64,000 nt of DNA from positions 3,782,001-3,846,000 of the forward strand of contig OX597825.1 of NCBI GenBank assembly GCA_951406725.2. Reading direction: 5' to 3'. The notes below the pieces were generated by a model that was not told the DNA's origin, did not search any database, and saw only the letters and a list, made by a program, of their open reading frames with translations. The stretch comes from Octopus vulgaris (taxonomy: Eukaryota). Shown here one piece after another: positions 1 through 64,000 of this stretch (position 1 is the stretch's first letter; every line of letters begins with the position of its first letter). The translations under genes were made by a program, and so were the position numbers.

Positions 1-258
1 GGTGAAATATTCAAACCTCAAAGAATTAATCTCAAAATGTAGCTATGACTCCACCCCCTACTTCTTCTCGTGATCAGAGATGCATATATTGTCATCCAAC
101 AAGGGACATGCTTAACTGGTTAAGGTCAAACAACTGACAAGCCAATCTGTGGTATTGAGCAGAATATGTATTGTAGCCCATATTTTATACCAAGACAAAA
201 TATATACATGATAACACTTCCAATCAGATGAGATCAAAAGCCATAGGAGCCACGGCCT

Positions 259-265
259 TATATTA

Positions 266-332
<67 letters not shown>

Positions 333-340
333 CATTATTA
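259..340. repeat. (TAT)n microsatellite
   Basis: Direct reading; explains the poly-Tyr ORF 228..446. Confidence 0.95.
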
Positions 341-1194
341 CTTACAAATCACTTTTTCGTTCATTCATTCATTCATCAATTCTACTATAGATAAATATTA
401 TTTTTCAAAAATCTTCTTAACCGCTGTTTCTGTCTTTCAAATCTAACTGATATGTCACAACATGATAAATGTAATGCCTCCCTACCCTTGGATGTTATAA
501 AATAAGTACACTATCGATCTCGCTAGAATTTCGTACCATGGTTTCATAATCTTTAGCGTCGTGAAAATGCTTCTCTTCGAAAATTGAAAATTCGTTTCTA
601 TCAGTTCTAAGTAACCTTCTAATAATTTAATGAAATTTAAGGCATATACTGAAGTTTTTATAACCAAAACGTCCATGAAATTAATATAAACATTTCTTTT
701 AAATGGTAGCTCTTCTCTAAATATTTGAAGTTTAGACACGATTTTTAGTTGAATACTACAGAGCAATAGTATTTTAGAATTCTAATCTCCGATACACTTC
801 AATATATGTATAGTTACACCATCAACCATTCATCCCTTATAGAATCCTTAAATGGATATACAAAGGGAGGAACAACAAATGCCAATAAGCCATTTTTGGT
901 TTTGCAAATAGTTTTACAGCAGTTTTAAATGTACGGAAATTAAAGAGGTTTAGAATATTCGTTTCAAATTTTGTTTAAAGCTGCCAGCGTTGTTGAAGGC
1001 GTAAGGTTGATTAAACCGACAACAGTGCTCAATTTGAACACCGTAGAAATTGATCTAAGAATCTGAAGACATACGGAATGCTGCTAAGCATCAGTTATGG
1101 TTTGCTAACGATCCAACAAGCTAACGGCTTTATAAAGCAGCTTTAAATTTTATTTCCTGTTCATGTTTTTCGAGTCATTTTATATTCGTTTTTG

Positions 1195-1340
1195 TTATTC
1201 TTTTGTTTCAGACACTTGACTGCGTTCATGCTGTAGCACCTTGTTTAATCGTTCGAATCAACCCTAGAACTTAATATAAGTTACGGTACATAAGCACACC
1301 AACATTGGTTGTCAAACGATGGCGGGGGCAAACGCAAACA
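1195..1340 (-). mobile_element. Decayed 3' part of SINE family B
   Basis: tgtttcag..ttgactgcgttcatgctgtagcacc and caccaacattggttgtcaa match the copy at 19778-20200. Confidence 0.6.
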
Positions 1341-3661
1341 CATGCATATATATATATATATACATACGCTTTCGATACAACTCTCTACGTGGAGAAAATC
1401 TCTGCTAAGATCGTTTTTATTATACATATGGGCGTATATGTGTGTGTGCGCTTGCGTATGTGTACACACGCACACATACACCCGCTTAAAATACATATAT
1501 TCAAACAGAAATCTGTTTTATAACCGTTATATTCTTAACATACATAGATATTTGTAAAATGTTATTCGTAACATACATATATATCTGTACTCTTGCTTCA
1601 TTGAGTTTATTGACATCGACTGAAACCCTTTACCGGACTGTCATATCTTCACACCAGGCACAGCATTTCTAGACATAAATAATAATATTAACGTTACTGA
1701 GGATATGTACAGTAAAGTAAACGTTCGGCATAATTTTGATACAAAATTAAATCGGTAAGCTAGAGTTCTTCAATATGTTATATAAACTTGTAATATATCG
1801 TTACACAATAAGTTTTAATTTCAAAATTTATATATAATATCCATGAATAGAATATCTTACTTTCATGATTGATGCAAATCTGTCAGCACAAGATTCTCGT
1901 ATGTAATTAATTTTTCGTTATTTCATCTGCATTTAGCTTCAAGCGATTTAACTTTCTGATAATGGGTGGTCGACGCACATTATTATAAATATATTGATTT
2001 CAGACGCCGTGATGTCTTAGAATAAATACTAATTTCTGACATTTTCGGTAGGTAACTTGCCCGTATCCCGTAATTGTCACGTTGATATATTACTTGAAAC
2101 TAATTCCTATCAATATTTTTACAATCATTTGCAAAAAGAAAATGAAAAATAAAGAAACGAACAGTGTTTCTCCTTTTTTCATTGTTTGTATCTTTTATGT
2201 TTTTGTTTTTTTTTTCCGAAATGAAAATTTTGCAAAGGGATTTAATTTAATTTTCATAAGTGCCAAAATTCCCCAAAGGCATTTCCGAAATATTTATGTT
2301 TAAAACACTTCAAACTGTTAGATTTCTTATCCACAAAATACTTTCTGGCCTTAGAATGATTTACCTTATATAACGATTTTGCTTTTCACTGTTTAATAGT
2401 AAATTTCAGAATCTGAAACCACACTTTTTAAAAGTACTGAATATATCTTACCATAGAATTAAAGCTATGGCCGTCTTATTTCCTTCTTTAATAATCTCTT
2501 TGATTCATCCCAATAATGACAGTTTTCAAAAGTCCTATACCTGGATCCTGATGTTATTATACGAATAATTCCTTCCTCTTCTTTATTAATCGAGAAGTGT
2601 TTTAACTGAGGCTTTGATAGTATATTTAAATCTTAATACGTTAATATTTATTTATTATTTGATGAAATTATATTTTGATATTTCAGGTTATGTTCTCTAA
2701 ACATTTGACGAGAGACTCTTCATAACAATACCGATAACTCACTTGAAATATTTACTGCGACCAATTAATTTAAAATTAACATGCACATGATATGGTAGTT
2801 ACGTTTCAATTTATTTACACATAATTGTGGAAGGGCAAAGTTGATTATATTCCACAAGTATATTTAAGATAAGATTCAAGTAATACGAAACATTTCAGTG
2901 AAATAATATTATATTTCCATAGAATAATTGAACGGTATATTCAAAATTTGTCTGAGTTAATGTTTAACATTTGCTAATAATTGCTTACATGTGGCACTTA
3001 AATATACAAGGCATTTATTTTTGCCCATCTAATATCAGAAATAACTGTATTCAGTGACCGTATTCAATATATTAATCATAGTTATGAGGCCTTAAAATAA
3101 AATAATGAACCTCATTTTACTTCTCTGTAGACAAATTTCAGATGCTCATAACTGTAATGTCGTTGAATAATCATTTGATTCCAGTGTAATGTTTAAAGAA
3201 CGAGAATAAGAACACGATGGTATTCGTTCAAAATCCTAATTGACAATATTATATGAAACTTTAGCTTAAACTTTTAAAGCGACTGCTAGATTAGCCGAAG
3301 GATATCAGAGTCGATTATAATTCCACATTAAACATCAAATATTTGCATAGAGAAATTAGGTAGTTACTGCGCTAATAATTTCGTTATGTATTTATATCCC
3401 ACATGCGTAATTAAAATAAACGGTATTACCCAAAAGCATATCCTTCAGTTTATCTTTGAAACAAATTACTGCATAAAGGGAAATGCATTGAAGCGATAAT
3501 ATTTTCAATTACGATGAATTATGGTTATATAAATAAGGGTCATTATAATAGGAGTTTAGCTATTAATTTTTCTTTTCAAACCATACTGAGTTTAATAATG
3601 CTGAGAAATGAAACGATAGAACTGGTATCAAATATAACTGTAGAATTTATTCAGCTTTCGC

Positions 3662-3664
<3 letters not shown>

Positions 3665-3732
<68 letters not shown>
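3665..3732. repeat. (TA)n microsatellite
   Basis: Direct reading. Confidence 0.95.
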
Positions 3733-5994
3733 GTAACACCACATAGAAAGGTAGAAATTATAAGTGATTACAGAAAGTACCCTGAAATTGATTGCTGTTA
3801 CCCAGGTAAAAAGTAATCAATACGTAAACAGAAAATTAGAAATTTCTGATTCTTGAAGATTCCAATTGACTTTTAAACATTTGCTTGTTTTAGTATATCC
3901 AGAACCTGCTTCTGAAAGATTCTGTCAGGTGATGCTGTGAAATTCTTTGTCACAAAACCACCTTTCCATCTACTTTCCGCTGATATAACAATACACGCCG
4001 TAGAGTTTTGCTCTACTTTGTGGTTGAAACATGTATGTGAAGATGGCCAAGATTCCTCATGAATAACAACGTGCACTGCTAAGTCTAGGGAGATTTTTAA
4101 TTTAATTTTTGGTAAAATGATTTTATGCTAATAAAATCGGAAAGCATAGCCAAGTTCAAATAAAAACAAGAGCATCTCTCCAACCTGGATTATCATCCAT
4201 TTGACGTTTTGCTACGTCTTTTTCCATTCTGCCACCAAATGCTCATAGATTTTTCATTAAATCATCTATGAATGGATATGATATATGTGATGACGCAGTT
4301 TTCCTTTCAGTCTCTCATTCATCAGATGTTTAAGGAGGGGGTCTAATACATGATGTTGGCAAACAACGTATTGAGATAAAATATATCTACGCTTTATAAA
4401 TTTGTTCTGCATTTGAATGACCACTCCTGTATGCTTTCCTCTATTTACCATAGATATGTCTGTGATGGTCACTTTCATTGCTGTCTGGAATTCCCAATCA
4501 TCTAAAACTTCCACTAGTCCTTGAAAAATGGTATCTTCTCTGCCGTTCTTGAGAGTTAGTGCTGTTACTCTAATGTATCTTGTGTTATTTTTCATTAAAG
4601 CAACCTGTCTTTCTTTACTCTTTATAACGTTTCCATAAAAATGGATCACAAACTCGTCATCTTTTAAAGTTTGTTTTATTTCGTGCTTCATCTTTTCGGC
4701 CTCTCTCATAGCGGTCTTGTACTCTCCTGACTGTGACGGAGTGGGGGAGAAGTACTCCGTCCTCTCTCAGCCGTCGTTTGCAGACGTCGGGTGATTTATG
4801 AATGCTACAATTATTTTTGTTAGCAAGGTCATTGTTGGTTGAGTTCAGTGATGTTGTTGTTTACAGGTGCCAACTCTTTTTCGTCTATTGGTAATGTGAT
4901 TTTATCTGCAGAATCTGATGTAGGGGTTTCTGATGATGAGGTGATGATATCTGCAAGAGGCTGGATACATATTAGTGACATCAAAGCATACACAAAATTG
5001 TATAATATTTGAGAATTTTTTAGGCACGTTACTTTACCTGCTTCGGCATATGCGAAAAAGGCTTGTGAAATTGAAGCTGACACCTTTGACGAGGAAAGTG
5101 ATCGCTTTGAAGGATGGGCCACAACTAAAAGAAATGTCATATAACCAGTTATACCGCCCCTTTGAATCTGGGTCCGGTAAAAGCCTTTGCCTTCTTAAGA
5201 TAACCAAGTGCCACGTTCATTAGTAATATCAAACAAATCTTGAACTTTTTGGTTTCGGACCTTTCAAAAGTTTATCATACCTTGTCAACAGAGTATCGCT
5301 CACTTTTCTTACAATAAACTTTAATGTCATACACGAAAATCAAATTTTTCTCCACTGATTCTTTACTTCCTGAGCACTGAGCTTATTTCTTGCATGTTTG
5401 GATTTTTTAAAAAGAGTTTACTAATGCATTATACTTTCCAAAGATGCTGGGTATTCTAGGGATTCTAATTAGTTCAGTCAACTCATGTTCCACATTCGGT
5501 ATTTTTCTTCGCTTTCCAAAGTTTGTTATATTTTTGGCTACATTTCTAGTTTGATGCAACTTCCTTGCTTGATTGTTTAAATGACATGATTGATGTTTTT
5601 ATTTCTCTGATTAAAGCAATATATTTTAATATCTGTAAGAGAAAGAATAATGCATTCATGGATTATCTCAACAGGAAATAATACTACTCAAGTTGTGAAA
5701 CAACTTTTACTGCTCTTTATATCGTTATTGGCATTTGGTCAGAAGGTAACTTCAATCATAAACTCCTTTAAATCTAATAAAATAGTGTAAAGCGCTAATG
5801 CCCAACGTAATGTGCGTTTGACTAGGCCAATGGAAGTGTGACTCATTCGAAAATAGAAATATTAATTGGTCGGGGACGTTTTTGAAAGTTTAAAAAAAGT
5901 GAACTGATAGTCGCTGTTTTCTCATAAGTTTTCATTGAAAGACATCCTAGCCATGCTCTATTTCAGAAAAAAAAATTAAGAAGACATCACCCTA
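3733..5994 (-). mobile_element. Decayed DNA transposon, hAT superfamily (hATm-like)
   Basis: ORF 4266..4709 (-) has FVIHFYG, TDISMVNRGKHTGV and VVCQHHVLD, resembling the D..DTT.SNTG..G..CxHH.LE motifs of hATm-like transposases. The right end reads TAGGGTGATG on the minus strand at 5994. Left boundary uncertain. Confidence 0.55.
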
Positions 5995-6439
5995 ATATAT
6001 AAACATATGTAATTGAATAACTGTTTCTACGCAACGTAGTTTTCAGGCTTACAGGCATTTGGTTACGTAAACGCGTTCCTGCATTATGCGATCTTGTTAC
6101 CTTAGGTAAAAAGCCTGAATGTTTTGTTGGGGGAAAGTAGATTACACCGCCCCATGTACTCAACTGGTTCATAATTCATCGCCCTGGAAATGATGAAAGG
6201 CAAAGCCGACCTTGGTAGAATTTGAATACAGATCTGACATAGAATTTTAAAAAAACCTTAAGTTTGGAAAGATATCAAACCAAAAAAAATACGAAAATGA
6301 AAGAAAAAATATAATACGAAAACCAGGCATTATAGAGCAGCACAATATATTCACTGAGAAATTTGCAAAAGCCTGGACCTGCCCCATGATAAATTCTGAT
6401 GGGAACTCTAACCACCTCCACTGCTCCAATATGGCCACA

Positions 6440-6976
6440 CCTCACTCAGCTGGAACTTGACTGTTCATACTGAGGAAAGGATAGATGACAATAGACCAGA
6501 CATTGTATTGCAGAACTTTAGACAAAAATAATATTTCCGTCCCAGTTAACATAAATATATTTGTCAAGACCTACCAAAAACTGAGCAAGTATAAAGATCT
6601 TGATCTTAAGATAGAAATTGGCAAACTCAAGTCTAAACAATTGATGTGGTCATAGGTGCCCTTGGAATGATAGCAAAAGGGGTTGATTGCTACCTAGCAC
6701 ACATACCAGGAAAAACTCAAAATGGCAGAAATTCAAAGAAAGTGCTCATGGGAACTGCCCATATCCTACGTAAAATACTATGTAATCTCAAATTTTAAAA
6801 CAAACTTATAATTTGCTCATGTTTTCTTAAACATTCTCTGGAACACTACATTGTGTAAAACCAAATATATGGCGCTCTAGGCATAACACTTACTTGAACT
6901 TTTACTTGTTGTCTCTTGAGGTCTCTGGGTGTTATTTGGAGTCAACCTGTACAAATATAAATCAAAAGTACAACAT

Positions 6977-7038
<62 letters not shown>
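6440..7038 (+). mobile_element. 3' end of R4/Dong-like (RLE endonuclease) non-LTR retrotransposon with (TAA)n tail
   Basis: Frameshifted translation NRPDIV..KLSKYKDL..VVIGALGMI..KVLMGTAHILRKIL, then a 3' UTR and (TAA)n at 6978-7038. Confidence 0.75.
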
Positions 7039-7039
<1 letters not shown>

Positions 7040-7204
7040 TAGATTATCTTATGAGGCGAGGCCGTCTATCTCTTGGGGGACGCGCTTCTAGATTAACTAT
7101 AGGAGAAATCATTTGGTGTTCTGTTGTAGATTTCATTTTTGTTCCGTACGACATATTTGTGTTAATGATAAAATGTAAAGATTCTTTGTAACTTTCCAAT
7201 ATGT

Positions 7205-7545
7205 ACAGACTGGACCATCAAAGCAAGGAAACATAGATATTGTTGTGAAAGACCAAAAGTAGAATGTATGTTTATTGATTGACATAACCATACCTAGTGA
7301 CCATAATACCTCGACAAATGTATTTCATAAGTTCAGAGAACATAAAGATTTGGTAATTGAAATGGAAATCATGTGGCATTTGAAGACAGTTACAATACCA
7401 GTGGTTGTAAGAACACTTGGAATAAACAACAACAAAAGGACTGAAATTATTTGAAAATGATCCCTGGGTTACCATCCATGCAAGACGTGCAAAATATTGT
7501 CTTAACTGGTATGTCAAATTTAATGAAATGAGCATTGTCTATGCG
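7205..7545 (+). mobile_element. Second decayed R4/Dong-like RLE domain fragment
   Basis: Translation CLLIDITIPSDHN..KFREHKDLVIEMEIMWHLKTVTIPVVVRTLGI. Confidence 0.7.
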
Positions 7546-8821
7546 AACTTTCTTTCCGTTTTTCCCCTTTCTTTTCTTTGTTTACCTTTGTTCCTTTCTC
7601 TCTGTCTTTCTTCCCCTTTTTATCTATCATTAGACTTTGTAAATGAGCATTCTTGTGCGTTTATTGTCATGATCTCAGATTTGGAATTCAGACATTTGTA
7701 TTCATGTGGGTCAGGTACAGTTTATATTCGTCGTGCTTAAGCCTTCAATACAAGAACGAAGATTTCGTTCCTAGATATGTTGTACGGTACTCTGCAGATT
7801 TTGCTAATAAGTACACGGTAGTGAGATATTACTTTTCTTCTCAGGTTCTTGCTAAGTCTCAAGTAAGTAAAGTTCGAGCACACCTATGTTCGAATATTTC
7901 CCAGGAATTCCAATTTCTCTATGCCATATGTCTATGACTACGTTCTCTTATGTATACTAAATGTATTTTAGGCGACATTCTATGATTGAAATAATCCTTC
8001 CCCTTAGCTTCCGTATAAAAGCTGCGACTCATTACATGAAATTTTTTGGCCTGGTTAAATTGTGAAATACATTCTTTTGTAAAGCGAAATATAAGCAAAG
8101 TTTAATATTCTAATAAATCGCTTCATTCACTTCAGGCAGTGTTCTTATTTAAGCTCAAACAGTAGAAGCGATTTAAATTTCAGAATCTGAGAAAGTTACT
8201 TATTTCCATCCGCAATCTGTCGGCATTCACAAGTTTGCTATGAAATGAGATGCACCGAGAGAACAACTATCCAAAGTTTAGTCGTTTGATCGCAAATCAC
8301 ATTATCGAAATTCTCTCCCTAATTTTCAACATTTAATCTATTATCTGTCAGTATTAGTCACGTCCTAGATTTTATAAACTGCTTTCTGTCGATATTCTGA
8401 TTCGCTCTCGATTTATCTCCTCAGCCGATGCTGTTCTAACCTTTTTTGAATAACCGGTACAAAGGAAATTTCCTGCGTTTCTGTGTTGCAGTTTAGTGAA
8501 TCATAGCAAGGGAAGACATCTACTTTGATCCTTATCACTTTCACAGCAGCAGCAGCAGCGGTCACGAGACTGATTGATGCTTTCTTTCTTGCTGTTTAGA
8601 CATTAGAATCGATGGGGTTTGTAATTGACTGCGTTACAAAGTAAAGTAGATATATTGAAAATCAACGTTTACTTACATTACTGGAAGAGAATATAGATTA
8701 AACATACCAAATGGTCATTGGTTGTGTAAGCTTGTCGATTAAGACACAATCGCATATACGCATGCGGCCATGTGTGTGTGTGTGTGCGTGCATGTGTGAA
8801 GATATATACGTATTTATATAT

Positions 8822-9052
8822 GGCGGCGAGCTGGCAGAAACGTTAGCACGCCGGGCGAAATGCGTTGCCGTATTTCGTCTGCCGCTACGTTCTGAGTTCA
8901 AATTCCGCCGAGGTCGACTTCGCCTTTCATCATTTCGGGGTCGATAAATTAAGTACCAGTTACTCACTGGGGTCGATGTAATCGACTTCATCCGTTTGCC
9001 TGTCCTTGTTTGTCCTCTCTGTGTTTAGCCCCTTGTGGGTAGTAAAGAAATA
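8822..9052 (+). mobile_element. tRNA-derived SINE, family A
   Basis: A-box-like TGGCAGAAACGTTAG and B-box GAGTTCAAATTCC; several homologous copies in the window. Confidence 0.85.
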
Positions 9053-9080
9053 TATATACGTATCTATATATATATATATA

Positions 9081-9503
9081 TTTTGTGAAATAGAAAGATG
9101 AATAATCGTGTTGCAGATTAATCAAAAGTTTAACCGATACATTGGTAGCAAAAATCACAGCAGAAGACAGAACGGTTGGAGGTACAACCCTATGGTGTTG
9201 CAACCGTGCGTTGGTGCGGATAATTGAATTTTAATATTATTAGTGAATTGAAGAAATGGAGTTGAACGAAGATTGAACAGAAATCGTTTTATTGCATTCT
9301 ACACGTGTTTCGAAAGGCACAATTTACCAAATTCCGATTGAATAAGGAGACCATATTGTGTCTTTCTCTTCAGGAAGAAATAGGAAATCCGTTGGAAAAA
9401 ACAAAAACAGAACAGAGGCGGAGCAAAGCAAATCGAACGAGGCTCCTAAGAGCCCATGGCCAAACTGTTCAATCTTCGTTCAACTCCATTTCTTCAATTC
9501 ACT

Positions 9504-9511
<8 letters not shown>
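9081..9511 (-). mobile_element. Short 5'-truncated PLE pseudo-LTR insertion with inverted partial duplication, in (TA)n
   Basis: Perfect 47-bp inverted repeat 9234-9280/9465-9511, hammerhead on the minus strand, (TA)n on both sides. Confidence 0.75.
9297..9376 (-). ncRNA. Type I hammerhead ribozyme (canonical core)
   Basis: Minus strand reads TTC CTGAAGA GAAAGACACAAT..ATTGTGCCTTTC GAAA CACGTG TA|GAA. Stem II pairs at 11 of 12 positions, stem III is palindromic, cleavage triplet GUA. Confidence 0.8.
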
Positions 9512-9557
<46 letters not shown>

Positions 9558-9724
9558 GTGTGTGTGATTGTGTATAGAAGAATATATTAATAAAAAGAAT
9601 TCCAACCTTGTCTGATTTTCACGTTTTATTTACAATCTTATAATGATATATTATAAGATAATATATTATAATTGAATAAAATAAAATAAAATGAAATAGT
9701 AGAATGTTAAATATTCATTCTGAT

Positions 9725-9769
9725 TGAACTAGTACTTTCATGCATTGAATTCTGCAATCTTCGGGTTCA
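9725..9769 (-). ncRNA. Minimal type I hammerhead ribozyme in left pseudo-LTR
   Basis: Mirror copy of 15717-15761. Confidence 0.7.
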
Positions 9770-10263
9770 TGTAGTAGTGTTGACAGTCATGCTTCACAAT
9801 TTTTGACTGTAGCAAGATGAGTGATTCTGTGCTATAAATACAGCTGGGTAGGCTCCAGAGTGCTAGGTTTTGCAAACTGTATTCTGACCAATCAGTGTGT
9901 AGTATCACTCAATTACTTAAGCTGATTGGTTGGTTGAGCTGATTGGTTTAGGCATCACGCTTTGTTGGACAGGTCAAGAGTCCTGTATTTTGACCCTGGC
10001 CGAAGCAGCAATTGTTGGGTTATTTTTAGAAATGTTGTAAATATCCTTTGTCAGAGATTTTTATATTTTTATATTTCAATTGTCATCATCATCATTGTCA
10101 GCACCTTAATTATTGTTGCTAGTGGTGATGGTGGTGGCAATAGAACTTTTAACCCTAAATAAGATAATTTTCCTGCTATCTTCGTCTTGATCACCTTTAG
10201 TATTGTTGTTGTTGTTAGTGGTCATGGTCGTAGCAGTGGAAGTAATACCTCTAAGTATTATTA

Positions 10264-12591
10264 TTATTGCTTATTTAGCTTGGGTTCGAATTTATCAATA
10301 AAATTCTTTTCTCTGATTTTCCTCTCGATTTCACTTGGGCTGTGTAATTTGTAGAATGGAAATATTATATATATTTTCCGACCACATGTTGCTAGGTGGT
10401 TACTCAAAGGTATCTGACGGACCTCTGGGTCTCTAATCTGTTGCCGGTGTACACGTGAGCGTTCTAATAGTGCGTTTCCCGTCTGACCTACATATATTTC
10501 TTCACAATTTGGGCATTTGATGCAGTAAATTAAATTTCTGCTTTTGCAGTTCATATTCGCGTTTGTGAATATTTTCCCGGTTTTTGTGTTTATATATTGA
10601 CCGGTATGTATGAATTGGCATGTGCCACATCGGCTATCATTGCATTTAGATACCGTGAATGTTTGGTCTTTGTTGCTGAGGTCAAATTTTGCCTTTGTTA
10701 GTAATGTTTTCAAGTTTTTAGGCTGTCTTTTACTAAGCACCATAGCTCGATCCTTGATTATGTCTTTTAATTCATTACTTTGGGCAATGATTGGAAGGTT
10801 TGCTTTGGCAATGTTGAAGATATTCTGGTGACATGGGTTGTGTGTCACTATGAATGGTATGACTTGTTCTTGTTTTCCTCTTCCTTGGGTTGTCCTAAGT
10901 TGTTGTATAGGTATTTTTATAGCCCGCTGTATGCCATTTTCTATAAGTAGAGATGGGTATTTTTGTTTGAGCAAAAATTCTCTTAGTTCTATTAGGCGTT
11001 TGTTCCTGATATTTGCATCTTCTACAATAGTACAAATTCTTCTGGCTAGGCAGTATGGGATGTTACGTTTTGTATGTGGTGGATGGCACGACTTAAAATT
11101 TAGGTATTGATGTGTGTCTGTGTGTTTATAGTATATATCTGTGGTGATGGTGGTGTCTTTTTTAATTACCATTATATCCAGGAATGGTAATTTGGTACTA
11201 CTCATCTCCTTTGTAAATTTGAGAGATGGGTGTAGGTTGTTCAGGAGGATATTGAACTCTTCCAGAGTATTTAGAGATTCTGTCCAGATTATGAAACAGT
11301 CGTCTAGGTATCTCTTCCATGCCTTTTCAATATACTTTCTAAATCCAGTGCCATAGTTTACCTCCACCTCTTGGTAGAGTTGTTCTTCTAAGTATCCCAT
11401 TACAGAGTTGGCGTAAACGGGAGCAAACCTCGTTCCCATCGCCGTGCCTCTAATTTGGATGTAATTCTTTCCATTGAAGAAGAATGTGTTATTTTCTAGA
11501 ATAAGTTTGACTGTGTCTAATATAAATGGCACTGTGAATCTGCTGGGAATCACTTCTCTATGTTTTTCTAACCAGTATTTAATCGCCTTTATTCCTAAAT
11601 CGTGTGGAATATTGGTGTAGAGGCTTACCACATCAAAACTTAGCAAAACTGAATTTGTTTCTGTTGTTTTGGGAAGATGGGACAGGAAGTCGATGTCATC
11701 CCTGATGAAACTTGGTATGTAAGTACATAGTGGTTTCAAAACAATGTCAATAAAATTGCTTAGACGGTGTGTAGGGCATGCTGGACCAGCTATAATAGGT
11801 CTAAGTTTTAGGTCTTTTGGATGTAATAATTTTATGTACTCACTTTCTTGTTCTTTTACTGCCTGTTGAATGTTTTTTGATTTGTGTATTTTTGGTAAGC
11901 CGTAGAAGTTGCTGGGTTTTGGTTCAAAATTGGTGATGTAGTCTTTTTCATTATCCGTAAGTGAGTTGTGGTGTGTTGAAATCAGGTTGTTGATCTTTTT
12001 CATGATGTGGTGGTCTATATTTGCGGGTATTTCACAATAGAAGGTTGTATCCTTCAGTTGGTCTTCAACCAAATCCTTATAGTATTCGGTATCCATAATA
12101 ACAATTGCACCACCTTTATCTGCTTGTTTAATTATTATTGTTTGATCGTTTTGTATACGTTTACATGCAGACATCTCTGATTTGCTAATGTTTGGCCTAA
12201 CATTGGTATTGCGTCTAAGAGGAAATTTAGACAGGATATCAATGTATTGGTCAAGGTAGTTATTTCTTCCTTTTGGTGGGGTGAAATTTGATTTATTCCT
12301 TACTAGGGATTCATCAATCTCATTACTTTTGTTAGCGAAGAATTCTACAAGTCGTAATTTTCGACAGAATTTTTGGATATCCTCCTTTAATTCTTGGTGG
12401 TTGGCTGTTGGTGTAGGTGTGAATTTCAGTCCTTTTGACAGAAGTTGGATTTCATCATTGTCAAGATCTCTTTTTGATAAATTAATTATTTTAGGATCTA
12501 TACGTTCAGTTGTTTGGGGTATGTTTCCTCTTGGATTTTTTCTTTCTCCGGTGTTTGTTGTCCTGACGTAAAAAAATGGATTTTTTTCTGG
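10264..12591 (-). CDS. PLE reverse transcriptase / GIY-YIG endonuclease (frame open from 12591; first ATG at 12174)
   Basis: N-terminal IINLS..LLSKGLKFTPTP, ADKGG, RPIIA, SFDVVSLYTNIP, GTAMGTRFAP, RYLDD, LPFLD, CNDSRCGTC linker, LIYCIKCPNCEEIYVGQT, CCHH histidines, terminal EPKLN. No internal stops. Confidence 0.95.
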   Translation of the reverse strand, partial: PEKNPFFYVRTTNTGERKNPRGNIPQTTERIDPKIINLSKRDLDNDEIQLLSKGLKFTPTPTANHQELKEDIQKFCRKLRLVEFFANKSNEIDESLVRNKSNFTPPKGRNNYLDQYIDILSKFPLRRNTNVRPNISKSEMSACKRIQNDQTIIIKQADKGGAIVIMDTEYYKDLVEDQLKDTTFYCEIPANIDHHIMKKINNLISTHHNSLTDNEKDYITNFEPKPSNFYGLPKIHKSKNIQQAVKEQESEYIKLLHPKDLKLRPIIAGPACPTHRLSNFIDIVLKPLCTYIPSFIRDDIDFLSHLPKTTETNSVLLSFDVVSLYTNIPHDLGIKAIKYWLEKHREVIPSRFTVPFILDTVKLILENNTFFFNGKNYIQIRGTAMGTRFAPVYANSVMGYLEEQLYQEVEVNYGTGFRKYIEKAWKRYLDDCFIIWTESLNTLEEFNILLNNLHPSLKFTKEMSSTKLPFLDIMVIKKDTTITTDIYYKHTDTHQYLNFKSCHPPHTKRNIPYCLARRICTIVEDANIRNKRLIELREFLLKQKYPSLLIENGIQRAIKIPIQQLRTTQGRGKQEQVIPFIVTHNPCHQNIFNIAKANLPIIAQSNELKDIIKDRAMVLSKRQPKNLKTLLTKAKFDLSNKDQTFTVSKCNDSRCGTCQFIHTGQYINTKTGKIFTNANMNCKSRNLIYCIKCPNCEEIYVGQTGNALLERSRVHRQQIRDPEVRQIPLSNHLATCGRKIYIIFPFYKLHSPSEIERKIREKNFIDKFEPKLNKQ

Positions 12592-13198
12592 TTATGATTT
12601 ATATTCCTGTTGATGTTTGCTTGATGAATTTTGCGTTTTGGTTGTGGTACTTTACTTGGTTTCGTTATGTTTTCTGTCTTGTTTTTGGTATTATGTATGC
12701 TACTTTTCAATTTCTTGTTAGCATTGTTTTTAACCACCTGGAGAAATGATCTGGGTTTACTTCTAGATCTAGATCGGTTTTTTGTCCAGTTTCTTGTGGG
12801 TAATCTCTGTTGAGGTCTTGAAAATGATCTCCTGTTATTTCTACTGCTAATGGTTTGTTCAAAACAATATCTATTTTGTTTGTGCTTTTTGTTCATGTTG
12901 TGTGCATTAGGGTGTTTGCATACAAAATGGGAAGAGTTCTTACCGTAGTTCGTCTTCGATTCGTGGTGAAACGGGTGTTCATGTTGCCACGTGTTCTGGT
13001 GTATGTTGCGTTGGTGAGGTTGTCCACTTTTAATGCTATTTCTCGGAGTTCTGGTGTCTTTACCGTAATTTGTAGCATATTTGTCGAGAAATAATTGTTT
13101 CCGCTGCCAAAACTTTCTTGATCTGCTTTCTTCTTTTGAGATATCTCTGATCCATAGTTCTCGCATTTTTTCTGCTATATTGCCGGTCGTTAGTTTGG
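12498..13198 (-). CDS. 5'-truncated basic upstream ORF of the PLE (Arg/Lys/Asn-rich, RSRSRS), overlapping the RT frame in -1 phase
   Basis: Open for about 235 codons directly upstream of RT on the same strand and with the same A-rich composition; cut off at the inversion junction. Confidence 0.65.
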
Positions 13199-15222
13199 AT
13201 TTCACCCCACCAAAAGGAAGAAATAACTACCTTGACCAATACATTGATATCCTGTCTAAATTTCCTCTTAGACGCAATACCAATGTTAGGCCAAACATTA
13301 GCAAATCAGAGATGTCTGCATGTAAACGTATACAAAACGATCAAACAATAATAATTAAACAAGCAGATAAAGGTGGTGCAATTGTTATTATGGATACCGA
13401 ATACTATAAGGATTTGGTTGAAGACCAACTGAAGGATACAACCTTCTATTGTGAAATACCCGCAAATATAGACCACCACATCATGAAAAAGATCAACAAC
13501 CTGATTTCAACACACCACAACTCACTTACGGATAATGAAAAAGACTACATCACCAATTTTGAACCAAAACCCAGCAACTTCTACGGCTTACCAAAAATAC
13601 ACAAATCAAAAAACATTCAACAGGCAGTAAAAGAACAAGAAAGTGAGTACATAAAATTATTACATCCAAAAGACCTAAAACTTAGACCTATTATAGCTGG
13701 TCCAGCATGCCCTACACACCGTCTAAGCAATTTTATTGACATTGTTTTGAAACCACTATGTACTTACATACCAAGTTTCATCAGGGATGACATCGACTTC
13801 CTGTCCCATCTTCCCAAAACAACAGAAACAAATTCAGTTTTGCTAAGTTTTGATGTGGTAAGCCTCTACACCAATATTCCACACGATTTAGGAATAAAGG
13901 CGATTAAATACTGGTTAGAAAAACATAGAGAAGTGATTCCCAGCAGATTCACAGTGCCATTTATATTAGACACAGTCAAACTTATTCTAGAAAATAACAC
14001 ATTCTTCTTCAATGGAAAGAATTACATCCAAATTAGAGGCACGGCGATGGGAACGAGGTTTGCTCCCGTTTACGCCAACTCTGTAATGGGATACTTAGAA
14101 GAACAACTCTACCAAGAGGTGGAGGTAAACTATGGCACTGGATTTAGAAAGTATATTGAAAAGGCATGGAAGAGATACCTAGACGACTGTTTCATAATCT
14201 GGACAGAATCTCTAAATACTCTGGAAGAGTTCAATATCCTCCTGAACAACCTACACCCATCTCTCAAATTTACAAAGGAGATGAGTAGTACCAAATTACC
14301 ATTCCTGGATATAATGGTAATTAAAAAAGACACCACCATCACCACAGATATATACTATAAACACACAGACACACATCAATACCTAAATTTTAAGTCGTGC
14401 CATCCACCACATACAAAACGTAACATCCCATACTGCCTAGCCAGAAGAATTTGTACTATTGTAGAAGATGCAAATATCAGGAACAAACGCCTAATAGAAC
14501 TAAGAGAATTTTTGCTCAAACAAAAATACCCATCTCTACTTATAGAAAATGGCATACAGCGGGCTATAAAAATACCTATACAACAACTTAGGACAACCCA
14601 AGGAAGAGGAAAACAAGAACAAGTCATACCATTCATAGTGACACACAACCCATGTCACCAGAATATCTTCAACATTGCCAAAGCAAACCTTCCAATCATT
14701 GCCCAAAGTAATGAATTAAAAGACATAATCAAGGATCGAGCTATGGTGCTTAGTAAAAGACAGCCTAAAAACTTGAAAACATTACTAACAAAGGCAAAAT
14801 TTGACCTCAGCAACAAAGACCAAACATTCACGGTATCTAAATGCAATGATAGCCGATGTGGCACATGCCAATTCATACATACCGGTCAATATATAAACAC
14901 AAAAACCGGGAAAATATTCACAAACGCGAATATGAACTGCAAAAGCAGAAATTTAATTTACTGCATCAAATGCCCAAATTGTGAAGAAATATATGTAGGT
15001 CAGACGGGAAACGCACTATTAGAACGCTCACGTGTACACCGGCAACAGATTAGAGACCCAGAGGTCCGTCAGATACCTTTGAGTAACCACCTAGCAACAT
15101 GTGGTCGGAAAATATATATAATATTTCCATTCTACAAATTACACAGCCCAAGTGAAATCGAGAGGAAAATCAGAGAAAAGAATTTTATTGATAAATTCGA
15201 ACCCAAGCTAAATAAGCAATAA
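13199..15222 (+). CDS. Second (inverted, 5'-truncated) copy of PLE RT / GIY-YIG ORF; first ATG at 13312
   Basis: Translation identical to the left copy from FTPPKG onward. The N-terminal ~39 aa of the 713-aa ORF are antisense spacer sequence. Confidence 0.93.
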
Positions 15223-15539
15223 TAATAATACTTAGAGGTATTACTTCCACTGCTACGACCATGACCACTAACAACAACAACAATACTAAAGGTGATCAAG
15301 ACGAAGATAGCAGGAAAATTATCTTATTTAGGGTTAAAAGTTCTATTGCCACCACCATCACCACTAGCAACAATAATTAAGGTGCTGACAATGATGATGA
15401 TGACAATTGAAATATAAAAATATAAAAATCTCTGACAAAGGATATTTACAACATTTCTAAAAATAACCCAACAATTGCTGCTTCGGCCAGGGTCAAAATA
15501 CAGGACTCTTGACCTGTCCAACAAAGCGTGATGCCTAAA

Positions 15540-15685
15540 CCAATCAGCTCAACCAACCAATCAGCTTAAGTAATTGAGTGATACTACACACTGATTGGTC
15601 AGAATACAGTTTGCAAAACCTAGCACTCTGGAGCCTACCCAGCTGTATTTATAGCACAGAATCACTCATCTTGCTACAGTCAAAA
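15540..15685 (+). promoter_or_regulatory. Putative pol II promoter in PLE pseudo-LTR (mirror at about 9801-9946 on minus)
   Basis: CCAATCAG at 15540 and 15557, reverse CTGATTGG at 15591, TATTTATA at 15646, Inr-like ACAGTC about 30 nt downstream. Confidence 0.55.
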
Positions 15686-15716
15686 ATTGTGAAGCATGAC
15701 TGTCAACACTACTACA

Positions 15717-15761
15717 TGAACCCGAAGATTGCAGAATTCAATGCATGAAAGTACTAGTTCA
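15717..15761 (+). ncRNA. Minimal type I hammerhead ribozyme in right pseudo-LTR
   Basis: TGAAC CCGAAGA T-TGCA-gaattcaa-TGCA-T GAAA GTAC TA|GTTCA. Stem I TGAAC/GTTCA, palindromic stem III AGTACT, U4C core variant. Confidence 0.7.
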
Positions 15762-15895
15762 ATCAGAATGAATATTTAACATTCTACTATTTCATTTTAT
15801 TTTATTTTATTCAATTATAATATATTATCTTATAATATATCATTATAAGATTGTAAATAAAACGTGAAAATCAGACAAGGTTGGAATTCTTTTTA

Positions 15896-15934
<39 letters not shown>

Positions 15935-16023
15935 CATGAATAGATAGACAGATGGCTATAGAGATAGATAGGGAGAAACATCGTTTGATTGATGCGTACA
16001 TTGACTAATTGATGTAGTTATAG

Positions 16024-16069
<46 letters not shown>

Positions 16070-16357
16070 ATAAGTATGTATGTATGTATGTATGTATATG
16101 TATGTATGTCATAATATTGAACACCTGCTAGGTAGTCTTTCGCATGGGCTCGACTCAGACAGGAATTTCAATAGCCATCACACTTATCTTGCACTGAATT
16201 TAAGTAATACAAGTTGCATAACAATAATTATGCTGAACAAGTAAACCATTCCGGTAATATTTATATTTGCTTATAAACTGGCAAATATTTACACAGGCTA
16301 TTAAAATGTGTCTATATTGACGTAAGAAATTTTGCTAGACAGTGTTTACATATGTGA

Positions 16358-16713
<356 letters not shown>

Positions 16714-17696
16714 TTACTTTACACAATTTTGTTTTTAACATCTTGGGAAACATTCACTAAGACATTTCTTTATTTTTTTTTTTGCAATCAAATAGGAATT
16801 TTATATTACATCCTCACATAAAAAATGTACAGTGACGCACAATCATTAAGATATGTATCTTCATATCGAACCGTGCATCAATAGATACGCAGGTGAATCC
16901 CGAAACTCCACATTGTTCTTCCATGTGTATTATGGTTTGCGCACGTAAGAGCTACTCCATCAAATTGTCTTATCTCTATCATAACCAAAAGCACCACTAA
17001 ATTCCTTCTAATTAGATCTTAACCGCATGGTTAATGTCTGAGTAAACTGAAATAGTTCAGCAAATCCAAGATTACTTTTCTTTCATGTTTGTGTCCTCTT
17101 AATTCTAGTAGGAAGTAGCGAAATGCAAAGGACCTATATTGCATTATAATTATTACTTTAAAAGAGTACTGTAAGTTATTGGGTGACTTCTTGGAGGACA
17201 ATTATAGTTAACCGCAGGTACCTACGGAAAGAAACAACCATCCTCGACTAGTTCTAATTATGTGCGAAATCTTCGCCATAAGGAACATATTGTCATAAGC
17301 CATATATAGAAAGCGTTCTTGTCGGTTACTTCTTATTCCAAGTATACGATGATCCACAGTTTAATGCAATGTTCGAAAATATAATATTACAGCATTTATT
17401 GCCGAAAAATACTGCAAAGAGAGACTAAACAACGGCAGTTAATTGCTAACTGCTTTGGGCAATAGAAAAGACCAGTGTGGACGGCAGCAACAAGACACAA
17501 CGAGCCATTGTTCGTCTGTGATAAGCCTAAAACACGTATTAAAAGTATAATATGGGGGTATATATTTCATGTGGAATGTACAGAACTCAAAAACTGTCAC
17601 TGCCGTATATCTATTTATCTATCTATCTATATATATATATATTTACATACATATATATGTGAGTGTATATATATACATACATATATGTATATATTG

Positions 17697-18040
17697 TTCT
17701 ATTTGTTTCAGTCATTTGACTGCGGCCATGTTGGAGCACCGCCATTTGGTGGAAGAAATAGCCCCCAGGACTTATTCTTCGTAAGCGTAGTACTTATTAT
17801 ATCGTAACCTTTTGAAGAACCACTAAGTTATGGGGACGTAAACACATCAACATCGGTTCTGAAACGACGATGTATGGACAAACACAGACACAAACATATA
17901 CCTATATAAATATATACAGCATAATGATTTGGTCGGTCTAGTGCTATAGAAGAAGCCACTTGCCCTAAGTGCCACGCAGTGGGACTAAACCTGGAATCAT
18001 GTGGTTAGTAAGCAAGCTACCTACCCTCCAGCCACTTCGT
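17697..18040 (-). mobile_element. tRNA-derived SINE, family B (diverged)
   Basis: Homologous to 19778-20200 and 37527-37899. Confidence 0.75.
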
Positions 18041-18058
18041 ATGGGTATCTGTGCGTGG

Positions 18059-18188
<130 letters not shown>

Positions 18189-18896
18189 ATATTCACATAC
18201 ATAGAGTATACGCATTCGTAAACACATAGATAAACAGACAGATATAGATGTGTATCTCTATATACATGTGTGTGCGTGTTTGTGTATGAGCCAGTGTGCA
18301 CGCGATGTGTTCGTGTGTGTGTGCGCGCATGCGTATTATTCCATATAGCAGAAATTTACTATTCGGAGGAAATATAACACCTTATGAATATATGAAAATA
18401 TAGTGTAAAGAAAAACATTAATTACACTCAATATTCTGAACGTGATAGTATCATATATTTTCAACTTTAGCTATATGTATTCATGGAACGAATTAATATG
18501 TCGTCGGATATCATCTGGTAACTGAAAAGATATGGAAATTGTTATATAATTAAAATAAAATAAGTATAAAAACAAATATATATATGTATAAATAATGATT
18601 AGCTGTTTAGAATATCTCGTTTCGGATAACCTAATGTCATATACATTAAAACTACTTAAGATGCATTTTGAAATTATATTATATTTATTAACTTGCCTGA
18701 ATTATCAAGAGTGTAGCTCATACTAATGTTCTCTCATTGTGTTTAACAAGATTTTATTCATATATGTTACTGCTGTCTCGAAATTTGTATTACAGATAAG
18801 TGTTACTGACCAGATGATAACATGTATGGAAGTACGTATGTATGTGAAAGTACGTATATATGTATGTGTATATTTATGTATGTAGGTATGTATGTA

Positions 18897-19750
18897 CGAG
18901 GTATGATCAATAAATATCAGGACCGTTGACATAGTAACGAAGCTAAAGCAATGAGAGTAAAGCCGCTTAGCGCAGAGTGACCGTAAATGCTTGTGTGCAC
19001 ACGCGCGGAATTTCAAGGTAGCAGCTAACTCCAAGCAGTGCTTGGAATGAATGTGTATAGCGTGTGATTGTCGCATTGATCATGACAGAGAGAGTTTTCA
19101 TGACTATGCCTGCTCAGAAGGCTAAGCAAAGTTGCACAAAGTTTATTGAGAGGGGTGTATGATTCGCACACAAGTGTACGAGTTGCTCAGACGTTTCAAA
19201 GTTGGCCGAAAGAATGTCGATATTGAAGCACGTTCTGGGAGACCCGCAACCATCAAAATTGAGAAAGACATCGTAGATGTGCGTTCAATGTTTGGTAAAG
19301 ACGTCGAATCATTATCAGTGAGTTATCAGAGGATGTGCAGATTAGTTACGGTTCTGTTCGGTCCATTATCAATGAAGGTTTGGGTATGGGACGCGTGTCT
19401 GTCAATATTCCACCAAAACTGCTTTCAGCAGACAAAGAAAGCACTCGGGTTTCAGTTGCACAAGATACCTTTGAATATATCGAGAATAATGAACACTTTT
19501 TGAAAACTTTGCGTATGCCTCTCAGCAAGTATCGCCAGGCCTTTAGCAAAATTTGATGCACATTTTCTGCTCAACTTGCTCTGCGATGATCAATGCGACT
19601 ATCACACGCTACACACTTACATTCAAAGCGTTGTTATAAACTTGAACGTTAAAATTTATTTTCCGTTCCGTCTGTGCCAAGCGGCTTCACCATGCGTGCT
19701 TATGCCTTGTTACTCTGGTAACAGTTCGGATGCTTATTGATCAGACAACC
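18897..19750 (+). mobile_element. Internally deleted mariner transposon
   Basis: TA flanks; TIRs TGATCAATAAATATCAGGACCGTT / AACAGTTCGGATGCTTATTGATCA; long subterminal inverted matches; transposase HTH remnant QVYELLRRFKVGRKNVDIEARSGRP and ISYGSVRSII..IPPKLL. Confidence 0.85.
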
Positions 19751-19777
19751 TATGTGGGTATGGCTGTATGTATGTAT

Positions 19778-19996
19778 CTCTTTCTCTTTCTCTTTTACTT
19801 GTTTCAGTCATTTGACTGCGGCCATGCTGGAGCACCGCCTTTAGTCGAGCAAATCGACCCCGGGACTTATTCTTTGTAAGCCCAGTACTTATTCTATCGG
19901 TCTCTTTTGCCGAACCGCTAAGTGACGGGGACGTAAACACACACCAGCATCGGTTGTCAAGCAATGCTAGAGGGACAAACAAAAACACACACATAC

Positions 19997-20029
<33 letters not shown>

Positions 20030-20200
20030 CATATATACGACAGGCTTCTTTCAGTTTCCGTCTACCAAATCCACTCACAAGGCATTGGTCGGCCCGGGGC
20101 TATAGCAGAAGACAATTGCCCAAGATGCCACGCAGTGGGATTGAACCCAGAACCATGTGGTTGGTTAGCAAGCTACTTACCACACAGCCACTCCTGCGCC
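19778..20200 (-). mobile_element. tRNA-derived SINE, family B, full length with internal (TA)n/(TG)n
   Basis: Minus-strand A box TGGCTGTGTGGTAAG and B box GGTTCAATCCC; near-identical to 37527-37899. Confidence 0.9.
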
Positions 20201-20669
20201 TGGTTGTTTATGTGTTTATGGGTGTTTATGTATATATATATATGTATGTCTGTGTATGGTTGTGCGTATGAATGTATCTGTGTGTATGTATTGTGTGTGT
20301 TTGTATGTATGTACATACGAATATATGTATGTATAAGATGGATATATAGGGATACATGATGCGGCCGAGTGCACTAATAGCTCTCGTGTATATTCCAAGT
20401 TCTAGTGAACCACATCAAATAGTAATAAAAATGCATCTGACGGTTAATTCCGAGTTCGCTTTTCTGTGTTTTGAACATTTTCAAGAGTGTAAATTCCACC
20501 AGAATTACGTAGCATACGAAGGTGTGTCTTCAATTTATTTTTTTCTTTTAATTAAACCCTGTCATTCGCCCGTCATTGCTTGTGTTGCATATTTTGCGGT
20601 TAGATTCTCTTTATCTCTTCCAGGATTCTTCGACTGGTTTCACAATGCGATTTTATTATTATTTTTTAT

Positions 20670-20675
20670 TATTAA

Positions 20676-20772
<97 letters not shown>
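20670..20772. repeat. (TAT)n(TAG)n microsatellite
   Basis: Direct reading. Confidence 0.95.
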
Positions 20773-20773
<1 letters not shown>

Positions 20774-22173
20774 TCATTATTTTGATTGCCTTTGCACAGC
20801 TTCTAGCGCTGGAGATGTACTACGGTGTCAGCTGTTCACTAGCAGTAAACTAAGGTAACACCATTATTATTATTATCATTATTATTATTATTGTTGTTGT
20901 TGTTGTTTTTTTTCTCTGTTTTATTAGCAATAATATTTCAAATGGATAAAATGAAAAACGTTTGATTTTTACGCAATTTCTTTCCTACCTGTTTCGCAGA
21001 ATTACATTACAAGTATTGAATCGCATTTTCGTTCTGTTGAATCATCTTTGGAAGTAAAAATTTGTCAGTGTTGTTGTTGTTGCTGTTGAAGTTGACAGAT
21101 TTTGAAATGTATTAAGGTGATGTCCTGTTTTTACAATAAATCTTTTCCTCAAATGGACCTGATTGTAATTGAGGAGGCTCATAAAATATCTGGATATAAT
21201 TTTAGGTGTTCAACAATCAATATTCATCTCTCTCTTAGATTCGAACTATCATTTTTGCCACACTAATGTCTAATTTTAAAATTTTGAATTTTCGAAAAAT
21301 GTATAAATTGGGGTTAAAGAATAATGATTAATTTCAATAATATCTTCTCTTTACGCATAGTCCTTAAATGTATCATGATGAGAGCCATCCCAGCAGATCA
21401 CGAAGAAGCTATGGAGAATATTTCACATTCGGATTCTAGATTTAGTTCAGTTTCGAAATTTTTTTCATACCATGTGCAATTTTTCCTTGATCCTCTTTCA
21501 TTATACCTTGATATTTTGAAATTGTGTTGCATTTCTTTATGGTGTTATGATGTTTGTCAAAGAATGTTAATATGTATGAGTTTTTCTAATGAAATTCTGG
21601 ATAAGTGAATCCGCTAACTTACCTTCTCGTGTCCTACTCATTTTGCCCCAGTTACATTTGTATTTATTATAATCAAAAGGAACAAAGATAATGTTTTAAA
21701 ATAAGTGTGTCGTGAATATGTAATAGTGTTTTATATACATTTGGAGATGTCATTTACTTAGCACATCATTGAGGTTTTGTAAGGTAGTCAACATTTTTAA
21801 CATCTTTTTCTCTTTCGTCAAAGACAAAAATTCGCTAAATCTTACTTATTGTGCCTCACCCCACACCTACTCAAAACCAGTTCTGAATAGCCTGTACTGC
21901 TCGAAAAGTTATATAGTGAAGAAGCTAATGCAATTCATATGTTCTAATAACATGTAAATTGAACGGATGAGCTTATTACTATCACCAAATGTAATATTAG
22001 CAATAATAAGGAAATATTGGGAAGTGTACGTATTCAGATATAATAAATGTTGACACATTATTTTGATTTAATGTTATACACATGTCTCGCTGAATTATTC
22101 ATAAAATTATGAGTATAGACGTAGAATGTATATACAAAAGCATACAAGCATGTGCTATTGTGTGTGTGTGTGT

Positions 22174-22218
<45 letters not shown>

Positions 22219-24144
22219 AAATCGCATAGTAAAAATATATGTCAGCATTCAAGTTAAAACATAAAATAGCATATTCGAGTTAAAATATGTCGCATAGTAT
22301 CCGCTGATAGTGTTTTGGGAATGTCATATTGCCACATAAGTAATATCAAAACATTGCTAAAATCAACTCATGTTAATAAAAATCTATGTCGTTGTTCGCA
22401 TTAGTCACGTCACTGAAACATATTTCATACAAACGAAGTTGGTACAAACAACGACATCGAAGATCCAATTGGGAAACATAACGAAGTCAAAATACATGTT
22501 GGATACTGTATCCAACAGAACTGTATCCTACATATCACGCATAGGTCTCTTAACCAAACAATGTATTTCGGATTCAGATAATCAAAACGTTAGAGGCATC
22601 ATTATAGAAAAAAAGGAGACGGATCGTTTCTAACATTTTAGGATGAGCATTTATAAAAACAAAAAAAGAAAAGAAAAAAATCCAGTTCGAATTCGCTCGA
22701 ATTTTTCTAAAATTCTATGACGTCAACAAGTGGCAATTTTTGATAGTAAGAATATATTTATTAAATGAATAGCGAAACTCAAAGCATTGGTTTGGTACAA
22801 TGTTTGGACGCACGTCATCTCCCTACAAGAGGTATGTGCTAAAGTCCCCACGACGAACCTCCGTATTTTTCTTTCCAATCCAATATGCATATGCTATTAT
22901 TTAGAGGTTTATGCGTCTGATTCGAGATACCATAACAAAAACAAAAACAAAGAAAAAAGAATCTCACAAAAGCGTTTCTGTAACGTCAGCTAAAACCAAA
23001 CGATGAAACAATGAATTAAATTCAATTTATGATAAACGCACTTACGCATATATACGTACATATGTGTGTGTACGGATATATTAGGTATACGTATATGCAT
23101 AGGCATTTATATCACGTTATAATGTGGTTGTATCTCTTCACAGAATCCACATTTTATTTTGTTTTAGTAACACATTTTAAGGTAAATCTGTGTTCATATT
23201 CAATAAATATAACAGTTACAATCCCATTGTTTCAGTGATACCACTGTTTCCAAAATTCGTGCTCGTTCTCATCACATGCAAAAGTTTTCATCAGACACAA
23301 CATCGAAGAACACCATACACTTATAATAATATTACTCATTATAATTCCACACTTGCACATATCCACTTATCTATAAACACGCCACTAAAACACATACATC
23401 AATATATATATATATATATATATATATGTTTTTGATCTAGTTTGGATTCTTTGCAATCAAATTTTAATTTTTCAAAGGGACTTTGTAAGGCAAGCTAAAG
23501 CGCAGAAAACGGTCAACAGGCATGCGCTGAAGTGTTGCAAACGGTAGAAAGTAGGAGTCTTCATCCTCGAAAAAATATTCGATGAGCACAAATCGATCTG
23601 AAGCTAGTTTCTCGAAATTGGTGCACAAGCCTTGAAAAAATAAAGAGAGTTAAACTACATATGCCGTAACGGAATACATGTCTATCTTATCTAAGTCGTC
23701 AAATAATGCCCGCTGTAACTCGAACTTCGATCTAAAACCGAGCTTGGGACAACAAACACGAGTAGGATGAACTCGAATAGTAAGCTCTTTGATCTTTATA
23801 ACCGTTTTATGACGTCACTTTTATTGTCCAAAAATTGTTCAATTTCCAGGTCTTCAAAGCGAATGAACTGGTTCTTTTAAAGTCACTCTTGGGTAAAGGT
23901 GGAATAGAGAGCTCGAATAGCATAGTTCTCGAATGAAAACTCTTCAGCTATCAAGAGCGTATGAGCAATCGGGTGATTTCTGCCAATGAGGTATTGAAAA
24001 TCTTATTGAAAGTTGGGATGATGTTGTAAACCACAAGGATGAATACATTATTAATTAATTAGTTGTTATTTTTTATTAAACCTTTTAAAAAATGTAAATT
24101 TAAAACAACGGCTGGACCTTTGTTGCCAACCTAATACATACAAG

Positions 24145-24302
24145 GAGTGTCTTTCAGTTTCCTTCTGCCAACATTGTCTCACAAGGATTTGGTTGGCCCG
24201 AGACTATAGTAGAAGACCTTTGCTCAAACTGCCACTCGTGGGACTGAACTCGGAACCTTGTGGTTGGGAAACAAGCTTCTTACCATACAGTATCTCCTGC
24301 GT
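24145..24302 (-). mobile_element. 5' half of SINE family B
   Basis: ctttcagtttcc..gggactgaac..cttcttaccatacag..ctcctgcg matches the family head. Confidence 0.7.
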
Positions 24303-25025
24303 TGTTTAATACCAAAAATTAGTTTGTTGGTGAATAGTGATAAATATTTATGTTTTCCTAACGCTGCGTTAATTTATCGGTATGGATAAATGTTGAATTT
24401 ATATCTGTTTACGTTGGAAATGAAAGTGATACTTGTGCCTATTAATTTTGAGTAGGCATATGTCTGTGTTCCCGATACAGAAAAATCCCTGCCCTTTCTC
24501 TGTTCTACACCAATAAACATTTTTCAGTGTGAGAGTGCATATATATGTTCATGGGGATGTAGGTTTATGCAAATATTAACATGTGCCTTTGCATATCCAT
24601 GAATAATAAGATTTTGCTCAATATACCAGAATATATCTAGTAACTACGCGAAAATAATTATATTTATATAATATATGTTGTTATGCCCTCATACGCGTGT
24701 GTGTGTGCGTGCGTAAAAGAATAGCTATCTTTCTTCGCTTGCAACAGCAATCAAACAATATAACACATGCAGACACACACCCAGAATCTCACTCATATCT
24801 GCATACGAATTTATGTGTTAAAGTAGCGAATGATGCATGAAAAATCAAACCTATCGGACTTACTCGAGGAGATGGCGTTGTTTGTTTTTCTAGCTTTTTA
24901 TTTTTCACAGGAAATATTTCTTTCTCTGTTTCTTATGTTTACTACGAATAACAATATCGATTATTTCACTCATATATTCCCCAACATCAGCCACACACAC
25001 ACACACACACACATACATACATACA

Positions 25026-25119
<94 letters not shown>

Positions 25120-25514
25120 AATCTCTTCTGATTATTTATTTCTCTAAAACAAGTTTTACATAGACTTCCTCATGAAACATTTCCTCACGAAATTTTCAGC
25201 ATTGATTTGTTATGCCCATTCATTATAAAGTAGTAAGAGTTTATATACACAGTATCCGGTAATCCGGCATAATTCGTATGCTCATCCAGGCATACAAAAG
25301 CGAGTATATATTATTCCTTCTAGATATTCATCCCCGATGCAGAAACGAATGTAATAAATCCCTTTATTTTAAAAACAAATATATTTTACTGTGTTTATTG
25401 TGTTAGTATTTTTGATAATACAAAATATTTTCTAGAGTTTGGTATCATGCAAAAGGTGTTCAGATATATAAAGTATGAAACTGGGGAGAACTATTCGTCA
25501 TTCGTGTGTGTGTA

Positions 25515-25697
<183 letters not shown>

Positions 25698-26639
25698 TAC
25701 GTACATACATATGTGTGTGGGTTTTTATAAATGTCTGTGTTTCGAAGATTACTTCCGTATGAAGCGGGTCCAGATCAAATACATCAAAAATCAAACCTAC
25801 ATCCTTAGACATTTTTCATCTTCTTGATGTATATCAGTTTTCATTTTCTATATCGCAAGTCATATTTCACCAACCTTTGTTCAGACGCGAAATTGGAACT
25901 TACAGTCAACAATGCTGCTTAAATATGAAAACGAATGAGAGAATGTAGTCCTAGACTGCAAGACAAAATCGTGCCTCACCAATCATTATTATGTATTTAG
26001 CAAAATGATATGCACTCTCCTGTCCTTTATAGCCGATTTACATGAATCCGGTACTTTCTATACAGCCGGGTATGGGCATATGCAGATGTATAGAAAGTAT
26101 CGGAATCGTGCAAATAACTTGAATGCACTGAACATAATTCTTCATCCAGAACTGAGGCACTGAACTAATGTATTTTTTATTAAAAGAAAAAAAAACTTTA
26201 CTGCTGTAACATTAAAATGTCTCTGCTTGAGCCTGACATAAATATATTCAATCGAAAATGAGATTCGTTTAATAAATTAATGAAGCATCATTAGATAATT
26301 TTATACGTTTATATCTTCGTTAGTATACAACTAATACATAAATATGAACATGTTAATCTTCATAAACTCTTCAGTATTATTGACAAATTAAATATATATA
26401 TATATATATATATATAAACATTGACACGCGTATTTAGAGTGCTTTGCACGCACTCTAATGCGCAGGAATATATACATAAGCATTCACACCCACATCCACT
26501 CACACAAGCACACACATACATGTATGTATATAAAAAATGCATGTATGTACTTCCACATATGTTCATATGATAGTGCCATGTGATTCAAATAAATGCATTG
26601 TATAGAGAGCCGACATTATATTTGTATGTATTGTTTTCT

Positions 26640-26830
26640 ATTCCCGGTACAAGACACGAAAATTTGGGCGATGAGATTAGTCAACTAGATCGACTCCAGT
26701 AGGCAACTGGTACTTAATTAATCGACCCTGAAAGGACGAAAAGCAGAGTCGTTCTCGGCGGAATGTGAACTCAGGACGTAAAGACTGACGAAATACCGCT
26801 AAGCATTACGCCCGGTGTGCTAACTTTTCT
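26640..26830 (-). mobile_element. SINE family A (interrupted near its 5' end by a second copy)
   Basis: Homologous to 8822-9052 and 31180-31392. Confidence 0.75.
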
Positions 26831-27045
26831 TATTTATTTATTGCCCACAAGGGGCTAAACACAGAGGGGACAAACAAGGACAGAGAAATGGATTAAGTCG
26901 ATTATATCGACCCCAGTGCGTAACTGGTACTTATTTAATCGACCCTGAAAGGATGAAAAGCCAAGTTGACTCAGAACGAAGCGGCAGAACAAAAATGCGG
27001 CTAAGCATTCGCCCGGCGTGCTAAAGTTTCTGCCAGCTCGCCGCC
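26831..27045 (-). mobile_element. SINE family A
   Basis: Reverse complement of 8822-9052 with a small internal deletion. Confidence 0.85.
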
Positions 27046-27737
27046 TTTCTGCATTAGTATATTAAAATGTCTCTCATTTCCATACTGCAAATAATACATC
27101 CTGTTGGACGAAAATAAAATGTGCAATATCAAGTATTTTATATTTGATTCCGATTTTTTCTATTCAAAAAAATTGTTGCCAGATTTCTTCGTTGATTATA
27201 TTTTTCACTGCAACTCACTACGAATCATAATCATATCAATAAGGCTCCGAAATAGACTTGCAAACGTGAACACAAAATATCAATGAACGGAAAGCAATAA
27301 ATTTATCTCCCTCATCGAAATGCGTTTGGCATTATTTTGATATATTAAAGGTTAATTCTGATACATCATAATTTGATAGAAGACATTATTTTTTTTCTCC
27401 TTTTCACTGATATTTCAAATGATTTTTTGCCAGATAATTTATTTCATAAGAGTGAAAAGTTGGTTGTTTTCCCCTTCACACGTAGTTAGTTAGCATTACA
27501 TAAAATCGTGCATACATACGTAAGAGTTACACAAACACCACCGCGCCAGCGCGCACGCACACGAATGTAGATGTGCATATACAGACATTCACACAAACGC
27601 ATATATACACATGTGTATATATACATATATGTGTGTCTTTGTATGTGTAGAGAGAGAGAGATGGAGAGAGAGATAAATAGGAAGATATAGATATAGATAT
27701 GTACATACGATGTATAAATAGTTGTGTGTATATACGC

Positions 27738-27799
<62 letters not shown>

Positions 27800-27896
27800 T
27801 GTACATGTACGTGCATATATATCGATATAGAAATAAATATCTATCTATATATATATATATATATGTGTGTGTATATATATATTAATACATAGACAT

Positions 27897-27950
<54 letters not shown>

Positions 27951-28329
27951 CGCGTAGGTGCATATATGCATGTATGTATATATGTATAGATACATATATG
28001 TTGTTGTATATCTGTGTGTGTCTATATACGCATATCTGCGCGTCAGAATGAAGTTGATGAAATAACTATATTTGTGGTTATATCAAAATTGTCCCCTGCC
28101 GTATATTCTTGTATGGATCACAATTCTGGGGATCAATCGGGTAAAGTGATATTTTCTTCGGTAGTAATAACATTTTCTTTGAAATGTTCCTCTTAATTTA
28201 TTCTCGATTTTGAAACCCTCACCTCCGTATTTACATTTCTTGACTTCTTTCAGTGTATGCTACAGAGTTATATTCCGAGTTGCATTCTTCAAACGTCTTT
28301 GTTGAAGATGTTGTTATTAAACAAATACA

Positions 28330-28750
28330 TGGCGTCAGTCTCAGATTTGTTCCCGTGCCGTGCAAAATGCATTTCGTCTGTCATTCTTTTCCGTGATTAA
28401 ATCCGGTGGGGGTCGATTTTGCTTTTCGTCTTTACGAGGACGGTAATATGAGTACCAGTTGAAAACAAGAGTCGATGTAATCGACTTAAACCCTTGATTT
28501 ATTGGTCATGTGTCAACATTTGAAATTGATATTAAACGCAACTAAGGCGGAGAGCTGGATGAATATTTAGCACACCGGTCAATGTGTTTAACGACATTTC
28601 TCCCGCCTCAACGTTCAAAACAGTCGGGATCGGCTCTGCAATTTATCCCGTTGTTATAAAGAACAAAAATACCAGTTTGGCTTTGACCTCAATGTATTCG
28701 ACTTCATCTCTCTTCAGAAATCGCTGGTCATGTATTAAAATGTGAAAGCA
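28330..28750 (+). mobile_element. Two tandem decayed SINE family A copies
   Basis: gtcgattttgcttttc..gtaccagtt..gtcgatgtaatcgactt and aaggcggagagctgg..ttagcacaccgg. Confidence 0.6.
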
Positions 28751-29749
28751 AAATTAACTTTCAGATATAAATTTTCCCAACTTTAGAACCTAAGTTTAAT
28801 ATCTCATCACCCTCGAGCGTTGAAGCCAGCGCGTACAATTTATTAGACTCCCTAATAGATACTCTCGCAAGAGTTTGACATTTACTAATAAAAATCTTTA
28901 TAAAGTTTCTTAACCGACAGTTCGAAAATATGTCCAATGATAATAATATGCTTGCTCAATATTTTTCGTGGTGGTGGAATGCTTTGCAGTTGGGAAAACA
29001 TTTTGCATCTATATATTGGTAAGTGTGTTTGAATTGTAACGAGAAAGAGTTTTTTTTTTTTTCTTCATTCTGTATTTCATGGAATATGACACACGATCTG
29101 ATATTATGTATTCCACGCAGGAAAAAACTGAATAATTTTCTCGGGAATCGGTGACATTTAAGTTCAAGCTAATGATTTATTGGATTTCGTCAGTGCAATG
29201 TCGTTAGCGCTGATTTTGTTACAGGTACGTTTCAGCAGGTATGCAAAAAAAAAAATTGTTGTACATTTCAATTTTGCAGCCAATATGTCTGTGAAGTGTA
29301 CCAGTTAGTGTATCTTGTGCGCCTGCGTGCGTGTTTGTGTGTGTATGCGCGCGCCCACGTTCGCGCGTGTGTGTGTTTGTGTTTATGCTAAGGTATGTAA
29401 GCAGAAAGCATACACTGTACTATTGGAAACATGTAATCTAGTAAAGCCTGCTGTATGCTCGGGGCTAAGACTGCTAAGCAGATATCGACAAAATTCCGTT
29501 GCTAAAATGTTTGAGAGAACATCTCGGCGATATTTACCAGAATGGTGCAAAAACACTTCAAACGAGCTTAGAAGAGTATCAAAAACTTCTCAGTAAGGAC
29601 ATAGAAATAGTGGCGCTGGTGAAATATTATGGCACTAGGCCACTTTGGTTAACGAAATACTTTGGTAAACTTGAAATATTATAAATATACTAAATATTTT
29701 GAAACGAAAGACACAAAACAAATATACAAAAGATGGGTTACGATAGAAA

Positions 29750-30170
29750 TTTCTCAGCATCACTCTCTCACGTAATTCCTTCGCTAAAATTCATTCGAGG
29801 ATTAATATTCTTGGCATTCGTGTGATGCACAAGAAGAGCAATTGGAAAGAAAAAGAAGAAATTACCAGATTTCATATGCTTCAGAGTTGTACACCAATTC
29901 GACCAATGGTGTAAACATACAACAATACATATGACCCTTCAATTTGTAGGCGACCCCTATGCCATTCAAGAGCAAAATATCCCCCATATTGTACCTACCG
30001 CATAAGAAGCAGAAAATGTTGATAGGCAAATTTAGGTTCAGCAAGACTTAGAGTGAAGACATCAATAAACTGCAAGAGAATGTCTGTCATATATTATCTT
30101 CCAATGAGACATGATATCGTGGCCAGAACGATCTTGAACAGAATCATAAAAATGAAAACCACCAACGCAC
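29750..30170 (+). mobile_element. Decayed RLE-type non-LTR fragment (zinc knuckle/RHD region)
   Basis: Translation INCKRMSVIYYLPMRHDIVARTIL near 30066-30137. Confidence 0.45.
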
Positions 30171-31179
30171 AAAGCGTTTTGACCAGTAAGTCAAAAGAAT
30201 TAAGCAGCCAGATGTTTTGACTCCACGAAGAAATAGTTTCTGCTGTTAAAATCAGCTGCCCTATTCACACCAATGTGAAAGAGATCGTGTATGGCCCACT
30301 GATAAGGAGTTTGCGAATCCCGTGCCCAAAATATACTTTCATGTTCATACTTATTATCATGGGAGCAAATGGATATTCAACAAGCTATTTCGAGGAAAGT
30401 ATGACTGATCTTACAGTTTTGGGACGGAAACGCAAATCTTTAATTCATACACTACAAATAATCGCAATATCTGCGGCTATAATATTCTTCAAGACATTAA
30501 GATTTAATGGTTAATTTGCAAAACTAGATGCTTTCATTTAAAAGCCCTCTACCCAGAAGGTTACCGGTCAAAATATATTATGAATGAAAAAGCGATTAAA
30601 AACGAAAAAAAAATTATATACACATATATGTGTTTTTCAGAGTCACTTGGTGTGTTTGAAGTAAATATTTGTTGTTCTTACATATATTTCCTACCGCTGA
30701 CATCTAACACGAATCTTTTGCAATACGTCATGAAAGGCCTGACGTTACCAAGGGAGACGCAGTGGGTTACAACTTATTATAGCAGCTTTTATGGCGTACG
30801 GGAAAAGTAATATTGTTCCACAGACCACGCGAGTTAAGAATATTGAATTCCCAAACTATGAGATCAATACTGATCAAATAGGATCCTTATTTCCACGGAA
30901 TCTCATTCAACCGGAAATGTTTGTTGTCCTTGTGTTTTAATCCCAGAAGATTATAACTCCAAATCACTTACGTTTAGATTGCATTAATATGATAATAAAA
31001 GCGTTGTCGCATTCAAAATTCAAAATATTAAATCTAAAGTCTCTACTGATTCACTTAGATACCGAAAGTTGAGTTCGGTACCTGATATACTTTTTTCATA
31101 ATAAGAATGATAGTAATGAAAACACGGTGTCAGCAAATTATACAACAACAACAACAACAACAACAACAATAATAATAAC

Positions 31180-31392
31180 CATTTCTACTCTAGGCACTAG
31201 GCCTGAAATTTTGGAGAAGGGCACCAGTCGATTTGATCGACCCCAGTACGCAACTGGTAATTAATTTATCGACCTTCGAAAGGATGAAAGGCAAAGTCGA
31301 CCTCTGCGGAATTTGAACTCAGATCATAAAGACAGACGAAATACCGCTAAACATTTCGCCCGGCGTGTAAATGATTCTGCCAGCTCGCCGCC
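31180..31392 (-). mobile_element. SINE family A (alternative 3' tail)
   Basis: Head and body homologous to 8822-9052; different 3' end. Confidence 0.85.
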
Positions 31393-31400
31393 TTAATTAT

Positions 31401-31402
<2 letters not shown>

Positions 31403-31456
<54 letters not shown>

Positions 31457-31548
31457 TCATAATAATAATAATAATAATAATGATCATAAAAATAATAATA
31501 ATAATAATAATAATCATCATAATAATAATAATAATAATAATAATGATC

Positions 31549-31626
<78 letters not shown>

Positions 31627-31704
31627 GGAAGCAGAAGAAAAAGAAGAAGAAGAAAAAATAGAAGAAGAAGAAAAAGAAGAAGAAGAAGAAGAAGAAGAAG
31701 AAGA
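31403..31704. repeat. (AAT)n then (AGA)n compound microsatellite
   Basis: Direct reading. Confidence 0.95.
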
Positions 31705-33041
31705 ATTCTTTCGTCACGCACCTGTTATCTTTTCAGTGACGTTCGATCCCACGTGGCTCTTCCGGTTCTGTTTAATCTCCTGTCTTTGTGTGGTGTGTAT
31801 TTTCGAATGTAATTGCGTCTGCGTCTATGTGGGTGTGTGTGTTTGTGTGTGTTTGTGACTGTTAGCGTTGCTTGCGTGTGTACGCGTCTCTATGTTTTTG
31901 TGCGTTTCGTGTGCGTATAGGTGTTTTGCTTAATAATCCGTTTTTATCTGTGCCTTTTATATATTTATTTATTTCGTAGCTTATTTTTTTATTGATTCAT
32001 ATATTCGTTTATCTCTGTATTTTTCCTCTTTTATCTTAGCTATGTGTATATCGTATATGTACTATGCTAGTTGTATATGTTTCTCTCTGTGACTCGTTCA
32101 TTCTGTAGTCCCCATGTTGCGTTGTGTGGTTGTGGCCGTGTTATTGTTTCTCTCATATTTCTATTAAGGCTCGTTCTGCTAACTACTGTGTGTGGCCTAT
32201 AATCTGAGTGTGGTGTTTTTTTTCTATGCGTTGATAATACCTTAGCATCTATATTATTAACCTCAGCTCCATTTTCTAACTGAACATGTTACTAGAACAT
32301 TGACAAGCATTTCTCCTCGTTGAGTACCCGCCAGTGTACACCTATCCTTTTGCTCTATTATGCCACGCCGCCTCAACAATATAACCTGCCTTATTTCTGC
32401 ACCGTCTCTCAGTACTCAGTACGTTATATGATACGTTTCTACTCTTACGGTTAACCTGCGGGGTCATCCTACATATTATACAGTTGTTCTCCGTAGATAG
32501 TGTCCTTTCTACGGATCGGGGATTACTTTAATCCTCTTTACCTTATACTTTTATTTGTTTCAGTCACTGTTGCCATCCTTGAACACCGCCTTTATTTGAA
32601 AAAATCGACCGCAGGACTTATTCTTTGTATAGCTAGTACTTATTTTATCCGTCTCTTCTGCCAGACCACTAATCTACGGGAAGTAGGTTTCCTTACTTCA
32701 TTTAAGAATATAAGCCAATATTTAACCATTTCTAGTATCTTTAAATAAGGAAACTCACCGCATTGAAAAACTTATAAGGCACAACCTAACCACTTGTAAC
32801 ATTCTATTCCTTTTAAACCAATTCATGTCAAATTAATTAAAAACTAGTCATTCCCAACCTATACCTGAAAAATACCTGATTGCCTCCGTATACGGGAACT
32901 CCGTATTTCATAACATAGCGAAGACATGACACAATAGAGGTAAAGAAATTTGAGAAATTTCAAAAGAAAATACGAAACCTGTTATTTCTCCCAAAAGAAT
33001 GTTACTATACGTAAAATTTTCAAACATTTTTCTAACATAAC

Positions 33042-33072
<31 letters not shown>

Positions 33073-35276
33073 GCATGCGTATGTACGTATAGAGTGAAGC
33101 CGAGAGAAAACGTTTTAAGTTTTATTATAAATATTAAAATGAATTTTAAAGCAGAATATTGGTGCGGTGGGCATAGACTTAAAATGGTATGGCTGAAGAT
33201 TTTTATAATAAAATGCTCTAATGATTTTTTTTTGGGGGGGGGATACGAAATGGTGTATGTAAAACAGTTTGTTCCATAAAAATGTATATAACTGAAACAT
33301 AAAAATGAGGACATTGAGGCTACGTTCTTTTTATTGCTAATTCGTTGTAGAAAATATCTTTGGACTTTCAAATATATATATGAACTATATTTGTATGAAC
33401 GATAATGATCACTTTAAGAAATACCCAATTTTATAACAAGCTCAATTTTAGAACGCGCATATGTTTATAATATTTCAGCTTTATATTGAATATAAATATA
33501 TGAATAGATAATTGCTTCGTTCCTTATTGAACCATCACGTTATGGAAGTTACAAAACAAATATAGTTCTGCATATTCGCTGTAAACCAGTCCGCAATTTT
33601 ATGTATCTGTGGCAAATCTATTTATCAAATATCTCAAACCTAGCACTTAGAATATAAAACAACGCACTTAAAAATAAAGATTGTTTTCATAGATTTATAT
33701 TAAGTTGTCTGATATTAAGAATGAAAAAGTAATAATAGAAAATACACGAACAATCTGGGTTGAGAATAAATCACGTTTTGTTGTATATACATCCGAAACT
33801 GTTTGATATTATGTGTGTGTATGTGTATTTGTGTGTGTGTGTGTGTATTTGTGTGTGTGCGTGCGTGTGTCTGTGTGTGTGTCTGTGTGTGTCTGTGTGT
33901 GCGTGTGTGTGTACATATTTGTCGTAGATCAATCATATTTGCAATGTCACAAAAGTGTTATTTGGCAAAATTTAATCGAAAGTTAAACTGGCAAATAAAA
34001 TTCATTTTCGATTTGTCAAGCGACAAATTTTCGATTTGTCAAACGACAAACTGATGGGGCTTACCATCAGTGCATTAGGTGGCATTTGAGGCGAAATACG
34101 ATAAGAGCCCATATTTTCGAAGACTGTCCCCATATTCAGAGGAACTGGCATTTAAATTAATGGATCAATCTGAAACAGTTTTCTGTATTTTATTCCTATA
34201 GAGATTCTGCATTTATTTCAACGATATTGCATTCATAATGTCAGCGTAAGAGGTTTAACATTATATTATTTTTAAAAATGTAATCATCAGGATTACACAA
34301 ATGATAAATATTTTAGTGCTTCCGAAAGGAAAATTAACGGAGAAATGGACGGGACTTCCCTCTCCACCCACACATTTCTTTGCCGATGAGGCTTTGGCGG
34401 AAAATGAGGATGTATGTTTCTATTCTTTCAACCTCGTCAACCACACTACCTATTTTAGCACACGTAGACGGCCACAGGTAGACGGCCTGCTATTCCCAGT
34501 CGAAAGAAGGTTTCTGAGTGACCGTGACTATGGACTCGGCCAATATCCTTTTCTGTCCTACACTTTACAGTAACTGTCGATTTGCTCGACTAAAGGCGGT
34601 TCTCCAGAATGGCCGCAGTCAAATGGCTCAAAAAAAAAAGAAAGAAAAATGAATTGTTGCAAGTGATTTCTGTATTATGAACTAATTATTTATGGAAGGA
34701 ACAATTACAGTACATCGTATGGAATGATGTGACGTTTGTATGAAGACATATTCAGGACAAAATCACAAAAGCAAAGGAACAAATATTAGAAAGAGCAACT
34801 CTACCGATTGTGGGAGTCTTCCTAAGTTTGCACCTCACAAAAGCACGCTCATTATAAACGTAAAACTATATGCTCTCTACTCATCCTCCTACTACTGCAT
34901 GGATAGAGCAGACCTGTTCACTCACACTATGCTTGCCATTCTCATACACCTTTCAGGAGATTTGCTGGAAGGAAGTATTTCTTTCTCCACGCTCACTTTA
35001 CTATTCAAGTGACACTTGGAAGTGAACAAACGCTGAAGATATCTGGCTTCTGCCGATTCAATAAGGTCCACTACACAAACGCGACCGCTACCAAATAGTT
35101 AAAACTGCCTGTCCTACCCATTTCCAAAGGAAGGCGGTGGGACGATCTTCACAATCTTCTTTAGCCGACAGTGGGAAACGTCGTGTGCGCAACAGCAGGT
35201 AATCGGGATCATCCTTTGTTTATTATATCGATGAAAACGGTGTAAAAACAAAACGAAGAAAGCAAGCAGGAACATG

Positions 35277-35355
35277 TAGTAGTAGTGGTGGTGCTGGTAG
35301 TGGTGGTTGTTGCAGTGGCAGCAGCAGCACCATCATTATCATCATCATTAGTAGC

Positions 35356-35438
<83 letters not shown>

Positions 35439-35443
35439 TAGTA
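35277..35443. repeat. (GTA)n-rich trinucleotide tract
   Basis: Direct reading. Confidence 0.95.
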
Positions 35444-37418
35444 AGTGAAGAAAAGGAGACGAAGAAGAAGAGGAAATACGTCAATCAATGGCGAGGTCAA
35501 GAACGTGGAAGCCTGGTCAGTTTATTTAGCGAGACGCTTATCCCGTTTGGCCTATTGTAAGGACGCAAGGAGATGTGAACACAAAAGGACCGGGAGTGTA
35601 ATTAAACACACAAAGGGTTGTATTAATTTCTACATCGGCAATTATACCCGAGAGAACAAATAAGAATGTCGAAGTGAATCTAGAAGAAACCACATACAAT
35701 TAATTTCAAGTCACTGAATGCATTAATAAAATGAATTTATATTTTGTACAACGCATTCAATATAATTAAAAGTGTCTCTGCATACACGCACACACACAGC
35801 TGTCTATTTCTCTCTCATGCTGCTGGATATCCCTGGATATAAACTCATGAAATGTGCGTTCTAATTTCTTTCCGTTCCATGTTTTAAAAGAAGTAGTTAT
35901 ATTGGAAACGTTTAGAATATTTCCTTTCTTTCCAATTTCCTGAGCTTCAAAATAATAATTCTGTTTGTATATTTTTACCTCGTCATTGTGATGTATTTAT
36001 CGTCACATTGACCTAAATATTTCCGTCCAAGGCTGTGCTTAACCAATATTGTCCTGGGGCTAAACATTAATATCCACAAAGCAGCGAAGAAGAGTGTAAG
36101 TTGCTGCTCAACAATCAGGAATAGCCGCTGAATATTTCGACATTATTTCTGAGATAAGTAAATGGAATGTTGGTCAATGCCCTCTTAAATATTTTCCCGA
36201 AAACCAGATGATCACTTCTAAAATATGGTTTGGTGACGGCTCTTCTCAATCAGTGCTGGATTATGGACAATTATCAACGCTTTATACTTATATTATGTCT
36301 TTGCTTATCTGATTTTATGGAATATTTACTGTGCCAAAACAAGAGTGAATACGAGAAACACGTAAGAATGGAATTGAGTAAATAAAGAATGTAAACTAAA
36401 TATAAAGTAATACTCTACACACCACAGCGGTAGCGACAAGGAAAAAATCAATCGTTGCTGGTCTAGAATTTATGGGAAATGCCATAGTATGAATGTCATG
36501 CGTTTATGCTTTGAAGCAAGTGCAATATATATGTCAGTGTCCTTTCAGGAGATTAATAACTACAAGAAACTGCAATTCCTATTACTAGCATCAGTGAAAA
36601 CAAAATGAAAACTGCACGCCAATGAATGATGGACGGAGAAATAATACTGGCTGTTTTATTATAAACCATGATTGACAAGAAGCACAAAGAAAAAAGTAAT
36701 CATTCCATATTAAGACTGGAAACAGCACAATAGAATATATCTCGAACAAAACACTAATCAAACAACATTACATAAACACCTACCTGTTTCCTGGTTGAAC
36801 CCACAGTGCACTCTGAAAGTAATACGACATAACAGACCGCACAACAAAATATATTTCGATATTACAAAACACTGTGCAGAATTTCTATAAATCCTAAACT
36901 TTGGTGATTAACGCATGGCAGTACCAAATCAATATTTGTGAGTGATTTTAAGTGTGTGTTTTTCTTTTTCATTCCTTCAACCATTTGAATGGACCCATGA
37001 TGGGGGCCATTGCCGTGAAAATCTTTTGTGGAAGGACTATATCAATGTACGTCTTTCTTTAAATCCTGGTGCTTATTTGATCGCATACACACATATAATA
37101 TTAATAATAATAATATTCCTTGTATGGAATTTATGAATACTGTACTGCATCCCTTGGGCGTTTCCACAAATTACATGTTTCTGAAGATCTTTCTTGATCA
37201 TAAGAAAGATATGCGTAGTGATGCATTAAATTATTTTCAAGTTCCATCCAAGGATTATTATTATTATTACTCTATTTATCGTAAATTATAAAGTTATAGC
37301 TCGATGCGACCACAAAAAACTGCTATCGCCTGCTGGCATCATTGTGTTGTACCCGGCATAATAGTATAGGAGCGTTTAATTGTATATTCAAAACGTTTCC
37401 CACAAACGAATTTAAAAG

Positions 37419-37505
<87 letters not shown>

Positions 37506-37526
37506 AATATATACATTACATATATA

Positions 37527-37899
37527 GGCGCAGGAGTGGCTGTGTGGTAAGTAGCTTGCTAACCAACCACACGGTTGCGGGTTCAGTCCCACTGCGTGGC
37601 ATCTTGGGCAAGTGTCTTCTGCTATAGCCCCGGGCCGACCAATGCCTTGTGAGTGGATTTGGTAGACGGAAACTGAAAGAAGCCCGTCGTATATATGTAT
37701 ATATATATGTATGCGTGTGTTTGTGTGTCTGTGTTTGTCCCCCTAGCATGGCTTGACAACCGATGCTGGTGTGTTTAGGTCCCCGTCACTTAGCGGTTCG
37801 GCAAAAAGAGACCGATAAATAAGTACTAAAAGGCGGTGCTCCAGCATGGCCGCAGTCAAATGACTGAAACAAGTAAAAGAGTAAAAGAGAGTAAAAGAG
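37527..37899 (+). mobile_element. tRNA-derived SINE, family B
   Basis: GGCGCAGGAGTGGCTGTGTGGTAAG..GGGTTCAGTCCC head and (GTAAAAGA) tail; about 40 bp deleted relative to the 19778 copy. Confidence 0.9.
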
Positions 37900-37932
37900 T
37901 ATATATACATACATACACCACACACACGCACG

Positions 37933-37964
<32 letters not shown>

Positions 37965-37965
37965 A

Positions 37966-37999
<34 letters not shown>

Positions 38000-38327
38000 A
38001 TATATACCTATGGCGATTATCTGATTATCTCCTCATTATGCCTGGGCCTATCACGTCTCGTACTTACACCTTAGATCTATTGTGGCTTCTGACATGGCTC
38101 TGTAAATCAATGTTTCATAAATCTAGCCACATAGATTGCATGTCTGATTTGGACCACCAAGAGATTTTGTCAGTTCTCATGTCACACGGGGTCTTCTTGG
38201 ACCCAATAGTTGAGGGTAGTGCAGTGCAAGCAGCATCCACTGAAAAACTATGCATCTGCAAAGATGCTTCTTGTACACCAAATCTGAGTTTAAACACGCA
38301 CACACACACAAACATACATACACACAC

Positions 38328-38373
<46 letters not shown>

Positions 38374-39849
38374 TATAGGTGACGGGTTTCTTTCGGTATC
38401 CATCAAACAAATCCACTCGTAAGGCGTCGATCACTCCGAGCGTATAAGAAAGGAAGAAATGGTATCACCTTATGGAATTGAAAGAAACCTCTTACGACAC
38501 AACCGCCACCAACGCACAAACATTTTACATTGAATCAGCATATTTATATTAATAACGTACAGGGTAACAAAATAATGTTAAAACCTTCTTCAACTAAAAC
38601 TCTACCTCTGTCGCTATGCATCACGGGAATGCTAAGCTGTTTGAAATGCAAGAATTTGCCTGAAAGGACCAATCAATAGCAAAAAAGAAGTCTGCTGGAG
38701 GGTTTTCTCAGTAAGCGAAAGAAAACGTTCATTATTTCTTTCTTCTCTCTCAGTTTAAATCTAGTAGGGTATTTAGCATTCATATTGTTTGTAGGGGATA
38801 GACATATAACAGTCGGCGTTGGTTGATTGGCACAATCCCGTTCCCTAATGCAAGACACATCACGTCGGGATCGGGAGAAAATCCTTCAATGTCAGACGCA
38901 GCGTCTCATCGATTACATTAGAGAGTGAGTTACAGCAACAATGAGAGTGTGTTAGGGGAACATAAAGACTACTCTAGAGAAAGAAAATGGTTTATGCATT
39001 GTGCGTATTCGAAAAACATTATAGGGGGAAAAAATGAAAAAAATACTTAATACCAGCAAGCGACAGTGAAAATGTATATTAATAAATCGACAAAAAAAAT
39101 TACATACTTTTAAACCACGAATAGGAAAAAAGTACAAAGAAGAGAATATAGTAGTAGAAAGTATCAGACACACCACAAAAATGTTAATAAAAATTATAAA
39201 ATATATTTTAATGCGCCAGTGAAATGGACTGGAAAGAAAAATTCAAATAACTGTGTTTATGAAGATTATTACTACTAAAACAATCTGAAAAGCGTTTTCT
39301 CTTATATTCCAACAGGCCCTCGTGTTTTGTAAAAAACTGTCGAAAGTTTCCACTGAGATACTTTGATAAAATGAAGTTGAATATAAATTGGTGCAAATCC
39401 TACGCACGCTAACATCGGCACAACTTATTTATGAAACATTTATAATTTATAAATCGATGGCTACAGTTTTTTTAAGCCATAGTAAATAATAATATATACA
39501 GAAAGGCTTTAAAATTTTATAGTTGACATAAAATCTGGTAAATAAAACGTGTATTTATGAAAATAAATCTAGCAGGTATTAACATATTGAATAAATGAAT
39601 TAAAATTCGTGTTAGAAACTTTTAGTTAGTGCCTCCATGAGAAAGAAAACCATGAGTGAAAATTACATTCTTTAAGGATGGAATTTAGAAATAAACTCTG
39701 TAAATAAAATTGGTAAAATGTAAAATGAAGGCATGTAAAGGGTCAAAACCATTAGCTTACTAGATGATTATATAATGCTAATGCAATATACCAGCACTCG
39801 ATAAATAAATAAGAGATGAAAATCAAAAGACAGTATTCATTATAATATC

Positions 39850-40480
39850 ACACATTTTGGAGAGATCGCATAGACGATTAAGTAGTTGGCACAGCATTAC
39901 ACAATGAATAATACACAAATGTGACATCGGTTTAGGTTTTAATCCAGGCATAAATCGTAGCTATTAAATATTAGAGATGTTGAAAGGAGATCAGACTAAA
40001 GAAATATTCATATAAGCCAAGCAGATTACAAAAATATAAACTGCTTACAAATAATATATAATATTCTGGATGATAATTTGTTAGATTACAGTGTATTAGC
40101 AGAAGAGTAAAATGATTCTGGAAAGAGATGTATGAATATAAAGGAAAAGCTATTGGTAAACAGAGCAGTTATTGAAGACCAAAGAAAAAGAAATGAAAAT
40201 CTAAGTATAGCGTTTATCGATTTCCAGAAAGCTTTCGACAGGAAAACTTTCCACTGATGAAGTAGATAATTTATATGAACGAATCGTTTCCAAATCTAAG
40301 ACAGTACATCAATCATGACATGTCAAAACGTATAACACCAATAACACTGCAAGATGAAGAGGTGATAAAAAAAGACCGGTCTTCTCAATATATATATAAA
40401 AAATGAATTGTTCAACGAAGTTATTTATTGCCACTATTTTTCAGTCAAGATCTAATTCCACTAATATATCTAATGAAAGA
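39850..40480 (+). mobile_element. Decayed non-LTR RT fragment (R4/Dong-like)
   Basis: Translation KEKLLVNRAVIEDQRKRNENLSIAFIDFQKAFD near 40140-40240. Confidence 0.65.
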
Positions 40481-43400
40481 ATCAAATCCGTTAGTGGTTA
40501 CAAATAATGCGGATGGAATATTTTGAAGTTACATGCGAGATTTAACAGGCTATATAAGTAACTCGTTTTTGGGAAACATACTGAATGTATGAGTCAACGA
40601 GAAAAGCCAAGCAACGTCGCTAGATTCACAAGAAATGGCTGGCAATTCTCTCTAAAACGTACAAACAATCATCTTGAAAATGGAATAGTTCATATCAATT
40701 AGTCATCAATAAAATCTCTGGAGAAATAATGGGGTTTGTCAGTTGACATATAAGGGCCATAGCTATTTCTTGAACAAACAAATAACAACTTAGTGAAACT
40801 GCAATCTTCAGTGATATGGAAACTGCTTTTGCTTTGGACGATATGTGAGGAAGAAATACATGAGGTTATTAAAATTCAAAATATTTTGATAGATTGGAAA
40901 ATGAGAAAATAGTCATGCAAATATGCAGTGAGCGGTGATTTTTCAGAGACGTCAGAACGATGGACAGAATTACTTGTGTTGTTTATTTCGATTGTGTGTA
41001 CGTGTACCGTAAGTTCAAATTCCGCGGATAACAATTTTGTATTTCATAGTTTCTAGAGCAATAATGTTCACGACCAGCTCAGTGGAAGGAATATACCAAT
41101 TCTTTGCATTCAAACGGGAAGACGTCAAAGCGCATGTGCAAAGATTTGTCAGTCTGTGCTTTTATATTGCACAATATTATGATGCGGATATACAATGTTT
41201 ATACACGTGTGCAATTTCAAGTATTTCACTAAAATACTTTACAAAGGCTGTCGAATCCGATAAGCATTTTCTTGATTCGGATATGTCGTGTTATGTGACA
41301 TGATATGATGATCATTCGAATCCACAGCATAACACATCACCCGTGCATCTAATTTCTTGGCATCTGGAACGGCTTAAATCACAATACATTTTTTTTTCTT
41401 CGGATACATTCTCACGTAGTCATCATAAGGAATATTGACCCCTATACCTTTTCAAAAAGGATCGCATGAATGCATATGCAAAACGGAAAATATCTTTATT
41501 TAAGATTTATTTTCATACAAATTTTCAATTTAATTACCGTCTAACAAATGTTAATCCCTTGCACAATAAAATATAATTCTTATGGAAAATTAACGCACAT
41601 TAACTTTTGTTTGATGATTGCCACATCATTTTAAATTTTTGAAACATCAGGTGATGATATTTAGCAATCAAAGGTTAAATGTCGATAACATTCCTACATA
41701 TTTGGTTGTGTCTCAAAATATCCTTAAGTATGGGTGAAACAAAGCTTTCGATATTTGGTTGTTTCGCATACGAACATATATCACTCATACAGGAATAGAT
41801 AGTTGAAAATGCTTTTATCCCATCAAAACCATCTCTGTCAAGGGACCTGTACCTGTCCTCCGATAGACAGGTATAGGTCATTCAGATGTTGGTAATGCCA
41901 CGGCTAACTCTCACTACCATATCAAATGGACAGGAAAAATGTCAGATACACGCACATGCACACACACACGGATGTGTATATTACACAGACACACATAAAC
42001 ATATAAAGTGAATGAGGGAAACGAAAAATTGAGTTAGCAAGGAAATTTACTCAACACAATGATCGCTTCGGCCCATCCTGCATCTGTCCCATACGGGTGG
42101 GATACACAGTTAGTTGCGTTGCATCCATTAGTGCGGGTGCATCTTGCCGGATGTCTTCATTTAAATAAGATACTTTCCTACTGAGTTTCAATTGGTACGT
42201 TGGGGTCGCCGTAGAATTGTGGCTATACTCTCATCAGCACCAACAGAACTGGTTCCATTACCACCGATGGCACAAACATTACTAAGATAACACAAGCCGC
42301 CGTTGATTTCTGTAATCAGAATGGAAACGGTTTCGCAGAAGCTCGTCGGAGAATGGATAGAAAACTGACATGAGACTATTTTTTATTTTGAAGCAAAATT
42401 GTATTTTCTCAAAACGGATGATTGATATTTCTGCCCGCAATGAATGCGATAAACTGATGTAACAACAGATGCGTCGGATATACAAAAGTCAAATGATATA
42501 CGACTTGTAACAATAACGATTGCAAAGGCGCACAAACGTCCAGAAACAAAATATATGTGCGCGTCTGTATGACTGCTGTAGTGCGTGGGTGGTTTTGTTT
42601 ATGCGCATATATGTGTTTATGCGTGTGAGGAGTGAATTAATGTATGTGTGTTTTGTGTTTGTGTGTGTGTGTGCATGTGTGTGTGTGTGTGTTTTTATTG
42701 TATCTCTGTGTATACATCTTTGTTGAGAAACAAAGGGTTGTGAGGGAGAAAATCAGACATAATTATACACATGTAGATATAATAAAGTAACGCCTTTGAT
42801 GTCACTGTATAATTTCGTTTTGTGTTTTTAGTAAACCTTATATTCATGTGTATGAAGCTTGCTTAAGCATACAAAGGAAAACCATTACAAGTTATCGCAG
42901 CGTTAGTAACGTTATGTGTACCGTTTGCTCATACTATAACGAAACAGCCTTTGAATTCCTTTGTAATTCTGAAGTTCTGTCGTCTACATTACCCCCTTTT
43001 TCATGTTCATTTTCTTTCGCCCTTTTCGAATTATTGTTTGTATTTAGGAAACTCGTTGCTCATACACTCACAGAACACACCCACAAATGTATACATATAT
43101 ATAATATATATGTATGAATGTATGTATGTATACATATATATATATATACATTTGTTCATCAGTCAATCGTTCTAAATATAGATCTGTCCAAATATATTTT
43201 ATGTTATACATTTTACGTTTATGTTGTACTTGCTTCAGTGATTAAACTGTGGCCGTGCTGGGGCACCGCCCAGTATATGTATGTGTGTCTCTGCTTGTGT
43301 GTGTGTGTGTGGAGTGTTTTTGGGTTTATGCGTTACTGTATGTATATATCTTCGTATGTATTCGTGTATGCGTATTTGTATGTACCTATATGTATGCATT

Positions 43401-43707
43401 TAAGTACATATTACAAATCATTTATATGTATAGGTATGGTGAGAGGAAACACTTTTCTGGTCCTCAGTCGATCAACGAAATGGATCAGTTAAGACCTAAA
43501 GATTTGCGCATTCCGCACACTGAAGCGTCGTGACCCCTCTCCTTCACCCCGAGTCTTTGTTTGGGTTGTCGATGCAGTGACTGTGTTACGAAGTCGGAGG
43601 GCAACTTAATTTTAGTTGCCTTTTACAGAGAAAATCTTTCGTTTTTCCACATACGCATACACACACACACATATACATATATATACATCTCTCTCTCTCT
43701 CTCTCTC

Positions 43708-43767
<60 letters not shown>

Positions 43768-44218
43768 CATGTACGTACGTACATATATGTGCATGCGTAT
43801 CCATGCATGTATGTGTGTATGTATATATATGTATTTCTATATGTGTATCAATGTTTCCATACATTAGAATGGATTTTAGTGCTACGAATTTCCGTCCACC
43901 TAATTGCATTTGCTGTATAAGAATTGACCTCCGAGGATATGAAATCAAAATTACCGAAGACTTTACAACTAGGCTTTCAGGCGGACCTCGTGATTACTAA
44001 TTAGAATTCTAAACGACACAACTCTACATGTGTGTATGTATATATATCATATCATATCATATACACATTCATAAATACATTCATATATAACTACATCTCT
44101 ATATGCATACAAAAGTTGTTAGATAACTATATGCGCGTGTACTTTCAGGCATATATTTATGTGTATGAATAAGTATTCAACTTACTCCATATTTCACTAT
44201 ATGCGCGTGTGTTTGTAT

Positions 44219-44220
<2 letters not shown>

Positions 44221-44259
<39 letters not shown>

Positions 44260-44291
44260 CACACATATATACATATATATATATTTATATT

Positions 44292-44358
<67 letters not shown>

Positions 44359-44370
44359 TCAAGTATATAT
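44221..44370. repeat. (TA)n microsatellite
   Basis: Direct reading. Confidence 0.9.
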
Positions 44371-45034
44371 GTATGTATGAATGTATGCTTGTCTGTATAT
44401 ACATGGATGCATTTGTGTATATGCGTGTGCGTATGGTGTATGTGTAATTGTGTGTATATATGTAAACTGTCATAAATTAGATGCGATCGGGCATTGAAGG
44501 GTATGTTCAATATATTACTTACCTCACTTTCAGATTATAACATTTAGTATATTAAGAAGACCGGGGAAAAAAAGGAAAACTGTTACATTATGATAAATCA
44601 AATTATATTCTAAGTGAATGCAGACAAATTTATTGGTATTTAACATGGCAAACTACCACGTAGCCCCTATGTCAAATGGAGTGAGTAGATTTAAGCAATT
44701 CTCAATTTTCCTAATATTTCTTACTGTAGATTATGATGGTGAGCGTGGTGGTGTGAATCTTTACAAGTTAACTCATTGGGTTTCTGTTCCCTTTAAGAGC
44801 CATATTAATTCACTTCACTTACATCGCTGATGTGTTTCACCTCTTAATTTATGCAGAGTGTAAGAGACTAAATTTGGCACAATTAGTGGAAACGTGCGAT
44901 GTTATACTTGACATAACATTGCACTCTATTCTGATGGCACCAGGCTTCATTTACATACTTTCTCTGTGGGAATTATAACATTATTTATTGTTCACTGACA
45001 CAGATCAATTGAATATAGTTGCTAACCTATATAC

Positions 45035-45087
<53 letters not shown>

Positions 45088-45558
45088 GTTAAATTACAAT
45101 TATTAATTTAAAATACCGCCACAAGTGGACAGATATTTTAGAAGACAGCACAATTGAATTTTACGTATACGTCTACTTCACTTCTAGGTGTATAAATTAT
45201 CCTCCCCAAGTCTCGTTTTATTGCGATCAGAAAAGTAATTTGTAATAAGTTTTACCTCTGGAAGTATTACTTTCTCTATCTATCTCTTTTTCTTTTCTCT
45301 AAGTTCAGTATTAATAAATTAACCTATATGAAGGTAGAAAGTTGAGCGGAACGTTAGAAAGGACAAGTGTATCAGAATAAGGGTCATTTTGATTGAAGCC
45401 TTAAATTTCACAAAGAAATCATTTTCATCATATTTTCTAATGCATACAGAACTGTTATAAATTTAACGTTTCATAGTCGGGACATAAAAAGCACGGAGCC
45501 CACAATCGATTCACTCAAAATAGTAAAACAACAATGAATTGGTAGTATATCTATCTAG

Positions 45559-46381
45559 TTATGTAGATCGTCCCACAGGGCGCTCCAAGACTGTTTCCAC
45601 ACGTTTTCCCCATTCATCTCGATCTTCCATAATGGTCCTCAACTCCTGTACCCCTTCCATACCAGTCTCCTCCAAGAAGTTGTCGATATAAGTCGTCTTC
45701 TTCCTTCCTCTCCTGGTTCTTCCTTCCGTTGGTGGCCAGAGCACCAGCTTGTTAGCCGTTTCGTCGGTATGACTGATGCAGTGTCCAGCTAGCCTCATCC
45801 TTATATACTGTATCTCAAATGTTACTTTTCGTACTCCTTGGACATTGAGTTCCATTCTAAGCACCCTCGTATAACAACCGTTTACACAATGGTCTGAGAT
45901 AGACTTGCAACCGCTGCCCAAAACTGGAGACTTAAGTGATAATGGAAATTACAAAGGAGTCGGTCTGTCACCCATTGTTGCAAAAACGGTCAACAAGATT
46001 ATTTCTAACCGAATACAAGCTAAGATAGACAAGCAATTACGATCAAATCAAAATGGATATAGATTAGAACGGTCAACAAAATCTCACATTGTCGCACTTA
46101 AAAGACGGATAGAGGGAGTTAAGAGTCATAACAGGAAGGCTATCATTATCTATGTAGACTGTAAAAATGGCTTTCGATTCAGCACATCGATGAATGATGA
46201 TGAAGATACTTAAAGCATATGATATTCCAGCAAGAATTCTGAGAGCAGTAAGTAAGCTGAATAAAAACAGCAGAGCGAAAGTGATCACTCCTGATGGAGA
46301 GACGGAATACTTTGAAGCCAAAGCCGGAATATCACATAGCGACACACTAGCAACCTATCTCTTCGTCATCGTTCTGGAGTA
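45559..46381. mobile_element. RTE-like LINE fragment with 5' inversion
   Basis: Minus segment encodes a C-terminus (RMRLAGHC..LVLWPP..RRGRKKTTYID). Plus segment encodes RT motifs (LPKTGDLS..NYKGVGL, QNGYR, YVDCKNGF, LATYLFVIVL). Degenerate TSD GGTAGTATA..TAGTTA. Confidence 0.8.
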
Positions 46382-48375
46382 GGTAGTATACTTTTAGTTA
46401 GAGGACAATCAATGACTATGCGATGCGATAATATATCACATTAGTTCATTATACAGAGCTTAGATAAGAAAGGGGGCATGTTCGGTTGAACCCATTTACA
46501 GGCCTGTAAATACCTGGCTATTTTTCTGCCGTACACAGATTATTTGAAATCACATGAAAATTGGAGCAGAAGCAATCAGTTTTACTCCAGAAAACAAGGT
46601 CATCTCTCTTAACCTTTCTCTTTTTCTCTCTCGCTCTCTTTCTCTCTCTCTCTATCTATCTAAATATATATATATACATCTTTCTTCCTATCACTCTCTC
46701 ATTTTCTCTCTCAGACACACTCTCCCTCTCCCCTCTCTCTCACACATACATCTACAAACACAAATATACTTAATAATGCAAAAATATGGATACATAGAAA
46801 TACCCACACACGCACGCACACACACATATACATCCCTATCTGCCTATGTATAAACACATGCATATACTCACATGTTTTCCTATGTACCAAAGACGATAAA
46901 TCGCGTACAAGTATGGGGATGAATGTAAGAAACGCCATTAGCAAATCTGAAAGACAAATTCTGTTTACTCTACCGAAACGTTGTATACTAAAGTAACTTT
47001 CCCATTCAACGATGTAGTTGCTTTGAATATGATATACTGATGACTATTTGAATTAACACTGCTTTTGTTGCATAAAACGCATTTTATCCCGCCAGGAGAC
47101 TAGTAGCAATAGCTGTGAAGATTTTTAAATATCTATCAATGAGAGGGTGGCGAGAAATCTCGTTTACTTACTTTGAATTACGAGACTATGAAGACACAAG
47201 GCAGAACGAGGCTGAAATGTATGTAGCATTTATGGTAACCGCTGCTGGGAAACTTTGATCTCCGTGCGACTAATATTGCATTTCAAACACAACACAAATT
47301 CTTAAGAGTTGTTGCCAGTAGAGGAATTATGTGCATGCATCACGTATGATACATAGATGGCTATTTTACACGTATACACATATATATGCACGTATACAGT
47401 TGTATGTATGTGTATTACTATATATATATATATATATAAATATATGTGTGTGTGTGTGTGTTTGTGTGTATTTGTGTGTGTGTGTGTGTGTCTGTGTATG
47501 TGTATGCATGTATAATTGTCAATGATTTATTTATGTATTGAAGGATATTGAGACATTGAGTCGTCTTGAGATACGTTTGAATGAAAAGACAGTAGGCAGA
47601 AAACAGTTTTAATAAATATACTGTTTTATAACATTAAGTTTAAGCCACTTCGTCTGGCACTAACATTTTCTTTTCTCAAATAGATTCTTCTGATTTATCA
47701 AATGATTTTGTAAATTTCGAATGCCATTTCAAACGGTACGCGATTAAAATTAACGCAGTAATAATTTTGCCTTTATCTAATAAGTGAATAGATCACTACT
47801 TCGGAAATGAATGCGCTAATATTTCTATGTATCATATAGCTTAGACGATCGCTTTGTAAAGTTTTGTCTAATTGTATGTTGCAGACACTTGCGATGAACA
47901 AAAAACAAAATATTAACAAATATCTAAATCTTTATAAATTTCAAACATTATGTCTAGACTTCCAAATATTGTGTCATCCTTTGTGTAATCAACTTTAAAT
48001 TCCGCCATTTGTTGCCGTATTTTTATTGTATATATAAGATTCAATGCAAATGTCTAGCTCACTTAATTGAATTACTTCAAATTAATAATGGGGATGAACC
48101 AGATATTGTAGAATATTTTGACTAAAATATACGTTCTATTTATTTCATAGATACACTTTCGATTATTTGAAGCGGATTTTGTGATCGATCCGTTTGGAAA
48201 GCTTATTACTTAATATATTATGCTGTGGAACATTTATGTCGCAGTTAATATTTGATCATATACTGATATTGCGTGATATACATGTATATACGTCTATTTA
48301 TCTATTTATGTATCCATCTATCTATGTATCTAATATCTCTCTCGCCTTAATCCCTCCCCATCTCCCTTTATATTT

Positions 48376-48407
<32 letters not shown>

Positions 48408-48408
48408 G

Positions 48409-48497
<89 letters not shown>

Positions 48498-48564
48498 AGT
48501 ACTAAATGTAAACATTTTTATTAAAAGATAACAACATATACAAAATTTCCTGCAACTGGCATGG

Positions 48565-48735
48565 TTTGAGAGTTTGTCAGTAATGAGGGACTTATAATGC
48601 CAACTTCTTCCCACCAGGCGTTAGAGTTAACTCTGACGCCTACATTAATTCTTGGAAACAATTGTTAAACTCTGGATAGACAGTGAATTCAAAGGAAGGC
48701 CGTATGGGTTTCAGCCAGACTCTACAGTATCAAAC
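48565..48735 (+). mobile_element. Tc1/mariner (maT-like) transposase fragment
   Basis: Frameshifted VSNEGLIMP..FFPPGVRVNSDAYI..LETIVKLWID..GRPYGFQPDS. Confidence 0.6.
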
Positions 48736-49259
48736 AGGACTAATAATAGGAGTGGGCGGCGGTAAAATTTGGTGACTCTTGAGTTAATTATAATCATATA
48801 GTTCTCTCTCATCTTCACTTGACCTTTTCATCCCATTATCATTATTACATCTAGGAAATAAGAACATTTTCGGCTCTCACAAACAGATCTTTCATGGGCC
48901 AAATTATCTTTCACCGCAAATACGTTGCGAACGATTAATCGCCGTTGATGTTAGATTTACCTTCTATTTTAAATATCTGGAATCAGCTTATCAAGACCTT
49001 AAATCAGTAGTTCAAAACGGAATCCTTACAAAGGATTACGCTGAATATTAAATTTGAAAGAGAAAATTATGTACTCGAAAATCGACTCCCTTATCTCCAC
49101 GGATCTCATGTTTCAATATATCTAATGAAACGCTTAAAATAACCCTTTTCAACTAGTAAAGGTTTAAGAAGTGCATGAATTACTAGAGTATAAAACTGAA
49201 TGGCGATTTAAGGATTCCAGAATCTCCTGAGATATCTCTGGAGAAGCAATGTCGCTAGT

Positions 49260-49810
49260 AATATGAAGTTAAAGCATTTATTTATCTATGAATCCGAAAA
49301 TCCAAGAGCATTCAAGGATTACTCTGAGTCTAATTTATCTCGGATTCGGAGTTCAAATAAAGAGGCATTGTTAAGTAAGAGCCTTACAAAGAGTGGTTTG
49401 CACACGTTATTTGTCCTGCCGTAGAATGGTAAGTCGCCAGACACAATATTTTCAACAAAACATTCCTATTTCCTTATTTTAGACATTGCACCGAGCAACC
49501 CAACGAACTTAAATGACAGTTTTGAAATCTTTAAATCGCCATTCAATGCGAGAGTAGAATATATCGCCGAGAATGCAACATTACTGCTCTAGCACATACA
49601 TCAACACATGGGAGATAACTAAAGGCATTTTATGAAAAGAACTTTAAAACAATTTGACAGAGGGGAAAAACATAGAGGTAGAGATTTCTGGAAGAAATTC
49701 AACGTAATGGAGGCTGCGGATAATCTAGATGTGCCACGGGATGAAGTGAAAACTTTAACTTTGAATAGTACTTGGAAAAATGCACGGCATTCTATATCCA
49801 TGACTTTACA
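49260..49810 (+). mobile_element. Decayed Tigger/pogo transposase (DDE_1) fragment
   Basis: FIYESENPRAFK..SSNKEA..LILDIAPSNP..ENATLL..FWKKFNVMEA..EVKTLTLNSTWK. Confidence 0.7.
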
Positions 49811-50325
49811 AGTTTTCTTCAAGGAGAATGTTTACATCAAAGCCGGAACACTGATTTGAGAATGGTTGTAGGATTCAAGGGTTGTATGATTCCAAAACGT
49901 TTTAGAAGATGGTGTGACTGTATTGGTTGTGTTCTGGTAAGAAGGATTAGCAGATCTAGCTGAGATTACAAATGACACAAGCAATGTTCCACTTATACCA
50001 ATTACACTGGCTACAAAATAATTTCTAAAGTGTTTGCACTCATACAGGAAACTCTACAGACTTTTGCGGTGAAGGGTTCTCATCATGGACGTTAAAGAAA
50101 AATCAAAAGACGAATTTATAATAAGCTATGTCCTTATAATGAGTTTTACAAAGTTACGATGCATCATAAACAACTGTAGATAAGTTGTTCACACCTTCAA
50201 GCTGAGGGTATGCGTCCATATCCCGTAGAATACAAGCTGTTATCACTGCCAAAGTTGGTCCTGCTCCATATTAAAATAAGTTTGTTTGAAATTTAAAGGT
50301 ATTTCCCTTATTTTCTGCACCCCCT

Positions 50326-50863
<538 letters not shown>

Positions 50864-50865
<2 letters not shown>

Positions 50866-51336
50866 TAATTAAGGGTTTAGCAACGAATTGCCTCACCAAC
50901 ACACCGAATTTAGAAATAGCAGTCAAAGAGATATAGCTATTCCTTCTACTAAAAGGGGGATCTCAGTAAAAACACAGCACTTGAAATGCAAACACAGACA
51001 GGTAAGAAAGAAAGAATGAAATGACGGCAATCTATCATACAATTTTAAGTCACCTACGGACGTACGTTTCGAAATCAAGTTTTAGGAGAGCATAAGAATT
51101 AGAAAATTCTACTTTACCCAAACTTCTTTTCTCATCGGCGCAGGATACTACAATTATGAATAATTGTATATTAAATTTTGAGATACTAGAAGGCATTATC
51201 TCAACTCAGTGTCAGAGCGAGCCAAAGCATGACCAGTACCACGAAATTCAAAGTTTGAATGAAAGTTTGTGTCACCAGCCCCCTTCCACCCGCGTGTAGC
51301 CAAGACAAAATGCTGCGGTCATTTACTGGGATAACC

Positions 51337-51343
<7 letters not shown>
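50864..51343 (-). mobile_element. Solo PLE pseudo-LTR / retrozyme-like insertion in (TA)n
   Basis: Unique sequence flanked by (TA)n on both sides and containing a hammerhead. Confidence 0.65.
51053..51144 (-). ncRNA. Type I hammerhead ribozyme with long stem II
   Basis: Minus strand reads CCTGCG CCGATGA GAAAagAAGTTTggg..cctaAAACTTgaTTTC GAAA CGTACG TC|CGTAGG. 6-bp stem I with one G-U, palindromic stem III, GUC triplet. Confidence 0.8.
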
Positions 51344-51381
<38 letters not shown>

Positions 51382-51409
51382 TCATACATATATACACATA
51401 AACACACAC

Positions 51410-51456
<47 letters not shown>

Positions 51457-53694
51457 ACAAACTAATACATTCTATGTGACCGTCCTCTAATGTTTAATGT
51501 TCATTTACTCGATTTCATTGTGTGAGGGTGGGGATATGTGTGTCACATAGTGTTTTCCCTTGATGTGAGCCATAAGCATTGAGTTAGTATATCAAATTTG
51601 GATAGGTAGGAACCTATGTAGTAAGCATATATCTCTTCGGGGCAAACGCCTACTATCTTAAACTTGACATTAACTTAAAAGGTATTCAAACATAAATCAT
51701 ACACTGCCCTTCCAGCGCGGAATGGATATTCGAACTCTGTCCTAATTCTTCGTTAATCTGTCATCTTAATTTATCGTATAGCATTAAAACGAACGATTTT
51801 ACATGCTTAAAAAATTCTAATACATTTTACGAACGTATTTTCAAACGTGTGTTTCTTCTTTCAAAGATAAGAAGACATTAACGATGTTAGTGAACAGAAT
51901 GGTTGATAGCATCAACACCATATTCAGTCAAGTATATCCTTGTTCCAAAGGACTTTCCAGATATCTATGATCTAACTCCATATATCAGTGAACGCACACC
52001 ACAGCAATATTTTGTTTTATTGTTTGGTTCACATTGAAGAGAAACAGGTTGAAAGACATACACTCAATGAATAGCAATATAGTTATCGGATTTGTTTCGG
52101 ATAATTTTACGAACACTGCAGCAGTGAAATCCTTTTGAAAGATCTACGGAAGCCAAATAAATAGCGCCTGATAGAAATTTATGATGTTTGAGATTGATAG
52201 GCGTGTGCATCACCTATTGACTACAGTGATTTCTCATGCCCTGGGGTTCCTCTACCGATGTCTGGACACTACGCCGTCGAACGTAAATGCATAATCAATA
52301 AAATAATGAATCACAATTTCCTTGATTTGGCCGGCCGGCCAGTAGTAGCTCTTCAATGAATAGAGGTCATTAAAATATGGAAGAGTAAGACCTTCAGTTT
52401 ATTCAGTAGCACCTATCTCTCAGCATTGCTAAGGGCGCCTTTAGCCCTAAACTCTAGCTAAAATTGACTATTAGCCAAGTTTAATGTTGTCTGCAATAGA
52501 CATTAGTATCTTATCTTAGAATATCTCGGCAGCTATATGCGGCAGTTTCTTTTTATGTCAACTATGATGTTATTCAACTCGCCGTTCTGACTAGCGGATT
52601 ATCGACTCGTAGAAAATATCTCCTTGTGCTTTCTGGATAACTTTATCGCCAAGTGCTCCACTAGCTTTTCATGGCTGTTCGCCAGTTACATTTAAAACTT
52701 TATTATTATTATTTTTTTGTCTTCTTCAAAACCTCATCAACTACCAATTGTTATTTGTATTCATACATTGAGAAGATTCTGCGAATGGAGTGAGTGAAAA
52801 TTATTTCATAAAAGGTGCTATCAAAATACTTTTAAGAAAATTAAATACTATTCACAAACGAAGACTGCTTGTTGACCATACGACTCAAATTACATTGAAA
52901 ACCGTTCCAGAAATTACCTTAATACAAATAAGCACTTTTCGGAGACATGCATGCAGTGTACATAGTCTGAACGTTATAAAGAAATGGTATCGCACGAATG
53001 TAAATATAAATATAATATTCCTCGGTGAAGAATGTATTCAAATTAATATAATGAGCAAATACAATCGTCTACATTACTGAATCATTACACCATACTCTTC
53101 GTTATTAGTTTTTCAAGCGTACACACATACTCACTTTTTAATAGATACACCCAGATATTTAGATATTGGCAGACGCATATGATTACAGACATTTCATAGC
53201 ACACGCACACACACAAGCGTATAAGTACACAAGTATGTTATTTAAGTGTGCGTTACGTGTACACCGCTGAATCGTGTCTCCTAAATAATGGTGTTATGTT
53301 CTAACTAGGTATTCATGCATTACAATGCAATTGATTAAACGTATATATATGATGTAAGTTAGTGTGGTTGTGTCTTTAGGTCTATAAGCAAGGGTTATCA
53401 ATAATTATATTTTGCCGTACATATATACGCACAACCAAGTCAATATTTGCATGCGCTTGTTTTTGTATGTATGAAAAAATACTTCATACATAGAGAAAAA
53501 TCGCTGTGGCAAGAGGTTCGGCGCAAAAAGATTCACTTGACCTCCATGTAAACAGTCACTTATCGTAACAACTACCGTTCTGTTATCTTACATGTTACCA
53601 GTGCAGAATACGTAATTCAGATTGCAGTGTTTTCTTTAAATCATATCGCATTTCGCTTGCTCATCAGCCATCAACTGCTAAACTGTCTATTCAA

Positions 53695-53898
<204 letters not shown>

Positions 53899-54106
53899 AA
53901 TCAAAGAATTATTGCCCACAAATTTCACACAATATAATATATATATATATAAAATTTGAAAAGAAACACCTTTTATCAATTCAAAATGAACGATTAAATT
54001 ACACCATCTAGAAAATTACATATAATAGAAATATTAAAATTAAAATAACAATAAAATATCAATGATTAAGTGAATTGCAAAACAAATACTAAAATCAAAT
54101 ATAATT

Positions 54107-54165
<59 letters not shown>

Positions 54166-54167
<2 letters not shown>

Positions 54168-54323
54168 CAACAATTGAGGGTAAAATTAATTAGCTATTAA
54201 TCAATTTCACCAAGTATTCAGTATGTAAAGGGACCATTTAAGGCGAATTCAAAATATTACATTGTATAAAAGGGCTTAGTAAAATATGTGGCAAAGTAAT
54301 TTATTTTACTAAGCCCTTTTATA

Positions 54324-54327
<4 letters not shown>
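54166..54327. mobile_element. Very short insertion with terminal inverted duplication in (TA)n (probable PLE 3' end)
   Basis: 26-bp inverted repeat 54261-54286/54302-54327 (1 mismatch); (TA)n on both sides. Confidence 0.5.
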
Positions 54328-54375
<48 letters not shown>

Positions 54376-56124
54376 TAGGTGCCTAGCTGAAGATGTGTGG
54401 TAGGATAGTTACCAGGTGAAGGATTATTACATTGCTGGGTAAATAGTATGGATCATCTCAAGGTTTGAACATTATAGAAAATGTACTGAGTCCTATTACA
54501 AATATACCATATATGCAATTCAGTTTATATAATCGTGATGGAATTTAAATTCAAAGACTGTGCAAACTTCTAGAGAATAGATTGCACACATTTCCTTTAT
54601 AGTATTTATATTGAAGTGCATGTGACTACATTGTTGCTATATTCGGTTCCGGCGTATTGTGTTATCAAATGTACAAATTTGGTATATGTGATTTGTTAAT
54701 TTGCCACAAATTACTGTCGTTTTCTTCAAAAACATAACATCATTGTCTTTGTTCGCTATTGAGATTTCCAGTGCCAATATTTTTTTGTATAAGTGTACTT
54801 TTGTATCAGTGTACTTGACTGTGAGATAAATTCGGAATACTAACTTTCAGTAACAAAGTTGTGATAGAAAAATATATCTGCCCAAACTGCTGAGCAATGA
54901 GGTAAATGAAAATAAGTTTGTAATCACAGCGTGAAATTCTTTACTGTGTCCCTACCGAATATTTTTACTTACCGTTTTACATCTTCTAAAATGAATGAAT
55001 TTTACTCTAATTAAAAATATAAGTTATAGTTAAATTCATGGAAACAATATAGATTTTAAAAACCGAGGAAAATTCTGATTTGTTCGAATTCTCTTTCGAA
55101 TTCTCTTGCCTCATTGTTAGTTAGGAAATGGGAAATATTAATTATATCGTAGAGTTCTAAGTGCAATAATTCATGGAATAGAAAATATATTCATTTTCAG
55201 CGAACTATTTTCGCAGAAAATATTTCGTTGATTATTTCTAACTGAAGCAGGAATAGAAGAATGTTAGCGGAAAGAAGCATCCAAAAATATGTAACTGATT
55301 GGTAGCCATGTTCTGGAACATGGAATGGTAAAAGAATAGAGCGGGCTCCAAGGAATAATCATTAACGACTAAAAAGAAACAAAATGCTGGAATACATTCT
55401 CCTGATATGCTGATACCGATAGCATTGCGGTCTAAGATTTGATATTGTATTTATTCTTTTATTTATTTTACCAAGCGTGATGCATTGATAGAAACATTAT
55501 ATTGTCTAATAAATCCACATTGCATATATCATTCTTAAGTAGACAAGATAAAGATCCAATCCGGTGTTCGGGTCCACTGAATTCAAATGTCCCCTCTCCC
55601 AAGTGAGCATAATTTGGTGGGGGAGGGAGAGAATTTGCTTGTGATTTATTTCTTGCAACTAAGTATCGTAATTTTCTTTGTTCTTCTCGACAAAAAAAGA
55701 ATCAAATAGAAAAGAAACATAAATATGTATCACGAAACATGCCTCGATATATATGAAATGAGCAAAAATATTTCTTCCAAAATCAGTTGTTAATATCTAC
55801 TTTGCAGCTAATCTAATTAAAACACATAAGCGGCTGCAAATAAGTAAATCAAATTGTTTACGATTAACGAGGAAATGAAATTTGGAAAGATGTAAATCAC
55901 TGAGAAAATATTAAGAAGTATATATCATTTCAGAAATTAATCGAAGTATATAATATTTGAATCTGAGAAAGAGGTTTCTAAACATCTGCTTGAAAATATT
56001 CATGAATATGCATGCAGTAAAAATAAATGTGTCAAGAATAGGCGTATATAATTCGTATGGGTGTAGATTTAAATACGAGTTTATAACTGACGTCAATATC
56101 ATACAAATTGTAGGCGTCAAAATT

Positions 56125-56338
56125 GAACTGGCAGACTCGTTAGAACGTCGGAGAAAAGGATCGACAGCATTTCGTTCGTTTTACGATCGATGTTCTTGTT
56201 CCGCCAAGGTTGACTTGTGTTTTGATCCTTTGCGGTTCGACAAAGATAAGTTCCAGTTAAGTATTGAAGTGAACAGAATCGACTTACGCCCTCCACCGAA
56301 GTTTGATGGCTTTGGAGCAAAATTTGAAATCAGTATTT
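56125..56338 (+). mobile_element. Decayed SINE family A
   Basis: gaactggcagactcgttagaacgtcgg..ttccgccaaggttgactt..aatcgactt. Confidence 0.65.
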
Positions 56339-56873
56339 GACAAATTAATCTTCGGGAATAGATGGATGCCATAAGCGTACAATTCGCAGAAGTAAGTGAT
56401 CAAAATATGTTCGTTTTAAACCGTATATTGTAAAGAACGAGATGCAGAAATATTGATGAAACAAGTTTAGTAACTTAATCATGGACGACAAAAATGAAAA
56501 ATAACTGTTACTTAAATGATTGGCTCGAAATATTAAGATCATTTAATTAACATAATTTTGGATGCAAAGTTGCATATATTACTGGTCATATTAATTAGAT
56601 GGCAACTATACCTATAACATGAGTGTTTACTTTCATCAGACCTGTCTACACCTACGCATAATTTGGTCTGGAAATTATTATATTGATTTCTGATTACCAA
56701 ATCGTTGATATAACATAAGAGGTAAATGGATGCAATTACAAAGAAATTTTTCCATAATTATATTGAAATGTGCGAGCCAAAACGTATGCGTACACACAAA
56801 ACGTATGCGTAAATATGCACACGTGCACATACACAGACATATGCATATGTATGCGTATGTATGCATGCATACA

Positions 56874-56934
<61 letters not shown>

Positions 56935-58773
56935 ATATGAGGGGATAGAAATATATGGATAGAAAGATGAACCTCTTCGCCGTTTCCTATAACCGCTTTC
57001 AGCAACAACAGAGTGGACAATTAAAAATTATTTTTCCATGACACATTTCCTTGATATGCTTAATTTACCAGGATATGATCGCACGAAAACAAATCTCTCT
57101 TGTCGTAGTAAGCAAAGCAAAATAAATAAATAGATGAAAGTTTGCTTCTCGCGTCATGTCGACACATAAGGACCAGTTCACCGGTTTCGTTGTATATAAA
57201 TTCTCAACCTGTGCGAGACGCCGGTCCGTAGAAGAATTACTTATTTTTGCGAGCAGAGCGTACTAGATCAACGTCAAATAAAGTGATTTGCTTACGAGCC
57301 TAACGCGCCGAACGGTCCAGGAATGAAAAACAGTATCTTACGATCATGAATCCAACTCCCTAAATAGAGAACCGTGCGCCTCTACATTTGTGTCCTAGCC
57401 ACTACATACAAGTAATAAACATACCCGTATGTAGATGGAAGTCATATCAGATATGAGTGAATAAAATATATAAAACTACATTTAAAATATTCAAAGTTAT
57501 GGTTAAAACGGAAAACCATATACAAAAGGAAGACATGACAGTATCATAATCAAGGGATACGAAAGCTATCGATTGCATGGCCTTCGAACAATGCCCACAA
57601 GATTTCAATAATTCAGATTGACAGTCTAGGCTGTTTTTTCTTGAAAGATTACTAAATTATTTTCACTTAAGTCTGAGGAACAAGTCATAGAAAACCAGAA
57701 GGAACCATGTTCATATGGGCTTTCTATTTTCAAATAACTACATAGGAACTTATGCAGGCACATAGGTTATTAGTGTCACGTAAAGAAATTTGAAATTTGG
57801 GGAAATGGATGTGTTGAAGTAGTAACTGACAGCTCTTTCCGGAATGGTTTCAATTTCGCTACAGGTCCGTGTATAGTGACCATAACACAGAGCACGGGTT
57901 GAAACTTATCACAACGTCAAAAGACCCGATATAACACTAGGGTAAAATACAATATTAGGATAAGCAGGCTGGGATATCAAATACTTAACCAAAAGGTGAT
58001 GTTATATGGACGAATTGCACATGGTGTATAGGCAGGATCGAGTTGTTAAAAGGGACGCTGCATGGAAGGAGAAACTTTGAAACGTAACGGAGAGGTGGGA
58101 AAGTATGGATGAAATAGTAAAGGAGAAAATAAGGGAAAGATAGAAATATTTATGGGGTGCGATACCAGAGAGGATAATATTAATATATCTCAGAACAGTT
58201 TTCAGTGTAGTTTATGGAGACGAATTGTCAGTAGGCAATGGAGTAATGCGGAGTTAGAACTTAAGTGGTGACGAAAGAAAAATATAATAAGATAAGAGAG
58301 AAGTTATTAGTTTTTTAGTATATGTCTCGGGTAATTTTCTCAAGAAAATTTGTTATATTAAGGAAGATATTCGTGATTTCATTGAGACAGAAAGCAGTAA
58401 TAAAATAAGGAAGCTGATGAAGTATCTAGTAATAGGAGTTTCATTGATAGTGTAGTATTCTAGTGACAATCATCAAGTTAATTTATATATTTAATAAGGA
58501 TATAAATAAATGTCAGTCGTGATGCAATAACCGAAAATGATATAATCTAAGAATCAGATGAAATTGTGGAACCTCTGAATGAGGTGGGTGTATATACATT
58601 GATGTATTCTAAGCGGCAACATTTACATCTATGATAAAACCTGATACTTTTGAAGGGTATAGGAAACACATATGAGGTTCTGCAAATAATGAGGATTATG
58701 TTTTTAATTTACTATAAGTGCAAGGACAAACACTGTTGTGATATGGCCTTCCGGTATTAGCTATTGACTAGTT

Positions 58774-58854
<81 letters not shown>

Positions 58855-59414
58855 TAAATGTATGTATATATATATATAGTATGTATATATATATATATGA
58901 ATGTATTGCTTTGTGTGTGTTTCTCTATATTTGGCTGTGTGTATTTCTGTGTATACGTATCATTTGATGCCAAACCATTTATGTAAATGCTTTCCTGAAT
59001 AAACACTTCATTGGAAATATTAAGAGGGAGATATCAGTTTATGCGCGTGCAGTGAACAGCTGGGGCATGGTTCCTCATCATTGAAACGGTTCTAAGATAA
59101 TTAAAGAGATTCTCGTTTTTACCTCATTAACATATTACCTGATATTGCCATCTATTTCATTCCTCCCACCGTCTCACATGATAAGCACATATTCAAGAAC
59201 GTTACAAAATTACATATCCATATCATTAGGTATGTGCTTCTCTTATGTTTCCGATAACTCTCTCCCCCTCCCACATACACACACACACACATATATATAT
59301 TAGACAAGAATAGATAACAAAGGAAAGAGATATAGTCTTACAGCTGTATAAATGTCCTGAACACTCCTCACACATTTGGCTTTGTATTATGCTCTTTCCA
59401 AATATATATATATA

Positions 59415-59812
59415 CTAGCAGTGTCGCCCGGCGTTGCTCGGGTTTGTAAGGGAAATAACTATATAAGCATTTTTAAAGATGTAAACTATAATAGCCATCT
59501 CAATATGGCTAACCACAAAGGGGGGGGGTTGTTACTGTAGCTTTTTACGTTCTGAGATTTAATAATACAATTTTAGAGTGTTACTTCCATTATATATGCC
59601 AAAAATACATTAAAAATGGGAAAAATATGATAGTAATTTTATTTTTAAATCGTAGACTCATCGTAGACGCGCACTAATACCCAGAAGGGCTCGATATGAA
59701 TCACGACTATAAGATACCCGGTTTTGGTTAAACTGCACCGAAAATGTGGGAGTAGTTAGGAATCTAAATCGTAGGAGACAGACAGCACACAACCTCACAT
59801 TTATATATAAAG

Positions 59813-59813
<1 letters not shown>
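59415..59813 (-). mobile_element. Non-autonomous Helitron
   Basis: Minus strand has A|TC 5' end, 3' hairpin CCCGAGCAACGCCGGG, then CTAG|T; inserted in (TA)n with no TSD. Confidence 0.8.
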
Positions 59814-59859
<46 letters not shown>

Positions 59860-60333
59860 TGTGTGTGTATGCGTGTTGGTGTGTGTGTATGTGTGTGTGT
59901 GTGTGTGTGCCGGATAATACATGACCCACCCACATTAAACTCCTCACTTGCATCATGATCGAACCAAGAGTTTATCTATGGTCTCTCCTTCGTACTTCCG
60001 TAGCATTACTTGCAACTGTTTGGGTCTTTTAGATACCAATATCTTTTATACCCACATATATATATTCTGTAAATAATAATAGTCATTCAAGCTTAAAGCT
60101 TATCGGCGTTTACCATGTATCAGCTAAAGAAATTGGTCTAATATTGGGGAAATCGACTGTCACGCGTACTATCACCTATTTTCGTCCCTCGGGGGTTTAT
60201 ATGCCACATTGTTAGAGTATATTCTTTACCCAAAATCTGAGGAAGTCTTAGTCACTTATAATTATTATTTACAAATTTTCACCCGTGTCCGTTTCCTGGC
60301 TTAACACAGAATATGCACCTATTTCTTTACTTA

Positions 60334-60720
60334 GGAGGCGCAATGGCGCAGTGGTTAGGGCAGCGGACTCGCAGTCGTAGGATTGCGGTTTCGATTCCCA
60401 GACCGGGCGTTGTGAGTGTTTATTGAGCGAAAACACCTAAAGCTCCACGAGGTTCCGGCAGGGATGGTGGTGATCCCTGCTGTACTCTTTCACCACAACT
60501 TTCTCTCACTCTTACTTCCTGTTTCTGTTGTACCTGTATTTCAAAGGGCCGGCCTTGTCACTCTCTGTGTCACGCTGAATATCCCCGAGAACTACGTTAA
60601 GGGTACACGTGTCGGTGGAGTGCTCAGCCACTTACACGTTAATTTCGCGAGCAGGCTGTTCCGTTGATCGGATCAACCGGAACCCTCGTCGTCGTAACCG
60701 ACGGAGTGCTTCCTTCCTTC
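60334..60720 (+). mobile_element. tRNA-derived SINE, family C
   Basis: A box TGGCGCAGTGGTTAG, B-box-like GGTTTCGATTCC, (TTCC)n tail, possible TSD TTCTTTAC. Confidence 0.75.
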
Positions 60721-61420
60721 TTTACCCAACATTAAAAAAATTATGTTTTTATGGTAGCACACTTATCGTGAATGTGTGACGTGTGGGCTCGATTTTCACG
60801 CATACTAATGCCGAGGTTTTTCCGTCAAGGTCTTATATATGCAATATTATGCAACTTCTATTTAACCAATACGCAGTGCATGTTTATTCGCTTTTAGATT
60901 ATAATTATTATTTACAGAATTTTTCTCTAATTATTAAAGTGTAAAACTTATCAGAAAAGAACTTTTCGATTCATTTGTTCAAATATATTGTATATGCATA
61001 TACACATATGTATAAATGTGAAGAGTAATGAATGGATTTTTATAGAATGTATGACCAACATCACATAATCTCCTGTTTATTGTTACGCAGAATACTTATC
61101 AGTTTCCCCCAAATCATCTATATTTATCGAACGACTAACTAGGAAAGAAGACATTATCACTAAGATGTTTACCGATGTTTTCTTTGTTAACTATTTGTAT
61201 ATTTTAATAATTGCAATCCAATGGCACGATGCTGTCATGAGATGTGTTCCTTCTCCCACATCGTTTATCTTGCTGCTTACGCCTATTCTTATTTTTTCAG
61301 TCCTGAGTACACTTCATTGGCTCGATTCGGTGACATATTTTATATATTGACTCATTGCATGTATTTATTCTATTTGAATATTCGACGCTTCTTTTTAAAG
61401 CAGTTTTATATATAAATCGT

Positions 61421-61619
61421 GGACGGGAGTGGCTGTGAGGTAAGAAGCTTGCTTACAAACCACATAGCTCCGGATTCATTCCCACTGCGTGAGACCTTGG
61501 GCAAGTGTCTTCTAATAAAGCCGCTGACCTACCAAAGCCTTGTGAGTGGATTTGGTAGACAGAAACTGAAAGTAAAGTGTGGTATATATGTATGTATGTA
61601 TGTATATATGTATGTATAT

Positions 61620-61703
<84 letters not shown>

Positions 61704-61923
61704 ATATGCGTATATGTTTGTGTGTGTGTTTGTCCCCCAGAATCGCTTGACAACCGATGGTGTGTTTACGTTCTCGTATCTTAGGGATTCGGCAAAAGAG
61801 ACCGATCGAATAAGTACTAGGCTTACAAAGAATAAGCCCTGGGGTCGATTACCTCGACTAAAGGCGGTGCTCCAGCATAGCCGCAGTCCAATGACTGAAA
61901 CAAGTAAAAGAAAAAAAGAGAGA
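61421..61923 (+). mobile_element. tRNA-derived SINE, family B with expanded internal (TA)n(TG)n
   Basis: Homologous to 37527-37899. Confidence 0.85.
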
Positions 61924-63289
61924 GTTGGAATTACAGTTTGCCATCACTTTTGAATCACTGCAATATTTTTCTTTATTTAATAAAATTATTTTCTGAGCAC
62001 AATATCATAATTCGTTCTTACGTTGCAACATTATTTGTCGTTGAAAATAAAAATGGAAACCACTGCAGATCTCATTAACTTGTTGCTTATGCGACAAGAG
62101 ACCTTAGAAATGTAAATTCAACATGACAAGCAAGAATTGGCTGTTTTAACAGCATTAGCTTCCAAGTTTAAGCACTAAAATCCAACCGCAGAGATTAACA
62201 ATCAACGCAGCATCACTTCAAAAGATTTCGCAAGGCTCCCTACCTTTGAATATGATTAGCAAACGAACTAACTTTTGCATGCTGGTAGAGCCGTTACCTA
62301 TATTTTGTTAACACTGAAGCATCAGAAGTCAATTCAAGTAAGGTAAGACAACTAGTGCGAAAACTGAGGCAGTATTCAACAAGTATTTCAGACTTGTATA
62401 ACACGAACAACATAATGAATTCGAGCTTAAACAACATGGACCTATTTCAAAAATAGTTTGAGTGAGACATCTACATTGTTAAACCTCAGGAATAATTGTT
62501 TGAAATTAGAAAAGGCACAGACACACACACACACATACACACACACGCACGCTTAGACACACACACACGGGCATATATAATAGCATGTAATTCTAAGATC
62601 CAAGTATTTGAGTCTATGAAGTTAGTAGGTTTCGAACAGTCCGTAGTACATATAAAAACAACTTACAGGAACAATAATAGTTTCTTGGCCTCAAGGTTTG
62701 AAGGTTTCACCCCTACTGTGTTATAATTTGCGCTTAGCATCTAGGGTGAATATGATTGCGAGAAAACCCACAATTAGGGAAAGGAGCGGGTAAAATTCAA
62801 GCTACATATGTTTCCTAGCTAGCAAACCTTCAGAAGCAATAAGTACTCAACGAACGCTATTCAAGAAGCTACTCATCTGGCCGAAGATACCTTAGTTAAA
62901 TATAGGCTACATTTCGTCAAGGGATCCAAGTTAACTCGCAGAAGATATTATTTAAAGTGAGAGATGTAGTGGGAAGAAGGGAGTGAAAAACAAAATAGAA
63001 AAACGCCCGTATTTTCTGTTCTATACAATTTCAACATCGATACATATGTCAAACCTTGTAACTGTTATAACAACAAATGCCATCTGTGAATCGCAGAAGT
63101 CTCATCTATTTACGCAATGTAACGAATGTCTGAATGAACAGAGCCACATCATTCCTAATTGTAAAGACATTCTGAAGGCACAATTGATTGCGTCCTCCTC
63201 AATTATTCCCTAACTATTCCTCCTTCACCATTTGAATAATGCTACTCGATATATTTATAACATACAGCTGTCTTAGCCACGTTTTCCCT

Positions 63290-63750
63290 TAGAGGAAAAA
63301 GGGAGGGAGAAAAAGGAAGAGGGGAACATCCCTGACGTGATGTAGAGAGACTCTAATAGTAACGCTTTCACGTGATTAGCTGAAGGCAAAGAGATGGCAG
63401 TAAAAGGGAGAGACAAACCGAGTATAAGGCTAAGAGTGAGACAGAAAGAGGGAGAGAGAAAAAGAGGGAGAGAGAAGCGTCCACCAAACGAGATAGAGGG
63501 AACATATTTATTAGGTGATTAAAAATGTTAGTCGAAGGATAAGGAGTAAAAATATAATTTTAAAAGAGGGGTGATGTTCTGATGGTGGGGGTTGAAAAAA
63601 GGCAGAGAGAGAGAGGGGGGTGAGAGAGACGAATAAGAGACAGATGAGAGAGACAGAAAGGAGAGAGATATGATGATATTGGTGGTGGTGGTGGAGATAG
63701 AGGTGGTTGTGTCGAGGCTGATGTGGTGGTGGTGATTGGAGAGAGAAAAG
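63290..63750. repeat. GA-rich purine low-complexity tract
   Basis: Direct reading. Confidence 0.6.
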
Positions 63751-64000
63751 TGTAATATTTTAAAGTGAATTTTTTTGTATTACTTATCACTTAACGCATG
63801 CAAGTAAGTGCAATTCTGTGAAATATTCGCGTCTATTTACGTGACAGATATATGGAATTTAATTAAAGGCCGTACCATATGTATGGGGAGGTTGGTGTTT
63901 GCTTATGAAGAAAATGGAGAAATACGAGTGAATATTTATTATATGAGTGCTGTGTATTAATTCTATAAAACTGTGCATGAAGTATATAAGGTGTATATAT

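Follow-up and report, generated by a model that had tools for sequence, protein, structure and literature searches.

The window, a 64,000-nt stretch of the Octopus vulgaris contig OX597825.1, carries two head-to-head copies of an endonuclease-bearing Penelope-like element (EN+ PLE) between (TA)n microsatellites, the longer copy comprising, besides the ORF for reverse transcriptase (RT) and endonuclease (EN), hereafter ORF2, the 3' part of an overlapping upstream ORF (ORF1). The features, in window coordinates, are the following.

9508-9555, no strand: left (TA)24, the likely target microsatellite, common to another, small PLE insert that has its end at 9511
9556-9581, minus strand: 26-nt AC-rich tail of the long arm, present on the left side only, as read from the sequence
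9582-12287, minus strand: left arm, the 2706 nt at the 3' end of the long copy, which is 5'-truncated
9725-9769, minus strand: minimal type I hammerhead motif with a palindromic helix III in the 3' UTR, from a descriptor scan; core position 4 is C, not U
10264-12591, minus strand: ORF2, 775 aa from stop to stop, with GxKF, DK, RT, thumb, CX4CxxC linker and GIY-YIG with CCHH
12288-13198, minus strand: spacer of 911 bp, the long copy's 5' part, which is unpaired, single copy in the window
12498-13198, minus strand: 3' part of ORF1 (232 codons), the end of a conserved helical domain followed by a basic, disordered tail, truncated at the join
12570-12576, minus strand: T TTT TTT heptamer, in register within the ORF1/ORF2 overlap, the predicted -1 ribosomal frameshift site
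13198-13200, no strand: 5'-to-5' join, with the break at 13198/13199; the 2 nt at 13199-13200 match both arms (2-nt microhomology)
13199-15904, plus strand: right arm, the short copy, with ORF2 residues about 103-775, the stop at 15220-15222 and the 3' UTR
15717-15761, plus strand: mirror hammerhead motif, from the descriptor scan
15899-15934, no strand: right (TA)18, covering the last bases of the right arm

Alignment of the arms (9582-12287 and 13199-15904, x + y = 25486) showed 0 mismatches over 2706 bp each, a perfect 2.7-kb inverted repeat far beyond chance expectation. The geometry described in the first-pass annotation (arms, spacer, join, one-sided tail and (TA)n at both ends) was re-measured as claimed, and both arms do keep the RT core, the linker and GIY-YIG. 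Mirror symmetry halts at the element ends, the outer flanks are unrelated and both insertion ends lie in (TA)n; the right (TA)n includes the final 6 nt of its arm, which makes a target-site duplication unreadable. The right arm is devoid of ORF1, slippery site and tail, and the insertion thus described has an inverted copy and a 26-nt tail but no direct pLTR. That both arms keep the RT core and endonuclease had also been presented as unusual, which is not supported: head-to-head has been called the most frequent inverted PLE arrangement (PMC3846280), only the arm length here being large. The palindrome is a clean, long case of known PLE behaviour that adds little by itself.

The description of the element as intact has to be abandoned, because the copies stop 3643 nt (long) and 2706 nt (short) from the 3' end and neither is able to make protein as it stands. 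The short arm is without residues 1-102 of the RT ORF. The long arm is itself 5'-truncated since family contigs run on beyond the join, extending past 13200 on the 5' side of the element by 671 nt in X1, 589 nt in X3 and 641 nt in X14, where they continue into normal 5' sequence. Since the 5' end of ORF1 is missing from both copies, the locus is likely dead. Depth along the X14 contig climbs from 5' to 3' of the element (165, 271, 434, 599, 745), as expected from 5'-truncated copies, contig depth not being equal to copy number.

Two further small head-to-head PLE inserts, of other families, are found in the window (9234-9511 and 50454-50806); one of them has 4 mismatches between its arms, and a 146-bp palindrome with a 5-nt loop is located at 50510-50806. 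The area is a PLE hot spot. In run X20, a contig with a depth of 52.6 links 13097 and 14675 across 12 intervening letters, which is a different head-to-head join in the same family, seen in a single contig whose short side spans 29 letters at 90% likeness.

The palindrome is very probably real DNA. An artefact, i.e. a fold-back long read or a mis-join of two loci in a young, near-identical family, would readily produce 0 mismatches over 2706 bp, is made easier by the near-identity of family copies and would fit with the finding that, among the contigs listed from four other runs, none crosses 13198/13199. However, a fold-back would mirror tail and flank, while here the symmetry goes no further than the 3' ends of the element, with a tail on one side only and unrelated flanks; moreover, the same architecture is seen in short-read contigs elsewhere and in the two other families of the window, including the one with mismatched arms. 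This makes an artefact quite unlikely.

The first-pass annotation considered the family very recent, and this claim holds. The arms have in common an allele at 13266 that is absent from all four runs, together with minority alleles at 14691 and 15497, which points to one recent event, and the family is young, as the X1 and X3 contigs show only 3 letter differences from the window in about 3200-3400 (this contig comparison has no usable cover for the right flank and the 15788-15912 bin). The alleles common to both arms are all synonymous and, for this reason, seem to be variants of the source and not RT errors that were copied. The family may still be active. Common alleles are difficult to reconcile with two independent insertions that happened to meet, or with two insertions at different (TA)n sites, joined 5' to 5' and bridging a deletion or rearrangement, as in L1. 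L1 bridges of such kind have been described (bioRxiv 10.1101/2024.08.27.596794), the area is a hot spot for PLEs and a target-site duplication is unreadable in (TA)n, but the arms abut at the join without any host DNA, and we consider this scenario very improbable.

Provided that the palindrome is real, two-ended priming is the most likely mechanism, and a fairly probable one. The enzyme would nick AT-rich DNA on both strands and cDNA would begin at two nearby internal RNA sites, the 26 nt between these RT start sites becoming the tail; the two cDNA ends would then be joined via the 2-nt microhomology and filled in. Transcription across the resulting locus would yield a 2.7-kb hairpin. According to PMC11167929, a Poseidon-clade element cleaves and extends both strands in vitro, and two RT start sites bracket its tail, while an inverted 5'-truncated copy with a one-sided tail is the standard PLE pattern in the legend to Fig. 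2 of PMC8557442. These in vitro data on both-strand priming come from a different clade. What argues against two-ended priming is that a microhomology of 2 nt is weak.

PMC8557442 lists the choice between two-ended priming and a snap-back step as unresolved. In the latter, one long cDNA would fold at the bases next to 12287 and serve as its own template until nearly back at its start; the hairpin so formed, with a loop of 911 nt, would be resolved into the palindrome. Self-priming of this sort has been proposed for head-to-head PLEs (PMC3846280) and yields identical arms automatically, and, by eye, 6 nt of the native sequence just past the join match the beginning of the right arm at a 2-nt offset; however, that match predicts 2 bases that are missing from the window. 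Snap-back also requires an extra reason for a stop at precisely 26 nt from the end, while a tail is accounted for by two RT start sites, and the 12 extra letters in the X20 join are more like end joining. The palindrome at 50510-50806 is better suited to self-priming because its loop is only 5 nt, and it lends the idea some support within the window. For the 2.7-kb palindrome, we regard snap-back as possible but unlikely, and two-ended priming is preferred.

Turning to coding capacity, the first Met of ORF2 is residue 140 in the window and in locus L003, downstream of GxKF (residue 54 in the window, 47 in L003), while in locus L027 ORF2 has a Met at residue 12. The RVT_1 match (E 2.3e-6, 27.9 bits) is slightly below its 29.6 cut-off and the C-terminal GIY-YIG match (residues 687-773) is above its own. 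Among 40 aligned sequences, CCHH (C693, C696, H715 and H732, with the two cysteines between GIY and YIG) and the linker residues C650, C655 and C658 are invariant. The identification as an EN+ PLE with a Neptune-type CX4CxxC linker is borne out by this order of a PLE-type RT with GIY-YIG at the C-terminus, and by GxKF and DK. In a quick tree built without named references, the four rows that have no linker group apart as a clade of their own (SH-aLRT 100). Membership of the Neptune clade is suggested by motifs: the context of DK, compared by eye with named references available as supplement text, resembles Neptune and is unlike Nematis, Poseidon and Hydra, the CX2-5CxxC linker being common to Neptune, Nematis and Naiad. 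Naiad/Chlamys was ruled out because EN is C-terminal rather than N-terminal, and the Penelope/Poseidon clade because of the cysteine linker between RT and EN.

The hammerhead descriptor matches both arms, a feature the first-pass annotation does not mention, with 1 match in 30 whole-window shuffles. The mirror copy folds as drawn (z -0.37), the canonical T at 15723 is also seen in runs X20, X14 and X3, and an Rfam scan returned no hammerhead, only microsatellite-driven microRNA noise. The motif is a putative ribozyme, whose position near the 3' end would be in keeping with an EN+ PLE.

EN+ PLEs are described as having a single ORF. In the left copy, ORF1 overlaps the RT-endonuclease ORF, the latter in the -1 frame, a feature absent from the earlier reading, and the two overlapping ORFs are family-wide: the X1, X3 and X14 contigs, from three studies, are ungapped across the heptamer. 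The same -1 relationship was found in 3/3 loci with upstream DNA (the window and two distant relatives, L003 and L027), a count that leaves out L024, open to the contig start, and L022 and L023, which are without the upstream region. Scanning metagenome contigs with the single protein yielded just one short locus, which has no upstream DNA, and the viral contigs scanned yielded none. The ungapped X1, X3 and X14 contigs, the identical layout of L003 and L027 and the lack of a fused protein among the homologues listed largely refute a one-base sequencing error or an inactivating homopolymer indel in a single-ORF element, an idea prompted by the T7 adjoining an A7 run and by A-rich blocks having been called frameshift-prone in Naiads; its likelihood is now minimal.

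Judging from sequence, programmed -1 ribosomal frameshifting is predicted to join ORF1 and the RT ORF, and this is likely to be correct. The source element would make the ORF1 protein, and some ribosomes would slip by -1 at U UUU UUU to produce an ORF1-RT-endonuclease fusion. The late first Met of ORF2 in the window and L003 speaks for this reading, the Met at residue 12 in L027 against it. The heptamer of the window fits the X XXY YYZ pattern; it is T TTT TTG in L003, the final G being a point against, and an imperfect T TAT TTT in L027. Downstream of the heptamer in the window, where a stimulatory hairpin or pseudoknot would be expected at 5-9 nt, there is no stable structure (z +0.48 to -0.87) and a pseudoknot search was empty; in L003 the structure is weak, and pseudoknot scores were reached in 11/100 shuffles for L003 and 44/100 for L027. 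A hairpin follows the site in L027, with z of -2.4 at 50 nt, -1.0 at 70 and -3.0 at 90. On frameshifting in EN+ PLEs, our literature search found only the legend to Fig. 1 of PMC8557442, which depicts an optional PLE ORF1, clade unnamed, separated by a frameshift with a pseudoknot; more may well be in print.

A wider comparison came from ORF1 homologues of at least 280 aa, retrieved with a query without the tail region (78 proteins, after 72 shorter ones of the 150 matches listed were dropped), which were compared at the protein level with no DNA behind them. F[FL], as the slippery site would encode, occurs 5-45 aa from the C-terminus in 62 of the 78, against 4, 4 and 11 of 78 in shifted-window controls. 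The residue before it is K, E, Q, M or W, which have no T-ending codon, in 1/62 cases versus a 23% background (p 1.4e-6). FL is found at 57/62 sites and G comes next in 24/62, F-L-G being the commonest reading, and G lies three residues past the site in 25/62 homologues. RT is present in 0/150 ORF1 homologues and no RT homologue exceeds 803 aa, in each case among the matches listed (120 for RT); a search for long proteins containing the ORF1 part of the window was empty, which is weak evidence. The 78-homologue profile matches the ORF1 of the window at E 1e-15, with high composition bias, and the pairwise match between window and L003 (E 0.002) is weak alone. In 12 ORF1 homologues no Pfam family was above cut-off, and Atlas matches to ORF1 are all <0.9, clusters named PNMA or gag at 0.80-0.81 being a lead only. 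An AlphaFold model of homologue P0248 (pLDDT 72) shows helices up to residue 240 and disorder beyond, and a PDB fold search with it gave no match at E 0.001.

The same tract might instead be a splice acceptor, the U run acting as a 3' acceptor and RT being translated from a spliced RNA without most of ORF1. PLEs retain introns according to PMC8557442, an AG lies 14-20 nt downstream of where the tract begins in 3/3 loci (phase 2 for the window, where it is at 12564-12563, and for L003) and a G-starting codon follows 34/57 FL sites, as the acceptor TTTTTTAG would give, against a 21% background. Yet splicing would place no demand on ORF1 to remain open across the site in a single fixed frame, the signature of the other frame, FF[RS], is found in 1/78, the adjacent G is missing at 23/57 sites and the AG of L027 is in phase 1. 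In addition, the X1 and X3 contigs, which are from RNA by guess only, are unbroken across the site. A splice acceptor is rather improbable, and frameshifting is retained as the preferred reading. More broadly, we slightly favour a large marine-invertebrate lineage of EN+ PLEs with a gag-pol-like organization, in which a helical ORF1 protein (335 clusters at 50% identity) would be made in excess and the telomerase-like RT-endonuclease only via -1 frameshifting at U UUU UUN, a site that would have been kept across families at about 20-30% identity.

Taken together, a locus with two identical 5'-truncated EN+ PLE copies, from one recent two-strand-primed insertion, in a family that uses -1 frameshifting is modestly favoured as a whole. 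The two-ORF layout matters more than the palindrome. If the frameshift is true, the real enzyme of this clade is an ORF1-RT-EN fusion never predicted by gene callers. Annotations in which the ORF break is taken for decay would then be in error, in vitro studies of these elements would have to include both the fusion and ORF1, and ribosomal recoding would extend to endonuclease-bearing relatives of telomerase. Being so young, the family could be used to test this reading, and long identical arms with source-specific alleles offer a way to tell two-ended priming from snap-back.

Retroviral gag-pol -1 frameshifting takes place in HIV-1 at U UUU UUA. As in HIV-1, the element has a U-rich heptamer in the 0 frame, an enzyme ORF in the -1 frame and an ORF1 that ends soon after; unlike in HIV-1 gag-pol and the PLE frameshift precedent, no stimulatory structure was found in the window. 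This separate, overlapping ORF1 with a slippery site differs from the single ORF of EN+ PLEs in the abstract of PMC8557442 and in PMC6431247, and from a killifish Neptune consensus, which has two non-overlapping ORFs and for which a frameshift is not discussed. The C-terminal GIY-YIG with CCHH, the CX2-5CxxC linker and the (TA)n target are those of the Neptune clade, and the ADKGGA context matches three named Neptune rows, which nevertheless lack about 20 extra residues present here between LPKIHK and RPI.

As for the insertion, canonical EN+ PLEs (legend to Fig. 2 of PMC8557442; Pen2a/Pen2 of Adineta vaga, PMC3846280) likewise have an inverted 5' copy, a one-sided tail, a hammerhead near the 3' end and a microsatellite target. 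Unlike their pLTR of about 200 bp, the inverted arm here is 2.7 kb and includes RT-EN (for Pen3/Pen4, inverted structures that are long have been mentioned), the tail measures 26 nt as against 30-40, and there is neither a direct (tandem) pLTR nor a full-length copy. In the Poseidon element of Anolis carolinensis (PAc), according to PMC11167929, the target is also AT-rich, both strands are cut and extended and two internal RT start sites, located in AC-rich sequence, enclose the tail, the tail here being AC-rich too; PAc, however, belongs to another clade, has a single ORF and no linker, and inverted joins were not reconstituted in the parts concerned. Finally, L1 twin priming with internal duplication (bioRxiv 10.1101/2024.08.27.596794) similarly involves two cDNAs from both nicks joined by microcomplementarity, but the second primer of L1 anneals internally and the overlap is short, whereas both arms of the octopus insertion start at the 3' end, 26 nt apart.

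Base-by-base comparison bears out the palindrome coordinates proposed in the first-pass annotation and its claim that the arms lack mismatches: 9582-12287 and 13199-15904 pair as inverted arms of 2706 bp with 0 differences, which caps arm divergence at about 0.11% (rule of three); gene conversion within palindromes could mask the age of the arms. Between the arms lies a 911-bp spacer, single-copy within the window, that continues the left, minus-strand copy; an AC-rich extension of 26 nt (9556-9581) is found on the left side only, and both outer ends reach (TA)n, beyond which the flanks are unrelated. Most likely the head-to-head arrangement is genuine and of an ordinary kind, with incomplete element copies.

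The reverse transcriptase-endonuclease (RT-EN) protein has 700 homologues at E <= 0.001, the best at 65% identity; among the 120 matches listed, those from named eukaryotes are bivalve proteins. Its CCHH motif and CX4CxxC linker are invariant across 40 aligned sequences; in a passage of PMC8557442 linkers of this type are assigned to Neptune, Nematis and Naiad, of which Naiad is ruled out by the C-terminal EN. By eye, the ADKGGA context is that of named Neptune rows, not of Nematis, Poseidon or Hydra, from which Neptune rows the octopus family differs by about 20 additional residues after LPKIHK. The linker, C-terminal EN and ADKGGA context thus favour the earlier Neptune-type assignment, but the clade is unproven, as the quick tree separating linker-bearing from linker-less rows was made without named references, and the element is filed only provisionally as an EN-bearing (EN+) Penelope-like element (PLE) of Neptune type. 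A minimal hammerhead motif lies in each arm, about 150-190 nt inward of the 3' end, and has C at core position 4 (15723, mirror 9763); canonical T at 15723 also occurs in sequencing runs X20, X14 and X3, at ~1/5 to 1/3 of depth. Some PLE homologues bear symbiont protein names, and the relatives L002-L018 and G001-G003 are animal PLEs inside prokaryotic genome bins (MAGs), probably host contamination in both cases.

When four runs (X1, X3, X14 and X20) were compared over 12288-16020, the exact join 13198/13199 was found among none of the pieces or joints listed, an absence whose meaning is limited because contigs lose rare variants; the insertion may also be one that only the assembled individual carries. 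An artefact is argued against by the palindrome symmetry, which ends at the element's ends, by an X20 contig in which copies of this family meet head to head at another join, from 13097 to 14675, with 12 intervening letters and a short side of 29 letters, and by two further head-to-head PLE ends in the window, listed here with other repeats.

Further PLE ends, hammerhead motifs and dispersed repeats in the window
9234-9280/9465-9511, head to head: second PLE insert, small, with mismatch-free inverted arms of 47 bp and a 184-bp spacer
9373-9300, minus strand: hammerhead motif in the spacer of that insert
50454-50806, head to head: third PLE family, arms 50510-50655/50661-50806 (146 bp, 4 mismatches)
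51138-51059, minus strand: hammerhead motif inside a segment of 480 bp flanked by TA arrays 50806-50863 and 51343-51394
8819-9052, 26635-27047, 31182-31395: dispersed repeat family 1, 70-85% identity
17694-18156, 19765-20312, 37477-37913, 61426-61924: dispersed repeat family 2, 70-85% identity

The scan yielding the small PLE ends gave 7 sites in the window vs 5 hits in 30 shuffled windows. The second insert (9234-9511) terminates in the (TA)24 common to the large element. The third-family insert has a 5-nt loop, a one-sided 56-nt tail, (TA)n at both sides and a hammerhead with swapped G3-C8 core pair in each arm (folding z -2.3 and -2.9). The segment around 51138-51059, where core position 4 is likewise C, is probably a solo PLE 3' end; a weak hammerhead-like descriptor match with swapped core at 56269-56335 is no more than shuffles yield by chance. 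Both dispersed families are probably SINE-like, and two short frames at 45559-46213, on minus and plus strands, resemble by eye a decayed non-LTR retrotransposon RT. As head-to-head is described in part of PMC3846280 as the arrangement seen most often, the insertion geometry is previously known, and arm length alone is notable in this case.

Position 13266 is T in both arms and only C in all four runs, and 14691 and 15497 carry minority alleles in both arms, two coding alleles among these three being synonymous. Since these alleles are common to both arms, the arms come from one source, and a single event is the simplest account of them. At the join, two bases are compatible with either arm. 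For a Poseidon element, PMC11167929 describes in part AT-rich DNA cut and extended on both strands, with RT beginning at two internal sites whose distance is the tail. By extension, both strands of the target would here have been cut and extended, the spacing of two internal RT starts would give the 26-nt tail and the 5' ends would then have been joined. The earlier proposal of two cDNAs primed from two break ends is favoured because it accounts for a tail on one side, 3' ends that face outward and arms joined at their 5' ends, but snap-back, in which a single cDNA folded and copied itself, predicts identical geometry, is akin to a self-priming proposal in PMC3846280 and is a serious rival.

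Neither copy can be translated in its present form, contrary to the description of the element as intact. The long (left) copy is missing its 5' end and with it the start of an upstream frame (ORF1), since the spacer-covering contigs of X1, X3 and X14 run on past 13200 by 671, 589 and 641 nt, respectively, and the short (right) copy begins within the RT ORF (775 aa), near residue 103. Recency of the family is upheld: the contigs of X1 and X3 depart from the window at only 3 letters in about 3200-3400, and the family is therefore young. In X20, many single-contig skips of 34-831 nt inside the element, across 13600-15400, are consistent with internally deleted copies.

The left copy comprises two ORFs, not one, as was overlooked at first. 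Within the spacer runs an ORF1 frame of 232 codons; at T TTT TTT (12576-12570) it overlaps the RT ORF, which is read in the -1 frame relative to it, and the first Met of the RT ORF comes not before residue 140, far beyond the conserved GxKF at 54. Sequencing error or damage private to this copy is ruled out because X1, X3 and X14 contigs cross the site gap-free. Two distant relatives for which the upstream DNA is present, L003 (45% identical) and L027, are arranged alike: their RT ORF starts at a U-rich site, imperfect in L027, and their ORF1 ends 15-23 codons after it, with one in-frame stop in that of L003. No RT homologue exceeds 803 aa among the 120 matches listed. The N-terminal part of L003 ORF1 retrieved 335 protein clusters, RT being absent from all 150 matches listed. 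A profile of the 78 among these that have at least 280 aa matched the window ORF1 at E 1e-15 and nothing further in the window's six frames. In these 78, F[FL] lies 5-45 residues from the C-terminus in 62, vs 4, 4 and 11 in shifted windows, a count at the protein level only. Residues of differing chemistry precede it (H 23, S 11, P 8, N 7, R 4, others), and K, E, Q, M or W occurs there once vs 23% background, a bias that points to a DNA-level constraint keeping T TTT TTN in one frame. The best reading of the junction is hence a putative programmed -1 ribosomal frameshift. No stimulatory structure was found downstream of T TTT TTT in the window, and a rival reading takes the U run as a splice acceptor, G following FL in 34/57 cases, as expected of an acceptor. 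For ORF1 itself, which has neither family nor fold match, prediction gives helices followed by a disordered basic tail; a role in RNA binding or as a chaperone is a guess.

Beyond the palindrome, the element's interest is chiefly the predicted two-ORF frameshifting design of its clade. On frameshifting in PLEs the literature searched yielded a single statement, in the Fig. 1 legend of PMC8557442: ORF1 can be set off by a frameshift that carries a pseudoknot, in a clade that the legend text does not name. EN+ PLEs are called single-ORF in the abstract of that paper and in a passage of PMC6431247, and PMC5408684 mentions esterase-bearing elements that are Neptune-like. As PLE frameshifting, two-ORF Neptune and esterase elements are thus in the literature, the design may already be familiar to specialists. 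In the killifish Neptune, however, as portrayed in part of PMC12602865, the two ORFs do not overlap, whereas those of the octopus element do.
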